In this document: piece by piece, positions 1 through 64,000 of the stretch
Layout of the letters: the number at the start of each line of letters is the position of its first letter
Position numbering within the stretch: the first letter of the stretch is position 1
DNA from: a virus
Taxonomy: Duplodnaviria; Caudoviricetes
Virus record (IMG/VR): IMGVR_UViG_3300008108_003798
Reading direction: 5' to 3' (one strand)
Length of the DNA stretch: 64,000 nucleotides
The notes under the pieces: model-generated
Seen by the model: the letters and a program-made list of their open reading frames with translations, nothing else
What the model was told of the DNA's origin: nothing
Database searches by the model: none
Made by a program: the position numbers and the translations under genes

Positions 1-861
1 CCGTTTTTCTTCTACAACAAGATTTACACCATCGTGCTGTAGTTGATTTGTTCGGTAGTATTTGGCAATGACTTCACCACCGCCTTCATCATGTCCGGCC
101 AGCATCCCGCCCAGCATCACAAAGTCAGCACCAGCAGCAAAGGCTTTAGCAACATCGCCAGGGCAAGTACAACCGCCATCGGCAATAACATGACCACCAA
201 GACCATGAGCAGCATCCGCACACTCGATGATGGCGGATAGTTGGGGATAGCCGACCCCAGTTTGTATACGAGTAGTACAAACACTGCCAGGACCAATGCC
301 GACTTTAACAATATCTGCTCCAGCAAGAATTAATTCCTCTGTCATTTCGCCAGTAACAACATTACCAGCAATGATTACAATATGTGGATAACGTTCGCGA
401 ATATTTCGTACATGATTTACAAATGTTTCTGTGTAACCATTTGCAACGTCAATACACAGATACTTTAGTTGTTCGCTAACATTAAGATAAACCTTGCAAA
501 ATTTGTCGTAGTCTGCATTGCTAACGCCAATGCTCATAGCAACATGTTCAGTACGAATGCTGTTGCCTTTAAAGAAATCTATAAGTTCTTGAGCACTGTA
601 TGTTTTAACAAGGCAAGTAAATGTACCGGATTTTGCTAGTGTGTCAGCCATGTCAAATGTGCCAACACCGTCCATGTTAGCGGCCATAATAGGAACGCCA
701 CGATAGTGGTAATCTTCGATGTTATCTGGAAATCTCGGAACGTAATTTCTAAAACTAAATCTACGTTCTAGGTCTACTTCACTACGACTGCCTAGTGTGC
801 TTCTTTTAGGACGAATAAGAACGTCCTTATAATCTAATTTAACGTCGGTTTCTAACCGCAT
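1..861 (-). CDS. guaC: GMP reductase (3' end truncated by the window edge; not in the ORF track)
   Basis: Manual translation: [26 protein letters not shown]...[11 protein letters not shown]...DVANGY...[25 protein letters not shown]...[16 protein letters not shown]...[10 protein letters not shown]. Confidence 0.95.
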
Positions 862-870
862 GTTTGTATA

Positions 871-1098
871 TCAAACCTCTCGGTTTGCTTGTGCTTTTTT
901 ATAGCGGCGCTTTGCGGCTTCTTTTGCTTTGCGACGCTTGGTGCCTTTGCTTTCAAAGGCTTCGCGATTACGGAGTTCTTGAAAAATGCCATCATCGGCT
1001 AATTTCTTTTTAAGTTTACGCAATGCTTTTGAAATATCATTGCCATAGACCTCAACTCGAAATCCTTTTGCACTGTCAGTAGATTGATGTTTACTCAT
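871..1098 (-). CDS. rpsU: phage-encoded ribosomal protein bS21
   Basis: VEVYGNDISKALRKLKKKL...GIFQELRNREAFESKGTKRRKAKEAAKRR, the S21 pattern. Confidence 0.9.
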   Translation of the reverse strand: MSKHQSTDSAKGFRVEVYGNDISKALRKLKKKLADDGIFQELRNREAFESKGTKRRKAKEAAKRRYKKAQANREV

Positions 1099-1480
1099 TA
1101 TTTCCTCTGTTTAAAACTGTTTCTAACCAAGACAAATCGTAAATTCTGTTCTTGCTTAATAAATTATATGGTGTAATATTGTCACTTGTCAAGTAAAAAG
1201 TATTTGGCTGTGCAATAATATAAGATGCGAATTCGTATGTAAATGGTTCTGTACTATCTAAATCTAGAACAACTACATCACATCTTTTAACCTGTGCCAA
1301 TAACCATTCAATATCGTGATCGGCTTTTAATTCGTATAAAAACAAATTAACTGGTTCTACAGCGTTTATTAAAATGTTGTTGAGTATAGATTTAAGTTCA
1401 TCTCTAGGATGTATTACTAATATTGATAATACATCATTGTATAACACATCCGGAGGTGTAATTACAGTAATTTCATTCAT
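1091..1480 (-). CDS. hypothetical protein
   Basis: 129-aa ORF tightly overlapping its neighbours. Confidence 0.75.
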   Translation of the reverse strand: MNEITVITPPDVLYNDVLSILVIHPRDELKSILNNILINAVEPVNLFLYELKADHDIEWLLAQVKRCDVVVLDLDSTEPFTYEFASYIIAQPNTFYLTSDNITPYNLLSKNRIYDLSWLETVLNRGNNE

Positions 1481-3242
1481 CTTTGTTTCTTATTTTACGC
1501 CAGATGCTGTTTTCACTTTGCTCGGAGTTTTGAGAATACCCTTCCCAAGGTAGACTATCTATCTCACCATTTATATATGCTTCTTTAAACTCTTTGATGG
1601 TCAAGTCTGGATGATCTTGTTTCCACTGTATCTTGGCAAGTTTAGTGTCTGCTTGATTTTCAATAGCAACTAGTTCGTCTATTCGCTTTTGTCTATCTGC
1701 ATCAATTGGTACTTCACTCGATTCCAATCCTGCATCATCTTCAATTGCGGTGGTAGCAGGGTCTTCTGCACGAAGTTCTCCCAGGCCTGCATCTGCATCA
1801 GCGTTAATTTTCTGTATAGGTCCATCATCGATTAGTCCTCCGTTTTGAGATCTTGTTCCAGACATGGTATCATCCGTCTCAGATCCTTTATCGTCGGTGC
1901 TGGCGTTCTCTGAGGTGGTGCTGGCAGTACTATCGCTTGTTGTACTGGCTGCGGGTGTTTTACTATCTGATTGTTCATTATCAGGTCTATCAGATACATC
2001 ATTGTTTACATCCTTGTTTGTATCAACACTGTTTTGCCGAAGAGACTCCTTGCGAAGTTCTCTTTGAAAATTAAATGTGTGCTGACTTGCAATTAGAAGT
2101 AACACAGCCAATGGATCAAACACAAAAATAATTAAAATAATTACCCAACGGACTGCTTCTTCTAAAAGATCTTTATCTTCAGATTTGCCGTATACAAATT
2201 CTGCAAGATACTTGATAGGACCTACTTCTGCTTCTAGTTTTCTATATTCAGACTCAAGTCCATATTTCTGTTCTGTTAAGGCAGATACAACAGTTTCAGC
2301 CTCGACAATAATCTTATTTTGTTTTTCTACTTGAGCAGCAACTTTTGCTTCGTCGGTTACACCTAGTTGCTGTCTAAGTCTGTTGATTAATTCGTTGGAG
2401 TTTGCAATCTCTGTTTCGGCTAAACTGCGTAGTCTTTGAATCTCTGCTCGAGCAGTATCAATTACAGGTGATGATAGTTTACTGCTTTCTTGTGCAATTA
2501 ATTCTGCTAGACGTTGTTTTTCAGCAGTCTGTGCAGTTCTGTATGAGTCAATTGCTTGTGTAGTTGCAGGACCTAATTGACCATCTGCACGAACACCTAC
2601 CAATGCTTGTAATGCTTTGATGTTGTCAGTTGCAATGTATTGTTCTATGCTTTGTAGATTGCCAGTGATTGTGTTTAGTTGGTCTTCATACAAAGATAGT
2701 CCACCGCCAAGGCGTTGTTCTTCTTTGGTGATAATAACGTTTTGTTCATCAATTGCTGGTTGAATACGAGTGTATGCACTGTCGATACGTTCTTGTTCTT
2801 TGTCAATCTGTGCTTGTATTTCTGTGTCGCGATCTGTGCCGGCTACTTCAAGTTGTTCGATTTCTTGCTCTGCCTTGGCAATGACGTCTTGTTGTCTAAG
2901 TATTTGACTGTCTATCTGTTCTAATCTTGCTAGACCGTCTTTGGCACTGGCAGTTTGATCGATGTGTGCTTTGGACAAAAATCCAAAAATACCCATCGAT
3001 GTGATCAACATCAGAACAGCAACAGATATGGTTAGATAAGTTTTTAACCACCATACTGCATGTTCCCAATAATAGTGTAACCACACTACGGTAACTAATT
3101 TTGCTATTTCAAGTATACTGCCCATTATGATGATAGGCACTGCTGCCGCAGCAAATATTGCTACGAGACCTGCAACAGAATAGTATATTGCAACAGCACT
3201 GATACTCAATGCTGTTAGCATTGTAAGAATTCCTAAACCCAT
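1473..3242 (-). CDS. membrane-anchored coiled-coil protein with an embedded peptidoglycan-binding-like motif
   Basis: N-terminal TM helices, long coiled coil, IKALQALVGVRADGQLGPATTQAI motif, a further TM helix and an acidic tail. Confidence 0.7.
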   Translation of the reverse strand: MGLGILTMLTALSISAVAIYYSVAGLVAIFAAAAVPIIIMGSILEIAKLVTVVWLHYYWEHAVWWLKTYLTISVAVLMLITSMGIFGFLSKAHIDQTASAKDGLARLEQIDSQILRQQDVIAKAEQEIEQLEVAGTDRDTEIQAQIDKEQERIDSAYTRIQPAIDEQNVIITKEEQRLGGGLSLYEDQLNTITGNLQSIEQYIATDNIKALQALVGVRADGQLGPATTQAIDSYRTAQTAEKQRLAELIAQESSKLSSPVIDTARAEIQRLRSLAETEIANSNELINRLRQQLGVTDEAKVAAQVEKQNKIIVEAETVVSALTEQKYGLESEYRKLEAEVGPIKYLAEFVYGKSEDKDLLEEAVRWVIILIIFVFDPLAVLLLIASQHTFNFQRELRKESLRQNSVDTNKDVNNDVSDRPDNEQSDSKTPAASTTSDSTASTTSENASTDDKGSETDDTMSGTRSQNGGLIDDGPIQKINADADAGLGELRAEDPATTAIEDDAGLESSEVPIDADRQKRIDELVAIENQADTKLAKIQWKQDHPDLTIKEFKEAYINGEIDSLPWEGYSQNSEQSENSIWRKIRNKDE

Positions 3243-3282
3243 GTAATATTTATCCTACCATTTTTAGCAATATAGCAGTAGA

Positions 3283-3696
3283 TTAATTTCTACGCATTTG
3301 TGCAATATCTGTTGCATCTTGTTTCTTGTCTGCAAAGATAGGAACCATATTGCTTTTATGCATTGTAGCGACACCAAGCAGTTGACGTTCTCCGCTATAA
3401 ACCATAGGTTCTTTAGCAGGCCCGTGACCTGCTACACGATCGCTGGTCATTCTAGGACCAGTTGAATAATCAGGAATATCGTAAATGCCTACACGTTGAC
3501 CTTTTTTGTCCACAGGCAATTTTGCTTTGCCTACACCCATTTTCTTAAGCCACGTTTCATGATCTGCTTTTGCGGCTTCTAACTTTTTACTGTTAGAAGT
3601 CTTCTTCTTTGAATTGTATTTTGTAGTAGTAAGGTATGGTCCCACAAGGTGCATACTCATAGAAAGGCTCCATAGTTGATACAAATACTGTAACAC
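3283..3696 (-). CDS. conserved phage hypothetical protein
   Basis: LLGVATMHKSNMVPIF motif recognised from large myophage proteins. Confidence 0.7.
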   Translation of the reverse strand: MLQYLYQLWSLSMSMHLVGPYLTTTKYNSKKKTSNSKKLEAAKADHETWLKKMGVGKAKLPVDKKGQRVGIYDIPDYSTGPRMTSDRVAGHGPAKEPMVYSGERQLLGVATMHKSNMVPIFADKKQDATDIAQMRRN

Positions 3697-3716
3697 ATAT
3701 GGAGCCCGATGTCAAC

Positions 3717-3974
3717 TTAAGATTGAAACTTCTTTGGAGAACCCCAATAGTCAAATGCTTTGACTTTGATAAATCGCTTGTTAGTTTCGTTCTTGTTTGG
3801 ATTTTCGATAGTAAGAACTACATTCTTGTTCTTTTTCCAGGCCTGTAATTGATTTATTACACGCTCGCTAGATGCAAGATACTCGCTTCTTAACTGATTT
3901 GTAATTCTTGCTGAAACATTGCTGTGAAGTCCTTGAGATGTAAAACCCGAACTCTTTCCGCCTTTTTTGGCCAT
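3717..3974 (-). CDS. basic hypothetical protein
   Basis: 85-aa ORF with RBS (GGAGGA) and an ATAAATA motif upstream. Confidence 0.7.
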   Translation of the reverse strand: MAKKGGKSSGFTSQGLHSNVSARITNQLRSEYLASSERVINQLQAWKKNKNVVLTIENPNKNETNKRFIKVKAFDYWGSPKKFQS

Positions 3975-4067
3975 TGCCGATCCTCCATTATGTAGGTATT
4001 TATTGAATACAAAAAAAAAAGGGTTCTATTTTATAGGACCCTTTTTGACTTTGTATTTTAGCGTAGA

Positions 4068-4859
4068 TTAGAAGTTAAATGATACGCCAATTGCAGGAGT
4101 AGTTTCTTCAGTGTCTAGATTGTAACCAACTTCAGCAAATGCACTTAGGCTATCCTTGGTGTAGACAACGCCAGCACCGATGTTCTGTGCCATGTCGGTT
4201 TCGTCACCGTTGATGAAAGCAGAAACGTCTAGTGCGTCCATTGCACCGTAAGTACCCATTGCTTCATAAGCAAATTCATCAGCATAAGTAACAGTTACGT
4301 TAGCATAAAGTGCTTCGCTAACATCAACACCAGTTGCTACTGCAACAGTAGTGTCCTCGGTGTCAAGATTGTAGTCAAGTGCTCCGGCTACATCAATCTT
4401 ACCGTAGTCGTTGCTATAAGCAATCTGAACGTTTTCAATGTCGCCTACATTGGTGCTGATGTCAGTTAAACCAACAAGAACTTCAACTGCACCGTGGCTA
4501 ACAATCACACTCTCGTGATCGTCTGCTGGATCAGCAAGAGTATCGCCGCCAACAACTTCTAAGCCGCCAAAGCCAAACAAGTCGCCTTGATCGCCAAAAC
4601 TAACACTAGTGCCGCCAAATGCTACACCAACATGCCACGAGTCAACAACAAGATCGCTGCCGTCTGCTTCTACGCCAACAGCGCCAAATGCAGTTGCGCC
4701 TTCGGCTTTGTGACCAAATGACAATTCAACAGTTGGAGTTGCAACAAAATTGCCAGCAACGTTTTTGGTGAATTCAGCGCCAACAGTGCCGCCAAAATCA
4801 GCAGCAAATGCAGCACCAGCAAATGCAATGGCTGCAACAGTAGTAAGTAATAGTTTCAT
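4068..4859 (-). CDS. outer-membrane porin (Rhodobacter-type)
   Basis: Signal peptide (AFAGAAFA/ADF), alternating beta-strand pattern, acidic loops, C-terminal Phe (GVSFNF). Confidence 0.8.
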   Translation of the reverse strand: MKLLLTTVAAIAFAGAAFAADFGGTVGAEFTKNVAGNFVATPTVELSFGHKAEGATAFGAVGVEADGSDLVVDSWHVGVAFGGTSVSFGDQGDLFGFGGLEVVGGDTLADPADDHESVIVSHGAVEVLVGLTDISTNVGDIENVQIAYSNDYGKIDVAGALDYNLDTEDTTVAVATGVDVSEALYANVTVTYADEFAYEAMGTYGAMDALDVSAFINGDETDMAQNIGAGVVYTKDSLSAFAEVGYNLDTEETTPAIGVSFNF

Positions 4860-5008
4860 AAAGTTTTTCCCTTTGTTATTATAATGGCAAATTTCTTGCT
4901 CATTCGTAATATTAGTTATAACAGATATTCTGTAAAATACAACTAGTTTGAACAGATATCTAGGGTTTTTTGAAAATGCTTTTTAAATGTGTGTTCAATG
5001 TGCAACAG

Positions 5009-5212
5009 TTACATAACACCTTGCATTTTTTCAATTACTGGTACCAGTCTTTCAAGTATGACAGTAATCAGTATGAATGCAAGTAAACCAAATAAAACCC
5101 AATTTTTCTTTTTGCTTTGACTCAGCAGTGCCATAGCAATGATTTCATTGCCCAACAGTCTTAGGCTGATTTCAAATTTTTCTTCTGGTGCTGGGTTATC
5201 GTTGTCGTCCAT
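5009..5212 (-). CDS. small membrane protein
   Basis: 67 aa with one hydrophobic helix. Confidence 0.6.
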   Translation of the reverse strand: MDDNDNPAPEEKFEISLRLLGNEIIAMALLSQSKKKNWVLFGLLAFILITVILERLVPVIEKMQGVM

Positions 5213-5216
5213 ACAA

Positions 5217-5372
5217 CTATTTAGTTTTACGACGAGTGTTTTTCTTTGGCTGTTCCACTGTTGGCTTTAGAGTGACGTGACGTTCTTTATATCTTCCACA
5301 ACGACCTTTGCCTACATAGTAGGGAGTGCCATCTTCTCGCAGGTATTCGTAAACATAGTAATCTGTGTGCAT
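5217..5372 (-). pseudogene. truncated GIY-YIG-like homing endonuclease N-terminus (51 aa)
   Basis: Manual translation MHTDYYVYEYLREDGTPYYVGKGRCGRYKERH..., followed by an early stop. Confidence 0.6.
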
Positions 5373-5386
5373 AATAGTATTTATGA

Positions 5387-5790
5387 GGAGATTCTGTTGC
5401 TACGCTCTCCCCGGGCGCCCTGTAGTTATGCTGCTAGAGCAAACTCAGAAGGTGCAAAATTTTCATTTGCAGTTGTCATTTTCTTCGCGGTAACGGCGCT
5501 TAGATCCCGGTGACTCCATCCTGCCTAGTTCGTTGATCGATCCTATGTCAGGCCCATCATAAAAATACTGCGATTAATCCTAATACTAAAACAAATATAA
5601 TACTTACATTACCCCAAAAGATCTGTTCTTGCTCAGTCGGTACCTGTTCATCACAGTACTTTTTCCAATCAAGATCTTCGCTTCTGTCTTTACTCTCATC
5701 GTAATATACATACATCATCAGTCTTCTTATGGTGGACCTGCCGGGTGCCGCCCCCGGGTCTCATCCGTGTTCAGTGAACTTCAACATCAC
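5387..5790 (-). ncRNA. ssrA: circularly permuted two-piece tmRNA (acceptor piece ~5730-5790, coding piece ~5387-5555)
   Basis: T-arm plus acceptor end ACCCGGGGGCGGCACCCGGCAGGTCCACCA lies upstream of the 5' end GGGCCTGACATAGGATCG. They form a 7-bp acceptor stem with G3:U70. Tag frame ANENFAPSEFALAA* at 5426-5470. Confidence 0.93.
5557..5718 (-). CDS. 53-aa single-TM protein encoded inside the tmRNA intervening segment
   Basis: MMYVYYDESKDRSEDLDWKKYCDEQVPTEQEQIFWGNVSIIFVLVLGLIAVFL*; fills 162 of the 174 nt of the intervening segment. Confidence 0.65.
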   Translation of the reverse strand: MMYVYYDESKDRSEDLDWKKYCDEQVPTEQEQIFWGNVSIIFVLVLGLIAVFL

Positions 5791-5794
5791 AAGT

Positions 5795-5802
5795 TATTTA
5801 TA
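5795..5802 (-). promoter_or_regulatory. T4-like late promoter motif TATAAATA upstream of ssrA
   Basis: Exact TATAAATA. Related (A/C)TAAATA motifs precede many minus-strand genes (near 4000, 8960, 10260, 21350, 22580, 39208, 41625, 47350). Confidence 0.6.
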
Positions 5803-5850
5803 TGCTAAAACAGTCAACCAGTCAAGAACTTTTTTGTGTATGCTTGTTCG

Positions 5851-8730
5851 TCATTTCGCTGCTGCAATACGACGTGAGAGAGTGGCTTGAGCGTTGTATT
5901 CCTCTTGCCATTTCGACGGGCCGTTGGAGGGCGACACCTGAACTGCCGTAACCTTGTATTCTGGACAGTTGGTAGCCCAATCGCTGAAATCGGTGGTGAT
6001 AACATTGGCTTGGGTGTCGGGGTGGTGGAAGGTGGTGTAGACCACGCCCGGATTGACTTTGTCGGTCAGTGTTGCTCGCAGGGTGGTTTCCCCGGCACGT
6101 GAGGCCAGACGCACCCAATCACCCTCTTTGACACCGCGCACTTCAGCATCGTGGGGATGGATTTCCAACAAATCTTCAGTATGCCATATACTGTTCGCTG
6201 TGCGGCGTGTTTGGGCGCCCACGTTGTACTGCGACAGGATACGGCCCGTGGTGAGTAGCAGCGGGAAACGCGGGCCAGTGCGTTCATCAGTGGCAATATA
6301 TTCGGTGTTGATGAACCGACCTTTGCCACGCACGAAGGCATCGACGTGCATCAAAGGCGTGCCTTCAGGCGCTTTTTCGTTGCAGGGCCACTGGACCGAG
6401 CCCATCTCTTCGATCTTGTCATAGCTGACACCGGCGAAGGACGGCGTGGTCATGGCAATCTCTTCCATGATCTGCACCGGGTGGGTGTAGTTCCAGTTGG
6501 CACCCATTGCGTTAGCGAACAACTGGGTGACTTCCCAATCGGCATAACCCGGCTTCGGAGCCATTACCTTGCGTACCATGTTGATGCGGCGCTCAGTGTT
6601 GGTAAAGGTGCCGTCCTTTTCCAAGAAACTCGATCCAGGGAAGAACACATGGGCGTAGTTTGCGGTCTCGTTCAGGAACAGGTCATGCACGATCACGCAT
6701 TCCATCGCTGCCAGACCTGCCGCAACGTGCTTGGTGTCCGGGTCAGATTGCAGGATGTCTTCGCCTTGGCAGTACAACCCCTTGAAGGTGCCCTCCACGG
6801 CGGCATCCAGCATGTTGGGGATACGCAGGCCCGGCTCATTATCGATCTTCACGCCCCAGAGGTTTTCATAGATTGCCCGTACATCGTCGTTCTTCACATG
6901 GCGGTAACCCGGCAGTTCGTGCGGGAAGGATCCCATGTCGCACGAGCCTTGCACGTTGTTTTGGCCACGCAGCGGGTTCACACCCACGCCCGGACGGCCA
7001 ATGTTGCCGGTCATCATCGCCAAGTTTGCAATGCCGATCACGGTGGTCGAGCCTTGCGAATGTTCCGTCACGCCCAGACCGTAGTAGATCGAGCCGTTGC
7101 CGCCGGTGGCATAGGTGCGGGCCGCGGCGCGGACATCCTCGGCCTTGACGCCGGTTAGGATTTCCACCGCTTCGGGCGAATGGTTCGGGCGGCTGACAAA
7201 CTCGGCATAGTCTTGGAATTCATCCCAGTCGCAGCGGGTGCGGATGAACTCTTCGTTGTAGAGCTTTTCGGTCACGATCACATGCGCCAGTGCGGTGACC
7301 ATGGCCACGTTGGTGCCTGGTGTAAGTGCAAGGTGATGTACTGCTTTGATATGCGGGCTTACTACAATTTCAGTGCGGCGAGGGTCAATGACTATCAGTT
7401 TCGCTCCTTTACGCAGGCGTTTTTTTAGACGGCTTGCAAAGACCGGGTGACCTACAGCAGGATTGGCTCCAATCACAATGGCCACATCTGTATATTCTAC
7501 CGAATCAAAGTCTTGCGTTCCAGCACTGGTACCAAGAGTCTGACCCAAGCCATAACCGGTGGGCGAATGGCAGACGCGGGCGCAGGTGTCAGTGTTGTTG
7601 TTCAGGAACACTGCTCGAGTCAGTTTCTGCACCAGATAGGTTTCTTCATTGGTGCAGCGCGACGAGGTGATCACACCCACGGACTTTTGCCCGTATTTGG
7701 AAATTATGCCCTTCATGCGGTTCGCGGCGAATTCCATCGCCTCGGCCCACGAGACTTCTTTCCACGGGTCGTTGATGCTGTCGCGGATCATCGGCGACAG
7801 GATGCGGTCTTGGTGGGAGGCATAGCCATAGGCAAAGCGGCCCTTGACGCAGGAATGGCCACGGTTGGCCTTGCCGTGCTTGTAAGGGACCATCCGCACC
7901 AGCTCGTCGCCGCGCAGTTCAGCTTTAAACTGGCAACCCACACCGCAATAGGCGCAGGTGGTGATGACAGAGCGTTCCGGTGTGCCGATTTCGATGATCG
8001 ACTTTTCCTGCAAGGTCGCTGTCGGGCAGGCTTGTACGCAGGCACCGCAGGACACGCAATCCGAGGCCAGCGCATCATCGGTTTTTGCACCGAACGACAC
8101 ACGGCTGTCAAAGCCTCGACCTTCGATGGTCAGCGCAAAGGTGCCCTGCACCTCTTCACAAGCCCGCACACAGCGCGAGCAGACGATGCATTTCGCCGGG
8201 TCATAGGTGAAGTAGGGGTTGCTCTCGTCCTTGGCTTTCCACTGCGGATTGGCCTCGCCAGAGTTGTTCTTGGCGCGGAAGTGGGTGTCGATCGCCTCAT
8301 AGCGCACATCGCGCAGGCCGACGGCACCAGCCATGTCCTGCAACTCGCAATCGCCATTGGCCGAGCAGGTCAGGCAGTCCAGCGGGTGGTCCGAGATATA
8401 CAACTCCATTACGCCGCGACGCAGTTGTTTCAGATTGCCGGTTTGGGTTTTCACCCGGATGCCGGGGGCAACGGGCGTGGTGCAAGAGGCGGGCGTGCCA
8501 TTGCGGCCTTCGATTTCCACAAGGCACAGGCGGCAGGAGCCAAAGGCCTCAAGGTTGTCGGTCGCGCACAGCTTTGGCACTGTGATGCCAATCTCGGCGG
8601 CGGCTCGCATTATGCTGGTGTCTTTGGGCACGGTCACATCGAACCCGTCGATGTTCAGGGTCACCGTAGCGGTCGAACGCACATAGGGCGTGCCAAAATC
8701 GCGGTCCGAGGGAATAATGAAGTCTTTCAT
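5851..8730 (-). CDS. fdsA: NAD-dependent formate dehydrogenase alpha subunit (Mo-bisPGD, Fe-S), 959 aa
   Basis: Start MKDFIIPSDRDFGTP; 2Fe-2S motif GSCRLCLVE..ASC; HPLDCLTC; CIVCSRCVRAC; CVSCGACVQACP; CAYCGVGC; active-site TCARVCHSP; PLRGQNNVQG. Confidence 0.93.
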   Translation of the reverse strand: MKDFIIPSDRDFGTPYVRSTATVTLNIDGFDVTVPKDTSIMRAAAEIGITVPKLCATDNLEAFGSCRLCLVEIEGRNGTPASCTTPVAPGIRVKTQTGNLKQLRRGVMELYISDHPLDCLTCSANGDCELQDMAGAVGLRDVRYEAIDTHFRAKNNSGEANPQWKAKDESNPYFTYDPAKCIVCSRCVRACEEVQGTFALTIEGRGFDSRVSFGAKTDDALASDCVSCGACVQACPTATLQEKSIIEIGTPERSVITTCAYCGVGCQFKAELRGDELVRMVPYKHGKANRGHSCVKGRFAYGYASHQDRILSPMIRDSINDPWKEVSWAEAMEFAANRMKGIISKYGQKSVGVITSSRCTNEETYLVQKLTRAVFLNNNTDTCARVCHSPTGYGLGQTLGTSAGTQDFDSVEYTDVAIVIGANPAVGHPVFASRLKKRLRKGAKLIVIDPRRTEIVVSPHIKAVHHLALTPGTNVAMVTALAHVIVTEKLYNEEFIRTRCDWDEFQDYAEFVSRPNHSPEAVEILTGVKAEDVRAAARTYATGGNGSIYYGLGVTEHSQGSTTVIGIANLAMMTGNIGRPGVGVNPLRGQNNVQGSCDMGSFPHELPGYRHVKNDDVRAIYENLWGVKIDNEPGLRIPNMLDAAVEGTFKGLYCQGEDILQSDPDTKHVAAGLAAMECVIVHDLFLNETANYAHVFFPGSSFLEKDGTFTNTERRINMVRKVMAPKPGYADWEVTQLFANAMGANWNYTHPVQIMEEIAMTTPSFAGVSYDKIEEMGSVQWPCNEKAPEGTPLMHVDAFVRGKGRFINTEYIATDERTGPRFPLLLTTGRILSQYNVGAQTRRTANSIWHTEDLLEIHPHDAEVRGVKEGDWVRLASRAGETTLRATLTDKVNPGVVYTTFHHPDTQANVITTDFSDWATNCPEYKVTAVQVSPSNGPSKWQEEYNAQATLSRRIAAAK

Positions 8731-8761
8731 TCGGCGGCGTCCATCTGGGCTATTTGAGTGC

Positions 8762-8953
8762 TTACCATGTTTTTTTGCTCCATGCTTCTTCGAACCCGTC
8801 TTCGTGAACAACGTTTTCATGATTACCCCAGATACGTTCAAAGTAACCGTTGTACACACTCATGATGTCTTTTTCACTCCATGCATCTGGAATCAGGTGT
8901 CCTTTGACAATCCAATAATATCTATTGGCTTCTTTGTGTTCGTATGCTGTCAC
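8762..8953 (-). CDS. hypothetical protein
   Basis: 63-aa ORF downstream of an ATAAATA motif. Confidence 0.65.
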   Translation of the reverse strand: MTAYEHKEANRYYWIVKGHLIPDAWSEKDIMSVYNGYFERIWGNHENVVHEDGFEEAWSKKTW

Positions 8954-8967
8954 AGAGTATTTATTTT

Positions 8968-9177
8968 TTAATTCCCAAAAGAGTAGCAGGATTCAAGATC
9001 CACCCACTCATCTTCCATTTCTAGGCTTTCGGTGTAATCATAAACACCAATGCCTTTTAACCGTAGGTATGTAATGTCAATGGGTCGCATCAATACAGGA
9101 AGGGCGATTTCTCTGCAAGGATTGCTAATTTTGATTGGCCAGTCCACATCTACTAGATGTGCTTTAACTTTCGTCAT
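8968..9177 (-). CDS. hypothetical protein
   Basis: Start at MTKVKAH, overlapping the stop of the upstream gene. Confidence 0.5.
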   Translation of the reverse strand: MTKVKAHLVDVDWPIKISNPCREIALPVLMRPIDITYLRLKGIGVYDYTESLEMEDEWVDLESCYSFGN

Positions 9178-9358
9178 CGCTGACTTCAACTTCAACTTCA
9201 ATTTCAACATCTTCAACAACGACCTTTTTTTTCTTTCTGCCGTAGAATCCAGAAGTATATTCAATTTCTTCTGTTCTTTCACCTGTTGAACAAACTTTAA
9301 CTTTGCCGCCTCGGTTGAGAAACTCCTCAATTAGTTCCTTTGGAGTATTATGGTGCAT
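9164..9358 (-). CDS. hypothetical protein
   Basis: IEEFLNRGGKVKVC motif common in phage small proteins. Confidence 0.65.
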   Translation of the reverse strand: MHHNTPKELIEEFLNRGGKVKVCSTGERTEEIEYTSGFYGRKKKKVVVEDVEIEVEVEVSDDES

Positions 9359-9587
9359 ACGACCGATTGTGTTCATTGTCAAACCTTTCTAAAATTTCTG
9401 TGACGTGTTTGCATTTTCCATAGAAAGTAAATCCAGTGCAACTGCACTCGAATCCGTTTTCAGTAACTGTAATGGAATATGTGTTGTTTTTGCTGCCTTT
9501 GGCAGTCCATTCTAAACCAAGCAGCAAAGAGTTTTTAAACGGTCCCCAACCTTCGGGCTTGTAGTAGCGTTTAGAAAACTTTTTCAT
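9348..9587 (-). CDS. SWIM zinc-finger protein
   Basis: YSITVTENGFECSCTGFTFYGKCKH (CxC...CxH). Confidence 0.8.
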   Translation of the reverse strand: MKKFSKRYYKPEGWGPFKNSLLLGLEWTAKGSKNNTYSITVTENGFECSCTGFTFYGKCKHVTEILERFDNEHNRSYAP

Positions 9588-9634
9588 TGCTTGCTCCGTG
9601 TTGCTATTGAGTTATAGCATACAATAGATATCTG

Positions 9635-9967
9635 TCAAGTGTTTTTTCTGGAACGTTCCACCATGATGTCTAGAATTTCTTCAAGAGTCAAGTGATGCTG
9701 TTCCGGGTGCAGTCGCATTATTGTATTGCTAAATTCAGCATCGTCCTTGGCAATTAAACCAAAATTTACCAGCAGGTTTTCTTCTGTTAAATCATCGTTT
9801 AATTGATGTGCAGCCCAAATTGCAGACATTAACAGTACGTTAACTGATAGATCCTTACTGTTGATTTTATTATTGAGCAAGTATGAAATTGCTTTTTTTC
9901 TTACATTATAATAAAACGTTACCTTACGTGCAATTCCGTAAAGGTAATCAATGTTTTCTTTGTCCAT
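9635..9967 (-). CDS. hypothetical protein
   Basis: ORF track, operon context. Confidence 0.7.
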   Translation of the reverse strand: MDKENIDYLYGIARKVTFYYNVRKKAISYLLNNKINSKDLSVNVLLMSAIWAAHQLNDDLTEENLLVNFGLIAKDDAEFSNTIMRLHPEQHHLTLEEILDIMVERSRKNT

Positions 9968-10242
9968 TAAATCCTCGATTTGGGCATAAAAAAGTATAGC
10001 AAACTACCGCCAGGATTTACTGCCAATTTTAATTCTTCAGTGCGGAAATAGTCAATGCTGTGTCCAGTACGTTTCACGGTCCACATATCGCTGACTTTTT
10101 GATTCTGCACCATAATACTGGGTAGGTTGCGTTCAAAGGAAATTGCACGATAACGCAACACTTTGCCGTCAAATTGAGTGGGCTCAACTCCGTATTCAAC
10201 TTGAATATATTTTTTTAAATCGTTAAGTGTATCCATCGTCAT
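9967..10242 (-). CDS. hypothetical protein
   Basis: ORF track, operon context. Confidence 0.65.
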   Translation of the reverse strand: MTMDTLNDLKKYIQVEYGVEPTQFDGKVLRYRAISFERNLPSIMVQNQKVSDMWTVKRTGHSIDYFRTEELKLAVNPGGSLLYFFMPKSRI

Positions 10243-10262
10243 TTACCTCTATAGTGTATTTA

Positions 10263-10442
10263 TTATAGGTCAGTTTTCTTTTCTTGTATCTCTTTGCGAC
10301 GTTGAATGATTAGATCCTTCATTTCGTGTAGTGCTTGTCTTGCTCGAACAGCACTCGCCTTTACACCTTTTTGCTCGAACTTTTCAGTTTCCTGCAAATA
10401 GATAGCAAAGGCAAGTTTTAACTGTTCGTGCGTGTCACTCAC
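10263..10442 (-). CDS. histone H1-like (Hc1-type) small basic protein, 59 aa
   Basis: GTG start; EKFEQKGVKASAVRARQALHEMKDLIIQRRKEIQEKK. Confidence 0.65.
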   Translation of the reverse strand: MSDTHEQLKLAFAIYLQETEKFEQKGVKASAVRARQALHEMKDLIIQRRKEIQEKKTDL

Positions 10443-11004
10443 CGAGAATTACCTCACATACTTCTTGCCAGTTGTTTACGCGAACAACCGCTGGGTTTTG
10501 ATACCATTGATTGTGTGGATGATCAATAAGGATTGGACGGTGACCGTATTTCAAACCAGTGTCGCAGTTTTCTGGTTTGTCTTCGATCCACCAATGTCCC
10601 TGCTCGTACTTGTCTAAGGCGTCATCTTTGTCTGCACCAGTATCAAGGCAGATGAGATCGTCAAACGCAGCACTGCCGATAGTACGGTTAAGGTTGATCC
10701 AACGCAGTTCTTTGGCATATGGATCGAGGCTCAAACTGGTAATTACGTCAAAGCGGTAGCCCTCTGCAAACAATCGAGCAACACCTGTGTCTGCATCTCG
10801 CAGCACTGGCAAGCAACACATCCAAGCACTTTCGTTGAATTCACGTACAACGTCATGCTTGTCTTCTTTGGGGATACCGTATGCTTCAGCAAGGTTGTAG
10901 ATACCGTGCTTGATCTTGGTATAGCCTTTTTTAATCATCCACTCGTGGAATGGACCTTCCCAGTCCAGCAACACGCCGTCACAGTCCGTTAGAATCTTTT
11001 TCAT
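10435..11004 (-). CDS. HAD-family 5'(3')-deoxyribonucleotidase
   Basis: ILTDCDGVLLDW (DxD) and WIEDKPENC motifs. Confidence 0.85.
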   Translation of the reverse strand: MKKILTDCDGVLLDWEGPFHEWMIKKGYTKIKHGIYNLAEAYGIPKEDKHDVVREFNESAWMCCLPVLRDADTGVARLFAEGYRFDVITSLSLDPYAKELRWINLNRTIGSAAFDDLICLDTGADKDDALDKYEQGHWWIEDKPENCDTGLKYGHRPILIDHPHNQWYQNPAVVRVNNWQEVCEVILGE

Positions 11005-11052
11005 GTTTCACCTTTGTTTCACAACTTACTATAGCAGTAACTTTAAGGTTTG

Positions 11053-11343
11053 TCAACCAACCTTGACCGTAGACTGACCTGTTACAACTGTAGTTGCTCC
11101 ACATTTACGTAAATCACCATTTCGGTGTACAGGTGCACCGTAACAAAAAACAGTTCCGGATCCTTCGGCAGTGTCAGTTGGTGGCACAGGATGTAAGAAG
11201 CCATCTGGTTCTGCTGTGCTTTCGTGTACTATAATAGGTTTACCGTTTATTTTAACAGTTTGCGGACTAGAATCTCCGTCGGCATTTAACTCGCCGCCGC
11301 CGTGTGAATTTTGATCTCCTTCGACTGCCCACAACTCTGCCAT
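11053..11343 (-). CDS. PAAR tail-spike tip protein
   Basis: GDQNSHGGG...TVKINGKP...HP...GSGTVF...VHRNGDLRKCGA. Confidence 0.85.
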   Translation of the reverse strand: MAELWAVEGDQNSHGGGELNADGDSSPQTVKINGKPIIVHESTAEPDGFLHPVPPTDTAEGSGTVFCYGAPVHRNGDLRKCGATTVVTGQSTVKVG

Positions 11344-11352
11344 AATAACTCC

Positions 11353-11658
11353 TTATATCATCTTAATGCCGCTGGTACTGCTGATATACTGCTTGGCCAT
11401 TTCGCTGTCAGTCTTAGCAATAAAGATCACTGCATTTTTGTTAATCTCGATCTTGGAATCTGGATTAACTGTAAATGTGTAAGGACCTAGACCCAGTCCT
11501 TGCTGTGTTGCCATAATTGCCAATGGCTTGGACACCACATAGGTATTTGTTTTGGTTTCAACAAGTCTAGCAATCAGTTCATCGCCGTTGAATGTTTTAA
11601 TAGTAACGGTATCGCCGTCCTTCATTGGTGCTTCAATAAGCATTAATCGTTTCTCCAC
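11353..11658 (-). CDS. conserved hypothetical protein (SH3/Sm-like beta fold suspected)
   Basis: GDTVTIKTFNGDELIARL pattern. Confidence 0.65.
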   Translation of the reverse strand: MEKRLMLIEAPMKDGDTVTIKTFNGDELIARLVETKTNTYVVSKPLAIMATQQGLGLGPYTFTVNPDSKIEINKNAVIFIAKTDSEMAKQYISSTSGIKMI

Positions 11659-11894
11659 ATGTCATGATCTTCAAAGTATTTTTCCAGTGCGTCTGATCCG
11701 CCAATGTAATTTCCATGTAGGAAAATTTGTGGAACAGTTCTAGCATTAGGTGCTGCTTCTAACAACTGTTCCTTGGTCCAAGGCCCAGCAGTAATATTTC
11801 TTTCTTCGTAGCGTATACCTTTACCATCAAGCATACGCTTTGCTTTAACGCAATAGGGGCAGTTGTCCTTGCTCCATACAATAGTTTCGCTCAT
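11643..11894 (-). CDS. glutaredoxin
   Basis: CPYC active site; TVPQIFLHGNYIGG. Confidence 0.93.
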   Translation of the reverse strand: MSETIVWSKDNCPYCVKAKRMLDGKGIRYEERNITAGPWTKEQLLEAAPNARTVPQIFLHGNYIGGSDALEKYFEDHDMWRND

Positions 11895-13021
11895 AATGAT
11901 AATCCTTTAAATGTATCTGTGCCTACATCCTGTTTGATAGCGCCCACAGTGTATGAACTGATCTCAGTTTCTTGTGGCGCAACTTGAACTTCCGAACCGG
12001 AAATCCATTTTTGTGTCCACGGCAATGGATTGTTCTTTACAGTGTAAGGGCTCTTGAGACCAACCATGTTCATACGCTTGGTAGCAATCCACTCGATGTA
12101 TTCAGTTAGCAGTTGAGTGTTGAGACCAATCATACTGCCACCTTTGAACAGATAGTCTGCCCAAGTTTTTTCTTGATCAACTGCATCAACAAACATCTTG
12201 ATAGAATCTGCTTCTGTTTCTTTTGCAATCTTGGCGTAATCAGGATCGTCTTTTTGCAATAGTTTTAGCAGCATCTGCGTTGATGCAAGATGCAGGTTCT
12301 CATCACGTGCAATAAATTTGATGATTTTAGCATTGCCTTCCATCTTCTTCAGTTCAGCAAATGCCCACGAACAAGCAAAACTAACATAGAAGCGAACACC
12401 TTCTAGAATGTTAACACTCATCAGTGCAAGCCATAGTTTCTTCTTTAGTTCGTACAACTCAACTGCAACTTCTTTACCGTTAACTGTGTGAGTGCCTGCG
12501 CCAAGCAAATTATACCAAGTTGCAAGTTCAATCAGTTCGTCATAATTTTTGCTGATATCTTCTGCACAATCGATAATTTCTTCAATGTCCATCATCTCGT
12601 CAAAGATCTTGCTCGGATTGGCATAGACGTTGCGAATGATGTGTGTATAACTGCGGCTGTGAATTGATTCAGAAAATGTCCAAGTCAGGATCCAGTTTTC
12701 AAGTTCTGGCAAACTTACAATAGGACTAAATGCTTCTACAGGAGCACGACCTTGTACACTATCAAGTAGAATTTGACGCTTTAGATTGCTGGTAAAAATA
12801 TGTTGTTCATGTGCTGTTAGAGCCTTGAAGTCTGTTGCGTCTTTGTAAACGTCGATCTCTTCAGGACGCCAAAAGAAACCAAGTTGTTTATCAGTGAGTT
12901 GATCAAACTGTTTGTACTTCAGCGTGTCATAACGCTGGATAGTAGGACCACCTGTTGGGTCGAGAAATGCCATTACCTGTGTATGATCTGCACGGTTTTC
13001 TAAATCAAATACGCTGCTCAT
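11891..13021 (-). CDS. nrdB: class Ia ribonucleotide reductase beta subunit
   Basis: FFWRPEEID, ESIHSRSY, LEGVRFYVSF, RDENLH, QVAPQETEISSY. Confidence 0.96.
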   Translation of the reverse strand: MSSVFDLENRADHTQVMAFLDPTGGPTIQRYDTLKYKQFDQLTDKQLGFFWRPEEIDVYKDATDFKALTAHEQHIFTSNLKRQILLDSVQGRAPVEAFSPIVSLPELENWILTWTFSESIHSRSYTHIIRNVYANPSKIFDEMMDIEEIIDCAEDISKNYDELIELATWYNLLGAGTHTVNGKEVAVELYELKKKLWLALMSVNILEGVRFYVSFACSWAFAELKKMEGNAKIIKFIARDENLHLASTQMLLKLLQKDDPDYAKIAKETEADSIKMFVDAVDQEKTWADYLFKGGSMIGLNTQLLTEYIEWIATKRMNMVGLKSPYTVKNNPLPWTQKWISGSEVQVAPQETEISSYTVGAIKQDVGTDTFKGLSL

Positions 13022-13076
13022 TTTTATCCTTTGTTAAATGCTATAAGAGTGTAACAGAGCCCTCGGGCTCTGTCAA

Positions 13077-15383
13077 TTAAATTGTGCAACTTTCACAAGC
13101 GGCTTCGTCACTGATTTGTATTTCGGGCTCAAATGCGTCTTCTTTGACCATCTTGGCTACGTCTAGTTCGCCAGCGCCGTCGTTGGTGTTGAAGTAATAC
13201 AACTGCTTGCCGCCGTATTTGTAGAACATTACCATGTGCTGTAGCATCACACTCATAGGAATCTTTTCATCTTCAAAGTAGATTGGATTGTAACTGGTAT
13301 TAACACTAATGCCTTGGTCAATGTATTTTTGCAACACTGACATGATCTTTAGATAACCTTCTGGTGACTTTTGATCCCATAGTAGATCGTACTTGTTCTT
13401 TAGACGCTTGTATTCAGGAACAACCTGCTTTAGTACGCCGTGCTTGCTTTGCTTAACACTGATATATGCACGTGGCGGCTCAATTCCGTTTGTAGCATTT
13501 GCAATCTGTGCTGAAGTTTCGCTGGGCATCAATGCCATCAGTGTACTGTTGCGAATGCCAGTTTCTTTCAACTGTTTGCGAAGTTCTGCCCAGTCCATGC
13601 GTTCAACGTGTGGCACAAGATCGTCAACATCCTTCTTGTAGGTTTGGTTAGGTGTGATGCCGTGTCCGTACTTGGTTTCTAAGTTGCCGCTAGGGGCACC
13701 CTGTTCCGTTGCTAGATCAGCACTGGCTTTAATCAAATAGTAACTCCAGGCTTCTGCCCACTCGTCAATCAGTGCAAGTCCTTCTGCATCTATATGTTGA
13801 TAACTAAGTCCATGCTTGGCCATCCAGTATGCAAAGTTGATAATGCCAACACCTAGCGGACGGCGCTTTTCAGTTGACAATCTTGCTGCAAGAACTGGAT
13901 AGTCTTGATAGGATAGCAGTGCATCAAGACCTCTAACTGCCAGTGTGCAGACACGCTTGAAGTCTGCAGGTGTACGAATGTTACCCCAATTAATGGCGGA
14001 AAGGGTGCAAAGGCTGATTTCACCTTCCGCATCGTTTAGATCACTTAATGGCTTGGTTGGCAAGTCAATTTCTGCACAGAGATTGCTTTGACGAATAGGT
14101 GCAAGTTCAGGCAAGAAACTGCCGTGATCGTTTGCATTGTCCACGTTTTGTAAATAGATACGGCCTGTTGATTTGCGCTCTTCCATGAATGAGCCAAATA
14201 TTTCAAGTGCTGTTACAGTTTTTTTACGTATCTTTGGATTGCGTTCTGCTGCTTCATACAGTTCTCTAAACCGTGCTTGATCTGCAAAGAACGCATCATA
14301 CAAGCCAGGAACATCGCTTGGAGAAAACAGAGTAATATTACCGCCGGTGATTAGGCGTTCGTACATCAGTTTATTAAACTGTACACCGTAGTCCATGTGG
14401 CGTACACGAGTTTCTTCTGTGCCCTTGTTATTCTTTAGAACCAGCAGTTCTTCTACTTCGAGATGCCACAGTGGATAGTAGATAGTTGCTGCACCACCTC
14501 TGACGCCACCTTGGCTGCAACTTTTAACGGCTGCTTGGAACATTTTATAGAAAGGAATAATGCCTGTGTGATATGCATCGCCTCTGCGAACTGGCGAACC
14601 AATAGCACGTATCTTGCCGCCGCCGATGCCAATGCCTGCTTTTTGACTTACATATTTAACAATGGCACTGGTAGTAGCATTGATACTGTCGAGGCTATCA
14701 TCAGACTCAATAAGGACACAACTACTAAACTGTCTTTGCGGAGTACGAACACCGGCCATAACAGGAGTAGGTAGGCTAATGTCGTGAAGACTAATAGCAT
14801 CATAATAATCTTTGACCCATTGTAGTCTTGTTTCTTTTGAATAACTCTGGAACAGTGTTGCAGCAATTAAAATATAGCACATCTGCGGAGTTTCGAATAT
14901 CTCGCCGGATACACGATTCTGTACTAGGTACTTGCCTCTTAGTTGTTCCATTGCAACGTAGGTTAGGTCCTCGTCTCTGTCGTGTTTGACGAAACTGTTG
15001 ATTTTCTCCCATTCGTCTTCGTTGTAGTAGTTGATTAGATCAGGATCATAAAAGCCGTTTTCAATGTTACGAATTACTAGTTCTTTAACTGTGCAAGGTG
15101 TGTATTGTCCGTATACTTCTTTGCGTAAACCATAGTTGATTAGTCTGCCACCTACATATTGATAATTTGGAGTTTCTTCTGAGATAAGATCTGCTGCTGC
15201 CTTGATTAATGTTTCTTGAATGTCGTCGGTCTTGATGCCGTTATAGAATTGGATTTGACTCTTGATTTCTACTTCGCTTGGACTAACCCCTGTGATGCCT
15301 TCGCAGGCATGAAATACTACTTTGTGTAACTTTTCTATGTCAAGGGGTTCTTTTTTCCCATTGCGTTTCGTAACTTGAATCAT
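13077..15383 (-). CDS. nrdA: class Ia ribonucleotide reductase alpha subunit with ATP cone
   Basis: VTKRNG ATP cone, RQFSSCVL, QSNLCAEI, MPSETS, C-terminal CESC. Confidence 0.97.
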   Translation of the reverse strand: MIQVTKRNGKKEPLDIEKLHKVVFHACEGITGVSPSEVEIKSQIQFYNGIKTDDIQETLIKAAADLISEETPNYQYVGGRLINYGLRKEVYGQYTPCTVKELVIRNIENGFYDPDLINYYNEDEWEKINSFVKHDRDEDLTYVAMEQLRGKYLVQNRVSGEIFETPQMCYILIAATLFQSYSKETRLQWVKDYYDAISLHDISLPTPVMAGVRTPQRQFSSCVLIESDDSLDSINATTSAIVKYVSQKAGIGIGGGKIRAIGSPVRRGDAYHTGIIPFYKMFQAAVKSCSQGGVRGGAATIYYPLWHLEVEELLVLKNNKGTEETRVRHMDYGVQFNKLMYERLITGGNITLFSPSDVPGLYDAFFADQARFRELYEAAERNPKIRKKTVTALEIFGSFMEERKSTGRIYLQNVDNANDHGSFLPELAPIRQSNLCAEIDLPTKPLSDLNDAEGEISLCTLSAINWGNIRTPADFKRVCTLAVRGLDALLSYQDYPVLAARLSTEKRRPLGVGIINFAYWMAKHGLSYQHIDAEGLALIDEWAEAWSYYLIKASADLATEQGAPSGNLETKYGHGITPNQTYKKDVDDLVPHVERMDWAELRKQLKETGIRNSTLMALMPSETSAQIANATNGIEPPRAYISVKQSKHGVLKQVVPEYKRLKNKYDLLWDQKSPEGYLKIMSVLQKYIDQGISVNTSYNPIYFEDEKIPMSVMLQHMVMFYKYGGKQLYYFNTNDGAGELDVAKMVKEDAFEPEIQISDEAACESCTI

Positions 15384-15429
15384 TTTTTATTGTTTCCTCT
15401 TTATCAAATGTTTAGGTTTGGACAGATAT

Positions 15430-15855
15430 TTATTGCAAGGGTGGCAAGCAATATTTTTTCTCGATCTTTAAATTTTTGGGTATAGATTCAGCATCTACCG
15501 CTCTATCTCTAAGATAGCCAATTACGTCGTTGTCAATATAAAGCAGGTATTTCACTTCTGACATTTCCTTATTGGTACAGATATGTATCTCAAACTGACA
15601 CTGGGAAAAGCGTGTAGTTAACTGCAAACTATAGGCAATACCTAATAAACATGCAAACTCGCAGTAGGTATTTTCATAGATTAGAGTCCAAGGATCCAAC
15701 CACGATTCTTCGTCGTAGGGATCAACGGATATGGTCACCAACGGTGCTCGATTATAAAAATCAATAGCATCTTGCAACGGTGTGTGAGAAGTTTCCAGTT
15801 GACTTCTAAGATCAACCCAGGCTCTTAACCTGTCTTCGTATTTTTTATCAAACAT
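15430..15855 (-). CDS. hypothetical protein
   Basis: ORF track. Confidence 0.7.
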   Translation of the reverse strand: MFDKKYEDRLRAWVDLRSQLETSHTPLQDAIDFYNRAPLVTISVDPYDEESWLDPWTLIYENTYCEFACLLGIAYSLQLTTRFSQCQFEIHICTNKEMSEVKYLLYIDNDVIGYLRDRAVDAESIPKNLKIEKKYCLPPLQ

Positions 15856-15858
15856 ATG

Positions 15859-17442
15859 TTATGACTTGACTCTTATTGTGTAATAAAGATTGTCGTTGCT
15901 TACCGGAATACTATTAACTGCCGATAAGTTAACGATAGTAGTAGTTGCTGCACTAGGTACTGTAACAGTTTCTAAAGCGGCAGAGAACACCAACGATGAT
16001 GCATAACCGCTGTCGCCCATGAAATTATAATTGTCGTTTAAAACTACGCTGTTATTGGATAGATTAATTACCAACTCAATTGTACCTTCTCTAACAATGT
16101 CTTCTGAGTCTTCTGTATACACATAGTCAACAAAGATTGTTCCATTGTCTACCACAGGAAACTTTAGTATTGACGTGCTTGTTGCTAGCAAACCAATTGT
16201 AGTATTGTTACCGTAGAGATTGCTGTAGTTTATTCTACCTAGTACTTCAGGAGTATAAAACTTTGTAGCAGCACTATCAGCAGGACCTGCTACGGTTTTA
16301 TTTTGTGTGCGTTCAAAGAAGTCTGAACTACTCAAGTTTGTGTCTGTGGTAAATCTAATCACAGGCGATCTTGAAGTGTTGGCTTGATCATTACCTACGT
16401 TAAAGAATTTATTATTAGTACTTAGATTGTAGTTGCCTTCTCTGACGAAGATAGCTTCTTCGTCAATTCTATCAAAGAAAGAACCTTCAATCAAATTGTA
16501 GGATGGGCCGTCTGACATACCCAACAATCCAATTGAAGTATCTGTTCCGAAAGCGATTCCTTTGAGCATTGATTCTAAACGTAAATTTCTAAATGTATTA
16601 TTTTTAATGTAGTAATCACTATAAATGCCGTAGTTGAAATTGTCAATCTCTATTCCATCAAATACGTTATTTTCTGATAGTTTTACATCAGAGTAAGAAA
16701 TAATATCAATTGCTCTATGTATATCTGCTACATCACCAAATGTCCAAAAACCTTTGATTTTCAAATTCTTAAAAATGCTGCGTTGGCACGAGTCTACAAT
16801 CATACCTTTTTTAGTTAAACTGTTTACTTCGATTGAGCAATCAGAAATTTCTACATACTTGGCTAGATACTCATCACTAACTTCGTCAATTGTTTCAGTT
16901 GGGTCCGCAGGATTGTAGTGTACAGTTTTAAATACGTCTGCGGTGCTGGATCTAAATATTGTTTTTTCTTTGCCTGCACCTCTGATAACAGCATACGGAG
17001 GTACTTCAATAGTACTGGATACCACATATACACCTGCTGGAAACCAAAGTATAACTCTATTCTCTGTACTGCTGTTTAAAAATAGAGTATCAATGGCCAA
17101 TTGTATTTCGTCTGTTTGATCTGATCCATTGCCAGTTGCACCAAAAGAAAACACACTAACAGTTTCGTCTAGTCTGTCTTGTAGACTTCTTGATACTGGA
17201 ACATTTATACCCCAAATGTTGTTATCGGATTTGTATGAGTACTGATCTGCTAGTTCAAATATGTTGCTGTGTTCAGTTAATAGTTCGGTATTGCCCACAT
17301 ATGGAGCACCTTCACTGACTGCACCATTACCAATGTATAGACGTTGGTTGTCAATGCTCCATGCAATTTCACCAGATGCTAGTTGTGGTGGGTTACCTCT
17401 ACCTCTACGGTGCTGAATTCGGCTGATTTGAACAATTGCCAC
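15859..17442 (-). CDS. virion/tail protein with a pectate-lyase-like beta-helix
   Basis: MAIVQISRIQHRRG...PQLASGEIAW N-terminus; FGATGNGSDQT..LWFPAGVY beta-helix entry motif. Confidence 0.75.
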   Translation of the reverse strand: MAIVQISRIQHRRGRGNPPQLASGEIAWSIDNQRLYIGNGAVSEGAPYVGNTELLTEHSNIFELADQYSYKSDNNIWGINVPVSRSLQDRLDETVSVFSFGATGNGSDQTDEIQLAIDTLFLNSSTENRVILWFPAGVYVVSSTIEVPPYAVIRGAGKEKTIFRSSTADVFKTVHYNPADPTETIDEVSDEYLAKYVEISDCSIEVNSLTKKGMIVDSCQRSIFKNLKIKGFWTFGDVADIHRAIDIISYSDVKLSENNVFDGIEIDNFNYGIYSDYYIKNNTFRNLRLESMLKGIAFGTDTSIGLLGMSDGPSYNLIEGSFFDRIDEEAIFVREGNYNLSTNNKFFNVGNDQANTSRSPVIRFTTDTNLSSSDFFERTQNKTVAGPADSAATKFYTPEVLGRINYSNLYGNNTTIGLLATSTSILKFPVVDNGTIFVDYVYTEDSEDIVREGTIELVINLSNNSVVLNDNYNFMGDSGYASSLVFSAALETVTVPSAATTTIVNLSAVNSIPVSNDNLYYTIRVKS

Positions 17443-17465
17443 GATCGTTACTCCTACGCTTTTTA

Positions 17466-18149
17466 TTATTTAGCGTACTTTTCGTAATAGGAGTATACTC
17501 GATCCCACCATCGGTTTGACCACTCGTCAAACTCGTCCGGCCACAAGTCAAATTGCAAATACTGCTCGTCTCTGGTACACATGAACACATGACCTTCACG
17601 TATATTAGTCCCGTGTATTTCGTTGTGAGCAAGTGCATATGCCGTCATTTGAAGATAGTAGTCTTCAATCCACTCTTTCTTCTTAACTTTGTTGCTTTGT
17701 TTAAAGTCCATAATACAGGCATTGCCTTTGTATACACCAACCAAGTCAGTTGTTCCTGCATACAAACTTGGCATGTACAGAGGCACTTCGCTGCCCCATA
17801 TTTCAGTTACATCATCCAGTGCATGAACTCGTATACGAGTAGCCATTGCGTGTGCTTTTTGTGCATACGGATTTGTTCCTGCCGATGGCCACTCACCTGT
17901 AGCAATATAGTCTTCGAGATACTTGTGCATACGAGTTCCTACGCCCGCAGCCTCTGTGGTAATTTCTTTTGCTTTGGTCTCACCTACCCGTTTGCGCCAT
18001 TCAATCAAGTGTGTTTGATCTTTGGTTTCGCCAAGGATAGTAGTAACGCTGGCAACAGCACTACCGTCAGGAGTCAAGTATCTTCGTTTGCCTTCTACTT
18101 CTGTTCTAGGAATCTTTGTGTATTCAAACTTATTAACTATTAGTGTCAC
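17466..18149 (-). CDS. PD-(D/E)XK exonuclease
   Basis: SVTTILGET, GTRMH, YAGTTDLVG, IMDFKQS, QMTAYA motifs; GTG start inferred. Confidence 0.85.
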   Translation of the reverse strand: MTLIVNKFEYTKIPRTEVEGKRRYLTPDGSAVASVTTILGETKDQTHLIEWRKRVGETKAKEITTEAAGVGTRMHKYLEDYIATGEWPSAGTNPYAQKAHAMATRIRVHALDDVTEIWGSEVPLYMPSLYAGTTDLVGVYKGNACIMDFKQSNKVKKKEWIEDYYLQMTAYALAHNEIHGTNIREGHVFMCTRDEQYLQFDLWPDEFDEWSNRWWDRVYSYYEKYAK

Positions 18150-18480
18150 TATCAGATCCCCAGTTAGTGACTTCGGCAATGTCTTCGTCGTAATACGGGC
18201 TCATCATATAAGGAGCAACATTGCTATATGGGTCGTCGAAACCTTCTATTTCATTTACTTCTGGGACTAGATTGGTTAATAGATTTTTAATACCAAATTG
18301 AAGTGTTGCTGTGCTACCTGAGCAACCAGAACATGCACCACTCATTTCTAGTTTCACTCGGCCGTTGTCGTACTCTACAAAACGAACTTCGCCGCCGTGT
18401 TGTTCCACATATGGTTGTACATACTCATTTAAAATTTGTTTGATGTTTTCACTAATTACTTCTTTTGTTCTTTCAGTCAT
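18133..18480 (-). CDS. NfuA/NifU C-terminal domain Fe-S carrier
   Basis: VQPYVEQHGGEV...MSGACSGCSGSTATLQFGIKNLL (CxxC). Confidence 0.9.
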   Translation of the reverse strand: MTERTKEVISENIKQILNEYVQPYVEQHGGEVRFVEYDNGRVKLEMSGACSGCSGSTATLQFGIKNLLTNLVPEVNEIEGFDDPYSNVAPYMMSPYYDEDIAEVTNWGSDSDTNS

Positions 18481-18525
18481 GGGTCTCTCCAGTTTGACTT
18501 AATATAACATTTTTTTCTAAAGAAG

Positions 18526-18807
18526 TCAAGAGCCTATTTTGGTAGCACGTTTGGCCATTTGGCCAACGACATCTTTTTTAGACGCAGTACCACCGCCAAC
18601 ATCATCAAGTTCACGTGTCTTTAGTGTAATAGAATCTTGATTGAAATCTTTTATTAGACCACGGATCTTGTCATCTGAGTCATATGCTGCTTTGAACACA
18701 TCGTAAGAGAACTGTTGTCCGCCTACGTTTTGCATATATCTATCTAATTGTTGGATGTTAAATTTTGTTAACCCTTTGTTTTTCAAAAGGGTTAACACCT
18801 GATACAA
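18526..18807 (-). CDS. hypothetical protein
   Basis: ORF track. Confidence 0.7.
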   Translation of the reverse strand: MYQVLTLLKNKGLTKFNIQQLDRYMQNVGGQQFSYDVFKAAYDSDDKIRGLIKDFNQDSITLKTRELDDVGGGTASKKDVVGQMAKRATKIGS

Positions 18808-18830
18808 CTTGTCTGTATCGATATTCTCAG

Positions 18831-19661
18831 TTACTTTTTTTTTGAAAGGATACTTGCTAAACGAGTTGGGTTAACAGTTTCGTTTGCTTTGACACGTCCA
18901 AGAATCTTACTCATGTTGTAACTTTTTGATTCCCGCTTGGCACGACCTGCTGGCTCTTCACCGCCGGTTGCTGGCTCTGCTGCACCGAACTCGTCATCTG
19001 CAGGTTCATCCATGTCCATGCCTGCATCCATGTCGTCTGTGGGCATCTCGTCGTCCACAGTTGGTTCCATGCTCATGTCCATGTCATCTTCTCCGCCCAT
19101 TGGCATTGGACCACCTTCGCCTGTTAGTGTGCCAACACCGCCAGTTAGTGCTGTGCGAGTTGATTCCAATGCAGCATAAAGGCTTTCCAGTGCAGGTCTA
19201 ACTGCATTGGTGAAACTGTCTGCTGACTCTTGACCCATTTCGTCACGAATAGCGTCTGCAAGTTCTAACATGCTTTCTGTTTGCATTTCTGCTGTATCTT
19301 CCATCCAACTGGTGATACGATCGACCATTTCTTTTGCAGCCATGACCAATTCGGCTGTGTCCTCTGCGCCCTCACGCAATGTGCTTTCTTCTAATGATTC
19401 GTCATCCACATGTCCACGTTCACTGATTGCTGCATTTAATACATCTAACATTAGTTTTGACTTTTGATAAGTTTCGTTGTGTACTGAATCAAATGATTCA
19501 TTGGTTTCAACTTGACTTAACTGTGTACGTATTCTGTTACGAACATCTTGAAGTTGCTCTAGCGTGAAACGCTCTAGATTGATTTTTTGTCCAAAACGTG
19601 CGGCTAGGCTTTCGTTTAATGACTTGGCAGTGACTGGTTTTGCGAATTCTCTAAGTTGCAT
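18831..19661 (-). CDS. acidic coiled-coil virion/prohead core-like protein
   Basis: MQLREF leader; E/D/M-rich low-complexity tail. Confidence 0.6.
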   Translation of the reverse strand: MQLREFAKPVTAKSLNESLAARFGQKINLERFTLEQLQDVRNRIRTQLSQVETNESFDSVHNETYQKSKLMLDVLNAAISERGHVDDESLEESTLREGAEDTAELVMAAKEMVDRITSWMEDTAEMQTESMLELADAIRDEMGQESADSFTNAVRPALESLYAALESTRTALTGGVGTLTGEGGPMPMGGEDDMDMSMEPTVDDEMPTDDMDAGMDMDEPADDEFGAAEPATGGEEPAGRAKRESKSYNMSKILGRVKANETVNPTRLASILSKKK

Positions 19662-19692
19662 AGTTGGGTTTCCTATAATGCTTTATTTTTAT

Positions 19693-20124
19693 TTATCTAA
19701 TGTCGGAAAGAATGAACCCGTCTAGAACACGTTTTGCATTATCGATCTTGTCTGTGGATATCTCCAGCAGAGATTCCATTGCCACACGTCGTGGATGGTT
19801 TTCTGTGGTTTCAATAATATGATTATAAAATTGACTATCGTTATAGTTTTTCTCTATCACTCGATCGTAGTGCATTAATCCACGCCAGGGCTTTGATTTA
19901 GCATATGCCTTTGCAACTGCAACGGCACCGATCTTACTAAAGGTTGTAGTAACAGTTTTGTTGTTTTTTGTATCAACCAAAATGTACCCATGCGTTTTGC
20001 TAGGTCTAATAAGAATACTGTCAATACGAATAGTATTACCTTTGTGTTCTGGTATTAAGTAATCTTTGATTTTAAATTCTATAAGATTTTCTAGTTCTGA
20101 AACAGCCTGTTCAAGATTTTTCAT
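19693..20124 (-). CDS. hypothetical protein
   Basis: ORF track. Confidence 0.7.
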   Translation of the reverse strand: MKNLEQAVSELENLIEFKIKDYLIPEHKGNTIRIDSILIRPSKTHGYILVDTKNNKTVTTTFSKIGAVAVAKAYAKSKPWRGLMHYDRVIEKNYNDSQFYNHIIETTENHPRRVAMESLLEISTDKIDNAKRVLDGFILSDIR

Positions 20125-20317
20125 TTGGAAGTACCACCATTGATCCTTTATGATACACCTTGGAAAGAAGACTTTTGCGTATTAAGTTTTCGATAACGAA
20201 CTTTTCTCTTTCGGTGAATGTCTCAATATAGCACGGAGATTTTATCTTGTCAAGCATTGAACGTTCTTCATTGCTGGTATGAATATCAAAATCTTTTAAT
20301 AATTCGTTTAATTTCAT
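20111..20317 (-). CDS. hypothetical protein
   Basis: MKLNELL leader. Confidence 0.7.
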   Translation of the reverse strand: MKLNELLKDFDIHTSNEERSMLDKIKSPCYIETFTEREKFVIENLIRKSLLSKVYHKGSMVVLPNEKS

Positions 20318-20775
20318 ATTGCTATCGACCTTTTTAGATCTTGCTTCTTATAAACGACTTTTTTAGGTGCAGTTGGGTCTTTTAGTGCGTCAGGGTTTTC
20401 GATTTCTACATCGTCACCTTGTACTTTGGTTACTTTATAATTTTGTACGCCACCTTTGGCTGTGTTGGGCAGTGGAATTTGTTTACCCGGTTGAATCAAT
20501 TTATCTTTTGCTTGTTCAATATCGCGATTTTGTGCTTGATTGGGCTGTTGAGGAGGATTAGAAACTGTGGTGGATCCTGTGCTGCCCAAGGCTTGCCCTA
20601 CTTTAGATGTTGTTGAACCCACTGCCTTTGCTACCTGCCCGCCGATCTTTGATGCTGCGCCAACAGCCTTAGCACCTAGTTTAGCACCTGCTGCTAAACC
20701 TCTTGCAGCACCGATTACCAATGGGAGTATTTCGTCTAGTTTTGTATCTTCTTTGATAAACTCGTCGGCTCTCAT
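20314..20775 (-). CDS. hypothetical virion protein
   Basis: MRADEFIKE leader; A/G/K-rich segment. Confidence 0.7.
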   Translation of the reverse strand: MRADEFIKEDTKLDEILPLVIGAARGLAAGAKLGAKAVGAASKIGGQVAKAVGSTTSKVGQALGSTGSTTVSNPPQQPNQAQNRDIEQAKDKLIQPGKQIPLPNTAKGGVQNYKVTKVQGDDVEIENPDALKDPTAPKKVVYKKQDLKRSIAI

Positions 20776-21068
20776 TTGCGAAGTTTCCTTTTGTACTTTG
20801 GTCTTGGCTTGTTAAGTTTTTTAATTCTTTTGCTGGTAGGATGTTTTAATCTAGAAATCTGTTTAATTGCTTGTGCTTTGCCCTTGGTTCTACGTGTCTT
20901 TTTAAGAGTAGCACTCTTGCTCATAGATACTGCTGTGTTGCAGGTAGCAGGTTTTGCCACCACACGGCCTTTTTTCTTACCATCTGTGCAACGATAACGA
21001 CGTACAACGCCCTTCTTACCGCGACCCCAAACTGGCTTCCATCCTTCTACGATCTCTTCTACTAACAT
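20772..21068 (-). CDS. Arg/Lys-rich Cys-containing protein (paralogue 1)
   Basis: WGRGKKGVVRRYRCTDGKKKGRVVAKPATC. Confidence 0.7.
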   Translation of the reverse strand: MLVEEIVEGWKPVWGRGKKGVVRRYRCTDGKKKGRVVAKPATCNTAVSMSKSATLKKTRRTKGKAQAIKQISRLKHPTSKRIKKLNKPRPKYKRKLRK

Positions 21069-21343
21069 TATCTATTCATAGCCTTTAATCTACGACTTGC
21101 TGGATTGACACGTTTGGTTCGTTTTGCCTTGCGACTCATACGACCACCAATCTTTTGTTTTAGTCTTTTGAAACGCATACTCTGTTTGATGTCAATTGGT
21201 GCATAGCATTGTGCCATCTTGGCCACAACTCTACCGTGTCTACGACCGCCAGTGCAACGGTACTTGCGAACCACGTTTGTACCGCGGCGCCCCCACACTT
21301 GCTTTTCATCTAGTTCTATGTCAAATAATTCACGTAATAACAT
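21068..21343 (-). CDS. Arg/Lys-rich Cys-containing protein (paralogue 2)
   Basis: WGRRGTNVVRKYRCTGGRRHGRVVAKMAQC. Confidence 0.7.
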   Translation of the reverse strand: MLLRELFDIELDEKQVWGRRGTNVVRKYRCTGGRRHGRVVAKMAQCYAPIDIKQSMRFKRLKQKIGGRMSRKAKRTKRVNPASRRLKAMNR

Positions 21344-21361
21344 AAAGTTATTTATCGTGAT

Positions 21362-21604
21362 TTAAAATTGTGTGATCATTACTATAATAGTAGAAAGCAG
21401 GCCCGCTACAATGCTGCCTGCTGCACCCACAATAACTTTAATAAGACTGTCGTTGCCGTTCTTCATATCAAGGGCAATGCTGTCTAGTTTGTCTTCAACT
21501 TTGGTTAAACGCTGATCAAGTTGAGCATATCTTATGGCGCACAGGTCCACGTGTGCTTCTAGACTCTCTTTTTCAAGATCTGTTGATTGTGCGATAGTCA
21601 TCAT
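21362..21604 (-). CDS. coiled-coil protein with a C-terminal TM helix (holin-like topology)
   Basis: Heptads followed by VIVGAAGSIVAGLLSTIIVMI. Confidence 0.55.
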   Translation of the reverse strand: MMTIAQSTDLEKESLEAHVDLCAIRYAQLDQRLTKVEDKLDSIALDMKNGNDSLIKVIVGAAGSIVAGLLSTIIVMITQF

Positions 21605-21675
21605 ATTCTCCGTTAAACGATAGGAAATAGCCTTTTCGATGTGATGCCTATGATGCCTTTTTAATATTTATGAGA

Positions 21676-22095
21676 TCAGTTGAAATCTTCTAGTTTAACA
21701 AACACAATGTTTTTATGTTCTGCAGACGTTGTTATAAAGGCTGCATCAGTGAAGTTGATGGTTTCATCAAGACTGTCAATGATAGGAACGTAATTAAAAT
21801 CATGTACAAGATAGTCCAAGTTGTGTTGTTCATCGGATTCAAATCCAAAGTTCAGTTTCCATATACGTTGCTTGCCAGTGTACTTGGATCCAAAACCCAA
21901 ATCTTTTATCAACTTCTCTTCTGAGGTTGGTGCTGAATTGATAACAGGATTTGCTCTTAAACTTATAGTTTGTAATGCTGTAAGATAGTTTTGTTGTTGC
22001 TTTTGCAGATAAGGATCGTCGCCGCGTCTTGCATTTGTTCTAGTTATATCAACAAGTGTTAGTAATTGGAATCTCATAACGTACTTATCAGCCAT
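21676..22095 (-). CDS. hypothetical protein
   Basis: ORF track. Confidence 0.7.
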   Translation of the reverse strand: MADKYVMRFQLLTLVDITRTNARRGDDPYLQKQQQNYLTALQTISLRANPVINSAPTSEEKLIKDLGFGSKYTGKQRIWKLNFGFESDEQHNLDYLVHDFNYVPIIDSLDETINFTDAAFITTSAEHKNIVFVKLEDFN

Positions 22096-22144
22096 AAAAA
22101 AAGGGTCCGCAAAACGCGAACCCTTTCAAATAGTTATTCAACTA

Positions 22145-22522
22145 TTAGAGAGCTGGTTGAAATACTGCTTCAACAGTTACAGTAGCACCAGTTCCTGCTG
22201 CTGCGTCAGTGGTATCGAAAGTACCAGTACCTTGTACACGGAAGTATACAATGTCAGTTGTACCGCTTACAAACGCTGAACCGTTGGCAGTACCAAAACC
22301 TGCTACAGTGAAAGCATCGCCAGTGTTAGATGGTAGAACACCACTAGCACCACCTGCTTGAGTGATTGCATTGTAGAAAGCAAGTAGGTTAGCATTGGTC
22401 ATGTTTGTTAGAGCAAACTTGACAATGAGTTCACGACCTGCGTCTGATGTGTTAATTACGAATTTGTTGTAGTTGGCACCAACTGTTGTTGCACCAACTG
22501 CTAAACTTGTTACGTCTGCCAT
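22145..22522 (-). CDS. putative virion structural protein
   Basis: G/A/T-rich, biased codon usage, downstream hairpin. Confidence 0.6.
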   Translation of the reverse strand: MADVTSLAVGATTVGANYNKFVINTSDAGRELIVKFALTNMTNANLLAFYNAITQAGGASGVLPSNTGDAFTVAGFGTANGSAFVSGTTDIVYFRVQGTGTFDTTDAAAGTGATVTVEAVFQPAL

Positions 22523-22633
22523 TTTAAATCTCCTTATACTCTATGGCTACAAATCTACGCTCCGTAGATGTTGTTATTATTATTTAGCACGGAGATAGAA
22601 ATACGGGGTAATATGGTGTAAAAACGAGATTGA

Positions 22634-23824
22634 TCAGTTTGGTGTCCAGCGATGTCTTGGAACCAACTTAACCTTACTACCAGTTGATACATAGCCTTCG
22701 CCACCTGCTTCATCACCAGTTGATGCTCGTACATCAGCAGGAGCAGAATCCAGTTGATCAATCAAATGATTCTTTGCTGCTTGAATTCTACCTACCAATT
22801 TAAAGATAGCAGTCAATCCGTCAGCATTGTTTTTGTGCATATCAAATATCTTGAGTTGCTTGGGTTGACTTATCTTGCTGGTTTTGAGCCAATTGAAAAA
22901 GCCGTTTGGATTAACTTGATTCAGTTGTTTTGCTTTTGCCATTTGATTAACAAAAGTGTAGATGATGTTTTTAAGATCACTCAATCCAGCCTGCGGTGCT
23001 AGGAAACTGTCAATGATTCTGCTGTTTGCTTTTGCAAACTTTCTAATACTATCAGTTTCGCTGTTGTCAATCTTGGGCTGGTGAGTTACGTAAGTCTGTC
23101 CTAAAACAACCACATCTCGACTGTTTAGGTTTGATACATCCTCTATAGGAGTACCATCCTTCTGTCCAAATGCAGAGTATTTGCTATGCACCACTACACC
23201 AATCTTACTAGCGCCGATTCGCTTGCCGATTTCGCTATTAGGGTCAACGGTGTAGGTAACTTTGTTAGGGGTAAATGTGTAGCCTTGTTCTGTTTTTTGT
23301 ACTGGTTTGCCTGGATGATACAGTAAGTCTCCAAACAAGTATCCTTCGAAGTTCTTGGGAAAACTTGCTTGTACAGTTCGGAATATCTCCGCCATGTCAT
23401 TGCCAAACTGTTCTCTCCAGTCTTCGCCTTTGCCTGTGCTTTTAATAAAGTTTGCAAGGTCTTCTGGGCTGGTGCTTTGATTGCGTCCCCAGCCGTTCTT
23501 GCCTGTTAATACAAATGTTCCGTCCGGCTCTCTACCAAAGTAGACAGTAGGATTGCCGTCCCACTTGATAGAAATAGATTCAGTGCCGCCAGCCATGCGA
23601 TCCAGTATGTCTGCTGCTTCTATTGCACCAGCAGCACCATCTACAAATACAAGATCTTCCAAGTGTTGATATTCTCTACCAACCTTGGCTTCTTCGTTGA
23701 TACTTTCGTTTTTCTTTCTTCCAGCACAATGAGCACGTTGACTAAAACCTTTTGGGTTGCTGCAATCGATGCTGCGTTTATACTTTTGGCTCCACGCTTC
23801 TGTTACTATCTCTTGATATCTCAT
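22634..23824 (-). CDS. conserved jumbo-phage protein with a KWDG ligase-like motif (DUF6267-like)
   Basis: HLEDLVF...SIKWDGNPTVYFG...GEGYV. Confidence 0.6.
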   Translation of the reverse strand: MRYQEIVTEAWSQKYKRSIDCSNPKGFSQRAHCAGRKKNESINEEAKVGREYQHLEDLVFVDGAAGAIEAADILDRMAGGTESISIKWDGNPTVYFGREPDGTFVLTGKNGWGRNQSTSPEDLANFIKSTGKGEDWREQFGNDMAEIFRTVQASFPKNFEGYLFGDLLYHPGKPVQKTEQGYTFTPNKVTYTVDPNSEIGKRIGASKIGVVVHSKYSAFGQKDGTPIEDVSNLNSRDVVVLGQTYVTHQPKIDNSETDSIRKFAKANSRIIDSFLAPQAGLSDLKNIIYTFVNQMAKAKQLNQVNPNGFFNWLKTSKISQPKQLKIFDMHKNNADGLTAIFKLVGRIQAAKNHLIDQLDSAPADVRASTGDEAGGEGYVSTGSKVKLVPRHRWTPN

Positions 23825-24564
23825 TGCATCAACCTTGCCGTTAATTCCTTAATTCTATTAAGGTGCTTGTCATCTAAAGTTTCCGTAGGCTGTACTTCTT
23901 TCCATGCTGGATCGGCTCTTAGACCAGATAAGAATTGATCTCCGTTAGGACCAAGTGCTGCAACAATGGCTTCTACTGAACCTAGGTCTTTTGCAGATGC
24001 ATTTGGTCCTATCAGTATCTTGGCAATTTCATCTATGTCTGTTGATACTATACTATCATCTGCTCTGTTTAGCAACCCCTTAAACGCACTCCACTTCATG
24101 TCTTTTTCTTTGGCCAATTTAGCCATTGCTAACTGCTTGTTCAATCCTTTATACGGACTGCCTTTAGGAATATTGTGTATGTGAAATTTACTAACTGCTT
24201 CGCTGTTGGGTACTAACATCAAGTCAACTTGATGAGCAGTATTGCCAGCCGGAACTTTTACGTGTACGTTTATGCCAATAACTTTTGTTTCGAAACCTGC
24301 ACGTTTGAATAAGTCTTCTAGTGCTTTTTTGGTGGGTAGAGGCTTGTCTGTGCCCAATGCTGTCATTACAGCATCCTGATCTACAATAATATCTAAATCG
24401 CCACTCTTCTTTCCAGGTGTTGGTGTGGCTCCAGAACCAATTGGATAACCTTTGATCTTTATATTGTCTAGAACTGAGTTAACGGCCTTTGTTAGTTGCG
24501 GAATAACTGCATGATCAAAGTCTGATGTTCCGTCAAAAACATTGCCACCTTCGTTGAGTTTCAT
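23821..24564 (-). CDS. Pol-beta-like nucleotidyltransferase-fold protein
   Basis: IGSGATPTPGKKSGDLDIIVD (GS..DxD); later QVDLM. Confidence 0.6.
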   Translation of the reverse strand: MKLNEGGNVFDGTSDFDHAVIPQLTKAVNSVLDNIKIKGYPIGSGATPTPGKKSGDLDIIVDQDAVMTALGTDKPLPTKKALEDLFKRAGFETKVIGINVHVKVPAGNTAHQVDLMLVPNSEAVSKFHIHNIPKGSPYKGLNKQLAMAKLAKEKDMKWSAFKGLLNRADDSIVSTDIDEIAKILIGPNASAKDLGSVEAIVAALGPNGDQFLSGLRADPAWKEVQPTETLDDKHLNRIKELTARLMQ

Positions 24565-24815
24565 TTCTTTTTACTTTCGATGATCTTGTCCACTCCGGTC
24601 TTGAACTTTTGTGGATTGGCACTGCGAATAGCATTGATAAATCTACGTTCTAGATCTACGGCAGTGTCTTCTGGATAACTCTCGTGTATTTTTGTTAATA
24701 AATTGATTGCTGATTCTATAATATTATTGCCAGTTGTCTGAATAAATGCATCAGCATAGTCCTTGCGGCCTACACTGGATAGTTCTTCTAAAATACCACG
24801 AGTTCTTTTTTTCAT
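24561..24815 (-). CDS. hypothetical protein
   Basis: ORF track. Confidence 0.7.
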   Translation of the reverse strand: MKKRTRGILEELSSVGRKDYADAFIQTTGNNIIESAINLLTKIHESYPEDTAVDLERRFINAIRSANPQKFKTGVDKIIESKKK

Positions 24816-24880
24816 TTTATCGATCCTTGTAGTATTTAGTTACCTTTGCATATAAATATCTAGATAAGTGAGGGCAAACT

Positions 24881-25183
24881 ATGTGGGAAATAATTGATAA
24901 AATGTTTGGCGATACATTGTGGATTTACACAAGTATTGCTGGTAGTATTATAGGTGCAATAGTACTTGCATATCTAAGCACTACTAGAATCGGATTGTGG
25001 GGTTATGCACACTTTGATCGTATTGTGGATTATCTAGTAGAACACTGGGGATTAAAATGGTTAGAACAACCAGAAGACGCATGGCGAAAAAAATATCCAA
25101 AAATAACAGCTAAAATTGACGCAATTGAACAGCGTCTAGATCAACTTGAGGGCAAAAAAAATGATAAAGGATCTAAATTTTAA
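24881..25183 (+). CDS. membrane protein
   Basis: N-terminal TM helix; TATAAATA upstream at ~24852. Confidence 0.7.
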   Translation: MWEIIDKMFGDTLWIYTSIAGSIIGAIVLAYLSTTRIGLWGYAHFDRIVDYLVEHWGLKWLEQPEDAWRKKYPKITAKIDAIEQRLDQLEGKKNDKGSKF

Positions 25184-25925
25184 AGAGCGTAGCCTCTTAT
25201 TCGCTAGACTATCTGCCATTGCATATGGCAATCTCAAAGAAGTAAAAAAGCAAGCCAAAGAATTGGGCTTCACTACTGTAGAATTTTACAATAAAGACGG
25301 CGCACAAGCCTACCGTTTCCAAAACAAAAATGATCTAGTTATTGCATGTAGAGGTACAGAACCCACTTGCTTCAACGACATCAAAGCAGATTTAAAAGCA
25401 ATACCTGTTATAGCAGAAACAGTCAGTCGTGTACACAGAGGATTCAAACGAGAAGTTGACGATCTTTGGCCTATGGTTGTCGAAGACCTATCGGCCAAAC
25501 GTGCCGAGCAATCGCTTTGGTTCACTGGACACAGTCTTGGTGCTGCAATGGCAACCATTATGGCCAGCCGTTGTTTGTATTGCGAGGAACTACCTGATCC
25601 TGTAGAACTCTACACATTTGGTTCACCGCGTGTAGGTTGGAAGGGTTATGTTGTTCATCTTGGTGTCGAACATCACCGTTGGGTAAACAACAATGATGTT
25701 GTTACTCGTGTACCATTAAATATCATGGGCTATCGTCATCACGGTACAGAACACTATATGAACGCCTATGGACAGGTACGAAAGAACACAGGATGGCAGC
25801 GTGTAAAGGATCGTTGGCGCGGTATGTGGATGGGTATTAAGAAAGGTAGTATTGATAACTTTTCAGATCACTCAATGTCAAACTATATTGCCAATATAGA
25901 AGCATGGAACAAGGAGCAGGATTAA
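25161..25925 (+). CDS. class 3 lipase (alpha/beta hydrolase)
   Basis: CRGTE, VHRGF, FTGHSLGAA, YTFGSPRVG, NNNDVVTRVP, terminal DH. Confidence 0.9.
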   Translation: MIKDLNFKERSLLFARLSAIAYGNLKEVKKQAKELGFTTVEFYNKDGAQAYRFQNKNDLVIACRGTEPTCFNDIKADLKAIPVIAETVSRVHRGFKREVDDLWPMVVEDLSAKRAEQSLWFTGHSLGAAMATIMASRCLYCEELPDPVELYTFGSPRVGWKGYVVHLGVEHHRWVNNNDVVTRVPLNIMGYRHHGTEHYMNAYGQVRKNTGWQRVKDRWRGMWMGIKKGSIDNFSDHSMSNYIANIEAWNKEQD

Positions 25926-25947
25926 TCCTGCTCCTTGAGTATTTCGA

Positions 25948-26910
25948 TTACTTGTTAGCCCACTCTGCTTGAGTTGCTGCAAGTTCTGGATCTGGAACAA
26001 GACCGTATTGTGCTAGAGCACCGTCTGAGCCTGCCATTTCATCACTTACGAAGAATTGTACGTATTCTTTCAGTCCTGGGATTACTTCAAGGTGTGCATC
26101 CTTGACATAGAAGTAAAGCGGACGGCTGATTGGATAATCGCCACTTGAGATTGTTTCTACGCTGGGGAATACGCCGCTTACTGTAGCAACTTCTAGCTTG
26201 TCAGTGTTGTTCTGATAGAAACTAAGACCAAACACACCCAGTGCTGTATTATTCGCTGCAAGACGTGCAAGTGTCTCAGTGTAGTCGCCGTCGATATCAA
26301 TTGCTGCGCCATCAGTGCGAACCTTAACACAAGCCTTCTTCTGATCGTCGTCTAGTTTTTCAACACCTAGTGCTTCTTTACAACCTGCTTCCATAACCTT
26401 TACATCAAACACTTCTCTAGTGCCGTGCTTGGTACCTGGAATATAAGCAAGAATCTCTACCGCTGGTAGAGCAGGATCAACATCACTCCATAGTTTTGCA
26501 GTGCTGTCTGCGTGTAGTGCAGTGTACAGTTGAACTACAGTCAAGTCATCAATGTTGAGTTGATCAATGTTAGATGCAAATACAATGCCATCGTAACCAA
26601 TTCTAACTTCTGTAATAGGACCAACAACTTCTTCGCACTTGGCCCATTCTTCTTCTTTCATCTTTGAACTGCTGTTTGCAATGTCAACAGTGTTTTCACC
26701 AACGCCTTCGCATAATTTCTTACGGCCAGCGCCTGAACCACCGCCTTCAACTACTGGCGACGGAAATTCAAAATTTTCTCCAAATGCTTCAGCAACAATG
26801 GTTGCATATGGTAGAACTGTAGATGAACCAGTAACTTGAACATTGTCTCTTGCAAGTGCTGGTGTGGATAGTACTAGGGCTGCAACGGCAGCGATAGCAA
26901 ATGAACGCAT
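25948..26910 (-). CDS. pstS: phosphate-binding periplasmic protein
   Basis: Signal peptide; VTGSSTVLP, GGSGAG, DIANSS, IGYDGIV, GTKHGT, YPISRPLYFY. Confidence 0.9.
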   Translation of the reverse strand: MRSFAIAAVAALVLSTPALARDNVQVTGSSTVLPYATIVAEAFGENFEFPSPVVEGGGSGAGRKKLCEGVGENTVDIANSSSKMKEEEWAKCEEVVGPITEVRIGYDGIVFASNIDQLNIDDLTVVQLYTALHADSTAKLWSDVDPALPAVEILAYIPGTKHGTREVFDVKVMEAGCKEALGVEKLDDDQKKACVKVRTDGAAIDIDGDYTETLARLAANNTALGVFGLSFYQNNTDKLEVATVSGVFPSVETISSGDYPISRPLYFYVKDAHLEVIPGLKEYVQFFVSDEMAGSDGALAQYGLVPDPELAATQAEWANK

Positions 26911-26987
26911 ATATGTCTCCTTCTGTGCGTATAGTGCATAGGTCTCTCCTATACAAAACTATATAGTCGTTAGTATAACAAAAAATT

Positions 26988-27030
26988 GTAACAGATTTAT
27001 GAAATTCTACTGTTGTTACAAAAATTTCAT
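26988..27030. promoter_or_regulatory. back-to-back PhoB (Pho) boxes
   Basis: Minus strand ATTTCAT-AAAT-CTGTTAC (26988-27005) and plus strand TTGTTAC-AAAA-ATTTCAT (27013-27030), each an 11-bp-period direct repeat resembling CTGTCAT-AAAT-CTGTCAC. Confidence 0.65.
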
Positions 27031-27136
27031 ATTTCTAGGTATGCACGAACTGCATATCGGAATTGCACAAATCACGCTTGATTTTGTCAAGTATTAGCAC
27101 TAAATATGTAAGATACAGAAACACAGGAAGAGAAAA

Positions 27137-27304
27137 ATGTTAACACTAAAACTATTTGACGGTTGGGTTCGTAGCCTTGCTCCACGTCCAGCAGACAAAG
27201 ACCTAGAAACTTGGGCTCGTATAGAATACAAAAAAGATTCTACATTTGCCTATCATCATATGAAAGAATTTGGCGTGGCTCCTAGTATGGGAGCAACAGA
27301 ATGA
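27137..27304 (+). CDS. small hypothetical protein (55 aa)
   Basis: Manual translation MLTLKLFDGWVRSLAPRPADKDLETWARIEYKKD... Confidence 0.6.
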   Translation: MLTLKLFDGWVRSLAPRPADKDLETWARIEYKKDSTFAYHHMKEFGVAPSMGATE

Positions 27305-27459
27305 TCGCAAAATTTAAAACTTGGCTTGTTCGTCATAAAACCTATAAGCAAACTCTAAGAGAGTTAAATTCGCTTAACTATCATCAGTTACGCGATCTTG
27401 GACTTTCGCCAGACATGATTCCAGTTATTGCCAGTGAAGCAGCATATGGAATACGATAA
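27301..27459 (+). CDS. DUF1127 small protein (52 aa)
   Basis: HKTYKQTLRELNSLNYHQLRDLGLSPDMIPVIASEAAYG matches the DUF1127 pattern. Confidence 0.8.
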   Translation: MIAKFKTWLVRHKTYKQTLRELNSLNYHQLRDLGLSPDMIPVIASEAAYGIR

Positions 27460-27650
27460 TGTTGGGTACAGTAATGCTTAAAAACATGTTCAAAGATTTG
27501 CTCAATACTCGCACTGAAAAACAATTTGTAGAAGAGTATCTAGCAGACAGCATCAGTTTAGAAGACCTAGAACGCAGACAGCGTTCAATCAGCAGAGGTG
27601 AAGCACCTTGGCAACTAAGAGCAAATCAAAATTTAAAAGGATGGATATAA
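27459..27650 (+). CDS. DUF3563-like small protein
   Basis: EEYLADSISLEDLERRQRSI. Confidence 0.55.
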   Translation: MLGTVMLKNMFKDLLNTRTEKQFVEEYLADSISLEDLERRQRSISRGEAPWQLRANQNLKGWI

Positions 27651-27946
27651 TGTTAGACCCAGATCACAGTTATCTTCGCGACAAGAACGAAAAGAAAGCA
27701 GGCGGCAAGTAATGTGGCAACGCATTATTAACTTATTTGAACGCACAGGTCGTGCTAGAGCCGCTGCCGAACTAGCACGTCAAGGACATCATGATCTTGC
27801 TCGTAAGATCATGCTAGGAGAAAATCTATGAGTCATATTCCATACTACGGCGAAGATACTTCAAAAAAAGAATCTAAACCCGTTGACAAACAATAAATAA
27901 TCAACTATATTAACAATATAGCAAACACAGACACAGGAGAAAACAA

Positions 27947-28255
27947 ATGAACGATTACGCAAAACAAATGCAGGAAGCCGCTGCGACATTCGGCGAACAA
28001 CTAAAGGCAGCAATGCCCAAAGTTACTTTTAATAAAAATGGATACGAAATTCGAGCCCAAGTTTTAGAAATGGCGCAAGGCCAAGTTTGGCAAGACTTCC
28101 ACGCTAGGTTAGGTGCCTTCGAAGCATCAGTTGCCAAAGATGGTAAAGAAGTTGTTACCAAAGTAGAAATGCCAAAAGTACCGGGTGCCGACGAAGTATT
28201 GGCTGCGGCAGAAAAGTTTTATAACTTTGTAAACGGTAAGACTGACACTAAATAA
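27947..28255 (+). CDS. conserved phage hypothetical protein
   Basis: KNGYEIRAQVLEMA...AEKFYNFVN. Confidence 0.7.
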   Translation: MNDYAKQMQEAAATFGEQLKAAMPKVTFNKNGYEIRAQVLEMAQGQVWQDFHARLGAFEASVAKDGKEVVTKVEMPKVPGADEVLAAAEKFYNFVNGKTDTK

Positions 28256-28378
28256 ACTATATTTTTAATCTTATAAAAAAGAGGGCATAGCCCGTTTATT
28301 ATATTAATCAAAAGCAGCCCCTGTTAGCAAAAACACACACTTGTTTAGATCGAGTGTAACGCTAACAGGGGTTAATCT

Positions 28379-31300
28379 TTATCTACGCTTAAAGTGATAG
28401 TCACCATCGGGGCCATAGTTTGTAAACTGTGCTACCAACTCAAATCCTATGCTGTGCATATATTCAAACACAGTTTCTCTTAGAGGCGCACCTTTATTAT
28501 ATTCAACGCTTTGCAGTTCTAGTATAACATGTTCTACAGTTTCTAACACTTCTGCTGCACCACGCAGTACATCGAGTTCTGCGCCCTGTACATCCATTTT
28601 TAACAGTTCAGGCTCGGGCAACTGTTTTAATCTATGCACTGCATCCAGTGTTACTGTTTGATAAGTGCGCTTGTGTGTTTCATTAAAGTAAAATGCACTG
28701 TTGGCATTGATGTCACTGTTTTCAATATAATAACTGTTGCCGCCAGGGTGCCAATCATTCTGATAGAACTCTACAGTTTTGCCACTCTCATCACTTAGTA
28801 CGCCAACATGATACATCATGTTGTTTTCTTTGTAAAGAAACTCACAACTGGGCATGGCTTCAAATGCTATAACAGTACTGTCTGGCCAAATCTGTTTTGC
28901 TTCGTTGGTCCAATGCAGTACACATGCACCTACATCGTAAATAGTTTTTGGAGTAAATCCTCCATCCTTTAATTGTTGCAAATAATCTACATGCGGTTTT
29001 GGTAACAATCTCTGCGAACTTAGATCTCTCAATCGTAGTTCTATACTGTTGTCTATAGCAGGTATTGAATCGTCTACGGTAAACTCGCCCTGACCTATGT
29101 GTCTACACTTAATAGCAGTGTCGGCGTAGATCTTAAATCCTTTCTTAAGTGCTTTGGCACAGAAGTCTACATCTTCACTAATAGTATTGGCGTGATTCAG
29201 TGCGCTGTGATAAACAAAGTGTGGATAGGGTATTGCTTGAAACACAGACTTTTTAATTAGTACACATCCAAAGCCACAGCCGTTAATGGGCACAAGTCCG
29301 CGGTCTTTGATTTTACCGTAAGGTATGTTGCTAACACCGCCTCGGTCATTGTTTTCGTATATTTCTAAAGTGTGCTGCCCTGGCTTGCGTTGTATGTACA
29401 AGCCGCTGACCATGTCAACGTCATGTGATAAAAATCTTCTCAGTGTGTCTCTTGGTAGTACAATGTCGCTGTCTACACTCAGTAGATAGTCATATCCTTT
29501 GACTACCCAGTCTGCAATTAGATTTCGTATTTGATCTATGTTATAACCATAGAAGTATTGAAACACTGTCTGATAGCCTTCTGGAACGTCCAGATCGTAT
29601 ATACTCTTGAAGGTTTCCGGTTCTATATACTTGGCTGTGGGTATCGCTATCAGGATCTTTTTTTTTTGTTGATTCATGTTGACAATCTCTCTTGCATTTT
29701 TGTTCTGTTCTGTGCTGTTTACTTTGTAATCATTAAGTGGATTAACGTCATTGTAGTTTACCATTATGTCTTGTACTGCCTGTACACTGTTAGGATCAGC
29801 CTGCTCTATCAATGCATAGAATACACTGCCATCGCCACCGGCGCCGTACCATTCGCCCTTGTTATCTTTGAACAGTGTGTCATCTACGCTGTCTATTAGA
29901 CTTTTTCTAAATGTTCTTAGATGTGTATAGGGCAGTATCCAGTTGAAATGGTGTGTTCTATATGCTCGTGTTTCTTTGATGTGCTGTGGATATTCCTGTG
30001 CTATCAAAGGAATGTTGTCTGCTATGCTCCAACAACTGCCATAGGTAAACTCTGCTCCGTCTAGGTATCGATCGTTGTAGTAGTGAAATATGCTGTTGTC
30101 ATTGGTTAAACTGTCATCGCCATCCAGTAGCATGACAATGCTGTCTGTTTCTAAACTTCTAACAGTTTCAATTTGATTTCTCACTGCACCGTAGTGACCA
30201 GTTCTCTTTACAATTTTGAACTTGCTTTGTATATGTTCAGGCAAAGATGCAATAGTCTGTTCTATTACAGCAACGCTTTGATCTGTAGAACAGTCATCAA
30301 TCAGCGTGTGTTCCCAGTTGTCATAGTCCTGTGCAGCAACACTGAGTATGTGATTTTCTAAGTAGTGTTCTGCATTATAGAAAGGACTTACAATCTCTAT
30401 CTTCTGCTGTGGATAACTGGCTGTGTGCGACATTTCACAAGGATTGGTATAGCGTCTTTTCCATATCTTGTGTATGCGTTGATTTATTTTTTGCACTGCT
30501 CTGTATTCATCCACAGGTAGATGCTGTTTTAATTTGTAATAGAAATGCTGTTTCCACTGTAGAGCCACTGTGTCCCAACCTACTACGTCTTTTATTATAT
30601 TACAATAGTTTTGTTTTTGTTGATGTAGATATCGGTCACGATATGCCTGTACAGTTGTAGCAACAAACTTTTCAATCTGTTGTGGCGAGTCGATATTAGG
30701 AAACAGATTGTTTGGCACTACAGAATAATCAATCACGTAGCAGGCTTCGGCTAGTGCTATTTCTTCCAGTGCTCCGAATCTGCAGGTTATCAACGGTGTG
30801 TTGTAGCAGAGGCTTTCCACTGAACTGATACCAAACGTTTCTGGAAACGCACTTGGATAGATCATAAAGCTAGATTTTTGAAGTATGTGTGCAATAGACT
30901 TTTGTGATATGACACCTGTAAACTCTATGTCCAACTGTTGGTTTACAGTATCGTTAGCCATAACATGCCAATCCTGTTCCTGTTGATCAGGAGCACTGCT
31001 TTTGCCAAATCTATAGTATCCGCCTATTATTTTTAGTTTAGCATTGGGCAACTGTTGTTTGACTCTGGGCCAAATTTCTTTAACCAAGGGTACCATGCCT
31101 TTGGTAACACTGGCGTTGTATACAAACAGATCAGGGTCTTTGCTTTTTAGGTCCGTCTGCGTATCGTAGATGTTAACGCCGTTTCTAGTTATAAAAACTT
31201 TGGGTTTAAGCACTTCGAAGTTGCGTCTTGCACCGTGATCACAGTTGGTAATATAGGTTAGATGCCAGTCGCTCAGTGTAAAGATGTCTGTGATTCTGTT

Positions 31301-31729
31301 TTCAGTTGCAAGTTTTTCTATCAGCGAATCTCCTAAACAGAATGTGTCGTGCATCCACAGTATTCTCATTTTGGCTTTGCTGAGTATTCTGTTGTAGAGA
31401 TCAATCTGTTGAAATGGTACTGCTCTGTTGTCTCTCATCTGTGGATAGTCTTTGGGATCGGTGAAAGGTATTACAGTTCTTGAACTGATTACAATATCAA
31501 ATTCCCAGTCTTTGGCTAGATCTCTTGTGGGTCTGTAGACAACGCCGTTGTATGTGCCAGGCTGTGTGTCTTCTGAATCACAGTTGTTGAATACTGTTAC
31601 ACCAAAACCCAGTTTGGCCAGTTGTTCGCTGACGAAAGTAACAGCACTTTCTGAGCCACCCAGTCCTTGTTTGTATACTGTTGTGCCATCATAGGGTATA
31701 CCAATGATGTCTATGATTGCTATCTTCAT
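28379..31729 (-). CDS. multi-domain glycosyltransferase (GT-B, two GT-A/GT2 domains, FkbM-type methyltransferase)
   Basis: GLGGSESAV, YPSAFPETFGISSVE; IVSPFYNA..DDCSTD..LDGDD; IAIPT..VDSD..GCGFGCVL..SEDVDFC; YDVGA..KMDVQGAELDVL. Confidence 0.85.
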   Translation of the reverse strand: MKIAIIDIIGIPYDGTTVYKQGLGGSESAVTFVSEQLAKLGFGVTVFNNCDSEDTQPGTYNGVVYRPTRDLAKDWEFDIVISSRTVIPFTDPKDYPQMRDNRAVPFQQIDLYNRILSKAKMRILWMHDTFCLGDSLIEKLATENRITDIFTLSDWHLTYITNCDHGARRNFEVLKPKVFITRNGVNIYDTQTDLKSKDPDLFVYNASVTKGMVPLVKEIWPRVKQQLPNAKLKIIGGYYRFGKSSAPDQQEQDWHVMANDTVNQQLDIEFTGVISQKSIAHILQKSSFMIYPSAFPETFGISSVESLCYNTPLITCRFGALEEIALAEACYVIDYSVVPNNLFPNIDSPQQIEKFVATTVQAYRDRYLHQQKQNYCNIIKDVVGWDTVALQWKQHFYYKLKQHLPVDEYRAVQKINQRIHKIWKRRYTNPCEMSHTASYPQQKIEIVSPFYNAEHYLENHILSVAAQDYDNWEHTLIDDCSTDQSVAVIEQTIASLPEHIQSKFKIVKRTGHYGAVRNQIETVRSLETDSIVMLLDGDDSLTNDNSIFHYYNDRYLDGAEFTYGSCWSIADNIPLIAQEYPQHIKETRAYRTHHFNWILPYTHLRTFRKSLIDSVDDTLFKDNKGEWYGAGGDGSVFYALIEQADPNSVQAVQDIMVNYNDVNPLNDYKVNSTEQNKNAREIVNMNQQKKKILIAIPTAKYIEPETFKSIYDLDVPEGYQTVFQYFYGYNIDQIRNLIADWVVKGYDYLLSVDSDIVLPRDTLRRFLSHDVDMVSGLYIQRKPGQHTLEIYENNDRGGVSNIPYGKIKDRGLVPINGCGFGCVLIKKSVFQAIPYPHFVYHSALNHANTISEDVDFCAKALKKGFKIYADTAIKCRHIGQGEFTVDDSIPAIDNSIELRLRDLSSQRLLPKPHVDYLQQLKDGGFTPKTIYDVGACVLHWTNEAKQIWPDSTVIAFEAMPSCEFLYKENNMMYHVGVLSDESGKTVEFYQNDWHPGGNSYYIENSDINANSAFYFNETHKRTYQTVTLDAVHRLKQLPEPELLKMDVQGAELDVLRGAAEVLETVEHVILELQSVEYNKGAPLRETVFEYMHSIGFELVAQFTNYGPDGDYHFKRR

Positions 31730-31774
31730 AACTGTAATTATCTAGCATTTTTTAGACAGCCAATTATTACGATT

Positions 31775-32059
31775 TTATCCTGCCCACCTTTCTAAAAACG
31801 TGAGCGGCACCGGAGCAGGTAGGTTAAAATTTGTTATACTTACAAAATCAACTGAAACAAAAACCTTGCCAGATAGTATCGTAGATTCTTCTATTCCACG
31901 GCTAAAAATGTATATGTCGTCTACAGTTAGCAGTGTTATTTCAAGCATGTGAGTAACAACTGATAGATCTATTATGTTAAGATCTGTAAGACTAGTAAAT
32001 GTTAAGTTGCTATCACCGGATAGTTGTTCATACAGTGCCACGATCAGGCCCCTATCCAA
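31775..32059 (-). CDS. hypothetical protein (paralogue of 32044-32307)
   Basis: Shared LTFTS..VIDLS.V..LYIEI pattern. Confidence 0.55.
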   Translation of the reverse strand: MDRGLIVALYEQLSGDSNLTFTSLTDLNIIDLSVVTHMLEITLLTVDDIYIFSRGIEESTILSGKVFVSVDFVSITNFNLPAPVPLTFLERWAG

Positions 32060-32307
32060 TATTGCGGAGCATCAAAATCTAGAATTTCTGTTGTGTTAAA
32101 CGATGTAATACTAACAAAATCTATAGTAAGAAGTTGTCGAACTTCCAACAGCACACTAGAAGATGTTCCTAGATTAAATGTGTATTTTTGGGCCGGAGAT
32201 AATATTTCAATATAAAGTACATTATCAACACTGGTCAAATCAATCACACTCAGCGTTGCTGATGTAAAAGTCAATGATGGAGATTCTGTTAGAGTAATAT
32301 ATGACAC
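32044..32307 (-). CDS. hypothetical protein
   Basis: ORF track. Confidence 0.6.
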   Translation of the reverse strand: MSYITLTESPSLTFTSATLSVIDLTSVDNVLYIEILSPAQKYTFNLGTSSSVLLEVRQLLTIDFVSITSFNTTEILDFDAPQYWIGA

Positions 32308-32311
32308 TGTC

Positions 32312-33373
32312 TTACCTTATTGGGACCCCTATTGTTAATCCAGCAAAGGCAGGCTGTCTACTGGTCCTATCGTGTGTGCAAACAAACTTGTAATATCTAT
32401 TTGCTCCTATATAAAAAGTTTGTCCAGTTTCATGATTCTGTCCACTGAGAATAACCAATCCGTCAACAGTTTGGTATGCGTTTCCTTTGATAGGATTGCC
32501 AATAATAATAGGATATATCGCAGTAGTTTTTTTACCATCAGCATCATATCTATCAAGAAATCCTTGATTGGATAGAGAATATGGATAAAGATTTAAGAAA
32601 TTGGTAGTGTTAGGCGCGGCAGTGCTGTCGCTGTTTAATTGTTGGTTGAAGCTTGACAACTCATTATATGCAGTACCGGATCCACTATCATACTTGTGTA
32701 CATGAACTCTTAAATCGTGCCTAGTCAATGAGGTAGTAGCGTCTCCTAGTCCGGTCAATCCAATCATAGGAATAGATGCAGAAGTAGAAAATTGATGTAT
32801 TGGAAGAGCTGTTCCATTACACACGGCCCAAAAAGTAGCTTGAGTAACATTTCCTATAAACAAATAACCGTTGGCTGCCGACACAATAAATCTGTCCTGA
32901 TAAATACCCCTGACGGAGCTGCTCAGAGTATCGTACCTGGCAGTAATCCCGCCAGTGCTAGTAGTAAAATTATGATTCAACGGCCTTGCAAAGTCAAACC
33001 CTGCAAAAGTTGTTCTGCTTGCTGGATCTTGAAATGCACCCATAAATCCATTATAATAGTTGTTGGCTATGGTTGTAGTCGCATCACCATTATATCTTAA
33101 GGCAAAACCTTTGTGAAAAAATGCTTGATCAGATTTTCCTGTTACAGACTGACTCCACGCCCAGTAATTATTAACAGTACTAAAGGTTCCAACTGTTTCT
33201 CTTCTGGTCCAAGCACCCGGATTTGCATCAGAAAATAATTGATAATAAGATAGGTTAGGTTGTGCTGTTGACAAACTCTCAGCGGTATTGGTCATAGCAT
33301 AATCAATAATGTTAGCAAAGGGAATTAAACCCCGTCCGGAACCAGTGTCAGTAGTCTGAAATTCTATAAACAT
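32312..33373 (-). CDS. putative tail-fibre-associated/receptor-binding protein
   Basis: S/T/N/G-rich, tail cluster context. Confidence 0.55.
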   Translation of the reverse strand: MFIEFQTTDTGSGRGLIPFANIIDYAMTNTAESLSTAQPNLSYYQLFSDANPGAWTRRETVGTFSTVNNYWAWSQSVTGKSDQAFFHKGFALRYNGDATTTIANNYYNGFMGAFQDPASRTTFAGFDFARPLNHNFTTSTGGITARYDTLSSSVRGIYQDRFIVSAANGYLFIGNVTQATFWAVCNGTALPIHQFSTSASIPMIGLTGLGDATTSLTRHDLRVHVHKYDSGSGTAYNELSSFNQQLNSDSTAAPNTTNFLNLYPYSLSNQGFLDRYDADGKKTTAIYPIIIGNPIKGNAYQTVDGLVILSGQNHETGQTFYIGANRYYKFVCTHDRTSRQPAFAGLTIGVPIR

Positions 33374-34464
33374 TATATTCCTCCTATTGTTGTAGGAACC
33401 ATATATGTACCTGCGTTAACACCAGTAGTACCATTGCCGACGTTATGTAATCTTACAAACCTATATTCAACTCCACTTACTGTTGCTGTTTGTCCAGTTT
33501 GACCTGCATTATCTGTGGTTCTCCACAGATAAGGTATTCTACCGTTTAATACAGCACGACTAGAACTTCCAGTGGTTGATATTGGAAATCCAGTGAAATA
33601 ATATACAGGTATCATATAATTTTGTGTGTCTCCAATAGAGTCTCGAGTGGAAAAGAATGCATTGGATATATTAGGATAAAGTTGAGGTAATTCGCTGGAG
33701 GCTGAAATGGCATGGCTGGAGGACGTAAGGTAGGATTTACTATTAAATAGGGTGTCGCCGTTGTAGGCCAGGTTGTGGTAGATTGCTTGGTTGCGGGCTG
33801 CGGTCTCTGTAGTTTGCAGAGTTGCCGAAGATGGCCAACTGTTTCCATGACAAGATATAAGAATCTGTGGAGAATACAAACTATTGAGAGTTCTAGCCCA
33901 AACATCGGATCCTGTTGATTCTACATCAAATAATCCTGCTGTGCCGCCATTGCCACTTGTGTTTAGTACACTCCAAATTACCCAATGTGCAGATATAAAA
34001 AATTGATATTCTACATTGGCTAGAGTGGCACTCATATAATTTGATTCAGTGCCAGCATTAAACCAATAACTGCTAGTGCCCGAGGCGGCGGGCACTTCAT
34101 TTGTACTGTTTGAACTCAGCATTCTAGGTATTCCGTGTGCATAGCCAGCATTTATATTTGATTGATATATTCTAAATAGACTAACAAAATTTGAATTTTG
34201 ACTGTGTTGTTTTGTAAACTGTACATAATTTCCAGCCGATGTGCCGGCAACGCCTTGTCCAGTTACGGTAATACCGGCTGGTAATGATCCTGTTATTGAA
34301 CAATTGTTGATGTCAAACACAGCCGGCGGTAAAGCAGAAGGTAGTGTTGTTCCATTTAATACCCGTGCTATCCATTGTGCAATTGAAGCAGTCACCCCCC
34401 CTGCAGTGAAAGTACCGGTGTTAAAACTATTACCAGCCGATGTGAATTTTATTCTACAATACAT
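33373..34464 (-). CDS. putative tail-fibre-associated/receptor-binding protein
   Basis: S/T/N/G-rich; C-terminal GQTGQT..GVEYRF parallels the neighbouring gene. Confidence 0.55.
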   Translation of the reverse strand: MYCRIKFTSAGNSFNTGTFTAGGVTASIAQWIARVLNGTTLPSALPPAVFDINNCSITGSLPAGITVTGQGVAGTSAGNYVQFTKQHSQNSNFVSLFRIYQSNINAGYAHGIPRMLSSNSTNEVPAASGTSSYWFNAGTESNYMSATLANVEYQFFISAHWVIWSVLNTSGNGGTAGLFDVESTGSDVWARTLNSLYSPQILISCHGNSWPSSATLQTTETAARNQAIYHNLAYNGDTLFNSKSYLTSSSHAISASSELPQLYPNISNAFFSTRDSIGDTQNYMIPVYYFTGFPISTTGSSSRAVLNGRIPYLWRTTDNAGQTGQTATVSGVEYRFVRLHNVGNGTTGVNAGTYMVPTTIGGI

Positions 34465-34733
34465 TACACAATCTCCGAAGGATTAAACCCGTCTTGCAAC
34501 AAGCACTGATCAGATTTAACAACAGGATTTCCATTATGCATTACTAAACAAACTAACTTTCCAGCCGCCTCTGTTGAAAAAATCTGACCATCTCCATCTA
34601 TGTACATGTTGATTGGACCAACTTGATAATTCATTTGATGAAAAACCGAGTAGTTAGATTCTCCTAAAGAATCTAAGTCTACACCAAAAGTATTATTTAA
34701 AAAAGTTTTTTGTTCTTGTGTAAGTGCGGTCAT
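34464..34733 (-). CDS. hypothetical protein
   Basis: ORF track. Confidence 0.6.
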   Translation of the reverse strand: MTALTQEQKTFLNNTFGVDLDSLGESNYSVFHQMNYQVGPINMYIDGDGQIFSTEAAGKLVCLVMHNGNPVVKSDQCLLQDGFNPSEIV

Positions 34734-34746
34734 ATTTTATTCTCCA

Positions 34747-36584
34747 TTATATACTTGTAAATTGATACAAAAATACTACGTTTAATCCCGAGCCTTGTGT
34801 AGTTGATCCTGCTGAACCACTAGTGGTTACATCAACAGTTAGATAATCATCTTCTGCCATACTAAACGCTGTAGTATTTACTGTTTTTAAGGACGCAACA
34901 GGCATAACAAGAGTTCTAGTAGCGACCCCATTCTTTTTTATCACAATTGTTGCTTCTTGATCTGCTGCTACATCTAATCTAAAAGTTATTTGCAAGATAG
35001 TTAATGCTGCTGGAGCATACCATCTTGCAGTGCCTTCCCTAACTACTAACAATCCTTCCTGGGCCAACATTACGCTTCTATTACCATTGGCACCAACACT
35101 GCCAGTAAATCCAGTTGTTCCTGCTGATCCTGTGAAGCCAACTGAACCAGTGAAGCCGACTGAACCAGTGAAACCGACTGAGCCAGTGAAGCCCTGGTCT
35201 CCTTTAGAACCAGTATAACCTGTGTCGCCCTGCGATCCAGTGAAGCCGACACTACCAGTGAAGCCCTGATCTCCTTTAGAACCAGTATAACCTGTGTCGC
35301 CCTGCGATCCAGTGAAGCCGACACTGCCAGTAAATCCAACACTACCAGTGAAGCCTTGGTCGCCTTTAGATCCTGTAAATCCTGTTTCACCTTGACTGCC
35401 ACTAAATCCAACACTGCCAGTAAATCCAACACTGCCTGTAAACCCAGTAACACCTTGACTGCCACTAAATCCAACACTGCCAGTAAACCCAATATCGCCT
35501 TGTGAGCCAGTAAATCCAACACTGCCTGTAAATCCTGTTTCACCTTGACTGCCACTAAATCCAACACTGCCAGTAAACCCAATATCGCCTTGTGAGCCAG
35601 TAAATCCAACACTGCCTGTAAACCCAGTAACACCTTGTGATCCAGTATAACCCGTATCTCCTTGACTACCTGTAAATCCAATAAAACCTTGTGAGCCAGT
35701 AAATCCAATATCACCCTTATCTCCAGTTCTTGCAAACGTGACGATAATATCTTCTAAGTTGTTGAATCCAGTTGCTGTACCAGATACAAATGCCACTGGT
35801 ACTGTAAAGTATGTTGTATTGTTTGTGCTTATGCCAGTTATAGAAAAAATTGCAAAATCATTTGAATCTGCCTTGTTGCTAATTCTAACGTGACCTTTTA
35901 ATTGACTGGTACTGTCATCGATTGTGGTTAAATATGCATCTAAGTTAGCGTTGGCGTCGTCTGTGTTGTGTATGTATAACTGCATTGCAGACACTATTGC
36001 TGCATTGTTGAGTCGCAATTTACCTGCACCAGGATCAGCATTGCTAGTTTCAGAATCAAATGTATAGTCAAAAGTAACACCGCCAAAATTTCCCTGCGGC
36101 CCTTGCGAACCAACAAAGCCGATATCCCCTCGACTGCCAGTAAACCCAATATCACCCTGACTGCCAGTAAATCCAATAACGCCTTGTGATCCAGTAAACC
36201 CAATATCACCCTGACTGCCAGTAAATCCAATAACGCCTTGTGATCCAGTATAAATCCAATAACGCCTTGTGATCCAGTGTACCCAACGTCACCTCGACTG
36301 CCAGTAAATCCAAAACTACCTGTAAACCCAACGTCACCTCGACTGCCAGTAAATCCAATAACGCCTTGTGACCCTGTGTAACCTTTAAACTCTTCAGCAT
36401 AGGTTGTAATGTCAATCCAGGTTCTTGTACCGTCGGTGTCACCTACAAGTATAGACTCATCAACTGTTGGTAGTCCTAGATCCGGTTCTGCATTGGCAAG
36501 ATTAAGAAAACTGCTTCTGTCAGAATCTAGTTCTGAACCTACAAGTTTCTTTACCTTTCCGCTGACTAGTCTGCTTTTACTCAT
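34747..36584 (-). CDS. collagen-like (Gly-X-Y) fibre protein, interrupted by a frameshift near 36250
   Basis: GFTGSQG repeats continue in another frame after GGATTT-AT-ACTGGATCA; joins ORFs 35994-36584 and 34747-36018. Confidence 0.75.
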
Positions 36585-36915
36585 TGCTGGTCTCTAATAT
36601 ACTCAAAACTAAATTTACTGCATTATTTGCACTGACCACTGCTTTTACACTGGCCCCTTCTTCAATAACCAACTTGCCTGTGGTTACTTCTGCTGCATCA
36701 TTGGGTGGAATTGTAAACTCTTTAAGCATGATATAATCAGTATTGTTTTTTCTAAGAGTAAACGTAACAGTTGCATTACTTGCACTTATATTACTGGCTT
36801 GGGCTCCCAACACAATAGTTGTAATGCCACTGGGTGTGGTATAAATAGTTTGTTCTGAAGTTGTCAGCTCAACTGCTCTAGTTTTAAATACGTTTAACGG
36901 TAATGCTGTTGCCAT
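36577..36915 (-). CDS. conserved virion protein
   Basis: IYTTPSGITTIVLGAQASN pattern typical of myophage tail clusters. Confidence 0.65.
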   Translation of the reverse strand: MATALPLNVFKTRAVELTTSEQTIYTTPSGITTIVLGAQASNISASNATVTFTLRKNNTDYIMLKEFTIPPNDAAEVTTGKLVIEEGASVKAVVSANNAVNLVLSILETSNE

Positions 36916-36918
36916 ATC

Positions 36919-39183
36919 TTAATCTCCAATTGCCAGTATGTAGGGTGTCATTACGGCAAACAAACTTTTTGTAAATGTTCTACCACTAATAGTACCTGTG
37001 TTTCTATTAATTACCAAATCATTACCAATTCTAAAATCGCCTTTTTGATCAGTTCCTGTGTAGTAGACTCTACCTCCATTAACTTCAATAACTTGATTTT
37101 CAGTTATAGGAGTACCACCTAGATAGGGCAGTGCAGTATTTACATTAGTTCCAGCACCTATCCATTCAAAAGTGTGTCCACTGCTGGTTATTAAACTGTA
37201 TTGATGGAATGTAACATTTGTATTATCCGAAATTGTATTTACTACAGATTCTTCTAATGTGATTGTGCTAGAATAAGCATTTTCAATTAGATTAATAACT
37301 ACATTAAACAAATTGCCTACTTCTGTTTGTTCAGTACTTGTTGCTGCGGGTAGGCTAGTATTCTGCGAAACTGAGCCATTTAATGGTGTTACTGCTGTAT
37401 TGACTACACAGGATTGTGCCACTGTTTTAATATAATTGTAAGTGTCGCGTGTGATTAAGCGTTGCACACTAGGTATTGTTAAATATCCGCCCGAATAATA
37501 TTCGTCTGCTGCATCTGCTGTTTGACTGTTGCCACCATACAGTACATCGTAGGTAATTGCATCTACAATGAAGTTTATATCTGATCTGCATTTTGTTGAA
37601 TTGTATGTAAGATTAGGTTCAGTTTGTGTAATATAAGCAATACCTTCTTCAATTAAAAAGTTTTTATTAGCCTGTAGTATATTTTTTGCTTTAACTTTGT
37701 TTTGATTGACACTGGTTGGACTTGCATATATAATGCTTGGTGCAACTCCTACACCGTTTTCTAAAATATCAATTATAGTTGTTAGGTTTGTGTTGATACG
37801 TTGATATTCAGGACCTTGTGAACTGTCGCTTGATATTAGATCTAGAACTTGTGTTTTTAGAAAATTTAAACTGGCAACTGTTTCAGTTTTTTGATTTGAG
37901 ATAACGTTGGCGCTGCTGGCTCTATAATAACTTTTTCCTGCCAACACACTTTTATAATTGGTACTAAACATCATATCATCCACAGCCGCGTCAATGATCA
38001 ATCCAACATCTCTACTGCATTTAAATTGATTGAAATCAAAACTGGGATAAGTTTCATTTAAAAAGTCTATAACATCTACTTGTATTTTACTTTTTGCATC
38101 AAGTATGGTTTGTCTAGTGTTTTTTGCATCTGCGGGTTCATTATTAAAGTTTGGGTATGTAATATCTGTATCAGCACTTTTAATTGCAGTTGCAGTTGCC
38201 ACAGTATAATAGTCTTCATCACCTGCAAATTTTACAGCGTCACCTATGTTTGGTTTGGCTAGTAAGTTGTCTAGCGTAAATGTATCTCCCGAAGTTGCCC
38301 CTACTGTTTTAGCAGTATATAGTGATGTACTTACTCCGTCTGCCTTTAGTGCATAGTTACCAAAACTGCTGTTACTGTTGGTCACACTGCAAAAGCCGCC
38401 ACTTTCACATAAAAAACCAATGTCACAGCAGATAGTAAACACAGACACCAACTGTGTATTACCTTGATTCAGCATATGAATGCCTATACCGCCTTGATTA
38501 TACTGTGTAAACGCATCTACCACCATACTTCTTAGGCCGTTTACATGAGCACCATCTACTCTCATACCTGTACCTGTAGTAGTCATGCTGGTGCAGTTTT
38601 GAACATATGGGCTGGTATGAATCACAGTACCTTGTGAACTATCACTCGGAAATGCTACTGCGGCAGCAGGTGCTTCATGATCCTTAAAGGTCATCTGTTC
38701 TAAATAAACACCATTAGTAACCCAAAACAAATCTTCAGTTTTGTTAGCAGGTCTAACGGTAACTGTTCTTAAATTATCGCCTACAATAGCAACACCTTCT
38801 GGAAGTACAATAGGATTGTCTTCTGTGTAGTCACCGCTTTTTACAAATATAGTTGTGCCTGTTGTAGCAATGCTTACTGCACTTTTGATTGTGAGTTTAC
38901 TACTGCTAAGATTTTGTCCGTTATTAGCATCATTGCCGCTTTTACTTACATAGAGAACATTCTGTACAGCAATATTTCCTACACCTGTAGAACCTACCAA
39001 ACCTATACTTCCTGTAAATCCTCTTATACCACCATAGGGCAAACTGTTCCAATTTTGTGTGCCATTGCCAATTTTGAACAATTGAGTATCTGTTTCGAGA
39101 CCCATTTCTGCTTCCGCAAGAATTGGGTTAACACTTGCCCATTCAGATGCTGTACCTCGTCTAAATTGAATTTGTATTGCCAT
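36919..39183 (-). CDS. tail-fibre/baseplate-associated protein
   Basis: IQFRRGTASEW..NPILAEAEMGLETDT N-terminus; LYVSKSGNDAN; KCSRDVGLI repeats. Confidence 0.75.
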   Translation of the reverse strand: MAIQIQFRRGTASEWASVNPILAEAEMGLETDTQLFKIGNGTQNWNSLPYGGIRGFTGSIGLVGSTGVGNIAVQNVLYVSKSGNDANNGQNLSSSKLTIKSAVSIATTGTTIFVKSGDYTEDNPIVLPEGVAIVGDNLRTVTVRPANKTEDLFWVTNGVYLEQMTFKDHEAPAAAVAFPSDSSQGTVIHTSPYVQNCTSMTTTGTGMRVDGAHVNGLRSMVVDAFTQYNQGGIGIHMLNQGNTQLVSVFTICCDIGFLCESGGFCSVTNSNSSFGNYALKADGVSTSLYTAKTVGATSGDTFTLDNLLAKPNIGDAVKFAGDEDYYTVATATAIKSADTDITYPNFNNEPADAKNTRQTILDAKSKIQVDVIDFLNETYPSFDFNQFKCSRDVGLIIDAAVDDMMFSTNYKSVLAGKSYYRASSANVISNQKTETVASLNFLKTQVLDLISSDSSQGPEYQRINTNLTTIIDILENGVGVAPSIIYASPTSVNQNKVKAKNILQANKNFLIEEGIAYITQTEPNLTYNSTKCRSDINFIVDAITYDVLYGGNSQTADAADEYYSGGYLTIPSVQRLITRDTYNYIKTVAQSCVVNTAVTPLNGSVSQNTSLPAATSTEQTEVGNLFNVVINLIENAYSSTITLEESVVNTISDNTNVTFHQYSLITSSGHTFEWIGAGTNVNTALPYLGGTPITENQVIEVNGGRVYYTGTDQKGDFRIGNDLVINRNTGTISGRTFTKSLFAVMTPYILAIGD

Positions 39184-39213
39184 GTTAAAATCTCTGCATA
39201 TTTAATGTATTTA

Positions 39214-41298
39214 TTAGACTACACCGCCAGCATCAATACTGGTAATTCCGCCATAATTACTGTCAGGTTCGCCGCCATCTAGATTTCCAAATGACGCACC
39301 AGTTCCGGACGCAGTACTAGATATAACCAATGCTTTAGGATTACTGCTGGTATCAGTTGTAAGAACAATATTATTGCCTGCAACAATTTCTAAAGTATCT
39401 AAACCTATAGCAATTAAATCTTCTTCACCATCTACTTTGATAGTTTTGAAGGTGCTGTTCATACCTATTTTAACTGAGCCTGATCCTAGATCTGTTACAT
39501 CAAACCCGCTATCAGTGTCAAAGCGTATAGCCTCGACATTGAGGACAGTAATCTCTCCTATGTTGTTGTCGCTGTCAATCGTACCTACTGTTACAGTAGC
39601 ACCACTACCAGCATCACCTTTGCTACCTACAAAGCCAGTATTACCAGGTATGCCTTGACTTCCTACAAAGCCAGTATCACCTTTGCTTCCGGTATAGCCT
39701 ATTTCTCCATAACTACCTGTATATCCAGTAGAGCCAGTGTAGCCGACACTTCCAGTGAATCCAGTATCACCAAGGCTACCTGTATACCCAATTTCGCCTC
39801 GACTTCCTACGAAGCCAACACTGCCAGTGAATCCAGTATCACCAAGGCTACCAGTGAATCCTATGTCTCCCTGCGATCCAGTATAACCAACGTCACCTCG
39901 ACTACCGGTGTATCCTTGAATTCCTCTACTGCCGGTGTATCCTAATATTCGACCAACATTATTCCAGAGTTCTCCGTCATATACCCATAGGTTGCCACTG
40001 GCCTGATCAATAACACCATTACTGATTTGTGCATTAGGAAATGCAGAGTTTATTATATCTTGAGCGCTGCCTGCACTGGTATTTGCTACGCTCCCTATGA
40101 TAGAAACACTTTTACCGTCAGCACCAGTATCGCCTTTACTACCAGTGAATCCAACGTCACCTTGACTACCGGTATATCCTTGACTGCCAACAAAGCCATT
40201 ACTACCTGTAAAGCCTTGTGAGCCAACAAATCCTATATCTCCTTTGCTTCCAGTATAGCCTATTTCTCCATAACTACCTGTATATCCAGTAGAGCCAGTG
40301 TAACCTATATCACCAATAGAACCAGTGTAACCCATGTCACCTTGACTGCCAGTAAAACCTACTGAACCAGTATAACCCGTGTCACCCTGTGAACCAGTAA
40401 ATCCTTTACTACCTACAAAGCCAGTATCACCTTTGCTACCAGTATAACCAATATCGCCTTGACTTCCAGTGTAGCCAATATCACCTTGACTTCCAGTATA
40501 ACCAATATCGCCTTGACTGCCAGTGTAGCCAGTATCACCTTGACTGCCAGTATAACCAATATCGCCTTGACTACCTGCAAAGCCAACATCACCTCTGCTA
40601 CCCACAAAGCCAGTATCGCCTTGACTTCCGGTATAACCAATATCACCTTGACTTCCAGTATAACCAATATCACCTCGACTACCTACAAAGCCAGTATCAC
40701 CTTTGCTACCAGTATAACCAATCAACCCCTGGCTACCAGTGTATCCAATAGAACCAGTGTAACCTAGGTCACCTTGACTGCCAGTGAATCCTGTGTCACC
40801 TCGTGATCCAACGAAACCTCTACTGCCTGTGTATCCTTGTGGACCTCTAATTGGTCCTACGTTTTCCCATTCAGACCCTTTCCACACATGCAATTCACTG
40901 GCAATTAAATAACTATCGCCTATAGTTGCTGTTTGTGGAAGTTGATTAACATTATTAAAACTGCCTAGAATATTAATGTTTGAGCCACTACCAACACCAT
41001 CGTTGTCTATGCCTATCACACTGATTTTAATAGTGCCGCTGGGCAAAACTTCTAATGCAAAATTGTCTGTGTCAAAAGCAAGAGTTCCGGTGAATACACT
41101 GTTATCGACTGTGCCTGCTGTGTAATTTTGTACTCTTAAAGAATTTAGCAGGTTACCGCCAGGTGTAACGCCGTCAGAAATTACTATTACTCGTAGATCA
41201 GAACTGTAAAATAACTCTCCTTGGTCGCCAAGAAAAGTTTCTATTTCGGCAGTAGGTTTATAACCGGAAGTGATTTTGAAAAGGCCCGGTAAGGACAT
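39214..41298 (-). CDS. collagen-like (Gly-X-Y) fibre protein
   Basis: Long G[FY][TV]GS[QKR]GD repeats; C-terminal LDGGEP..IDAGG. Confidence 0.8.
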   Translation of the reverse strand: MSLPGLFKITSGYKPTAEIETFLGDQGELFYSSDLRVIVISDGVTPGGNLLNSLRVQNYTAGTVDNSVFTGTLAFDTDNFALEVLPSGTIKISVIGIDNDGVGSGSNINILGSFNNVNQLPQTATIGDSYLIASELHVWKGSEWENVGPIRGPQGYTGSRGFVGSRGDTGFTGSQGDLGYTGSIGYTGSQGLIGYTGSKGDTGFVGSRGDIGYTGSQGDIGYTGSQGDTGFVGSRGDVGFAGSQGDIGYTGSQGDTGYTGSQGDIGYTGSQGDIGYTGSQGDIGYTGSKGDTGFVGSKGFTGSQGDTGYTGSVGFTGSQGDMGYTGSIGDIGYTGSTGYTGSYGEIGYTGSKGDIGFVGSQGFTGSNGFVGSQGYTGSQGDVGFTGSKGDTGADGKSVSIIGSVANTSAGSAQDIINSAFPNAQISNGVIDQASGNLWVYDGELWNNVGRILGYTGSRGIQGYTGSRGDVGYTGSQGDIGFTGSLGDTGFTGSVGFVGSRGEIGYTGSLGDTGFTGSVGYTGSTGYTGSYGEIGYTGSKGDTGFVGSQGIPGNTGFVGSKGDAGSGATVTVGTIDSDNNIGEITVLNVEAIRFDTDSGFDVTDLGSGSVKIGMNSTFKTIKVDGEEDLIAIGLDTLEIVAGNNIVLTTDTSSNPKALVISSTASGTGASFGNLDGGEPDSNYGGITSIDAGGVV

Positions 41299-41326
41299 TA
41301 GATCCCTCGCTAAATTAATATAGTAT

Positions 41327-41620
41327 TTAGCGTGTTAATCCGGCTAGAGTTCTTAAGTTTTTGATGTTGTCCGGTTGATCTGTGTCGTCTTCTGCACCAA
41401 CGTCTTCGTCGTCGATCATTTTATCTATAACTGGAGAATTTTTACCTAGTTCGGCTTTTTTTAGTTCTAATTCTTGTTGCTGCGGTGAGATCATAACTGG
41501 ATTTTGGTCCAACTCATCGTCATCATCGCTAGCATCTTTGCCAGCAACGTTTACTCGTGGTTTAACACCATCTAGGTCGATTGTGATTGGAATGTTTATT
41601 GTGATCTCATCCATACGCAT
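41327..41620 (-). CDS. acidic hypothetical protein
   Basis: MRMDEI leader; LRTLAGL terminal motif. Confidence 0.65.
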   Translation of the reverse strand: MRMDEITINIPITIDLDGVKPRVNVAGKDASDDDDELDQNPVMISPQQQELELKKAELGKNSPVIDKMIDDEDVGAEDDTDQPDNIKNLRTLAGLTR

Positions 41621-41628
41621 ATTATTAT

Positions 41629-42957
41629 TTATCTCTGTTCAATCCAAGTCATTGCGGCTAGAGCGTCTTTGTTAGTATTAGGGCAAGCCATAGCCAGCGT
41701 CAGTGTATCACTAACTGTTCCCATACTGCCACGGCCGAGTTGATATTCTGTGCTTTGATCCAACCTAATACCAGTGCCGCCGCCGCCTGCAATAACGAAT
41801 CCACTGTCAATATCTATGCCGCCGGTATAACTAGTAGCACTGACATCATACTGTGTGAATGCGTTGGCGTCAGGCATGTTTACAAAGTTAGCACCAGTTA
41901 GTGTAGCATTACGAACCAGTTTATAAAACACTGATGTGTTGTCTACGGTGGCCGCTTGGAAGAATGTGGGCAATACAATACCTTTGAGTGCAGAACTTTT
42001 TAATCTAATGCTGAGTATAGGATAGAAGGTGTTGGAACTGGCCATGGTCCTACCAGTAATAGGACTGGTAATGTTCTGTGCAATACCCATTTTAGTTGGG
42101 GTACCTTCTGATATAAGACTGTTGGATCCTTGATAGAGATAGTGTGTGCCTGCCACCCCTGTGAGATTTTCAATCTCTAATCTGATAGGCAGGAAAGGCG
42201 TTGAACTCCATGGTACAGTGGATATGTTTCCGTGATTAAAGGTGTGTATTATGTGTGTAGATCCGTTGATCACAAAACCTACAACAACCTGTCCAGCACC
42301 ATACCACTCGTAATCAAAACTCACCATCTGTACTTTGGTGGGGTCAGCAGTGATACCATCTACTCCTAACCCATCTAATTTATCGCCGTTCCATTGACTG
42401 CGAGGAATACGATTTTCAACCAAACTGCCCGATGTGCTGGTGCGTACCACCACGTTGTATTCAGGCAATCCGTCGTTGCCGATTACTCCTGCATCTTCAA
42501 AGTAAAAGCCGTTGTTATCATCATATAGCCCAAAGCGTCTACGTATACCTACGACTGGTGTTTGTAATCTAACTGCATAGGTCAGTGTGCTACTTCGTCC
42601 TGGAATGTATCGCATCACATTGCGAGTCTGTCGAATAACCTTTGCTCCTTGTGTGCTGTCCACTGCCATGTCTATCCAGTTGGTATTACTATTCCAAGTG
42701 GCAGATCCGCCCGAGGCAGTGCTTTCATCCCAAACATCTGTCTCTTTACCGTATTGGAATGTGTTGAAGAAGTCAGTGGTGTAGTTGGATACCTTCATAC
42801 GATTCTTGCTGGTGTAACCTGCTTGGCTGTCTATGGTCCTCAGGGTTGGTCTACCTTCAGTATCATACTGCATACTCATAGTTAGATCGTTGGTGTTGGG
42901 TTCGTAACTGTGAATGTAGTTTGTGCTGTTGGGATTTAAATTAGGCATTAGGTCCAA
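41629..42957 (-). CDS. conserved phage structural-region protein
   Basis: NRMKVS..FFNTFQYGKETDVWDE..YIPGRS..RRRFGLYD motifs. Confidence 0.65.
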   Translation of the reverse strand: MDLMPNLNPNSTNYIHSYEPNTNDLTMSMQYDTEGRPTLRTIDSQAGYTSKNRMKVSNYTTDFFNTFQYGKETDVWDESTASGGSATWNSNTNWIDMAVDSTQGAKVIRQTRNVMRYIPGRSSTLTYAVRLQTPVVGIRRRFGLYDDNNGFYFEDAGVIGNDGLPEYNVVVRTSTSGSLVENRIPRSQWNGDKLDGLGVDGITADPTKVQMVSFDYEWYGAGQVVVGFVINGSTHIIHTFNHGNISTVPWSSTPFLPIRLEIENLTGVAGTHYLYQGSNSLISEGTPTKMGIAQNITSPITGRTMASSNTFYPILSIRLKSSALKGIVLPTFFQAATVDNTSVFYKLVRNATLTGANFVNMPDANAFTQYDVSATSYTGGIDIDSGFVIAGGGGTGIRLDQSTEYQLGRGSMGTVSDTLTLAMACPNTNKDALAAMTWIEQR

Positions 42958-43364
42958 GGTCTCCCTAGAACTAATCCACCTACGTTAGGGTTGTCAACTA
43001 TATTGTTACCTGAATATCGTGTAGGCAGTTGTGTAATATCATAAGTATCTGATCTTTTTAATGCTGCAATGTCTAGTTTCTGTAGCTGTCTTGATTCTCT
43101 GCTACCAGTTTGATTAGGTGTGCAAAGTATAGTATCCCCATCAACAATTCCTAAGTCAGCTACACTAGTGGTACTATCTCCATATACAATACTTAATGTA
43201 TCACTTGGATTGCCGAGTTTGCTGATTGTATAATAGTTGGTGTCTAATCCTTCATCTGCGGCTATTGCAATGATAAGGTCGTCTATGGTTGTGGTATCAT
43301 CAAACCCTGTGATACTGCCATATGCTCCTGTAAGTCCTTTGTAGGTTAGGTCAATGCTGGCCAT
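42948..43364 (-). CDS. protein with an N-terminal ubiquitin-like (beta-grasp) domain
   Basis: KGLTG...TTIDDLIIAIAADEGL...SVADLGIVDGDTILC aligns by eye with ubiquitin KTLTG..DTIENVKAKIQDKEGI..TLSDYNIQKESTLHL. Confidence 0.5.
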   Translation of the reverse strand: MASIDLTYKGLTGAYGSITGFDDTTTIDDLIIAIAADEGLDTNYYTISKLGNPSDTLSIVYGDSTTSVADLGIVDGDTILCTPNQTGSRESRQLQKLDIAALKRSDTYDITQLPTRYSGNNIVDNPNVGGLVLGRPWT

Positions 43365-43666
43365 TATTCATACCCTCTCGGATCTTTGACTCTTATATCT
43401 TTAGGATGCTTGATTCCGTTTGGTCCACCACCAACATCAGTTGTAACGCTGGCTACATCTGTAACTGTTTCATTTGGTGTATTGCTATATTCTGTAGGGG
43501 CATTTCTATTTGCCAGCACCTGATGTATCTGTCGAAATCTAGATACCAACTCTCCGTCTGCGTTGGGTGTAGGCAACAGTTCAGGTGAAGACTGCGTATG
43601 ACCCCGACCACCGTCTACTTGATCAATCAAATCCAATACACTTCTAATTATGTCTGTTGCTCTCAT
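43364..43666 (-). CDS. hypothetical protein
   Basis: MRATDII leader; YSNTPNE motif. Confidence 0.7.
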   Translation of the reverse strand: MRATDIIRSVLDLIDQVDGGRGHTQSSPELLPTPNADGELVSRFRQIHQVLANRNAPTEYSNTPNETVTDVASVTTDVGGGPNGIKHPKDIRVKDPRGYE

Positions 43667-43896
43667 TGTATACCGCCTAGTCGCTTGATAGTGTCTAATT
43701 CGTCTGACTGTTTGTTCTTGTTCATGTAAGCGAGAATGTTTTCGTAGTCGTCCATGGTTACCACACGGTCTTGGCTAATACGTGTGACTATTTCAGTAAC
43801 AAAATGCAAACTTACATCGTCTTTGATATCTTCACGTGCTAGTTCCATTAAACGCAAGAACAGGGCTACATTCAAACGTATGACATCATCTTCCAT
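43663..43896 (-). CDS. hypothetical protein
   Basis: ORF track. Confidence 0.7.
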   Translation of the reverse strand: MEDDVIRLNVALFLRLMELAREDIKDDVSLHFVTEIVTRISQDRVVTMDDYENILAYMNKNKQSDELDTIKRLGGIQ

Positions 43897-44064
43897 AACA
43901 ATTCTCCTATACTTTATTTATGGTTAAATACTGCATGTGGAAACGTATTGTAAATTTTTGGAACGAATGGGCAGAAACCTACAATGATCTGTTCAGTGGA
44001 AATTTGATTTATTTAAATTCCTATGATGGCAACATCGTTTGGGTTCTTGACATGGAAGAAGACA

Positions 44065-45267
44065 GTGATCAATCTAGATCCGTTCAATCAGAAAATCAAT
44101 GAACTAAAAAGCCAAGGCAAGTATCGCGTGTTCAACTCCATAGTTAGAGAACGCGGTAAGTTTCCACGATCAATTTGGTATGGTCCTTATGCTATCAAAG
44201 AAATAGTCAATTGGTGTAGCAATGACTATCTAGGCATGGGCCAACATCGCGTTGTAACAGACGCAATGCATACTGCACTTGATCAAACAGGTGCAGGATC
44301 CGGCGGTACTAGAAACATATCCGGTACCAGTTCGTATCATATAGCACTAGAACGTGAACTCGCCACACTGCATAGCAAAAGCGGGGCATTGTTGTTTTCT
44401 AGTGCCTATGTCGCAAATGAATGGAGTCTGGTTGCTCTAAGCCAAATCGTTCCCGACATTGTGTTTTTGAGTGATAGCAAAAATCACGCAAGCCTCATAC
44501 AAGGTATCCGACACAGTGGTGCAGCCAAAGTGATTTGGCAACACAACGATATGAGTGACCTTGCTGCTAAACTGGCCCAGGTCGTCGCACAAAACCAAAC
44601 CCCCTGCATAGTGTTTGAGTCTGTGTATAGCATGGACGGTGATGTAAGCCCAATAGCAGACATTTGCGATCTCGCCCAGCGTTACGGTGCAATTACCTAT
44701 ATTGATGAAGTCCATGCTGTGGGATTGTATGGCCAGCATGGAGCAGGGTACCTGGAACACCTAGGTCTTCAAGATCGAGTAGATATTGTCAACGGAACGC
44801 TGGGCAAAGCATTTGGTGTATCAGGTGGATACATAGCAGCCGATTCAGTGGTCATAGACGCTGTTCGACTGTTGGCCAGTGGATTTATTTTCACCACCAG
44901 CATATCCCCTGTCATTTGCGCTGGTGCGTTGGCCAGCGTTAAATGGTTAAAGGTTCACAACGAAATTCGCATCCAACATCAGGCGCAAGCACTGAAGTTT
45001 AAAAACAGTTTGCTTGACGTGGGTGTAGAAGTTTATGATAAAGCCTGTACCCATATCGTGCCCGTAATGATTAAAAATGCTGAACGTTGTAAACAGTTGT
45101 CCGATAGGCTATTAGATGAATACGGGATCTATGTACAATCTATCGGATACCCAACTGTGGCAGTAGGCGCAGAACGATTGCGTTTTGCTCCTACTCCATT
45201 GCATACCGACGGTATGATAGAAGATTGCGTCCATGCAGTCAGAAAGGTCATTGATGAAATTAAGTAA
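44065..45267 (+). CDS. hemA: 5-aminolevulinate synthase (Shemin pathway)
   Basis: [66 protein letters not shown]. Confidence 0.93.
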
Positions 45268-45670
45268 AGCACTGTGGTTTGCCACTGGCATACTCTCCAT
45301 AGGAGTTGCATTTATAGGAGTTGTGGTTCCGGGTATTCCGTGGAGCACACCCACTGTGATTGCTGCCTACTGTTTTGCTAAAAGTTCGGATCGTATGCAC
45401 AATTGGCTGCACAATCATCCACGCTTTGGACCATTCCTACGTGGGTGGAGTGAAAAACGCATATTCCCTAGACGACTAAAATACCTCATGCTGGTAACCA
45501 TGAGCACCAGTTTGTTGATCACAGGGCTGCTAACCGGCAACTTGAATGCTGTGCTGTGGACCGGAGGCTTTATGGCCTTTGTAGCCGGCTGGGCTTGGAG
45601 ATATCCAGATTCAGAAGAGGAATACCAACGCCGTGTAGACGCTGGCGAACCCATTGCTTGGTTGCGTTAA
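45254..45670 (+). CDS. ybaN: YbaN/DUF454 inner-membrane protein
   Basis: [40 protein letters not shown]. Confidence 0.85.
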
Positions 45671-46197
45671 GCAATCACGTCGTCGAGACCCAACCACTGA
45701 TACCAACTGTCGTGCTTGACATCAAACGGCATCTGCTTGCGCTTGCGAACCAATTCATAGTAGCCCGGCTGATAAGGCTTGTAATGTGGCTTCATACGGC
45801 TGAAGTTGGCTTTGCGACTGTTGCAAGGAGCACAGGCTGTGATGATGTTGTCCCAACGAGTCTTACCACCTTTTGACAGTGGAATCACGTGGTCCATGGT
45901 AGCAGTCTTGTTGCTCACACGAGTGCTGCAATATTGGCAAGTGTAGAGGTCACGTAGATACACGTTGCTCTTGGAGAAGCGTGGTGTTGTGTTTCTACGT
46001 AGGTAATCACGTAGCATGATTACTGCTGGGACACGGGTTTCCCAACGGGCCGAATGCACAACCCAATCATCGTACCATTCCAATACGTCACACTTGTCGT
46101 GGTACATATATAGAATTGCTTCTTTCCAGCTTACCGCACTTAGCGGCACTAAACTAACTGGCTGGCCGTCTGCGTTAATAAGCAATGTGTCTGACAT
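45667..46197 (-). CDS. HNH endonuclease
   Basis: LINADGQP; RDLYTCQYC..TMDHVIPLSKGG..WDNIITACAPCN. Confidence 0.9.
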   Translation of the reverse strand: MSDTLLINADGQPVSLVPLSAVSWKEAILYMYHDKCDVLEWYDDWVVHSARWETRVPAVIMLRDYLRRNTTPRFSKSNVYLRDLYTCQYCSTRVSNKTATMDHVIPLSKGGKTRWDNIITACAPCNSRKANFSRMKPHYKPYQPGYYELVRKRKQMPFDVKHDSWYQWLGLDDVIA

Positions 46198-46214
46198 GAT
46201 TTTCTTCTTTCTAG

Positions 46215-46559
46215 TTACTGTGGTTCAAAGTTTATACCTGTTAATATTTCACATGCTACACCATCTGGGTACAGCATAGCCACGGAAACCGTTCCGGTCT
46301 CTTGATTTGATAATACAGTGAGAACACCTATTGCGTCAACTACTTTTTGTTCATCTAAGATAAAACTATAGCCTTGACTGAAAAACAATGGCGTCTCACC
46401 GTAGACTGCTTTTCTTTCTGCAAGATATGCTGTGCCGCTGGGACTGCACACCCCATACATGGTAACCGGCATCAATGTGCTGTCCAGTTCTGGTTCTGCT
46501 GTTTGTGCCAACACCGCTCCTGGAAGAAACACTGCTAGTACTGCTGTTTTTATATTCAC
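46215..46559 (-). CDS. secreted hypothetical protein
   Basis: Signal peptide; terminal GVACEILTG. Confidence 0.65.
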   Translation of the reverse strand: MNIKTAVLAVFLPGAVLAQTAEPELDSTLMPVTMYGVCSPSGTAYLAERKAVYGETPLFFSQGYSFILDEQKVVDAIGVLTVLSNQETGTVSVAMLYPDGVACEILTGINFEPQ

Positions 46560-46568
46560 TGCCTTCTC

Positions 46569-47096
46569 CTAAAAATAACGTGCAATGGTTTGACTGGCCA
46601 CCGATTCTATTGCTGCTGTCCACTGCGGTTCACCTGACAGTGAAAACACTATATCAGGATCAAGATTCGCCACCAACCAAGCACCACGGGCAATTTCCAT
46701 ATCCAACTGTCCTGGAGCCCAAACCGAAGCCCCCACAGTCAATCTAAAGTACACAGGATCCACACCTCCGGCCAACTTCTCCAACATGATTTCGTCGGAA
46801 CTGACATTCAACCCTGTGCCGGTGTGCAGAGTATTGGAACTGGCAAACTCTTCGGAATGCAACATCATCACAGCCGAAGTGTTCACAGGACCACCTGCAT
46901 AGATAGCATGAGCAGTTACTGAAGCACCAAATCCACGTTCCTGTGCAAGATGTGCAAATGTGATCTCAGTTGGACGAGTTAGAGCAACACCGGCTGTACC
47001 TTTAGAGTTTTCTTCGTAGATGAATACTGTGCTCTTACTAAAAAATCCTAAGTTTACAGTGGGTCTAGCAATTAAAAATTTACCGACCCTGCTCAT
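46569..47096 (-). CDS. YqgE/AlgH (DUF179) family protein
   Basis: GKFLIA, GTAGVAL, YAGGPV, GASVWAPGQLDMEI, W motifs. Confidence 0.85.
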   Translation of the reverse strand: MSRVGKFLIARPTVNLGFFSKSTVFIYEENSKGTAGVALTRPTEITFAHLAQERGFGASVTAHAIYAGGPVNTSAVMMLHSEEFASSNTLHTGTGLNVSSDEIMLEKLAGGVDPVYFRLTVGASVWAPGQLDMEIARGAWLVANLDPDIVFSLSGEPQWTAAIESVASQTIARYF

Positions 47097-47098
47097 GT

Positions 47099-47344
47099 CT
47101 AACTCCAGTCCGGGAGGGGTCCGCCATAGCGTCGGCCCTTGATCTTTCTACCTGAAATATTTTGACGCTTCTTACCAATGGTGTGCCGTACTTTACTGTC
47201 ACGACTGCGTAGGCCTTGACTCCTGCAACTGCTCAATGCACTGGCGCCAAGACTGCTGTCACTGCGAGGGCTGAGACACAGTTCACGGCTGGCCTTCCAC
47301 TCTTCAATATCATCTTCACGGGTTAATACTTCAAGTATTTTCAT
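47099..47344 (-). CDS. basic hypothetical protein
   Basis: MKILEVLTRE leader; YGGPLPDWS. Confidence 0.7.
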   Translation of the reverse strand: MKILEVLTREDDIEEWKASRELCLSPRSDSSLGASALSSCRSQGLRSRDSKVRHTIGKKRQNISGRKIKGRRYGGPLPDWS

Positions 47345-47354
47345 ACAGTATTTA

Positions 47355-47573
47355 TCATCTGTATCTGTCCGCAGGTGCCCCAGATTCGGACACTGATTCC
47401 TGTGGCAATCTAAAGGTCAAGGCCTTGCGTGGACCACGAGTTGTGTTCAGTGAGATCTCGCCGGTCTTCTCAAAATATTCAATCTTGGTAATGGTGGCTG
47501 GCTGAAGATTTGGGCCAACAAGAATAGTCTGCCCTAGTTCTAGGTCTAGGGTGATACGATTAAGTGTACTCAT
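47355..47573 (-). CDS. hypothetical protein
   Basis: Start MSTLNR with an RBS. Confidence 0.65.
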   Translation of the reverse strand: MSTLNRITLDLELGQTILVGPNLQPATITKIEYFEKTGEISLNTTRGPRKALTFRLPQESVSESGAPADRYR

Positions 47574-47599
47574 GGGAGATCTCCTTCTGTGGATATACA

Positions 47600-47611
47600 T
47601 ATTTATAAATA
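47600..47611. promoter_or_regulatory. palindromic bidirectional late promoter TATTTATAAATA
   Basis: Contains TATAAATA on both strands, between divergent genes. Confidence 0.6.
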
Positions 47612-47616
47612 CCGTT

Positions 47617-47940
47617 ATGCTGTTCATTAAAAATATTCCCATAAGTTCACCTCCATGGCGTGTGCAAAATATACGCAGAGGAATCATCTTTGACCAAGAC
47701 GATAGACACATAGCCACTGTGCCCAAAGCCGGTGAGATACCTTTCCCGGAACGCAGTGCAAACCTAGCCGTGATCTGTGCTGCACCAGAACTGCTGGCAG
47801 CACTGAGAGAAGCAGCCTATCACTTGGAAAACGCAGGCGTGCCACTGAATCAATCCTACTACGACTTGATCAATAGAGCCAGCGAGGGTGTTCCCCCACT
47901 GACGAGAAAACAACCCCAAGGCCCCGCTGTTAGTGGTTGA
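47617..47940 (+). CDS. hypothetical protein
   Basis: ANLAVICAAPELLAAL motif. Confidence 0.65.
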   Translation: MLFIKNIPISSPPWRVQNIRRGIIFDQDDRHIATVPKAGEIPFPERSANLAVICAAPELLAALREAAYHLENAGVPLNQSYYDLINRASEGVPPLTRKQPQGPAVSG

Positions 47941-47972
47941 CCAAACTGTGCCGCGGCGTATATAATCAGTGC

Positions 47973-48215
47973 ATGAACGATACTACCACACTGTCAATAC
48001 GCTTTCACACCCATGAACTGCACAGGGACAGCATAAAACAACACCTCAATCAACGTATAGGTAACCTCATAGATCCTAGAGACTTCCGTGTGGAGTATGA
48101 CTATAGCATGACCCGAAGTGAGGGACAGGAATACACCTGGAGACTGCACATACTCACCGCCATCAGCGAACACCGTGTGGATCTAATTCGGTTGGCCATC
48201 AGTGAATACCTATGA
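47973..48215 (+). CDS. hypothetical protein
   Basis: ORF track, start adjusted. Confidence 0.55.
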   Translation: MNDTTTLSIRFHTHELHRDSIKQHLNQRIGNLIDPRDFRVEYDYSMTRSEGQEYTWRLHILTAISEHRVDLIRLAISEYL

Positions 48216-48406
48216 AGTTCACGGAGGAACGAATTCTCAAAATCCGAGACAGTGGTTATAGTTGGGCAGAATATCACTGGGACTCAGGATCAGAACTATG
48301 GTGCTATCGCAGATGCAGCGAAGGCTTTTTCGCTCGCTATGACCTACCCAGTAGATTCACAGAAGCAGAACGATTGCTGTTCACAATCAAACTCAGCGAC
48401 CTATAA
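48212..48406 (+). CDS. hypothetical protein
   Basis: ORF track. Confidence 0.55.
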   Translation: MKFTEERILKIRDSGYSWAEYHWDSGSELWCYRRCSEGFFARYDLPSRFTEAERLLFTIKLSDL

Positions 48407-48579
48407 CTGATCGCCCACAATCTCCCAAGCCAACCCTGACTGCAACTCTGCTCTGCTGAACTGCGAATAACTGAGATGTGCCAGCCACGCAGTCAAGTGA
48501 TCCGGATCCACTGGCTGAAGATCTTCCACACTGTCCAGACCCTGACTGTACAAACTGGAGACTGCACTCTCACCTAGTG

Positions 48580-49113
48580 CTACCGTAGGTAATCCACGAA
48601 ACTGTTGTAAATCAATCTATCACAACGATGCGGCGGACGCTGTCTTATACGCACGGGTCTTGAACTGACCTGAGCAATACGACCAACAGTTTCTTCAATC
48701 CACGACGCTTGTGATCCTAAATCCCATCTATGACAGGCTTTCTCATCCGGCGGTACCAACACTATACTACTACCTTGTGGTATCGCTGTAGTATCCACAG
48801 TTAAACGCTGCAACCTATCTAGTGGTCTCGGTACTATACTGGTCAAGTTTTGATAACTGTTTTTGCTGAGTCTGAACAGGCTTTTGTGCTTGCCTGAGTC
48901 CCCGAAGTATGCACTGTCTGTGTTGTAAAATGATAACCCATGAGCAGCACAATGATCATGTAGACCACGCTTATAACCGCCAGACCAAGCACGATCATGT
49001 ACTGTATCCGCCAGCATGGTCCCCACATCAACAAACTCTCCACCGGAGCCGCGACAGAAGTCACTGACACCATAGTCATTGCCTGAACGATCTACACAGA
49101 TAAAATTAAACAT
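48580..49113 (-). CDS. hypothetical protein, possibly a glycosyltransferase/capsule-related fragment
   Basis: DSAYFG..IVLVPP..RPVRIRQRP. Confidence 0.45.
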   Translation of the reverse strand: MFNFICVDRSGNDYGVSDFCRGSGGEFVDVGTMLADTVHDRAWSGGYKRGLHDHCAAHGLSFYNTDSAYFGDSGKHKSLFRLSKNSYQNLTSIVPRPLDRLQRLTVDTTAIPQGSSIVLVPPDEKACHRWDLGSQASWIEETVGRIAQVSSRPVRIRQRPPHRCDRLIYNSFVDYLR

Positions 49114-49140
49114 GCAGATATTTATAATCTGGCCCCGCTG

Positions 49141-49434
49141 TTAACTGCCCAACAATGGATCATCCGCCCAACGTATAATACAATAGTCTAATAAACTTCT
49201 AGCATGAGCAGCCGAAATTCTAAACCATTCCCCGCGAGTTCTATACGGACCCAACTCAAAATGCACTTTACGCTCTAATAGACGAACACGCGATCGATCT
49301 ACCCGTACCGTATAATACACACGCAATGGCAGAGGATATCCTGTTTGTAAACTTCTACATCTACTCTCAGGATCCGTACTATAACCTATCTTAACCACAC
49401 TCTCAGAAACATCACACACTATATACAAAAACAT
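49141..49434 (-). CDS. GIY-YIG T5orf172/MUG113-like protein
   Basis: LYIV..VKIGYSTDPESRCRSLQTGYP..LERKVH..RGEWF. Confidence 0.85.
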   Translation of the reverse strand: MFLYIVCDVSESVVKIGYSTDPESRCRSLQTGYPLPLRVYYTVRVDRSRVRLLERKVHFELGPYRTRGEWFRISAAHARSLLDYCIIRWADDPLLGS

Positions 49435-49525
49435 AATAGTATATAGTAATTAAAAGGCCCCGCTGTTAGGTTCTGTAAACACACACTCTAAACTATACTG
49501 TTACAGCAAACCCATGGCCCCGCTG

Positions 49526-49711
49526 TTAGGTTTTGCGTTTAGACTGTTTAGCGGATAACTCTGCTACGCTGGAGACTAGACTGCGGCAATCGCCACACAC
49601 AAATCTTTTTCTCAGTATACGAAAGATCTCTTCCGCAGATCCTGCACCAGTGAAGTTCACTGTGTCCCGAATCTCATCTACTGTGAGGTTGTTGCACACG
49701 CATACTCGCAT
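49526..49711 (-). CDS. Bfd-like [2Fe-2S] ferredoxin
   Basis: VCVCNNLT..I..CGDC. Confidence 0.75.
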   Translation of the reverse strand: MRVCVCNNLTVDEIRDTVNFTGAGSAEEIFRILRKRFVCGDCRSLVSSVAELSAKQSKRKT

Positions 49712-49940
49712 AATACTATATATCAGGGAGATGGTATAAGCCTGTGATACCGCTGTATAAAGAGCGACTGTATAGAATGAAACGATTGGTGAGAAAGCGA
49801 ATAAAATGGTTTGAAAAGGTTTGGAGAGAAACTGAAAAGTATTTACACATAGCCTCTCAGGACCTCAGCCAAAGGTTTAAAAAACTGTTATAACCGTATG
49901 ATCATAATAGAGAAATCATAAAAAACCACGTCATACGGTG

Positions 49941-49993
49941 TCTAACGACACGCCGATCGGCCCCTAACGACAGGCCATACGGCCCCTAACGAC
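49941..49993 (+). repeat. three CTAACGAC iteron-like repeats with a 22-bp period
   Basis: Copies at 49942, 49964 and 49986; two share GGCCCCTAACGAC. Confidence 0.7.
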
Positions 49994-50399
49994 GCCCCGT
50001 TAGAGGTCTAATGGAGGTTACAGCCAAGATTGGGTCACTGTTCTACCATCGCAAGTATTCTCTAATAGGATCAATGGGTCAGCAGCGGGTCTAACTACGC
50101 AGTATAAGTGTTTGATCGTGTTGGATTTTTTTATACAGTGAGATCACGGGCTTATAAGTCATTGATCGTGTTGAACTTTTTCTACTATACAATTCAAGGG
50201 GTTACTAAGTCATTGAAAAGATTCGGAAATTTTTTCTTGTTTGATTTCACAGACTTAGGCGGAATGGTATTTGTCAATGAGTTTAAATGGTTACATTCGG
50301 GGTGGTGGTGGTGCTAAGTCATTGAAAACGTTGTGGGGAGGTGGAGACTGTATACTGTGGCGGAATTGTGGGGTGGCACAATGGGGCAATTTGGTGGAT

Positions 50400-50542
50400 G
50401 GTTTAACGTTAAACCAATTTGGCAGGATGGTTTAGTGTTAAACTATCGTGGAGGAAATGGTTTAATGTTAAACCTTCTCCCGCGGGTGGTTTAGAGTTAA
50501 ACCTTACAACCGGAGGTTGTGAGATGGTTTAATCATTAAACC
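50400..50542. repeat. five palindromic GGTTTA-N4/5-TAAACC repeats
   Basis: Copies at 50400, 50429, 50459, 50488 and 50526. Confidence 0.8.
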
Positions 50543-50974
50543 ATAGGTTCAGGGTTCGGCGACCCTCGCGTTCCCTACTCGGTGCGTGTCCGCACACCTT
50601 TCCTGGCCTCACTTACAGTATAACACATCTTGCCCCGAACGCAACCAGAAGTGATCTAACAAAATCAATGACTTACAAAATAAATTTTTTTTCTAAGTCG
50701 TTGAGATTGTTGGAGACTTTGTGCTTGCATATACGTGTAGACAGTGTATAACTAACACATAGAGGGACATACAAGAGGGAACACACAATGACATTCCATC
50801 AACAAGTAGCCAAGTTCGTAGCCAACAACCTCAACCGAGACGCAGACCGCTATGAACAGATCTGGAGCATCAAGAGCGCACTGCTCGCACACGGTTTTCT
50901 CAGCATAAACCGGTTGACAGTGCCCTGCTCATGTGCTATTGTATATGAGTAGGGCAACACAAGAGGGAACGAAG

Positions 50975-51259
50975 ATGGGATACTTTCTTTACGATCGGCA
51001 CGACACTCGCATCGTCAGCAAGGAGTACAAGACTCACGCCGCCGCTCAAGCTCAACTGACTCGGATGGGCAAGGGTCAATTGCAAACAGATCCTAATCAT
51101 CCAATCTACTGTTACGGCGTCGCAGAGAAAGAGTACTACTTCCGTCACATTGAGCGCAAGGTTGTGCGAGTTAACTTGATGAGCGGTGTTGAGTACGAGG
51201 AGAGTGTGAACACGCCGTTGGCTTGCTCGCCTGCTTCGGAAACCTACTGGAGCATGTAG
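50975..51259 (+). CDS. early hypothetical protein
   Basis: Cassette with own promoter; C-terminal NLMSG..ESVNTPLACSPASETYWSM motif. Confidence 0.75.
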   Translation: MGYFLYDRHDTRIVSKEYKTHAAAQAQLTRMGKGQLQTDPNHPIYCYGVAEKEYYFRHIERKVVRVNLMSGVEYEESVNTPLACSPASETYWSM

Positions 51260-51325
51260 AAACTGGTTGACACGGCCAGCGGGTCGTGTTATAACTGTGA
51301 CATAGGGCAACACAACGAGGGCACG

Positions 51326-51517
51326 ATGGAAAGCAAACCGTTCTACGTCAAGCAAGACTTTGTCAAACTCCTGCGTCAGAAGCGCGGCACAGAATACACC
51401 ATTGGCTGGTTGGCTATGGCTTACTCCATGCCGCCCGTGCCCGAAGCACAGGAGATGGAGATCATCCAAAAGGAAATCCCCGTCCTGCAGGCTTTGCCGG
51501 ACTACGACGGCATCTAA
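51326..51517 (+). CDS. early hypothetical protein
   Basis: Promoter and RBS. Confidence 0.7.
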   Translation: MESKPFYVKQDFVKLLRQKRGTEYTIGWLAMAYSMPPVPEAQEMEIIQKEIPVLQALPDYDGI

Positions 51518-51589
51518 GAGGTTGACAGCACAGACTAGACGTGCTATAACTAACACATAGAGCAACACAGTGTAGAGGGAATATACACA

Positions 51590-52000
51590 ATGGGAACTCG
51601 TTCAACTATTGGGATCCAGAACGCAGACGGCACTGTCACTGGCATCTACTGCCACTGGGACGGCTACTTGAGCCACAACGGCCGAATCCTTGCTGAGAAC
51701 TACACGGACGAAGACAAGGTGCGTAAGTTGATCGGTCTTGGCGATATCAGCAGCCTGGGACCGCACATTGGCAATCAGCACGACTTTGACAATGCTCCTA
51801 CGCTGTCGTGCAATGCTTACGGTCGCGATCGTGGCGAGAAGGATGTTGCTGCTCGCACTCTGCACAACTGGCGTCAGTTCTGTGCTGAGAACGGGCAGGA
51901 GTATGACTACCTGTTCACTCCTGGTGCTGGCTGGCAGGTTCGCACCTACAACGGCATCTACGACCTTGCTCGTGCATTGGCAACAGAAACCGTAGAATAA
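51590..52000 (+). CDS. conserved phage early protein
   Basis: MGTRSTIG..IYCHWDGY motif. Confidence 0.8.
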   Translation: MGTRSTIGIQNADGTVTGIYCHWDGYLSHNGRILAENYTDEDKVRKLIGLGDISSLGPHIGNQHDFDNAPTLSCNAYGRDRGEKDVAARTLHNWRQFCAENGQEYDYLFTPGAGWQVRTYNGIYDLARALATETVE

Positions 52001-52063
52001 TGGTTGACACAGCCCTGCTCATGTGCTATTGTATATGAGTAGGGCAACACAAGAGGGACTGAG

Positions 52064-52303
52064 ATGTACAAGATCTATGGCGACTATGGTTACACCAGCG
52101 AATGCCTGCTGCATGAAGCTGACACTCGTAGCGAAGCCCTGCGTTGGGCAGACCGTTACACTGCCGACGACTTTGGCGGCTATGCTGTGATTGATGTTGC
52201 GGTTCACCTCAGCAACGGCGAATACAGCACCATCCAGACCTACCGTGCAGAAGACTACGAGTACGAAGGCGATGACGATTTTGCGCTGATTGATGAATTC
52301 TAA
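52064..52303 (+). CDS. early hypothetical protein
   Basis: Promoter and RBS. Confidence 0.75.
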   Translation: MYKIYGDYGYTSECLLHEADTRSEALRWADRYTADDFGGYAVIDVAVHLSNGEYSTIQTYRAEDYEYEGDDDFALIDEF

Positions 52304-52372
52304 GGTTGACAACCACTGTAGATGTGTTAGTATGTGTGAGTAGAGAGAAACATAGCAGAGAGGGAACACGCT

Positions 52373-52738
52373 ATGACCAACGCTATCGCAATCCGCAACG
52401 AAATGCTGGAACAGGCTGCAACCGTTGCCACGGACTATGTTCGTGAGTGGACTGCTAAGACGGGCGGCAATGCCTACGGTGAACCCATGTATTGCGGCTT
52501 CGCTTGGGTCACTGTATATCCTCAGCACAAAGGCAACACCCGCGACGGCAAAGCTGAGCGCAAGGTGCTGGAAGACATGGGCTTCCGCAAAGACTGGACG
52601 GGCAAGGCTTACGAATACTGGAACCCCAGCAAGTGGGGCGGGCAGAGCATGGATGTGAAGGAAGCAGGTGCTCGTGCTGCCGCTGACGTGCTCCGCAAGT
52701 ATGGATTCACTGCCTACGCTGGTTCGCGAGCAGACTGA
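52373..52738 (+). CDS. conserved phage early protein
   Basis: CGFAWV..QSMDVKEAGARA motif. Confidence 0.8.
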   Translation: MTNAIAIRNEMLEQAATVATDYVREWTAKTGGNAYGEPMYCGFAWVTVYPQHKGNTRDGKAERKVLEDMGFRKDWTGKAYEYWNPSKWGGQSMDVKEAGARAAADVLRKYGFTAYAGSRAD

Positions 52739-52809
52739 GGCAGAAAGAGGTTGACAGGGCGGCAACGCCCTGTTATAACTAACACATAGGGCAACAAGGA
52801 GACGACGAG

Positions 52810-53043
52810 ATGGCACGTTCGATTCGCGAAATTACCAACCGTATCTATGAAGCCGTTGACGAAGGCGTGCTGACTTGGCAGCAGATTGCCGAAGCCGCTC
52901 TGACGTATATGAGCGAAAGCGATGTGGCTGACATGGCTCACAACGAAGAGTTCTTCATGTATGAAGACGAGGAAGAAGACGAGGAAGAGTGGTCGCCCTA
53001 CACCGCAGACTTCAATGACAAAGGTTCCATCCACCACTACTGA
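52810..53043 (+). CDS. acidic early protein
   Basis: ALTYMSESDVADM motif. Confidence 0.75.
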   Translation: MARSIREITNRIYEAVDEGVLTWQQIAEAALTYMSESDVADMAHNEEFFMYEDEEEDEEEWSPYTADFNDKGSIHHY

Positions 53044-53116
53044 TTTTGGTTGACACACCCCTACTTGTGTGCTATAACATACGAGTAGGGCAACACTGCT
53101 AGAGGAGCACAAGCAG

Positions 53117-53512
53117 ATGGCATACGGTGATTTCGTTACTGAGGTTGGTGAAACGGTTGGTATTGTTCGTCAACATCGCCACGGCACGATCTTGATGAGC
53201 CGCTTTGGCACTGTAACCAAAGTCAACGGACACGGACACATCTTTGTCCAGTGCGAAGACCGGGAGTATCGCTTCACCAAGACGGGAGATGCTTACAAAG
53301 ACTCCTACGGTCCTAGTTTGATGCAGGCTGCTAAACTGCGTATGATCCAGGAGAGTGAGACTCGTCGCAAGGAGCAGGTGCGTGTGGCTCGTGCTATGGA
53401 GCAGACGCTCAAGGAGGGATACTCCTATGCGGGTCGCTTCTTCCCCACCGCAGAGCGTATCGCGGCTCTGAAAAATCTTTTGTCAGAGTTGGAAAATCTG
53501 GTTGACCATTGA
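53117..53512 (+). CDS. early hypothetical protein
   Basis: Promoter and RBS. Confidence 0.75.
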   Translation: MAYGDFVTEVGETVGIVRQHRHGTILMSRFGTVTKVNGHGHIFVQCEDREYRFTKTGDAYKDSYGPSLMQAAKLRMIQESETRRKEQVRVARAMEQTLKEGYSYAGRFFPTAERIAALKNLLSELENLVDH

Positions 53513-53558
53513 GTCAACCAGTGCTATAACTAACACATAGGGCAACGAGGAGCACACG

Positions 53559-53744
53559 ATGAACGACGCAAGAGCAGAACAGTGGCAGCGGCTGATCGAC
53601 CTGCTTGACGAAGCAGATGCGATTCAGCAGAAACTGCTGGGCGACGAGGATGCTGCGGCGTGCTATGAGTTCCACAATCAGTTGAACAACATGGCCGACG
53701 AGTTCACTGACTTGGCCAACAAAGATGGCTACGAAATCGGTTGA
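53559..53744 (+). CDS. early hypothetical protein
   Basis: Promoter and RBS. Confidence 0.7.
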   Translation: MNDARAEQWQRLIDLLDEADAIQQKLLGDEDAAACYEFHNQLNNMADEFTDLANKDGYEIG

Positions 53745-53805
53745 CACTGTAGACTAGACGTGCTATAACTAACACATAGGGCAACACAGTAGAGGGAACT
53801 ACAAG

Positions 53806-54075
53806 ATGCTGACACTGGAACACACCGTCCGTTCGTACGCCGGCAAGCCTGGCTGCATGTGCGGCTGCAACGGAGTCTACAACGAAGGCGACCGTGCTCG
53901 CAAGATGGCGCTGACGGCGCTGCTGAAGAACCCAGAGGTTCGCTTGCAGGCTTGGAAGCCCAGCGATGATGCTGGTTGCTTGTTTGTTGAAACTGATACT
54001 CGCAACCGTGTGCTGTACCTCACTGAAGCAGGTGTAGCCGCTGCCCGTGCTATGGGCGTGAAAGAGGAGAAATAA
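53806..54075 (+). CDS. early hypothetical protein with a GCMCGC motif
   Basis: YAGKPGCMCGCNG. Confidence 0.75.
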   Translation: MLTLEHTVRSYAGKPGCMCGCNGVYNEGDRARKMALTALLKNPEVRLQAWKPSDDAGCLFVETDTRNRVLYLTEAGVAAARAMGVKEEK

Positions 54076-54076
54076 G

Positions 54077-54319
54077 ATGTCTGTTATGGAACTGTTGAAG
54101 ACTGCTTTTCCGCGCACCAAGAGCACCAAGCACACTGCGTTCTGCGAACGTATCCCAATGGTGGTTTTTGAACTTGTGGAAGAGCAAGTGCGGACTGAGA
54201 TGCGGGCAAAAGGTTATGTCACTCGCTATCGTGGGCCGCGTGTGAGCAATAACACCTACGGCAATCCTACAACCACTCGGCGCTGCGACGCAACTCATGT
54301 TCTGCTCTATCGCAAATAA
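54077..54319 (+). CDS. early hypothetical protein
   Basis: ORF track. Confidence 0.7.
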   Translation: MSVMELLKTAFPRTKSTKHTAFCERIPMVVFELVEEQVRTEMRAKGYVTRYRGPRVSNNTYGNPTTTRRCDATHVLLYRK

Positions 54320-54380
54320 TGGTTGACACAGGTCACGATTCGCGCTATAACTAACACACAACGAGGCAATGGAGGGTAAC

Positions 54381-54935
54381 ATGCCGAACTGGTGCAATAA
54401 CTCAATTGAAATCGAAGGTCCTGTAGAGAAGATTGCTGCACTGTGGGCTGAGGCTTCCGCTGGCGGCGAAGGCGCGGCTCTGCTCAATGCTCTGTGTCCG
54501 ATGCCAGCAGAACTCTTAGAAGGTGAAGCCTGGTATGGCTGGCGTGTGGCACACTGGGGAACCAAGTGGGACATTGACATGCAAGGTCTCGAGTTTGTTG
54601 ACAACGAACAAGGTCGTGCCTGTATCACAGGTTGGTTTGATTCGGCTTGGAGCCCGCCTGTTGATGCGTTCCAGTCTTATGCTAATGAGAATCCTGATGT
54701 AGACATGGAACTCAAATACTTCGAGCCCGGCATGTCGTTTGTAGGTGTTTGGGATAGTGAAGGTGGTGATGCCTATTGGGATGGCGTTGGCGAGTTGCTG
54801 GACACCACTGAAGAGCAAGACGCTGTTCTGTTTGAACTGTTGGAACACTTTGATGTGGCCGGTTGGTTCGAGACTGACGAAGAAGAGAACCTTGAGATCG
54901 ACCTTGACGGCGGTGTGAGTGCCATCAACGAATAA
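54381..54935 (+). CDS. DUF1281/YubB (Api92-like) ferredoxin-fold protein
   Basis: MPNWCNN..WRVAHWGTKWD..FDSAWSPP..YFEPG. Confidence 0.8.
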   Translation: MPNWCNNSIEIEGPVEKIAALWAEASAGGEGAALLNALCPMPAELLEGEAWYGWRVAHWGTKWDIDMQGLEFVDNEQGRACITGWFDSAWSPPVDAFQSYANENPDVDMELKYFEPGMSFVGVWDSEGGDAYWDGVGELLDTTEEQDAVLFELLEHFDVAGWFETDEEENLEIDLDGGVSAINE

Positions 54936-55004
54936 TAATGGTTGACACACCCCTACTCGTGTGCTATAACATACGAGTAGGGCAACGCTGCTGAGGAGCA
55001 CACG

Positions 55005-55280
55005 ATGGCACGTAAGACGATCGAAGTTGGCAAGATACTGCGGATGGCTAACACCTTCCTTGCTGCAACTAACACCCGCGACGACGAGCGTGAAGGCGTG
55101 TGTGCGCTGCTGGAGGCTGTGCTGTTTGAGTCGGGCAACTATGAAGGCTTCCGCTATTTGGAAGGCAGTGACTATCCGGAAGAAGTTCCAAGCGGTAGCC
55201 GCCGCTTCTACTTCGCAAGCAAGACTGTGCTTGCAGATGAAGCAGAGGAACTTCGCAACGTCAACCGCATCCGTGTGTGA
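55005..55280 (+). CDS. early hypothetical protein
   Basis: LEAVLFESGNYEGFRYL motif. Confidence 0.75.
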   Translation: MARKTIEVGKILRMANTFLAATNTRDDEREGVCALLEAVLFESGNYEGFRYLEGSDYPEEVPSGSRRFYFASKTVLADEAEELRNVNRIRV

Positions 55281-55290
55281 GGAGAACCGC

Positions 55291-55455
55291 ATGAACCCTT
55301 TGGCTTTTTTTGCAATGGTAGGGTTTGTACTGTTGCTGATCGTCAGCACCGCAGCCTACACCTTTTCCAAATGCGGCTGGTATGCCTTTGCACTGGGCAA
55401 AGGTGCTGGGATGGCTGCCGTCACTGGCATGTGCGATAAACTCAACGAGGAATAA
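55291..55455 (+). CDS. small membrane/exported protein
   Basis: RBS GGAG; hydrophobic N-terminus. Confidence 0.6.
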   Translation: MNPLAFFAMVGFVLLLIVSTAAYTFSKCGWYAFALGKGAGMAAVTGMCDKLNEE

Positions 55456-55456
55456 C

Positions 55457-55576
55457 ATGGACTGGACTATTGAAGAATACCTAGCGTTCGAACAGCACCT
55501 GTTGGAACAAGCAGAAAAAGATGCAGACGATTATGAGATTCCGGTTGACGAACCTGTCTACTGGTGCTATAACTAA
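55457..55576 (+). CDS. small acidic protein whose 3' end contains the next promoter
   Basis: ...PVDEPVYWCYN* is encoded by TTGACG-N17-TATAAC. Confidence 0.55.
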   Translation: MDWTIEEYLAFEQHLLEQAEKDADDYEIPVDEPVYWCYN

Positions 55577-55603
55577 CACATAGGGCAACAAGAGGACCAC
55601 AAG

Positions 55604-55885
55604 ATGAACAACTTTGCAACCGCCATCACTGCAATCCACAAGATGGACAACGACGAACTGAACGCTGTGGTTCGTGCAATCAAAGACCGCCGCACCTATC
55701 TTGCTCGTCAGCAGGCTGTGACCTTTGCTGTGGGCGACCGTGTGTCGTTCGCTGCTCGTGGTATGCAGGTGCTGGGTACCGTTACCAAGATCAACATCAA
55801 GACCGTCCAAGTTCGTCAGAGCAACACTGCTACGGTTTGGAAAGTCCACGCAAGCCTGCTCCGGCCAGTGAAAGAAATGGCTTGA
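55604..55885 (+). CDS. early protein with an SH3/KOW-like C-terminus
   Basis: FAVGDRVSF..GTVTKINIKTV..WKVHASLL. Confidence 0.75.
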   Translation: MNNFATAITAIHKMDNDELNAVVRAIKDRRTYLARQQAVTFAVGDRVSFAARGMQVLGTVTKINIKTVQVRQSNTATVWKVHASLLRPVKEMA

Positions 55886-55938
55886 CAGGTTGCTGTATAC
55901 GTGCTATAACTAACACATAGAAACACAAGAGGGACACG

Positions 55939-56127
55939 ATGAAAGATTACATGACACTGATCGCAGTCATTGACCGGTTGGGCGATATTGCAGAACTTCC
56001 GTCAGCTAAGATCCGCGAAGCACTGGATCAATACATTGCTCAGTTGGAAACAGAGGTTGCTTATGTTGAACGAGAGATGGAACGTGAACACCAGATCGAT
56101 GTGATGTTCGAGAACGTGCCAGTATAA
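55939..56127 (+). CDS. early hypothetical protein
   Basis: Promoter and RBS. Confidence 0.7.
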   Translation: MKDYMTLIAVIDRLGDIAELPSAKIREALDQYIAQLETEVAYVEREMEREHQIDVMFENVPV

Positions 56128-56136
56128 ATAGACAAC

Positions 56137-56212
56137 GCCCGGTTAGCCCAAAGGTAGAGGCAACAGACTTAAAATCTGTCAAGCGTCGGTTCGACCCCGA
56201 CACTGGGTACCA
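56137..56212 (+). tRNA. tRNA-Leu(UAA) with a short variable arm
   Basis: Cloverleaf; anticodon loop CTTAAAA; GGTTCGA; encoded CCA; TATAAATA at 56123-56130. Confidence 0.8.
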
Positions 56213-56218
56213 AACATT

Positions 56219-56295
56219 GGGGGATTAGCTCAATTGGTTAGAGCGTCGGACTCATAATCCGCAGGTTATCGGTTCAAGTCCGGTATCCCCTACCA
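56219..56295 (+). tRNA. tRNA with a CAU anticodon (elongator Met or Ile2)
   Basis: Anticodon loop CTCATAA; GGTTCAAGTCC; CCA. Confidence 0.9.
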
Positions 56296-56297
56296 TA

Positions 56298-56374
<77 letters not shown>

Positions 56375-56392
56375 ACTTTACAAGAGAGCAAG

Positions 56393-56800
56393 ATGAGTTA
56401 CACTGAAAAGACTATGGTCGCTGGTGAAGCAGAGATCATCTACACCACCTTCTCCTACTGGAACTTGGTGTTTGGGTTTGGCATTGGCCTTGCCCTTGCT
56501 CCGATCACCCTTGGTTTGAGTATGCTGTTCGCACTTGCGGCTGTGCTGGATCACTACTTCACAGAGTATTCCATTACCACAAGGCGTGTGTTGACCAAGC
56601 GTGGTGTGATCCGGCGGCGGGTGAGTGAAGTGAACATCCGCAAGGTCGAAGGTGTTTCGGTGCGTCAAACGGTGCTGGGACGCATCTTGGGTTATGGTGA
56701 TGTGATCGTGCGTGGCACTGGCACAGAGCATTTGACCATCCGGATGGTGCAGGCCCCGCTGTTAGTGAAAGTTTCTATCCAGAATCAGGTTGACAAGTAA
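56393..56800 (+). CDS. bacterial PH-domain (bPH_2) membrane protein
   Basis: YSITTRRVLTKRGVI..KVEGVSVRQTVLGRILGYGDV. Confidence 0.85.
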   Translation: MSYTEKTMVAGEAEIIYTTFSYWNLVFGFGIGLALAPITLGLSMLFALAAVLDHYFTEYSITTRRVLTKRGVIRRRVSEVNIRKVEGVSVRQTVLGRILGYGDVIVRGTGTEHLTIRMVQAPLLVKVSIQNQVDK

Positions 56801-56826
56801 GTGTGTCTGTCGTATAGTATACAAGT

Positions 56827-57847
56827 AGGCAAAGAGGGAAGCAACATGTCTAACGTTAAATTTCTTGATGGTACTTTTAAACTGCGCGGCAAAGATGTAG
56901 ATATGTCGGGCATGGTTCTGCCCATGTTGGAAGGTTTTAAGGTTGGTGTTCGTGGCGGCTACGTGACTGTGGATGGTAAGGCAGTCCCTGGGTTTCCTGA
57001 TCGTGCGATTAAGGTGTATGTTGCAGGTGCAGGCTCGGTTGAAGAGACCGAAGACTCCGTGGCCGCCACTGCCAGAGAAGAATCCGACGAAGAAGTGATT
57101 GAACGACTGCGTGAACGCTTTGATATGCTGTCGGACATGACCAGAGCAGTCAAGCGCGGCGAAGTACGTGCTATGATCGTAAGTGGTCCTCCGGGCGTGG
57201 GCAAGAGCCACGGTGTTGAAGAAGTTCTTGATCGCTACAAGATGATGGAGACTCTTGGTGCTGCCAAGACTCACGAAGTTGTCAAAGGTGCTATGAGTGC
57301 GTTGGGTCTCTATGCCAAACTGTTCAAGATGAGTGCTCCAGGCAACATTGTTGTGTTTGACGACTGTGACAGTGTGTTCTCAGACGAACTGAGCCTGAAC
57401 ATCCTCAAGGCTGCACTGGACTCAAAGAAGACTCGTACTATCCACTGGAACACTGATAGCCGACTGTTGCGTCAAGAAGGTATTCCAGGTTCGTTCAAGT
57501 TTGAAGGTAGTGCTATCTTCATCACCAACTTGAAGTTCGACAAGGTCAGAGGTAAACTGCGTGAACACCTTGCAGCATTGGAATCACGCTGCCACTATAT
57601 CGACTTGACCATTGACACTGATCGTGAGAAGATGCTGCGTATCCAACAGATCGTTCGTGACGGCATGTTGGATGAATATGAGTTTGACGAAGAAATGCAA
57701 CAGGAGATTGTTGACTTCGTTGATGTGAATAAGAAGCGACTGCGCGAACTTTCCCTCAGGTCCGTGCTCAAGGTCGCCGACTTGGCAAAGGCCTTTCCTA
57801 CCAAATGGGAAGCCGTTGCCGAAAGCACTGTGATGCGTCGAGACTGA
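56827..57847 (+). CDS. AAA+ ATPase
   Basis: Walker A SGPPGVGKS; Walker B VVFDDCD; IFITN; ALESR. Confidence 0.85.
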
Positions 57848-57862
57848 CTCCGCATCACAGTA

Positions 57863-58002
57863 TGCTACACGGACCGCCCTCATCCGTGTAGCAGCCCAGG
57901 TAGACAGTGTGCCCTCGCTGGTCTACCGACTACGGAGAAGCGTCGCCCTCACGCCCTCTCCACAGTGCCCTAGCAGGATGCCCTCCCTGCTAGGGCTTTT
58001 TT
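57863..58002 (+). ncRNA. putative four-hairpin sRNA with GCCCUC loops, ending in an intrinsic terminator
   Basis: Stems TGCTACACGGA/TCCGTGTAGCA, GGTAGAC/GTCTACC, GGAGA..GCGT/ACGC..TCTCC, GCCCTAGCAGG/CCTGCTAGGGC+T6; every loop contains GCCCTC. Confidence 0.65.
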
Positions 58003-58086
58003 ATTGCAATCGCAGTCTTAGAGGTTGACAGGGCGGAACTGCTGTGCTATACATAACAAGTAAGCAACGCATAGAGGGAATACACA

Positions 58087-58386
58087 ATGCGTAAAGTTAC
58101 TGTCCTCCGCAAGTTCCAAACTGTTAAAGCAATGCGCGACTGTATTGCTGCTTATACTGCAAATGTTTTTGCAGACGAACTGCGCGAAGCTGCTGTTGCA
58201 ATGTATGCAAATGACATTGCGAGAGCTGTTGTTGCGCTTAACGAGTTTATTAGAACGAGTGACGCTGTTGCATTGCACAAGCGTATTATGTATTGGGACA
58301 CAGACGTGCGGGAAGCATTTGTTAGCGTGTTGCACTACATAGAGCAAGAGCAAATGGTGCCTGCTACGGAGTTTGCTGTGCTGTAA
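58087..58386 (+). CDS. early hypothetical protein (largely TC/CC-free)
   Basis: Promoter and RBS. Confidence 0.7.
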   Translation: MRKVTVLRKFQTVKAMRDCIAAYTANVFADELREAAVAMYANDIARAVVALNEFIRTSDAVALHKRIMYWDTDVREAFVSVLHYIEQEQMVPATEFAVL

Positions 58387-58453
58387 CAACGAGGAGTTGA
58401 CAGCACAGTCTATCCGTGCTATACAATACAAATAGGGCAACAAGGAGCACACC

Positions 58454-58654
58454 ATGTCTAATGCACGTCTTGCAGAAATTGCTGCAAAGCACAGCGCAGC
58501 AATCCACGTCTACAAAACCACAGGAGAAATTGACAGCACGTCAGATCTCTACTTTGAAGTATATGAATATTTCGCAAACGAAATGGACTCTAAAGTCCGC
58601 CGCAGTGCTGCACGCCAGTTTGACTACATAACAGAAAAAATCCGCAGCCTGTAA
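58454..58654 (+). CDS. early hypothetical protein
   Basis: Promoter and RBS. Confidence 0.7.
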   Translation: MSNARLAEIAAKHSAAIHVYKTTGEIDSTSDLYFEVYEYFANEMDSKVRRSAARQFDYITEKIRSL

Positions 58655-58721
58655 GAATGTGGTTGACACAGCCCTGTAGATATGCTATAACGTATGAGTA
58701 GGGCAACAAAGGACAACACCA

Positions 58722-58901
58722 ATGATCAAGATTACTATTCCAGCAGTGTCGGTTCGCGAAGCAGTCGACATCCGCGACAGAATTCAGGGCGTGATCCTTG
58801 TGAAGGGTGAGACGGCTGTGATTGGCGATGGCGGTGTTGTGATCACCACAGACAATCCTGTGCGTGTGTGCCTTGAACTGCAAGGCGATGGCTTCATCTA
58901 A
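58722..58901 (+). CDS. early hypothetical protein (59 aa)
   Basis: Manual translation MIKITIPAVSVREAVDIRDRIQG... Confidence 0.65.
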   Translation: MIKITIPAVSVREAVDIRDRIQGVILVKGETAVIGDGGVVITTDNPVRVCLELQGDGFI

Positions 58902-59056
58902 CCCCGGCCAGGCGGGCTAAGTCATTGAAAACAATGGCAAATTTTTCTCGCACAAAAATGCTAAGTCGTTGTTTTTAAACGAATCATTTTGCTTGCAAAC
59001 TGTGCTGCATAGTGTATAACTGTACTTGTAAGCAACACAGCAGAGGGAAACACGCT

Positions 59057-59263
59057 ATGCAAAACACAGTTAAACTTGTGGACGTTGAGTATAACTATAA
59101 AAGCGAGCTTTGCGCTACGCTTACAAACAGCGTTAAAGCTGTGCGCTGCGAGGACGTGCTGTATTTGGACTTTGTAAGCTATGCTGCAATGTGTGCAGTA
59201 TACGAGGAGTGGTGCGAGCTTGCGGACGCGGGCGAAGAGGGTTATTTTTACGTAGCAGCGTAA
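59057..59263 (+). CDS. early hypothetical protein in the YC-free island
   Basis: GAGGGA RBS; MQNTVKLV... Confidence 0.7.
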   Translation: MQNTVKLVDVEYNYKSELCATLTNSVKAVRCEDVLYLDFVSYAAMCAVYEEWCELADAGEEGYFYVAA

Positions 59264-59361
59264 AAAAACTTGCAGCACACAGCACTTTTTAGTTGACAAG
59301 TGCTGTGTGCTGTGCTATACATAACTTGTAAGCAACACAGCACAGCAGAGGGAAACACGCT

Positions 59362-59649
59362 ATGCAAAACACAGTAGCAAATACAGCAAATACTAATTAC
59401 GTTTTTGTAATGCTTGATGACGCTACAAACGCAATTGTACTGCGTATTAATAAAACTGTTGACGTTTTTTGTAATAGTGCAAACGACATAATTGCTGCAT
59501 TTAAACAATATAATATTACGGACTGCGACACTATTATGTGCAGCAGTGACGTGGATTTTGCTACGGAGTTTGACTATGCGTACGACAGTGCAGTACACGA
59601 CATGCTTGACGAAGCTTTTGACGCACTAAATTTTAAACAATACGTTTAA
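59362..59649 (+). CDS. early hypothetical protein in the YC-free island
   Basis: GAGGGA RBS; MQNTVANT... Confidence 0.7.
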   Translation: MQNTVANTANTNYVFVMLDDATNAIVLRINKTVDVFCNSANDIIAAFKQYNITDCDTIMCSSDVDFATEFDYAYDSAVHDMLDEAFDALNFKQYV

Positions 59650-59739
59650 AAAAACAGCAGCACACAGCACTTTTTACTTGACGAGTGCTGTGTGCTGTGC
59701 TATAACTTACACACGGGCAACACACGAGAGGGACTGCAC

Positions 59740-59931
59740 ATGACACGCGAAGAACTGTTTGCTAAAATTGCTGCAATTGCTGCTGACGCATACGACAGCA
59801 CGGATGCTGACGAAGTGCAAAGCTGGGATGCATACGAAGCAGCGAAACAGATTGTTATTGCAATGCAGACGGTTGGCTACGACATAACATATATGTTGGA
59901 GCAAATTGAGGAAGACGCTGACGAAGCGTAA
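59740..59931 (+). CDS. early hypothetical protein in the YC-free island
   Basis: GAGGGA RBS; MTREELFA... Confidence 0.7.
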   Translation: MTREELFAKIAAIAADAYDSTDADEVQSWDAYEAAKQIVIAMQTVGYDITYMLEQIEEDADEA

Positions 59932-60027
59932 CACAAAAAAAACTTGCAGCGCACAGCACTTTTTACTTGACGAGTGCTGTGTGCTGTGCTATACATAACT
60001 TGTAAGCAACGCAAGAGGGAACACGCT

Positions 60028-60315
60028 ATGCACACAGTAATTGCAGAATTTTTGCAGTGTTTTGCAGCATATATGCAGCATGTAGCCGCGCTAGCGGACG
60101 ACACGGAACTCGAGCCCGCGGATGCGGAAGACGCTGTTAAAATTGCACAGCAACTTCCTTTGCTGTATGCAGTTGTTTACAGTCCCCGTGCAGCACAATG
60201 CGCTGCGCTTGATGCGCTAGAAGTCGACTGCATTAACATGCTCGACACCAACGTGCGCGATTTCTTTGCTAACCTGTATACTGTTAACGCACTGTTCCGC
60301 AGCAACGAGTTGTAA
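60028..60315 (+). CDS. early hypothetical protein
   Basis: GAGGGA RBS; MHTVIAEF... Confidence 0.7.
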   Translation: MHTVIAEFLQCFAAYMQHVAALADDTELEPADAEDAVKIAQQLPLLYAVVYSPRAAQCAALDALEVDCINMLDTNVRDFFANLYTVNALFRSNEL

Positions 60316-60402
60316 TAAAAACTTGCAGCACACAGCACTTTTTACTTGACGAGTGCTGTGTGCTGTGCTATACATATTGCATAGGGCAAACAGGAGGGCA
60401 AG

Positions 60403-60543
60403 ATGAAGATTCAAATTAAAGCCGAAGACATCCAGCGCCGCGATCCGGTTGCTCGTGCATTGGCAGACAGTCGGTTCCAGCCTCGCACTGTGCGTGACAG
60501 AACCAAATACACCCGCAAACAGAAACACCGCAAAGCCTACTAA
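60403..60543 (+). CDS. small basic ArfA-like protein (46 aa)
   Basis: DPVARALADSRFQPRTVRDRTKYTRKQKH resembles the ArfA core. Confidence 0.55.
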   Translation: MKIQIKAEDIQRRDPVARALADSRFQPRTVRDRTKYTRKQKHRKAY

Positions 60544-60567
60544 GGCCCCGCTGTTAAGGAGATCGAC

Positions 60568-60744
60568 ATGACTTTCTACCATTACTTCAAGACCGTGTGC
60601 CTCTTGCTTGCTAGCCTTGTGGCGTTCATTGCAGTGATTAGCCCCGAGACTGTGGGCAAATGGCAGGCCCGCAAAGACGTTGCCTACGACAGTATCTGGA
60701 TCGAATGGATCAGTGACTGTGATTGCACAGAGCCACTGGAGTAA
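60568..60744 (+). CDS. small membrane protein (58 aa)
   Basis: AGGAG RBS; hydrophobic N-terminus. Confidence 0.55.
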   Translation: MTFYHYFKTVCLLLASLVAFIAVISPETVGKWQARKDVAYDSIWIEWISDCDCTEPLE

Positions 60745-60833
60745 GCGACTTTCCGCTTACTGCGGATAAAACCCGTTGACTCACCTGTAGATCATGCTAT
60801 AAGTATAATACGAACGACAAAAAGGAGAAACCA

Positions 60834-61433
60834 ATGCGGATGATTCACATCCTCGGCGGCGTCGCTTCTTCAGCCGTGATCGTTGCAATGGCAGTGGTTT
60901 ACTTGACGGCAGATGAGGCAAAAGCAGCCGTTGACCCCGTAGAAATCGTATATGTTGACCGAGTAGTAGAACGAGTGGTGGAGCGTGTGGTGCATGTGCC
61001 CATGCCCACCAGACCTGGCCAAGATCCTGAGGCTATCTTTGCTGATGCCGGCACAGAAGACCTATACTGTCTAGCACAGAACATCTACTTTGAAAGCAGA
61101 GGCGAGAGCAAGGTAGGCCAAGAGTTTGTAGGTTGGGTTACACTGAACAGAGTTCAGAACTCAGACTTCCCCAGCGAGATCTGCAGGGTAGTGTGGCAGG
61201 ACAGCCAGTTCTCATGGACACATGACGGCAAGAGCGACCAACCACGAGATGCTGCGGCTTGGGCAACAGCACAGACCATTGCCCTTGAAGTGGTGCAGGC
61301 CTATGGTGTAGAACGTGATCCAACCGAAGGCGCAACCTACTTCCATGCTACCTCAGTCCGACCTAGTTGGGCCAAGAAGTTCGAACGTGTGGTACAGATC
61401 GATAACCATATCTTCTACGTAGATAGAGGTTGA
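60834..61433 (+). CDS. SleB-like cell wall hydrolase (Hydrolase_2)
   Basis: CLAQNIYFESRGES..VTLNRV..QFSW..TEGATYFH..IDNHIFY. Confidence 0.92.
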   Translation: MRMIHILGGVASSAVIVAMAVVYLTADEAKAAVDPVEIVYVDRVVERVVERVVHVPMPTRPGQDPEAIFADAGTEDLYCLAQNIYFESRGESKVGQEFVGWVTLNRVQNSDFPSEICRVVWQDSQFSWTHDGKSDQPRDAAAWATAQTIALEVVQAYGVERDPTEGATYFHATSVRPSWAKKFERVVQIDNHIFYVDRG

Positions 61434-61786
61434 CACACTGGTTGCCCTGTGCTATACATAACGTATAGGGCAACACAGGAGACACCAGATGTGGCAAGTA
61501 AGAACACAGTTCTCCAAACCTAACGCAGACAATCCTACTGGGCCTTTGGAGTGGAACGCGGTGTTGGTGGCGACAGAAGCAGAAGCAGAAGCATGGTGGC
61601 ACACTCGGACCACTAGTTAGAGTCCTGTTCAAATAACGGTTGACAACCCAGTTGCCCTGTGCTATACATAACACATAGGGCAACACAACAACGAGGCACA
61701 AGATGAAACTTCCGATCCTGCTTTCCGCAATTATGATTGCTGTCGCTGCACATCACTACTTCACTTTCGCCTAAGGGGGCTGCGCT

Positions 61787-61975
61787 ATGCTGAACTCACA
61801 AGAACTCACAGAGCGTGGTTGGAACATCTATCGTTCCAACAACTGGATTGGTCGTCATCGTGAAACTGGTCGGAAGATCACTGCTGGCACACACCTCACC
61901 CTGCTGCACCTGCTGAACTACGAAGAGTGGCAGAACTCGCAAACTTGGAGCACCGTGCTGGAACAAACTGGTTGA
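61787..61975 (+). CDS. early hypothetical protein
   Basis: ORF track. Confidence 0.6.
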   Translation: MLNSQELTERGWNIYRSNNWIGRHRETGRKITAGTHLTLLHLLNYEEWQNSQTWSTVLEQTG

Positions 61976-62034
61976 CAGCACACCAAACAGATGTTATAGT
62001 TAACGCATAGGGCAACACACTAGAGGGCAAACAC

Positions 62035-62436
62035 ATGTATACCTTTGATGAACAGATTGTTAGCGACCTCCACAAGGACGCTCGCGGCTATCGTCCGGAT
62101 GAGTACTTCTGGGAAGAGTGGAGCCAGTGCGGCGACCTTACTCGTCAATCCATGTGGGACAACCTGCTGGAGGAACTGGCAGCGGAGACAGCACGGCAGC
62201 GGGACGCTTATGCTCGTGCAGAGATCCACTTCCACCAGCGTGTCCAAGGCACTATGTTGGCAGGTGCCGAAGACGAACTCACTGCCATCCGTTGGATCCT
62301 TGAGGCCGAACAGTTCACTAACTCGGACTTGGCCTACGGTTCGGACTATGTGGCTTGGCACTTTGGACTGCCCTACAAAGGCGAATTTGATCAGCAGATC
62401 CAGACTGTGATCACGGCTATGGAGTCTGAGAACTAA
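62035..62436 (+). CDS. early hypothetical protein
   Basis: SDLHKDARGYRP motif common in phage early proteins. Confidence 0.75.
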   Translation: MYTFDEQIVSDLHKDARGYRPDEYFWEEWSQCGDLTRQSMWDNLLEELAAETARQRDAYARAEIHFHQRVQGTMLAGAEDELTAIRWILEAEQFTNSDLAYGSDYVAWHFGLPYKGEFDQQIQTVITAMESEN

Positions 62437-62505
62437 GTGGTTGACACAGTGTAACGGCCGTGCTATACATACGACATAGGGCAACACACTAGAGGGACTA
62501 CACCA

Positions 62506-62868
62506 ATGATGAAGTATGCAATCCTGTTCTCCATCCTTGCTTTTCCAGTGTTTGCACACAGCGGCGGTCTCGATCGCAACGGCTGCCACAACGACAACAT
62601 CAATGGTGGATACCACTGCCATCGTGAATCATCCAACAGCGAAGTTGCTCACAACGACAACAACGACCTTGAACGGCTGTTGATGGGTATCGTGGCTGTT
62701 GGTGTTATTTCTGCTGCGATTGCTCCTCAATCAGAACCTGTGTACCACCAGCCCGCAGTCCGTGCATGTGTGGTTGAAGAAGTAGAGTATACTCCGACTC
62801 GCGTTTACGTGGCAGTGATCGATACTTGTGCTGGACACATCCTAGATCAATATTCCTACAATCGCTGA
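62506..62868 (+). CDS. secreted YHYH-domain protein
   Basis: Signal peptide, then HSGGLDRNGCHND..GGYHCH. Confidence 0.8.
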   Translation: MMKYAILFSILAFPVFAHSGGLDRNGCHNDNINGGYHCHRESSNSEVAHNDNNDLERLLMGIVAVGVISAAIAPQSEPVYHQPAVRACVVEEVEYTPTRVYVAVIDTCAGHILDQYSYNR

Positions 62869-62938
62869 ACTAAGTGGTTGACAACCCTGCTCAAGCCTGC
62901 TATACATAACACATAGGGCAACACAAGAGGAACACACC

Positions 62939-63190
62939 ATGAACCTTAACGCACAGAACATCCAGAAGATTCAAGCCATGCTGCGTAACGTTGCAGAAGT
63001 AGACCCCAACGACATCATCTCCAACCGTGCAAGCCAACTGGCTGTGGACTTGGAACTGGTGCGTGTTCCGTTCCTATACGAAAGCCTTACAGAAGCAGAA
63101 CGCATGTTGGTACAGTATGCTATCAGCAAGCGTGACGTGTATGTGTTGCGCCCAGACGCAAGACATGCTGTGAACCTCCAAGCAGCCTAA
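62939..63190 (+). CDS. early hypothetical protein
   Basis: Promoter and RBS. Confidence 0.7.
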   Translation: MNLNAQNIQKIQAMLRNVAEVDPNDIISNRASQLAVDLELVRVPFLYESLTEAERMLVQYAISKRDVYVLRPDARHAVNLQAA

Positions 63191-63717
63191 TCCGACACTG
63201 CGGCCCGACTCCTTAATGAATGTATACAGAACTTCCGCAGTGTTGGACAACCTGCGGATTTTCTCTTGAGGTCAGGTATGAGAAAATAAAAAATTTTTCT
63301 TTGGGGTGGTCGCTTAACAAACAATATATTGACACACACATACGCTAGCGTAACACCTGGTGTTGCCCGATCACCACCTCAAAACTATAAGTACTTCTCT
63401 ATAATTTTTCTCGGCAGATTTTTTTACTCTGGTAGAACCCCTTCAGGGAATCGTATCTCCACAGCCACGCATCGTGCCGCAGTGTATTCCTCTGCTCTGC
63501 TTTCACACTCCGCTAGAGTTTTATGCACTGTGTCTGCAGTCAATCCATTCACAGTCAGTATCAGCAGTATCCACCACATTGTTCACCCTCCAAAAACAAC
63601 CTCACTGAGTATTTAAGTACTCCAGCAAATTTTTTTGCTGCAAAATTTTTTCTCCCGCAGCAACCCCTCCAGCGTAGAGTTGGTTGACACCCAACCAAGG
63701 TATGTTATACTGTGTGC

Positions 63718-63969
63718 ATGACACGTTGGTTGATCACAGTACACATTTTTAACAACAACGATTATTTTGACTCTGTACAGCGGTCACGTATCTTCAACAT
63801 ACGTGGTCTGTTCAAGGATTCAGGTTTTGCTGTGATACTCAAAGAAAGTCTATACTACAATCCGCACAGTCAACGTATGTTTTATGTAGAGCATGCCAAG
63901 GAGTCTGCCATCACCATGTTTTTATTGAAATACAATCTTGCTGGTCATCTAACCATAGAGCAGGTATAA
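63718..63969 (+). CDS. hypothetical protein
   Basis: ORF downstream of a TTGACA/TATACT promoter. Confidence 0.55.
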   Translation: MTRWLITVHIFNNNDYFDSVQRSRIFNIRGLFKDSGFAVILKESLYYNPHSQRMFYVEHAKESAITMFLLKYNLAGHLTIEQV

Positions 63970-64000
63970 TGTGGATACTCATTGATTCCCAGGACTACTA

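What the first reader, a model, noticed from the sequence alone, without database searches (positions are those of the whole stretch)
58986..60085. 1.1-kb island with no TC or CC dinucleotide on the coding strand
Seen: reading base by base, the plus strand has no TC and no CC from 58986 to 60085, so every C follows a purine. GA and GG are frequent, so the minus strand keeps TC/CC and the effect is strand-specific. The island spans three complete genes, their promoters and their RBSs. Those proteins contain no Pro, and Ser is coded only by AGY. Smaller YC-free patches occur at 58118-58359 and ~60300-60410, while neighbouring early genes are rich in ATC/TTC/ACC codons. Roughly 100 such dinucleotides would be expected by chance (estimate by eye). 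Inference, with three candidate causes: (a) selection to escape an activity that targets YC in mRNA or in the exposed non-template strand (an RNase toxin, an ssDNA cytidine deaminase or DNA-modifying toxin, or the phage's own host-shutoff nuclease); (b) UV-type C>T erosion at dipyrimidines on the strand not covered by transcription-coupled repair under very strong promoters; (c) a cassette imported from a lineage under such pressure. These may be immediate-early anti-defence genes built to be invisible to a sequence-specific defence.
Basis: partly seen in the sequence, partly recalled or inferred. Interest (0 to 1): 0.92.

Follow-up and report, generated by a model that had tools for sequence, protein, structure and literature searches.

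The report
Phage operon written without pyrimidine-C
One small early operon of an uncultured freshwater giant phage is written, proteins included, with no TC or CC on its coding strand, and its promoter also lacks GA and GG; selection keeps this rule across relatives, so something still unidentified (a DNA mark or a cell factor) must read exactly these two-letter steps.

Summary
The + strand has no TC or CC from 58986 to 60085, against 95 expected (Poisson P about 5e-42). C content is normal (19%), and the minus strand is not affected. The same sequence occurs in 17 public runs from at least 12 studies.

The trait is conserved. Homologous cassettes down to 37% protein identity sit in YC-free tracts of 400-1100 nt. 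In a 330-kb relative only one 3-kb locus shows the rule.

The cause is selection, not C>T decay. The lost NYC codons are replaced by NYA, not NYT. Cytosines are relocated behind purines rather than lost. Dipeptides that would force a YC occur 0 times against 49 expected.

A new point: the island's first promoter is free of both YC and GR from about -100 to the Shine-Dalgarno, in 10 of 12 lineages. Pure RNA readers such as Rho or an RNase do not explain this.

My leading reading (about 0.35) is a DNA-level rule. The promoter duplex and the template strand are kept free of a 5'-GR/5'-YC-directed DNA mark, so that unaided host RNA polymerase can use them. A DpdA-type guanine modification is the closest precedent. 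A relative has FolE and QueE-like genes but no detectable DpdA.

Rho evasion (0.2) and escape from a YC-specific RNA nuclease or modifier (0.2) remain open. This scan has found the same trait before in related and other giant phages.

The parts
58921..58950 (+). Weak terminator-like hairpin plus T-run just upstream of the island. It carries the first copy of the GCTAAGTC motif.
   Evidence: hairpin -7.2 kcal/mol, z -1.9; sequence.
58960..58992 (+). Conserved upstream element (GCTAAGTC..TTGTTTTTAAAC), A/T-rich and UP-element-like. It sits at a fixed 33 nt before the -35 hexamer in most lineages.
   Evidence: same element at the same spacing in the window, L034, L036, L044, L035, L012 and L037. 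The UP-element role is inferred.
58993..59020 (+). First promoter of the island: -35 TTGCAA (58993-58998), 16-nt spacer, -10 TATAAC (59015-59020). There is no YC and no GR on the + strand from 58986 to 59042.
   Evidence: both-free run 58985-59043. Promoter assignment is by consensus and by homology with the other early promoters; no transcription start data.
59043..59047 (+). Shine-Dalgarno GAGGG of gene A; the first GR after the promoter.
59057..59263 (+). Gene A, 68 aa, acidic, no Pro. YC 0 (15.7 expected).
   Evidence: A homologue in L012-L014 is also YC-free.
59272..59313 (+). 16-bp hairpin enclosing the -35 (TTGACA 59293-59298) of the gene B promoter; -10 TATACA at 59316-59321. The A-run before it makes it a terminator for antisense transcription.
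   Evidence: repeat families D3/I1; -28.9 kcal/mol, z -4.4.
59362..59649 (+). Gene B, 95 aa, the core member of the island in all relatives. YC 0 (23.8 expected).
   Evidence: The model has pLDDT 71 and no fold match.
59657..59698 (+). Hairpin enclosing the -35 (TTGACG 59678-59683) of the gene C promoter; -10 TATAAC at 59701-59706.
   Evidence: -28.1 kcal/mol, z -5.9.
59740..59931 (+). Gene C, 63 aa, very acidic. YC 0 (14.2 expected). It has 36 homologues.
59946..59987 (+). Hairpin enclosing the -35 (TTGACG 59967-59972) of the gene D promoter; -10 TATACA at 59990-59995. One arm position forms a G-U pair.
   Evidence: -28.9 kcal/mol, z -5.3.
60028..60315 (+). Gene D, 95 aa. The first 58 nt are YC-free, then YC resumes (17 observed, 37 expected); the protein contains Pro. 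This marks the 3' edge of the island at 60085.
60325..60366 (+). Fourth copy of the hairpin/promoter unit, before the 46-aa DUF7230-type gene (60403-60543). It lies inside the 114-nt YC-free patch 60298-60411.
58087..58386 (+). Gene Z, 99 aa, partly recoded. The YC-free core is 58117-58360; the 7 YC all lie at the two ends (27 expected). The L002 homologue encodes the same residues (TVLRKF) at its 5' end without YC.
   Evidence: clustering P<0.001; 66% identity.

Best explanation
The island is one operon of T4-style promoter-gene cassettes that selection keeps free of one DNA step: 5'-YC-3' on the coding strand, which equals 5'-GR-3' on the template strand.

The rule has two layers:
- The first promoter, from about -100 to the Shine-Dalgarno, avoids the step on both strands. 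Even its -35 is TTGCAA or TTTACA instead of TTGACA.
- From the -35 onward, through three genes, only the template strand avoids 5'-GR.

I read this as a DNA-level requirement. Where the unaided host RNA polymerase must bind (the promoter duplex) and read (the template strand), the DNA must carry no target for an activity directed at the GR/YC step. The most likely activity is a base modification that the phage puts on its own genome at G in GA/GG. DpdA-type 7-deazaguanine insertion is the precedent. Less likely is a host enzyme that marks or damages that step.

The operon would then be the part of the incoming, marked genome that can be transcribed first.

Shown: the sequence rule, its conservation, and that selection rather than mutation maintains it. 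Inferred: that a modification exists, that it targets GR, that it hinders host polymerase, and that genes A-C are the first wave.
For: (1) The ban is absolute: 0 of 95 expected YC. It is strand-specific and independent of reading frame.

(2) It begins at or before the -35 hexamer of the first promoter in 12 of 12 lineages, and exactly at the hexamer in 5 of them. Nine of 10 ordinary early promoter spacers in this window hold YC. This stretch is not part of the RNA started at that promoter.

(3) In the first promoters, only 3 of 111 G are followed by a purine, against 155 of 295 in ordinary TTGACR promoters. GR-free runs of 59-109 nt end at the Shine-Dalgarno in 10 of 12 lineages. The -35 avoids GA (TTGCAA, TTTACA, TTGCAT).

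(4) All seven stretches of 45 nt or more in the window that lack YC and GR together lie inside the island.

(5) Inside genes A-C, GR on the coding strand is not depleted at synonymous level. That is expected if only the template strand matters there.

(6) A divergent gene in relatives is YC-free on its own coding strand, so the rule follows the direction of transcription.

(7) Selection, not decay: NYA replaces NYC; forbidden dipeptides are 0 against 49 expected; homologues hold 0-1 YC where 3-20 are expected.

(8) Precedent: DpdA modifies G in GA (phage iggy, PMC10484667) and in GA and GGC (phage CAjan, PMC7544227). Another phage enzyme acts at a GC dinucleotide, and major-groove modifications can inhibit bacterial RNA polymerase (PMC12783734).

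(9) The 330-kb relative G001 carries FolE (E 5e-40), a QueE-like radical SAM enzyme (E 2.5e-51), a phosphoribosyltransferase and MetK together. Next to them is an ORF with a PD-(D/E)XK-like nuclease motif.
Against: - No guanine transglycosylase was found in the 93%-complete relative. Pfam TGT gave nothing even at E 10, DUF6610 (DpdA4) gave nothing, and there was no match to phage Moby's DpdA. No C5 or N4/N6 DNA methyltransferase was found either.
- QueC is only weakly indicated and QueD was not recognised.
- The same FolE/QueE/phosphoribosyltransferase set occurs without a DpdA in a cyanophage. PA5oct has the QueE-like gene in the same synteny without an adjacent FolE. So these genes need not mean context-specific DNA modification.
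- The modification genes lie outside this window and could not be checked for this phage.
- About 30 other early cassettes with consensus sigma-70 promoters contain GR and YC on both strands. The model must therefore assume that they fire later or tolerate the mark.
- 7-deazaguanines are not known to block RNA polymerase.
- Upstream of the -35 the two strands behave differently (GR-free on + from -100, YC-free only from -35). The model does not predict this.
Confidence: 0.35

Rival explanations
1. Rho-proof transcripts. The mRNA carries no 5'-YC, which is the dinucleotide read by the primary binding sites of termination factor Rho. Rho therefore cannot load, and the operon is transcribed to its end even if translation lags.
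For: - The specificity matches exactly: Rho's primary binding clefts bind 5'-YC, up to six UC/CC per hexamer (PMC12360218; PMC13323073).
- Rho avoidance is known to shape coding-strand composition in Bacillus subtilis (PMC13323073).
- The inferred host clade is freshwater Paracoccaceae: FdsA is 97% identical and the window carries an alphaproteobacterial tmRNA.
- Those genomes each have one canonical Rho. It aligns end to end with E. coli Rho (E 1e-191), and the stretches GFGFLRS, DDIYV and ERYF are conserved; by my own knowledge these hold E. coli Rho's YC-binding residues.
- Single residual YCs are tolerated in some lineages, and neighbouring genes show graded depletion.
- The transcripts are predicted to be more structured than shuffles, z -2.8.
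- YC-free recoding forces codons that are rare in a high-GC host, and early phage tRNAs Leu-UAA, CAU and Arg-UCU lie nearby.
Against: - Known Rho avoidance is a statistical bias, not a total ban. A few YC cannot load Rho, yet proline and 49 expected dipeptides were removed.
- Translated ORFs and 30-95-nt untranslated stretches are poor loading sites for Rho anyway.
- It does not explain the YC-free spacer of the first promoter, the GA/GG-free promoter, or the gene in relatives that also lacks GA/GG.
- Only 3-5 of about 400 genes show the trait.
Confidence: 0.2
2. Toxin-proof messages. A single-strand-specific endoribonuclease or RNA-modifying enzyme acts at pyrimidine-C. It could be a host defence or the phage's own shut-off enzyme. 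These few mRNAs lack every target, so they stay translatable.
For: - A one-hit enzyme explains an absolute ban that is independent of frame and covers UTRs and ORFs.
- A precedent exists for a dinucleotide-specific anti-phage enzyme acting on single-stranded mRNA: CmdT ADP-ribosylates GA (PMC11618068). This would also give a reason for the GA/GG-free gene in relatives.
- Strong 16-bp hairpins after each gene could shield 3' ends.
- The small acidic proteins would suit inhibitor roles (an inference).
Against: - No YC-specific enzyme is known.
- The promoter spacer and the GA/GG-free first promoter lie outside the RNA made from that promoter.
- A YC is conserved at +38 or +47 of gene B in two lineages.
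- Gene Z keeps YC clusters at both ends, which would make its clean core pointless under a one-hit rule.
Confidence: 0.2
3. Protection of the displaced non-template DNA strand. A host enzyme specific for single-stranded DNA (a deaminase, a nuclease or a DarT-like ADP-ribosyltransferase) attacks YC on the strand exposed by very strong transcription.
For: The clean strand is always the non-template strand. The promoters are near-consensus with an extended -10.
Against: - Some 30 equally strong neighbouring cassettes show no depletion.
- The promoter spacer and the -100 to -36 region are not melted.
- GA/GG avoidance in the promoter is unexplained.
- No CDA-fold deaminase occurs in the relative.
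Confidence: 0.07
4. Mutational decay: C>T at dipyrimidines (UV damage or an APOBEC-like deaminase) has eroded YC without selection.
For: The TC/CC context matches those mutational signatures (established knowledge). YT dinucleotides are slightly above expectation, 155 against 126.
Against: - NYT codon shares do not rise. GCT is .27 against .35 and ACT is .29 against .38, while NYA doubles.
- C content is kept (19%) with all C relocated behind purines.
- ORFs are intact and the proteins are conserved.
- The trait persists through 50% nucleotide divergence without YC re-appearing.
- The edges against normal genes under the same promoters are sharp.
Confidence: 0.02
5. Artefact, or a recently imported or synthetic cassette.
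For: None beyond the oddity itself. GC is lower than in the flanks, 42-44% against 50%.
Against: Seventeen runs from at least 12 studies hold it. Independent contigs tile it. Homologues in many metagenomes share the trait.
Confidence: 0.01

Closest known systems
DpdA-type 7-deazaguanine DNA modification with dinucleotide-scale motifs (phage CAjan: GA and GGC; phage iggy: GA)
   Same: The target would be G followed by a purine, which is exactly the step missing from the template strand and from both strands of the first promoter. A relative carries FolE and QueE-like genes.
   Different: No DpdA was detected. No modified base has been shown. No published phage is known to me that keeps an operon free of its own modification motif. 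An effect on RNA polymerase is assumed.
Rho utilisation sites, Rho's YC-specific primary binding site, and purine bias as Rho avoidance (PMC12360218, PMC13323073)
   Same: The same dinucleotide on the same (RNA-like) strand. The host clade has a canonical Rho.
   Different: Known avoidance is a graded genome-wide bias. Here the ban is total, confined to 3-5 genes, and extends into untranscribed promoter DNA.
Motif-free messages that escape sequence-specific RNA toxins (CmdT at GA, PMC11618068; ACA-less mRNAs immune to MazF, from my own knowledge)
   Same: The logic of removing every target from an mRNA. CmdT shows that dinucleotide specificity on single-stranded RNA exists in anti-phage defence.
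   Different: No YC-specific enzyme is known. The rule is not confined to RNA.
Promoter-early stem-loop (PeSL) cassettes of T4-type phages (Arbiol et al. 2010, from my own knowledge; lead from scan note e1-5373767)
   Same: Each small early gene has its own sigma-70 promoter wrapped in a stem-loop. Cassette order is shuffled between relatives.
   Different: PeSLs explain the architecture and the shuffling, not the dinucleotide ban.
Restriction-site and PAM avoidance, including the strand-biased EcoP15I sites of T7 (from my own knowledge)
   Same: Selection removes a short recognition word from phage DNA. T7 shows that the orientation of a site on a strand can matter.
   Different: Those cases involve 4-8-bp words, partial depletion and whole genomes. 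Here a degenerate dinucleotide falls to zero in one operon.
APOBEC3 footprints (TC depletion) in animal DNA viruses (from my own knowledge)
   Same: TC/CC context and strand asymmetry.
   Different: Those are partial and yield C>T products. Here NYT does not rise and C is conserved.

Membership tests
Phage 7-deazaguanine (DpdA) DNA modification system | Genes for the 7-deazaguanine base: FolE, QueD, QueE (and QueC). | tested here: inconclusive
   In the 330-kb relative G001: FolE E 5e-40; QueE-like phrog_2076 E 2.5e-51, but NCBIfam matches only the N-terminal end; QueC-like only 22.9 bits; QueD not recognised. None of these genes lies in this window.
Phage 7-deazaguanine (DpdA) DNA modification system | A DNA guanine transglycosylase (DpdA1-4). 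| tested here: not met
   Pfam TGT found nothing even at E 10. DUF6610/DpdA4 found nothing. Phage Moby's DpdA gave no hit by tblastn or phmmer. DpdA3, a remote TGT homologue, was not tested.
Phage 7-deazaguanine (DpdA) DNA modification system | Modified guanines in virion DNA at a defined motif. | not testable with these tools
   Needs LC-MS/MS or native long reads.
Rho-avoiding transcripts | Depletion of 5'-YC on the RNA-like strand. | tested here: met
   0 of 95 expected.
Rho-avoiding transcripts | The host has Rho with an intact YC-binding primary site. | tested here: met
   This holds for the inferred host clade only: one Rho per genome, with the stretches GFGFLRS, DDIYV and ERYF conserved; that these hold the YC-binding residues is my own knowledge of E. 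coli Rho.
Rho-avoiding transcripts | The constraint is confined to transcribed RNA. | tested here: not met
   The first-promoter spacer is YC-free in 12 of 12 lineages, and the promoter is also GR-free. Transcription starts are predicted, not mapped.
Rho-avoiding transcripts | Termination of YC-restored versions depends on Rho. | not testable with these tools
   Needs an experiment.
Mutational footprint (APOBEC- or UV-type C>T at YC) | The product dinucleotide or codon (YT, NYT) rises as YC falls, and C content drops. | tested here: not met
   NYT shares are flat or lower, NYA doubles, and C stays at 19%.
PeSL-type early cassettes of T4-like phages | Repeated sigma-70-type early promoter with a stem-loop before each small ORF; modular shuffling between relatives. 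| tested here: met
   hairpins at -28 kcal/mol; different cassette order.
Toxin-proof mRNA (a motif-less message) | A cognate enzyme with that specificity exists in the host or the phage. | not tested
   No YC-specific RNase or ADP-ribosyltransferase is known. Literature searches gave only CmdT (GA) and the context-free pierisin-family enzymes that modify C and G.

The most novel reading that the evidence does not exclude
The phage marks its whole genome at one dinucleotide step: G in GA/GG, which equals C in TC/CC on the other strand. It keeps a single operon unmarked, on both strands of the promoter and on the template strand of the transcribed part. Only that operon can then be read by unaided host RNA polymerase on the incoming DNA. 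DNA modification would thus act as a built-in temporal switch, and genes A-C would be the true first wave that unlocks the rest.
Probability: 0.25. Interest if true: 0.9.

Novelty: new variant of a known kind. Interest (0 to 1): 0.84.

Why it matters
A rule this absolute means that some activity in the infected cell reads a two-letter step with single-site consequences. The rule has persisted through the divergence of a whole clade of freshwater giant phages (related windows in this scan also show it; marine cases are reported only in other agents' notes, which I did not check) and has rewritten proteins to obey it.

It would also be a sequence signature that predicts modification motifs from sequence alone.

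In every case the island marks which of hundreds of orphan early genes matter first. It also gives a simple recoding experiment that can tell the models apart.

Tried and rejected
- DNA search of the island against 50,697 phage records: no match.
- PHROGs for the nine small proteins: nothing informative.
- AlphaFold model of B (pLDDT 71) against PDB and BFVD: no match at E<=0.001.
- Complex prediction of host-clade Rho with protein B: no verdict, not counted either way.
- IMG/VR pattern and protein scans gave only the one 330-kb relative.
- L033 is identical across the island, so no population variants were available for a mutation spectrum.
- A parsimony count of YC-creating substitutions was misleading on long branches. 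I replaced it with a substitution-randomisation test.
- Laying RNA-labelled runs gave only scattered 150-230-nt contigs. There is no information on transcript ends or levels.
- Residual-YC clustering in partly depleted genes was significant only for gene Z and two other genes (L002 3526-3873, L012 653-1081), so it did not separate the models.
- The supposed homology of gene D with a YC-free gene of L041 was not confirmed.
- Searches of the relative for TGT/DpdA, DUF6610, a CDA-fold deaminase, C5 and N4/N6 methyltransferases: all negative. The Psu search also found nothing, but its control genomes gave no hit either, so it shows nothing about absence.
- The 260-aa ORF beside FolE is not a transglycosylase. 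It has a PD-(D/E)XK-like motif.
- Pfam scan of 29 larger window ORFs: no DNA-modification enzyme.
- The sigma-70 scanner misses this phage's TATACA/TATAAC promoters.
Full report
**1. The observation**

A recount finds no TC and no CC on the + strand from 58986 to 60085. The composition of this stretch is A346, C212, G261, T281. From it 95 YC are expected, and the Poisson probability of seeing none is about 5e-42. All 212 cytosines follow A (108) or G (104).

- GA (62) and GG (30) are present, so the effect is strand-specific.
- The longest YC-free run on the other strand anywhere in the 64 kb is 137 nt.
- Sliding windows and per-gene counts show normal YC in the neighbouring early genes. For example, 58722-58901 has 18 observed and 18.2 expected.
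- Among 95 ORFs in the window, only the three island genes have coding-strand YC observed/expected below 0.35; the median is 0.84.

The tract is not an artefact. It is held at 94-97% of its sampled words by 17 public runs from at least 12 studies, mostly lake and freshwater. An independent DNA run tiles it, and contig L033 is identical across it.

**2. Anatomy**

The window comes from a giant phage. Its AAA ATPase is most similar to those of PA5oct-type jumbo phages, and the window is syntenic at 70-88% nucleotide identity with 212-268 kb of a 330-kb IMG/VR contig, G001.

From 54 to 63 kb the + strand carries more than 14 near-identical sigma-70-type cassettes. Each has GGTTGACA, a 17-nt spacer, TGCTATACA, a leader with TAGGGCAAC, a Shine-Dalgarno and a small ORF. 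This is the T4-type promoter-early stem-loop layout.

The island consists of:
- a distinct first promoter: TTGCAA at 58993-58998 and TATAAC at 59015-59020;
- gene A (59057-59263), gene B (59362-59649) and gene C (59740-59931);
- the first 58 nt of gene D.

Each internal promoter sits in a 16-bp hairpin of -28 kcal/mol (z -4.4 to -5.9), with the -35 in the loop. An A-run precedes each hairpin, so on the opposite strand they would act as intrinsic terminators.

A, B and C are small and acidic. They have no Pfam or PHROG family and no fold match.

**3. Conservation**

Gene B has 33 homologues at 62-97% identity and gene C has 36, all from metagenomes. I fetched every locus I could.

- All but one lineage carry a YC-free tract of 364-1102 nt on the coding strand around B.
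- This includes loci whose B protein is only 37-41% identical (L036-L038; tracts of 667-966 nt).
- The exception is L042/L043, which is relaxed: 7 YC in B against 27 expected.
- In the 330-kb relative the only long YC-free runs in the whole genome lie in one 3-kb locus. Twelve control dinucleotide classes never exceed about 150 nt.
- Cassette order differs between relatives, but the trait travels with the cassettes.

This scan's notes show the same trait in related genomes, and other agents report it in other marine and freshwater giant phages. I treated those notes as leads only.

**4. Selection or mutation**

Four tests point to selection.

(a) Codon use. I compared 25 YC-free genes with 105 normal early genes of the same phages. 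The lost NYC codons are not replaced by NYT: GCT is .27 against .35 and ACT is .29 against .38. They are replaced by NYA: GCA is .62 against .39, ACA .56 against .25, GTA .43 against .21. A C>T process would enrich NYT. A ban on YC penalises T-ending codons too, because they restrict the next codon.

(b) Cytosine is not lost. It is relocated behind purines: AC is 1.6 times and GC 2.1 times expectation.

(c) Synonymous recoding of A, B and C with normal codon usage gives 9-17 YC per gene and never fewer than 3. The dipeptides that would force a YC ([NDYHCFS] followed by [HQP]) occur 0 times against 49 expected. In normal genes they occur 312 times against 273 expected.

(d) If the substitutions that separate B homologues had fallen on random sites of the same base, the homologues would hold 3-20 YC. 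They hold 0-1.

**5. The new observation: the promoter obeys a stricter, two-strand rule**

In all 12 lineages examined there is no YC between the -35 hexamer of the island's first promoter and the start codon. In five of them the last upstream YC abuts the hexamer. Nine of 10 ordinary promoter spacers in this window contain YC.

The same promoters also avoid GA and GG.
- Only 3 of 111 G between -70 and -16 are followed by a purine, against 155 of 295 in ordinary TTGACR promoters.
- The GR-free run that ends at the Shine-Dalgarno is 59-109 nt long in 10 of 12 lineages.
- The -35 itself is TTGCAA, TTTACA or TTGCAT rather than TTGACA.
- In the window, all seven stretches of 45 nt or more that lack all four dinucleotides lie inside the island.

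Inside genes A-C, GR on the coding strand is at the level expected from synonymous recoding.

In relatives, a divergent gene is YC-free on its own coding strand. One 120-codon gene lacks all four dinucleotides, and therefore lacks Asp, Glu, Gly and Pro. Its third-position substitution pattern shows that it is a real gene.

**6. What this means for mechanism**

The spacer and the region upstream of the start site are not part of the RNA made from that promoter. A reader of RNA alone does not account for them.

The pattern is what one expects if the DNA itself must lack the GR/YC step where RNA polymerase binds and reads. That means both strands in the promoter and the template strand downstream.

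A non-lethal, genome-wide activity with that specificity is most plausibly a base modification.
- DpdA enzymes insert 7-deazaguanines at GA (iggy) or at GA and GGC (CAjan).
- Another phage enzyme acts at GC, and major-groove modifications can inhibit bacterial RNA polymerase.

The relative G001 has FolE, a QueE-like radical SAM enzyme, a phosphoribosyltransferase and MetK together. Beside them is an ORF with a PD-(D/E)XK-like motif.

The decisive enzyme is missing, however.
- There is no TGT/DpdA, no DUF6610 and no homologue of Moby's DpdA.
- There is no C5 or N4/N6 methyltransferase.
- The same biosynthetic set occurs without DpdA in a cyanophage.
- PA5oct shares only the QueE-like gene.
- DpdA3 was not tested.
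- These genes lie outside my window.

I therefore hold the DNA-mark reading at about 0.35. Of that, about 0.25 is for a phage guanine modification.

**7. Rivals**

Rho. Its primary binding sites read 5'-YC.
- The host is inferred to be a freshwater member of the Paracoccaceae. The phage's FdsA is 97% identical to that of such a bacterium, and the window carries an alphaproteobacterial permuted tmRNA.
- Three such genomes each have one canonical Rho with the stretches GFGFLRS, DDIYV and ERYF conserved; by my own knowledge these hold E. coli Rho's YC-binding residues.
- Tolerance of single YCs and graded depletion in neighbouring genes fit Rho.
- The total ban inside translated ORFs, the promoter rule, and the restriction to 3-5 genes do not.
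- I give it 0.2.

A YC-specific RNase or RNA-modifying enzyme would explain the absoluteness, and CmdT at GA is a precedent. It shares the promoter problem, and no such enzyme is known. I give it 0.2.

Attack on the displaced non-template strand: 0.07. Mutational decay: 0.02. Artefact: 0.01. The remainder is for readers not yet imagined.

**8. Verdict**

The thing itself is a selection-maintained dinucleotide exclusion with a two-layer grammar (promoter duplex, then template strand). The literature I could search does not describe it.

Noticed in passing
window 5851-8859 (-): The high-GC (57%) FdsA-type formate dehydrogenase subunit is 97% and 95% identical in protein to those of a freshwater Paracoccaceae bacterium and a Tabrizicola MAG. 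This looks like a very recent host-derived gene and gives a host clue.
   Followed up: partly
window 5382-5829 (-): Rfam calls an alphaproteobacterial, permuted (two-piece) tmRNA (95.6 bits). This agrees with an alphaproteobacterial host.
   Followed up: partly
window 56137-56374 (+): Three tRNAs lie inside the early region: Leu-UAA, CAU (Met or Ile2) and Arg-UCU. They read UUA, AUA and AGA, codons that are rare in a high-GC host. UUA and AUA are used about 2-6 times more in the YC-free genes than in normal early genes.
   Followed up: partly
window 57800-57979: A contig from a riverine metatranscriptome run covers the stretch just after the AAA ATPase gene, where another note proposes a four-hairpin small RNA with GCCCUC loops. 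This is weak: a single contig at depth 3.
   Followed up: no
L002 5913-6603 (= G001 210775-211451): A 677-nt stretch has no TC, CC, GA or GG on either strand. It contains a conserved 120-codon gene without Asp, Glu, Gly, Pro or a Shine-Dalgarno, next to a divergent gene that is YC-free on its own strand.
   Followed up: partly
G001 27-35 kb (L016 5959-15143): A gene cluster: epimerase, phosphoribosyltransferase, HIT-like protein, 260-aa ORF with a PD-(D/E)XK-like motif, FolE, 96-aa ORF, QueE-like radical SAM, MetK, 5'-3' exonuclease. It may be a deazapurine pathway paired with a nuclease. No transglycosylase was found.
   Followed up: partly
window 58915-58992 and the same place in L012, L034-L037, L044: The motif GCTAAGTC followed by an A/T-rich stretch occurs twice upstream of the island's first promoter. 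The proximal copy lies at a fixed 33 nt before the -35 in most lineages. It could be an UP element or a factor binding site.
   Followed up: no
YC-free genes in the window, L002, L008, L012, L035-L038, L041: Nearly all YC-free genes, from at least eight unrelated protein families, start with Met-Gln-(Asn/Thr/Ile)-Thr. This suggests a shared promoter, leader and first-codon module spread by recombination.
   Followed up: no
L042 239-821, L043: One lineage has relaxed the rule: 7 and 12 YC in B and the next gene, against 27 expected in each.
   Followed up: no
window 28379-31729 (-): A 1116-aa protein combines GT1 and GT2 glycosyltransferase domains with an FkbM methyltransferase domain. Its substrate (virion glycan or DNA) is unknown.
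   Followed up: no
window 59947-59986 versus L042 520-565: The arms of the inter-cassette hairpin co-vary between lineages, and one window copy has a G-U pair. This favours a role for the hairpin as RNA in read-through transcripts.
   Followed up: no
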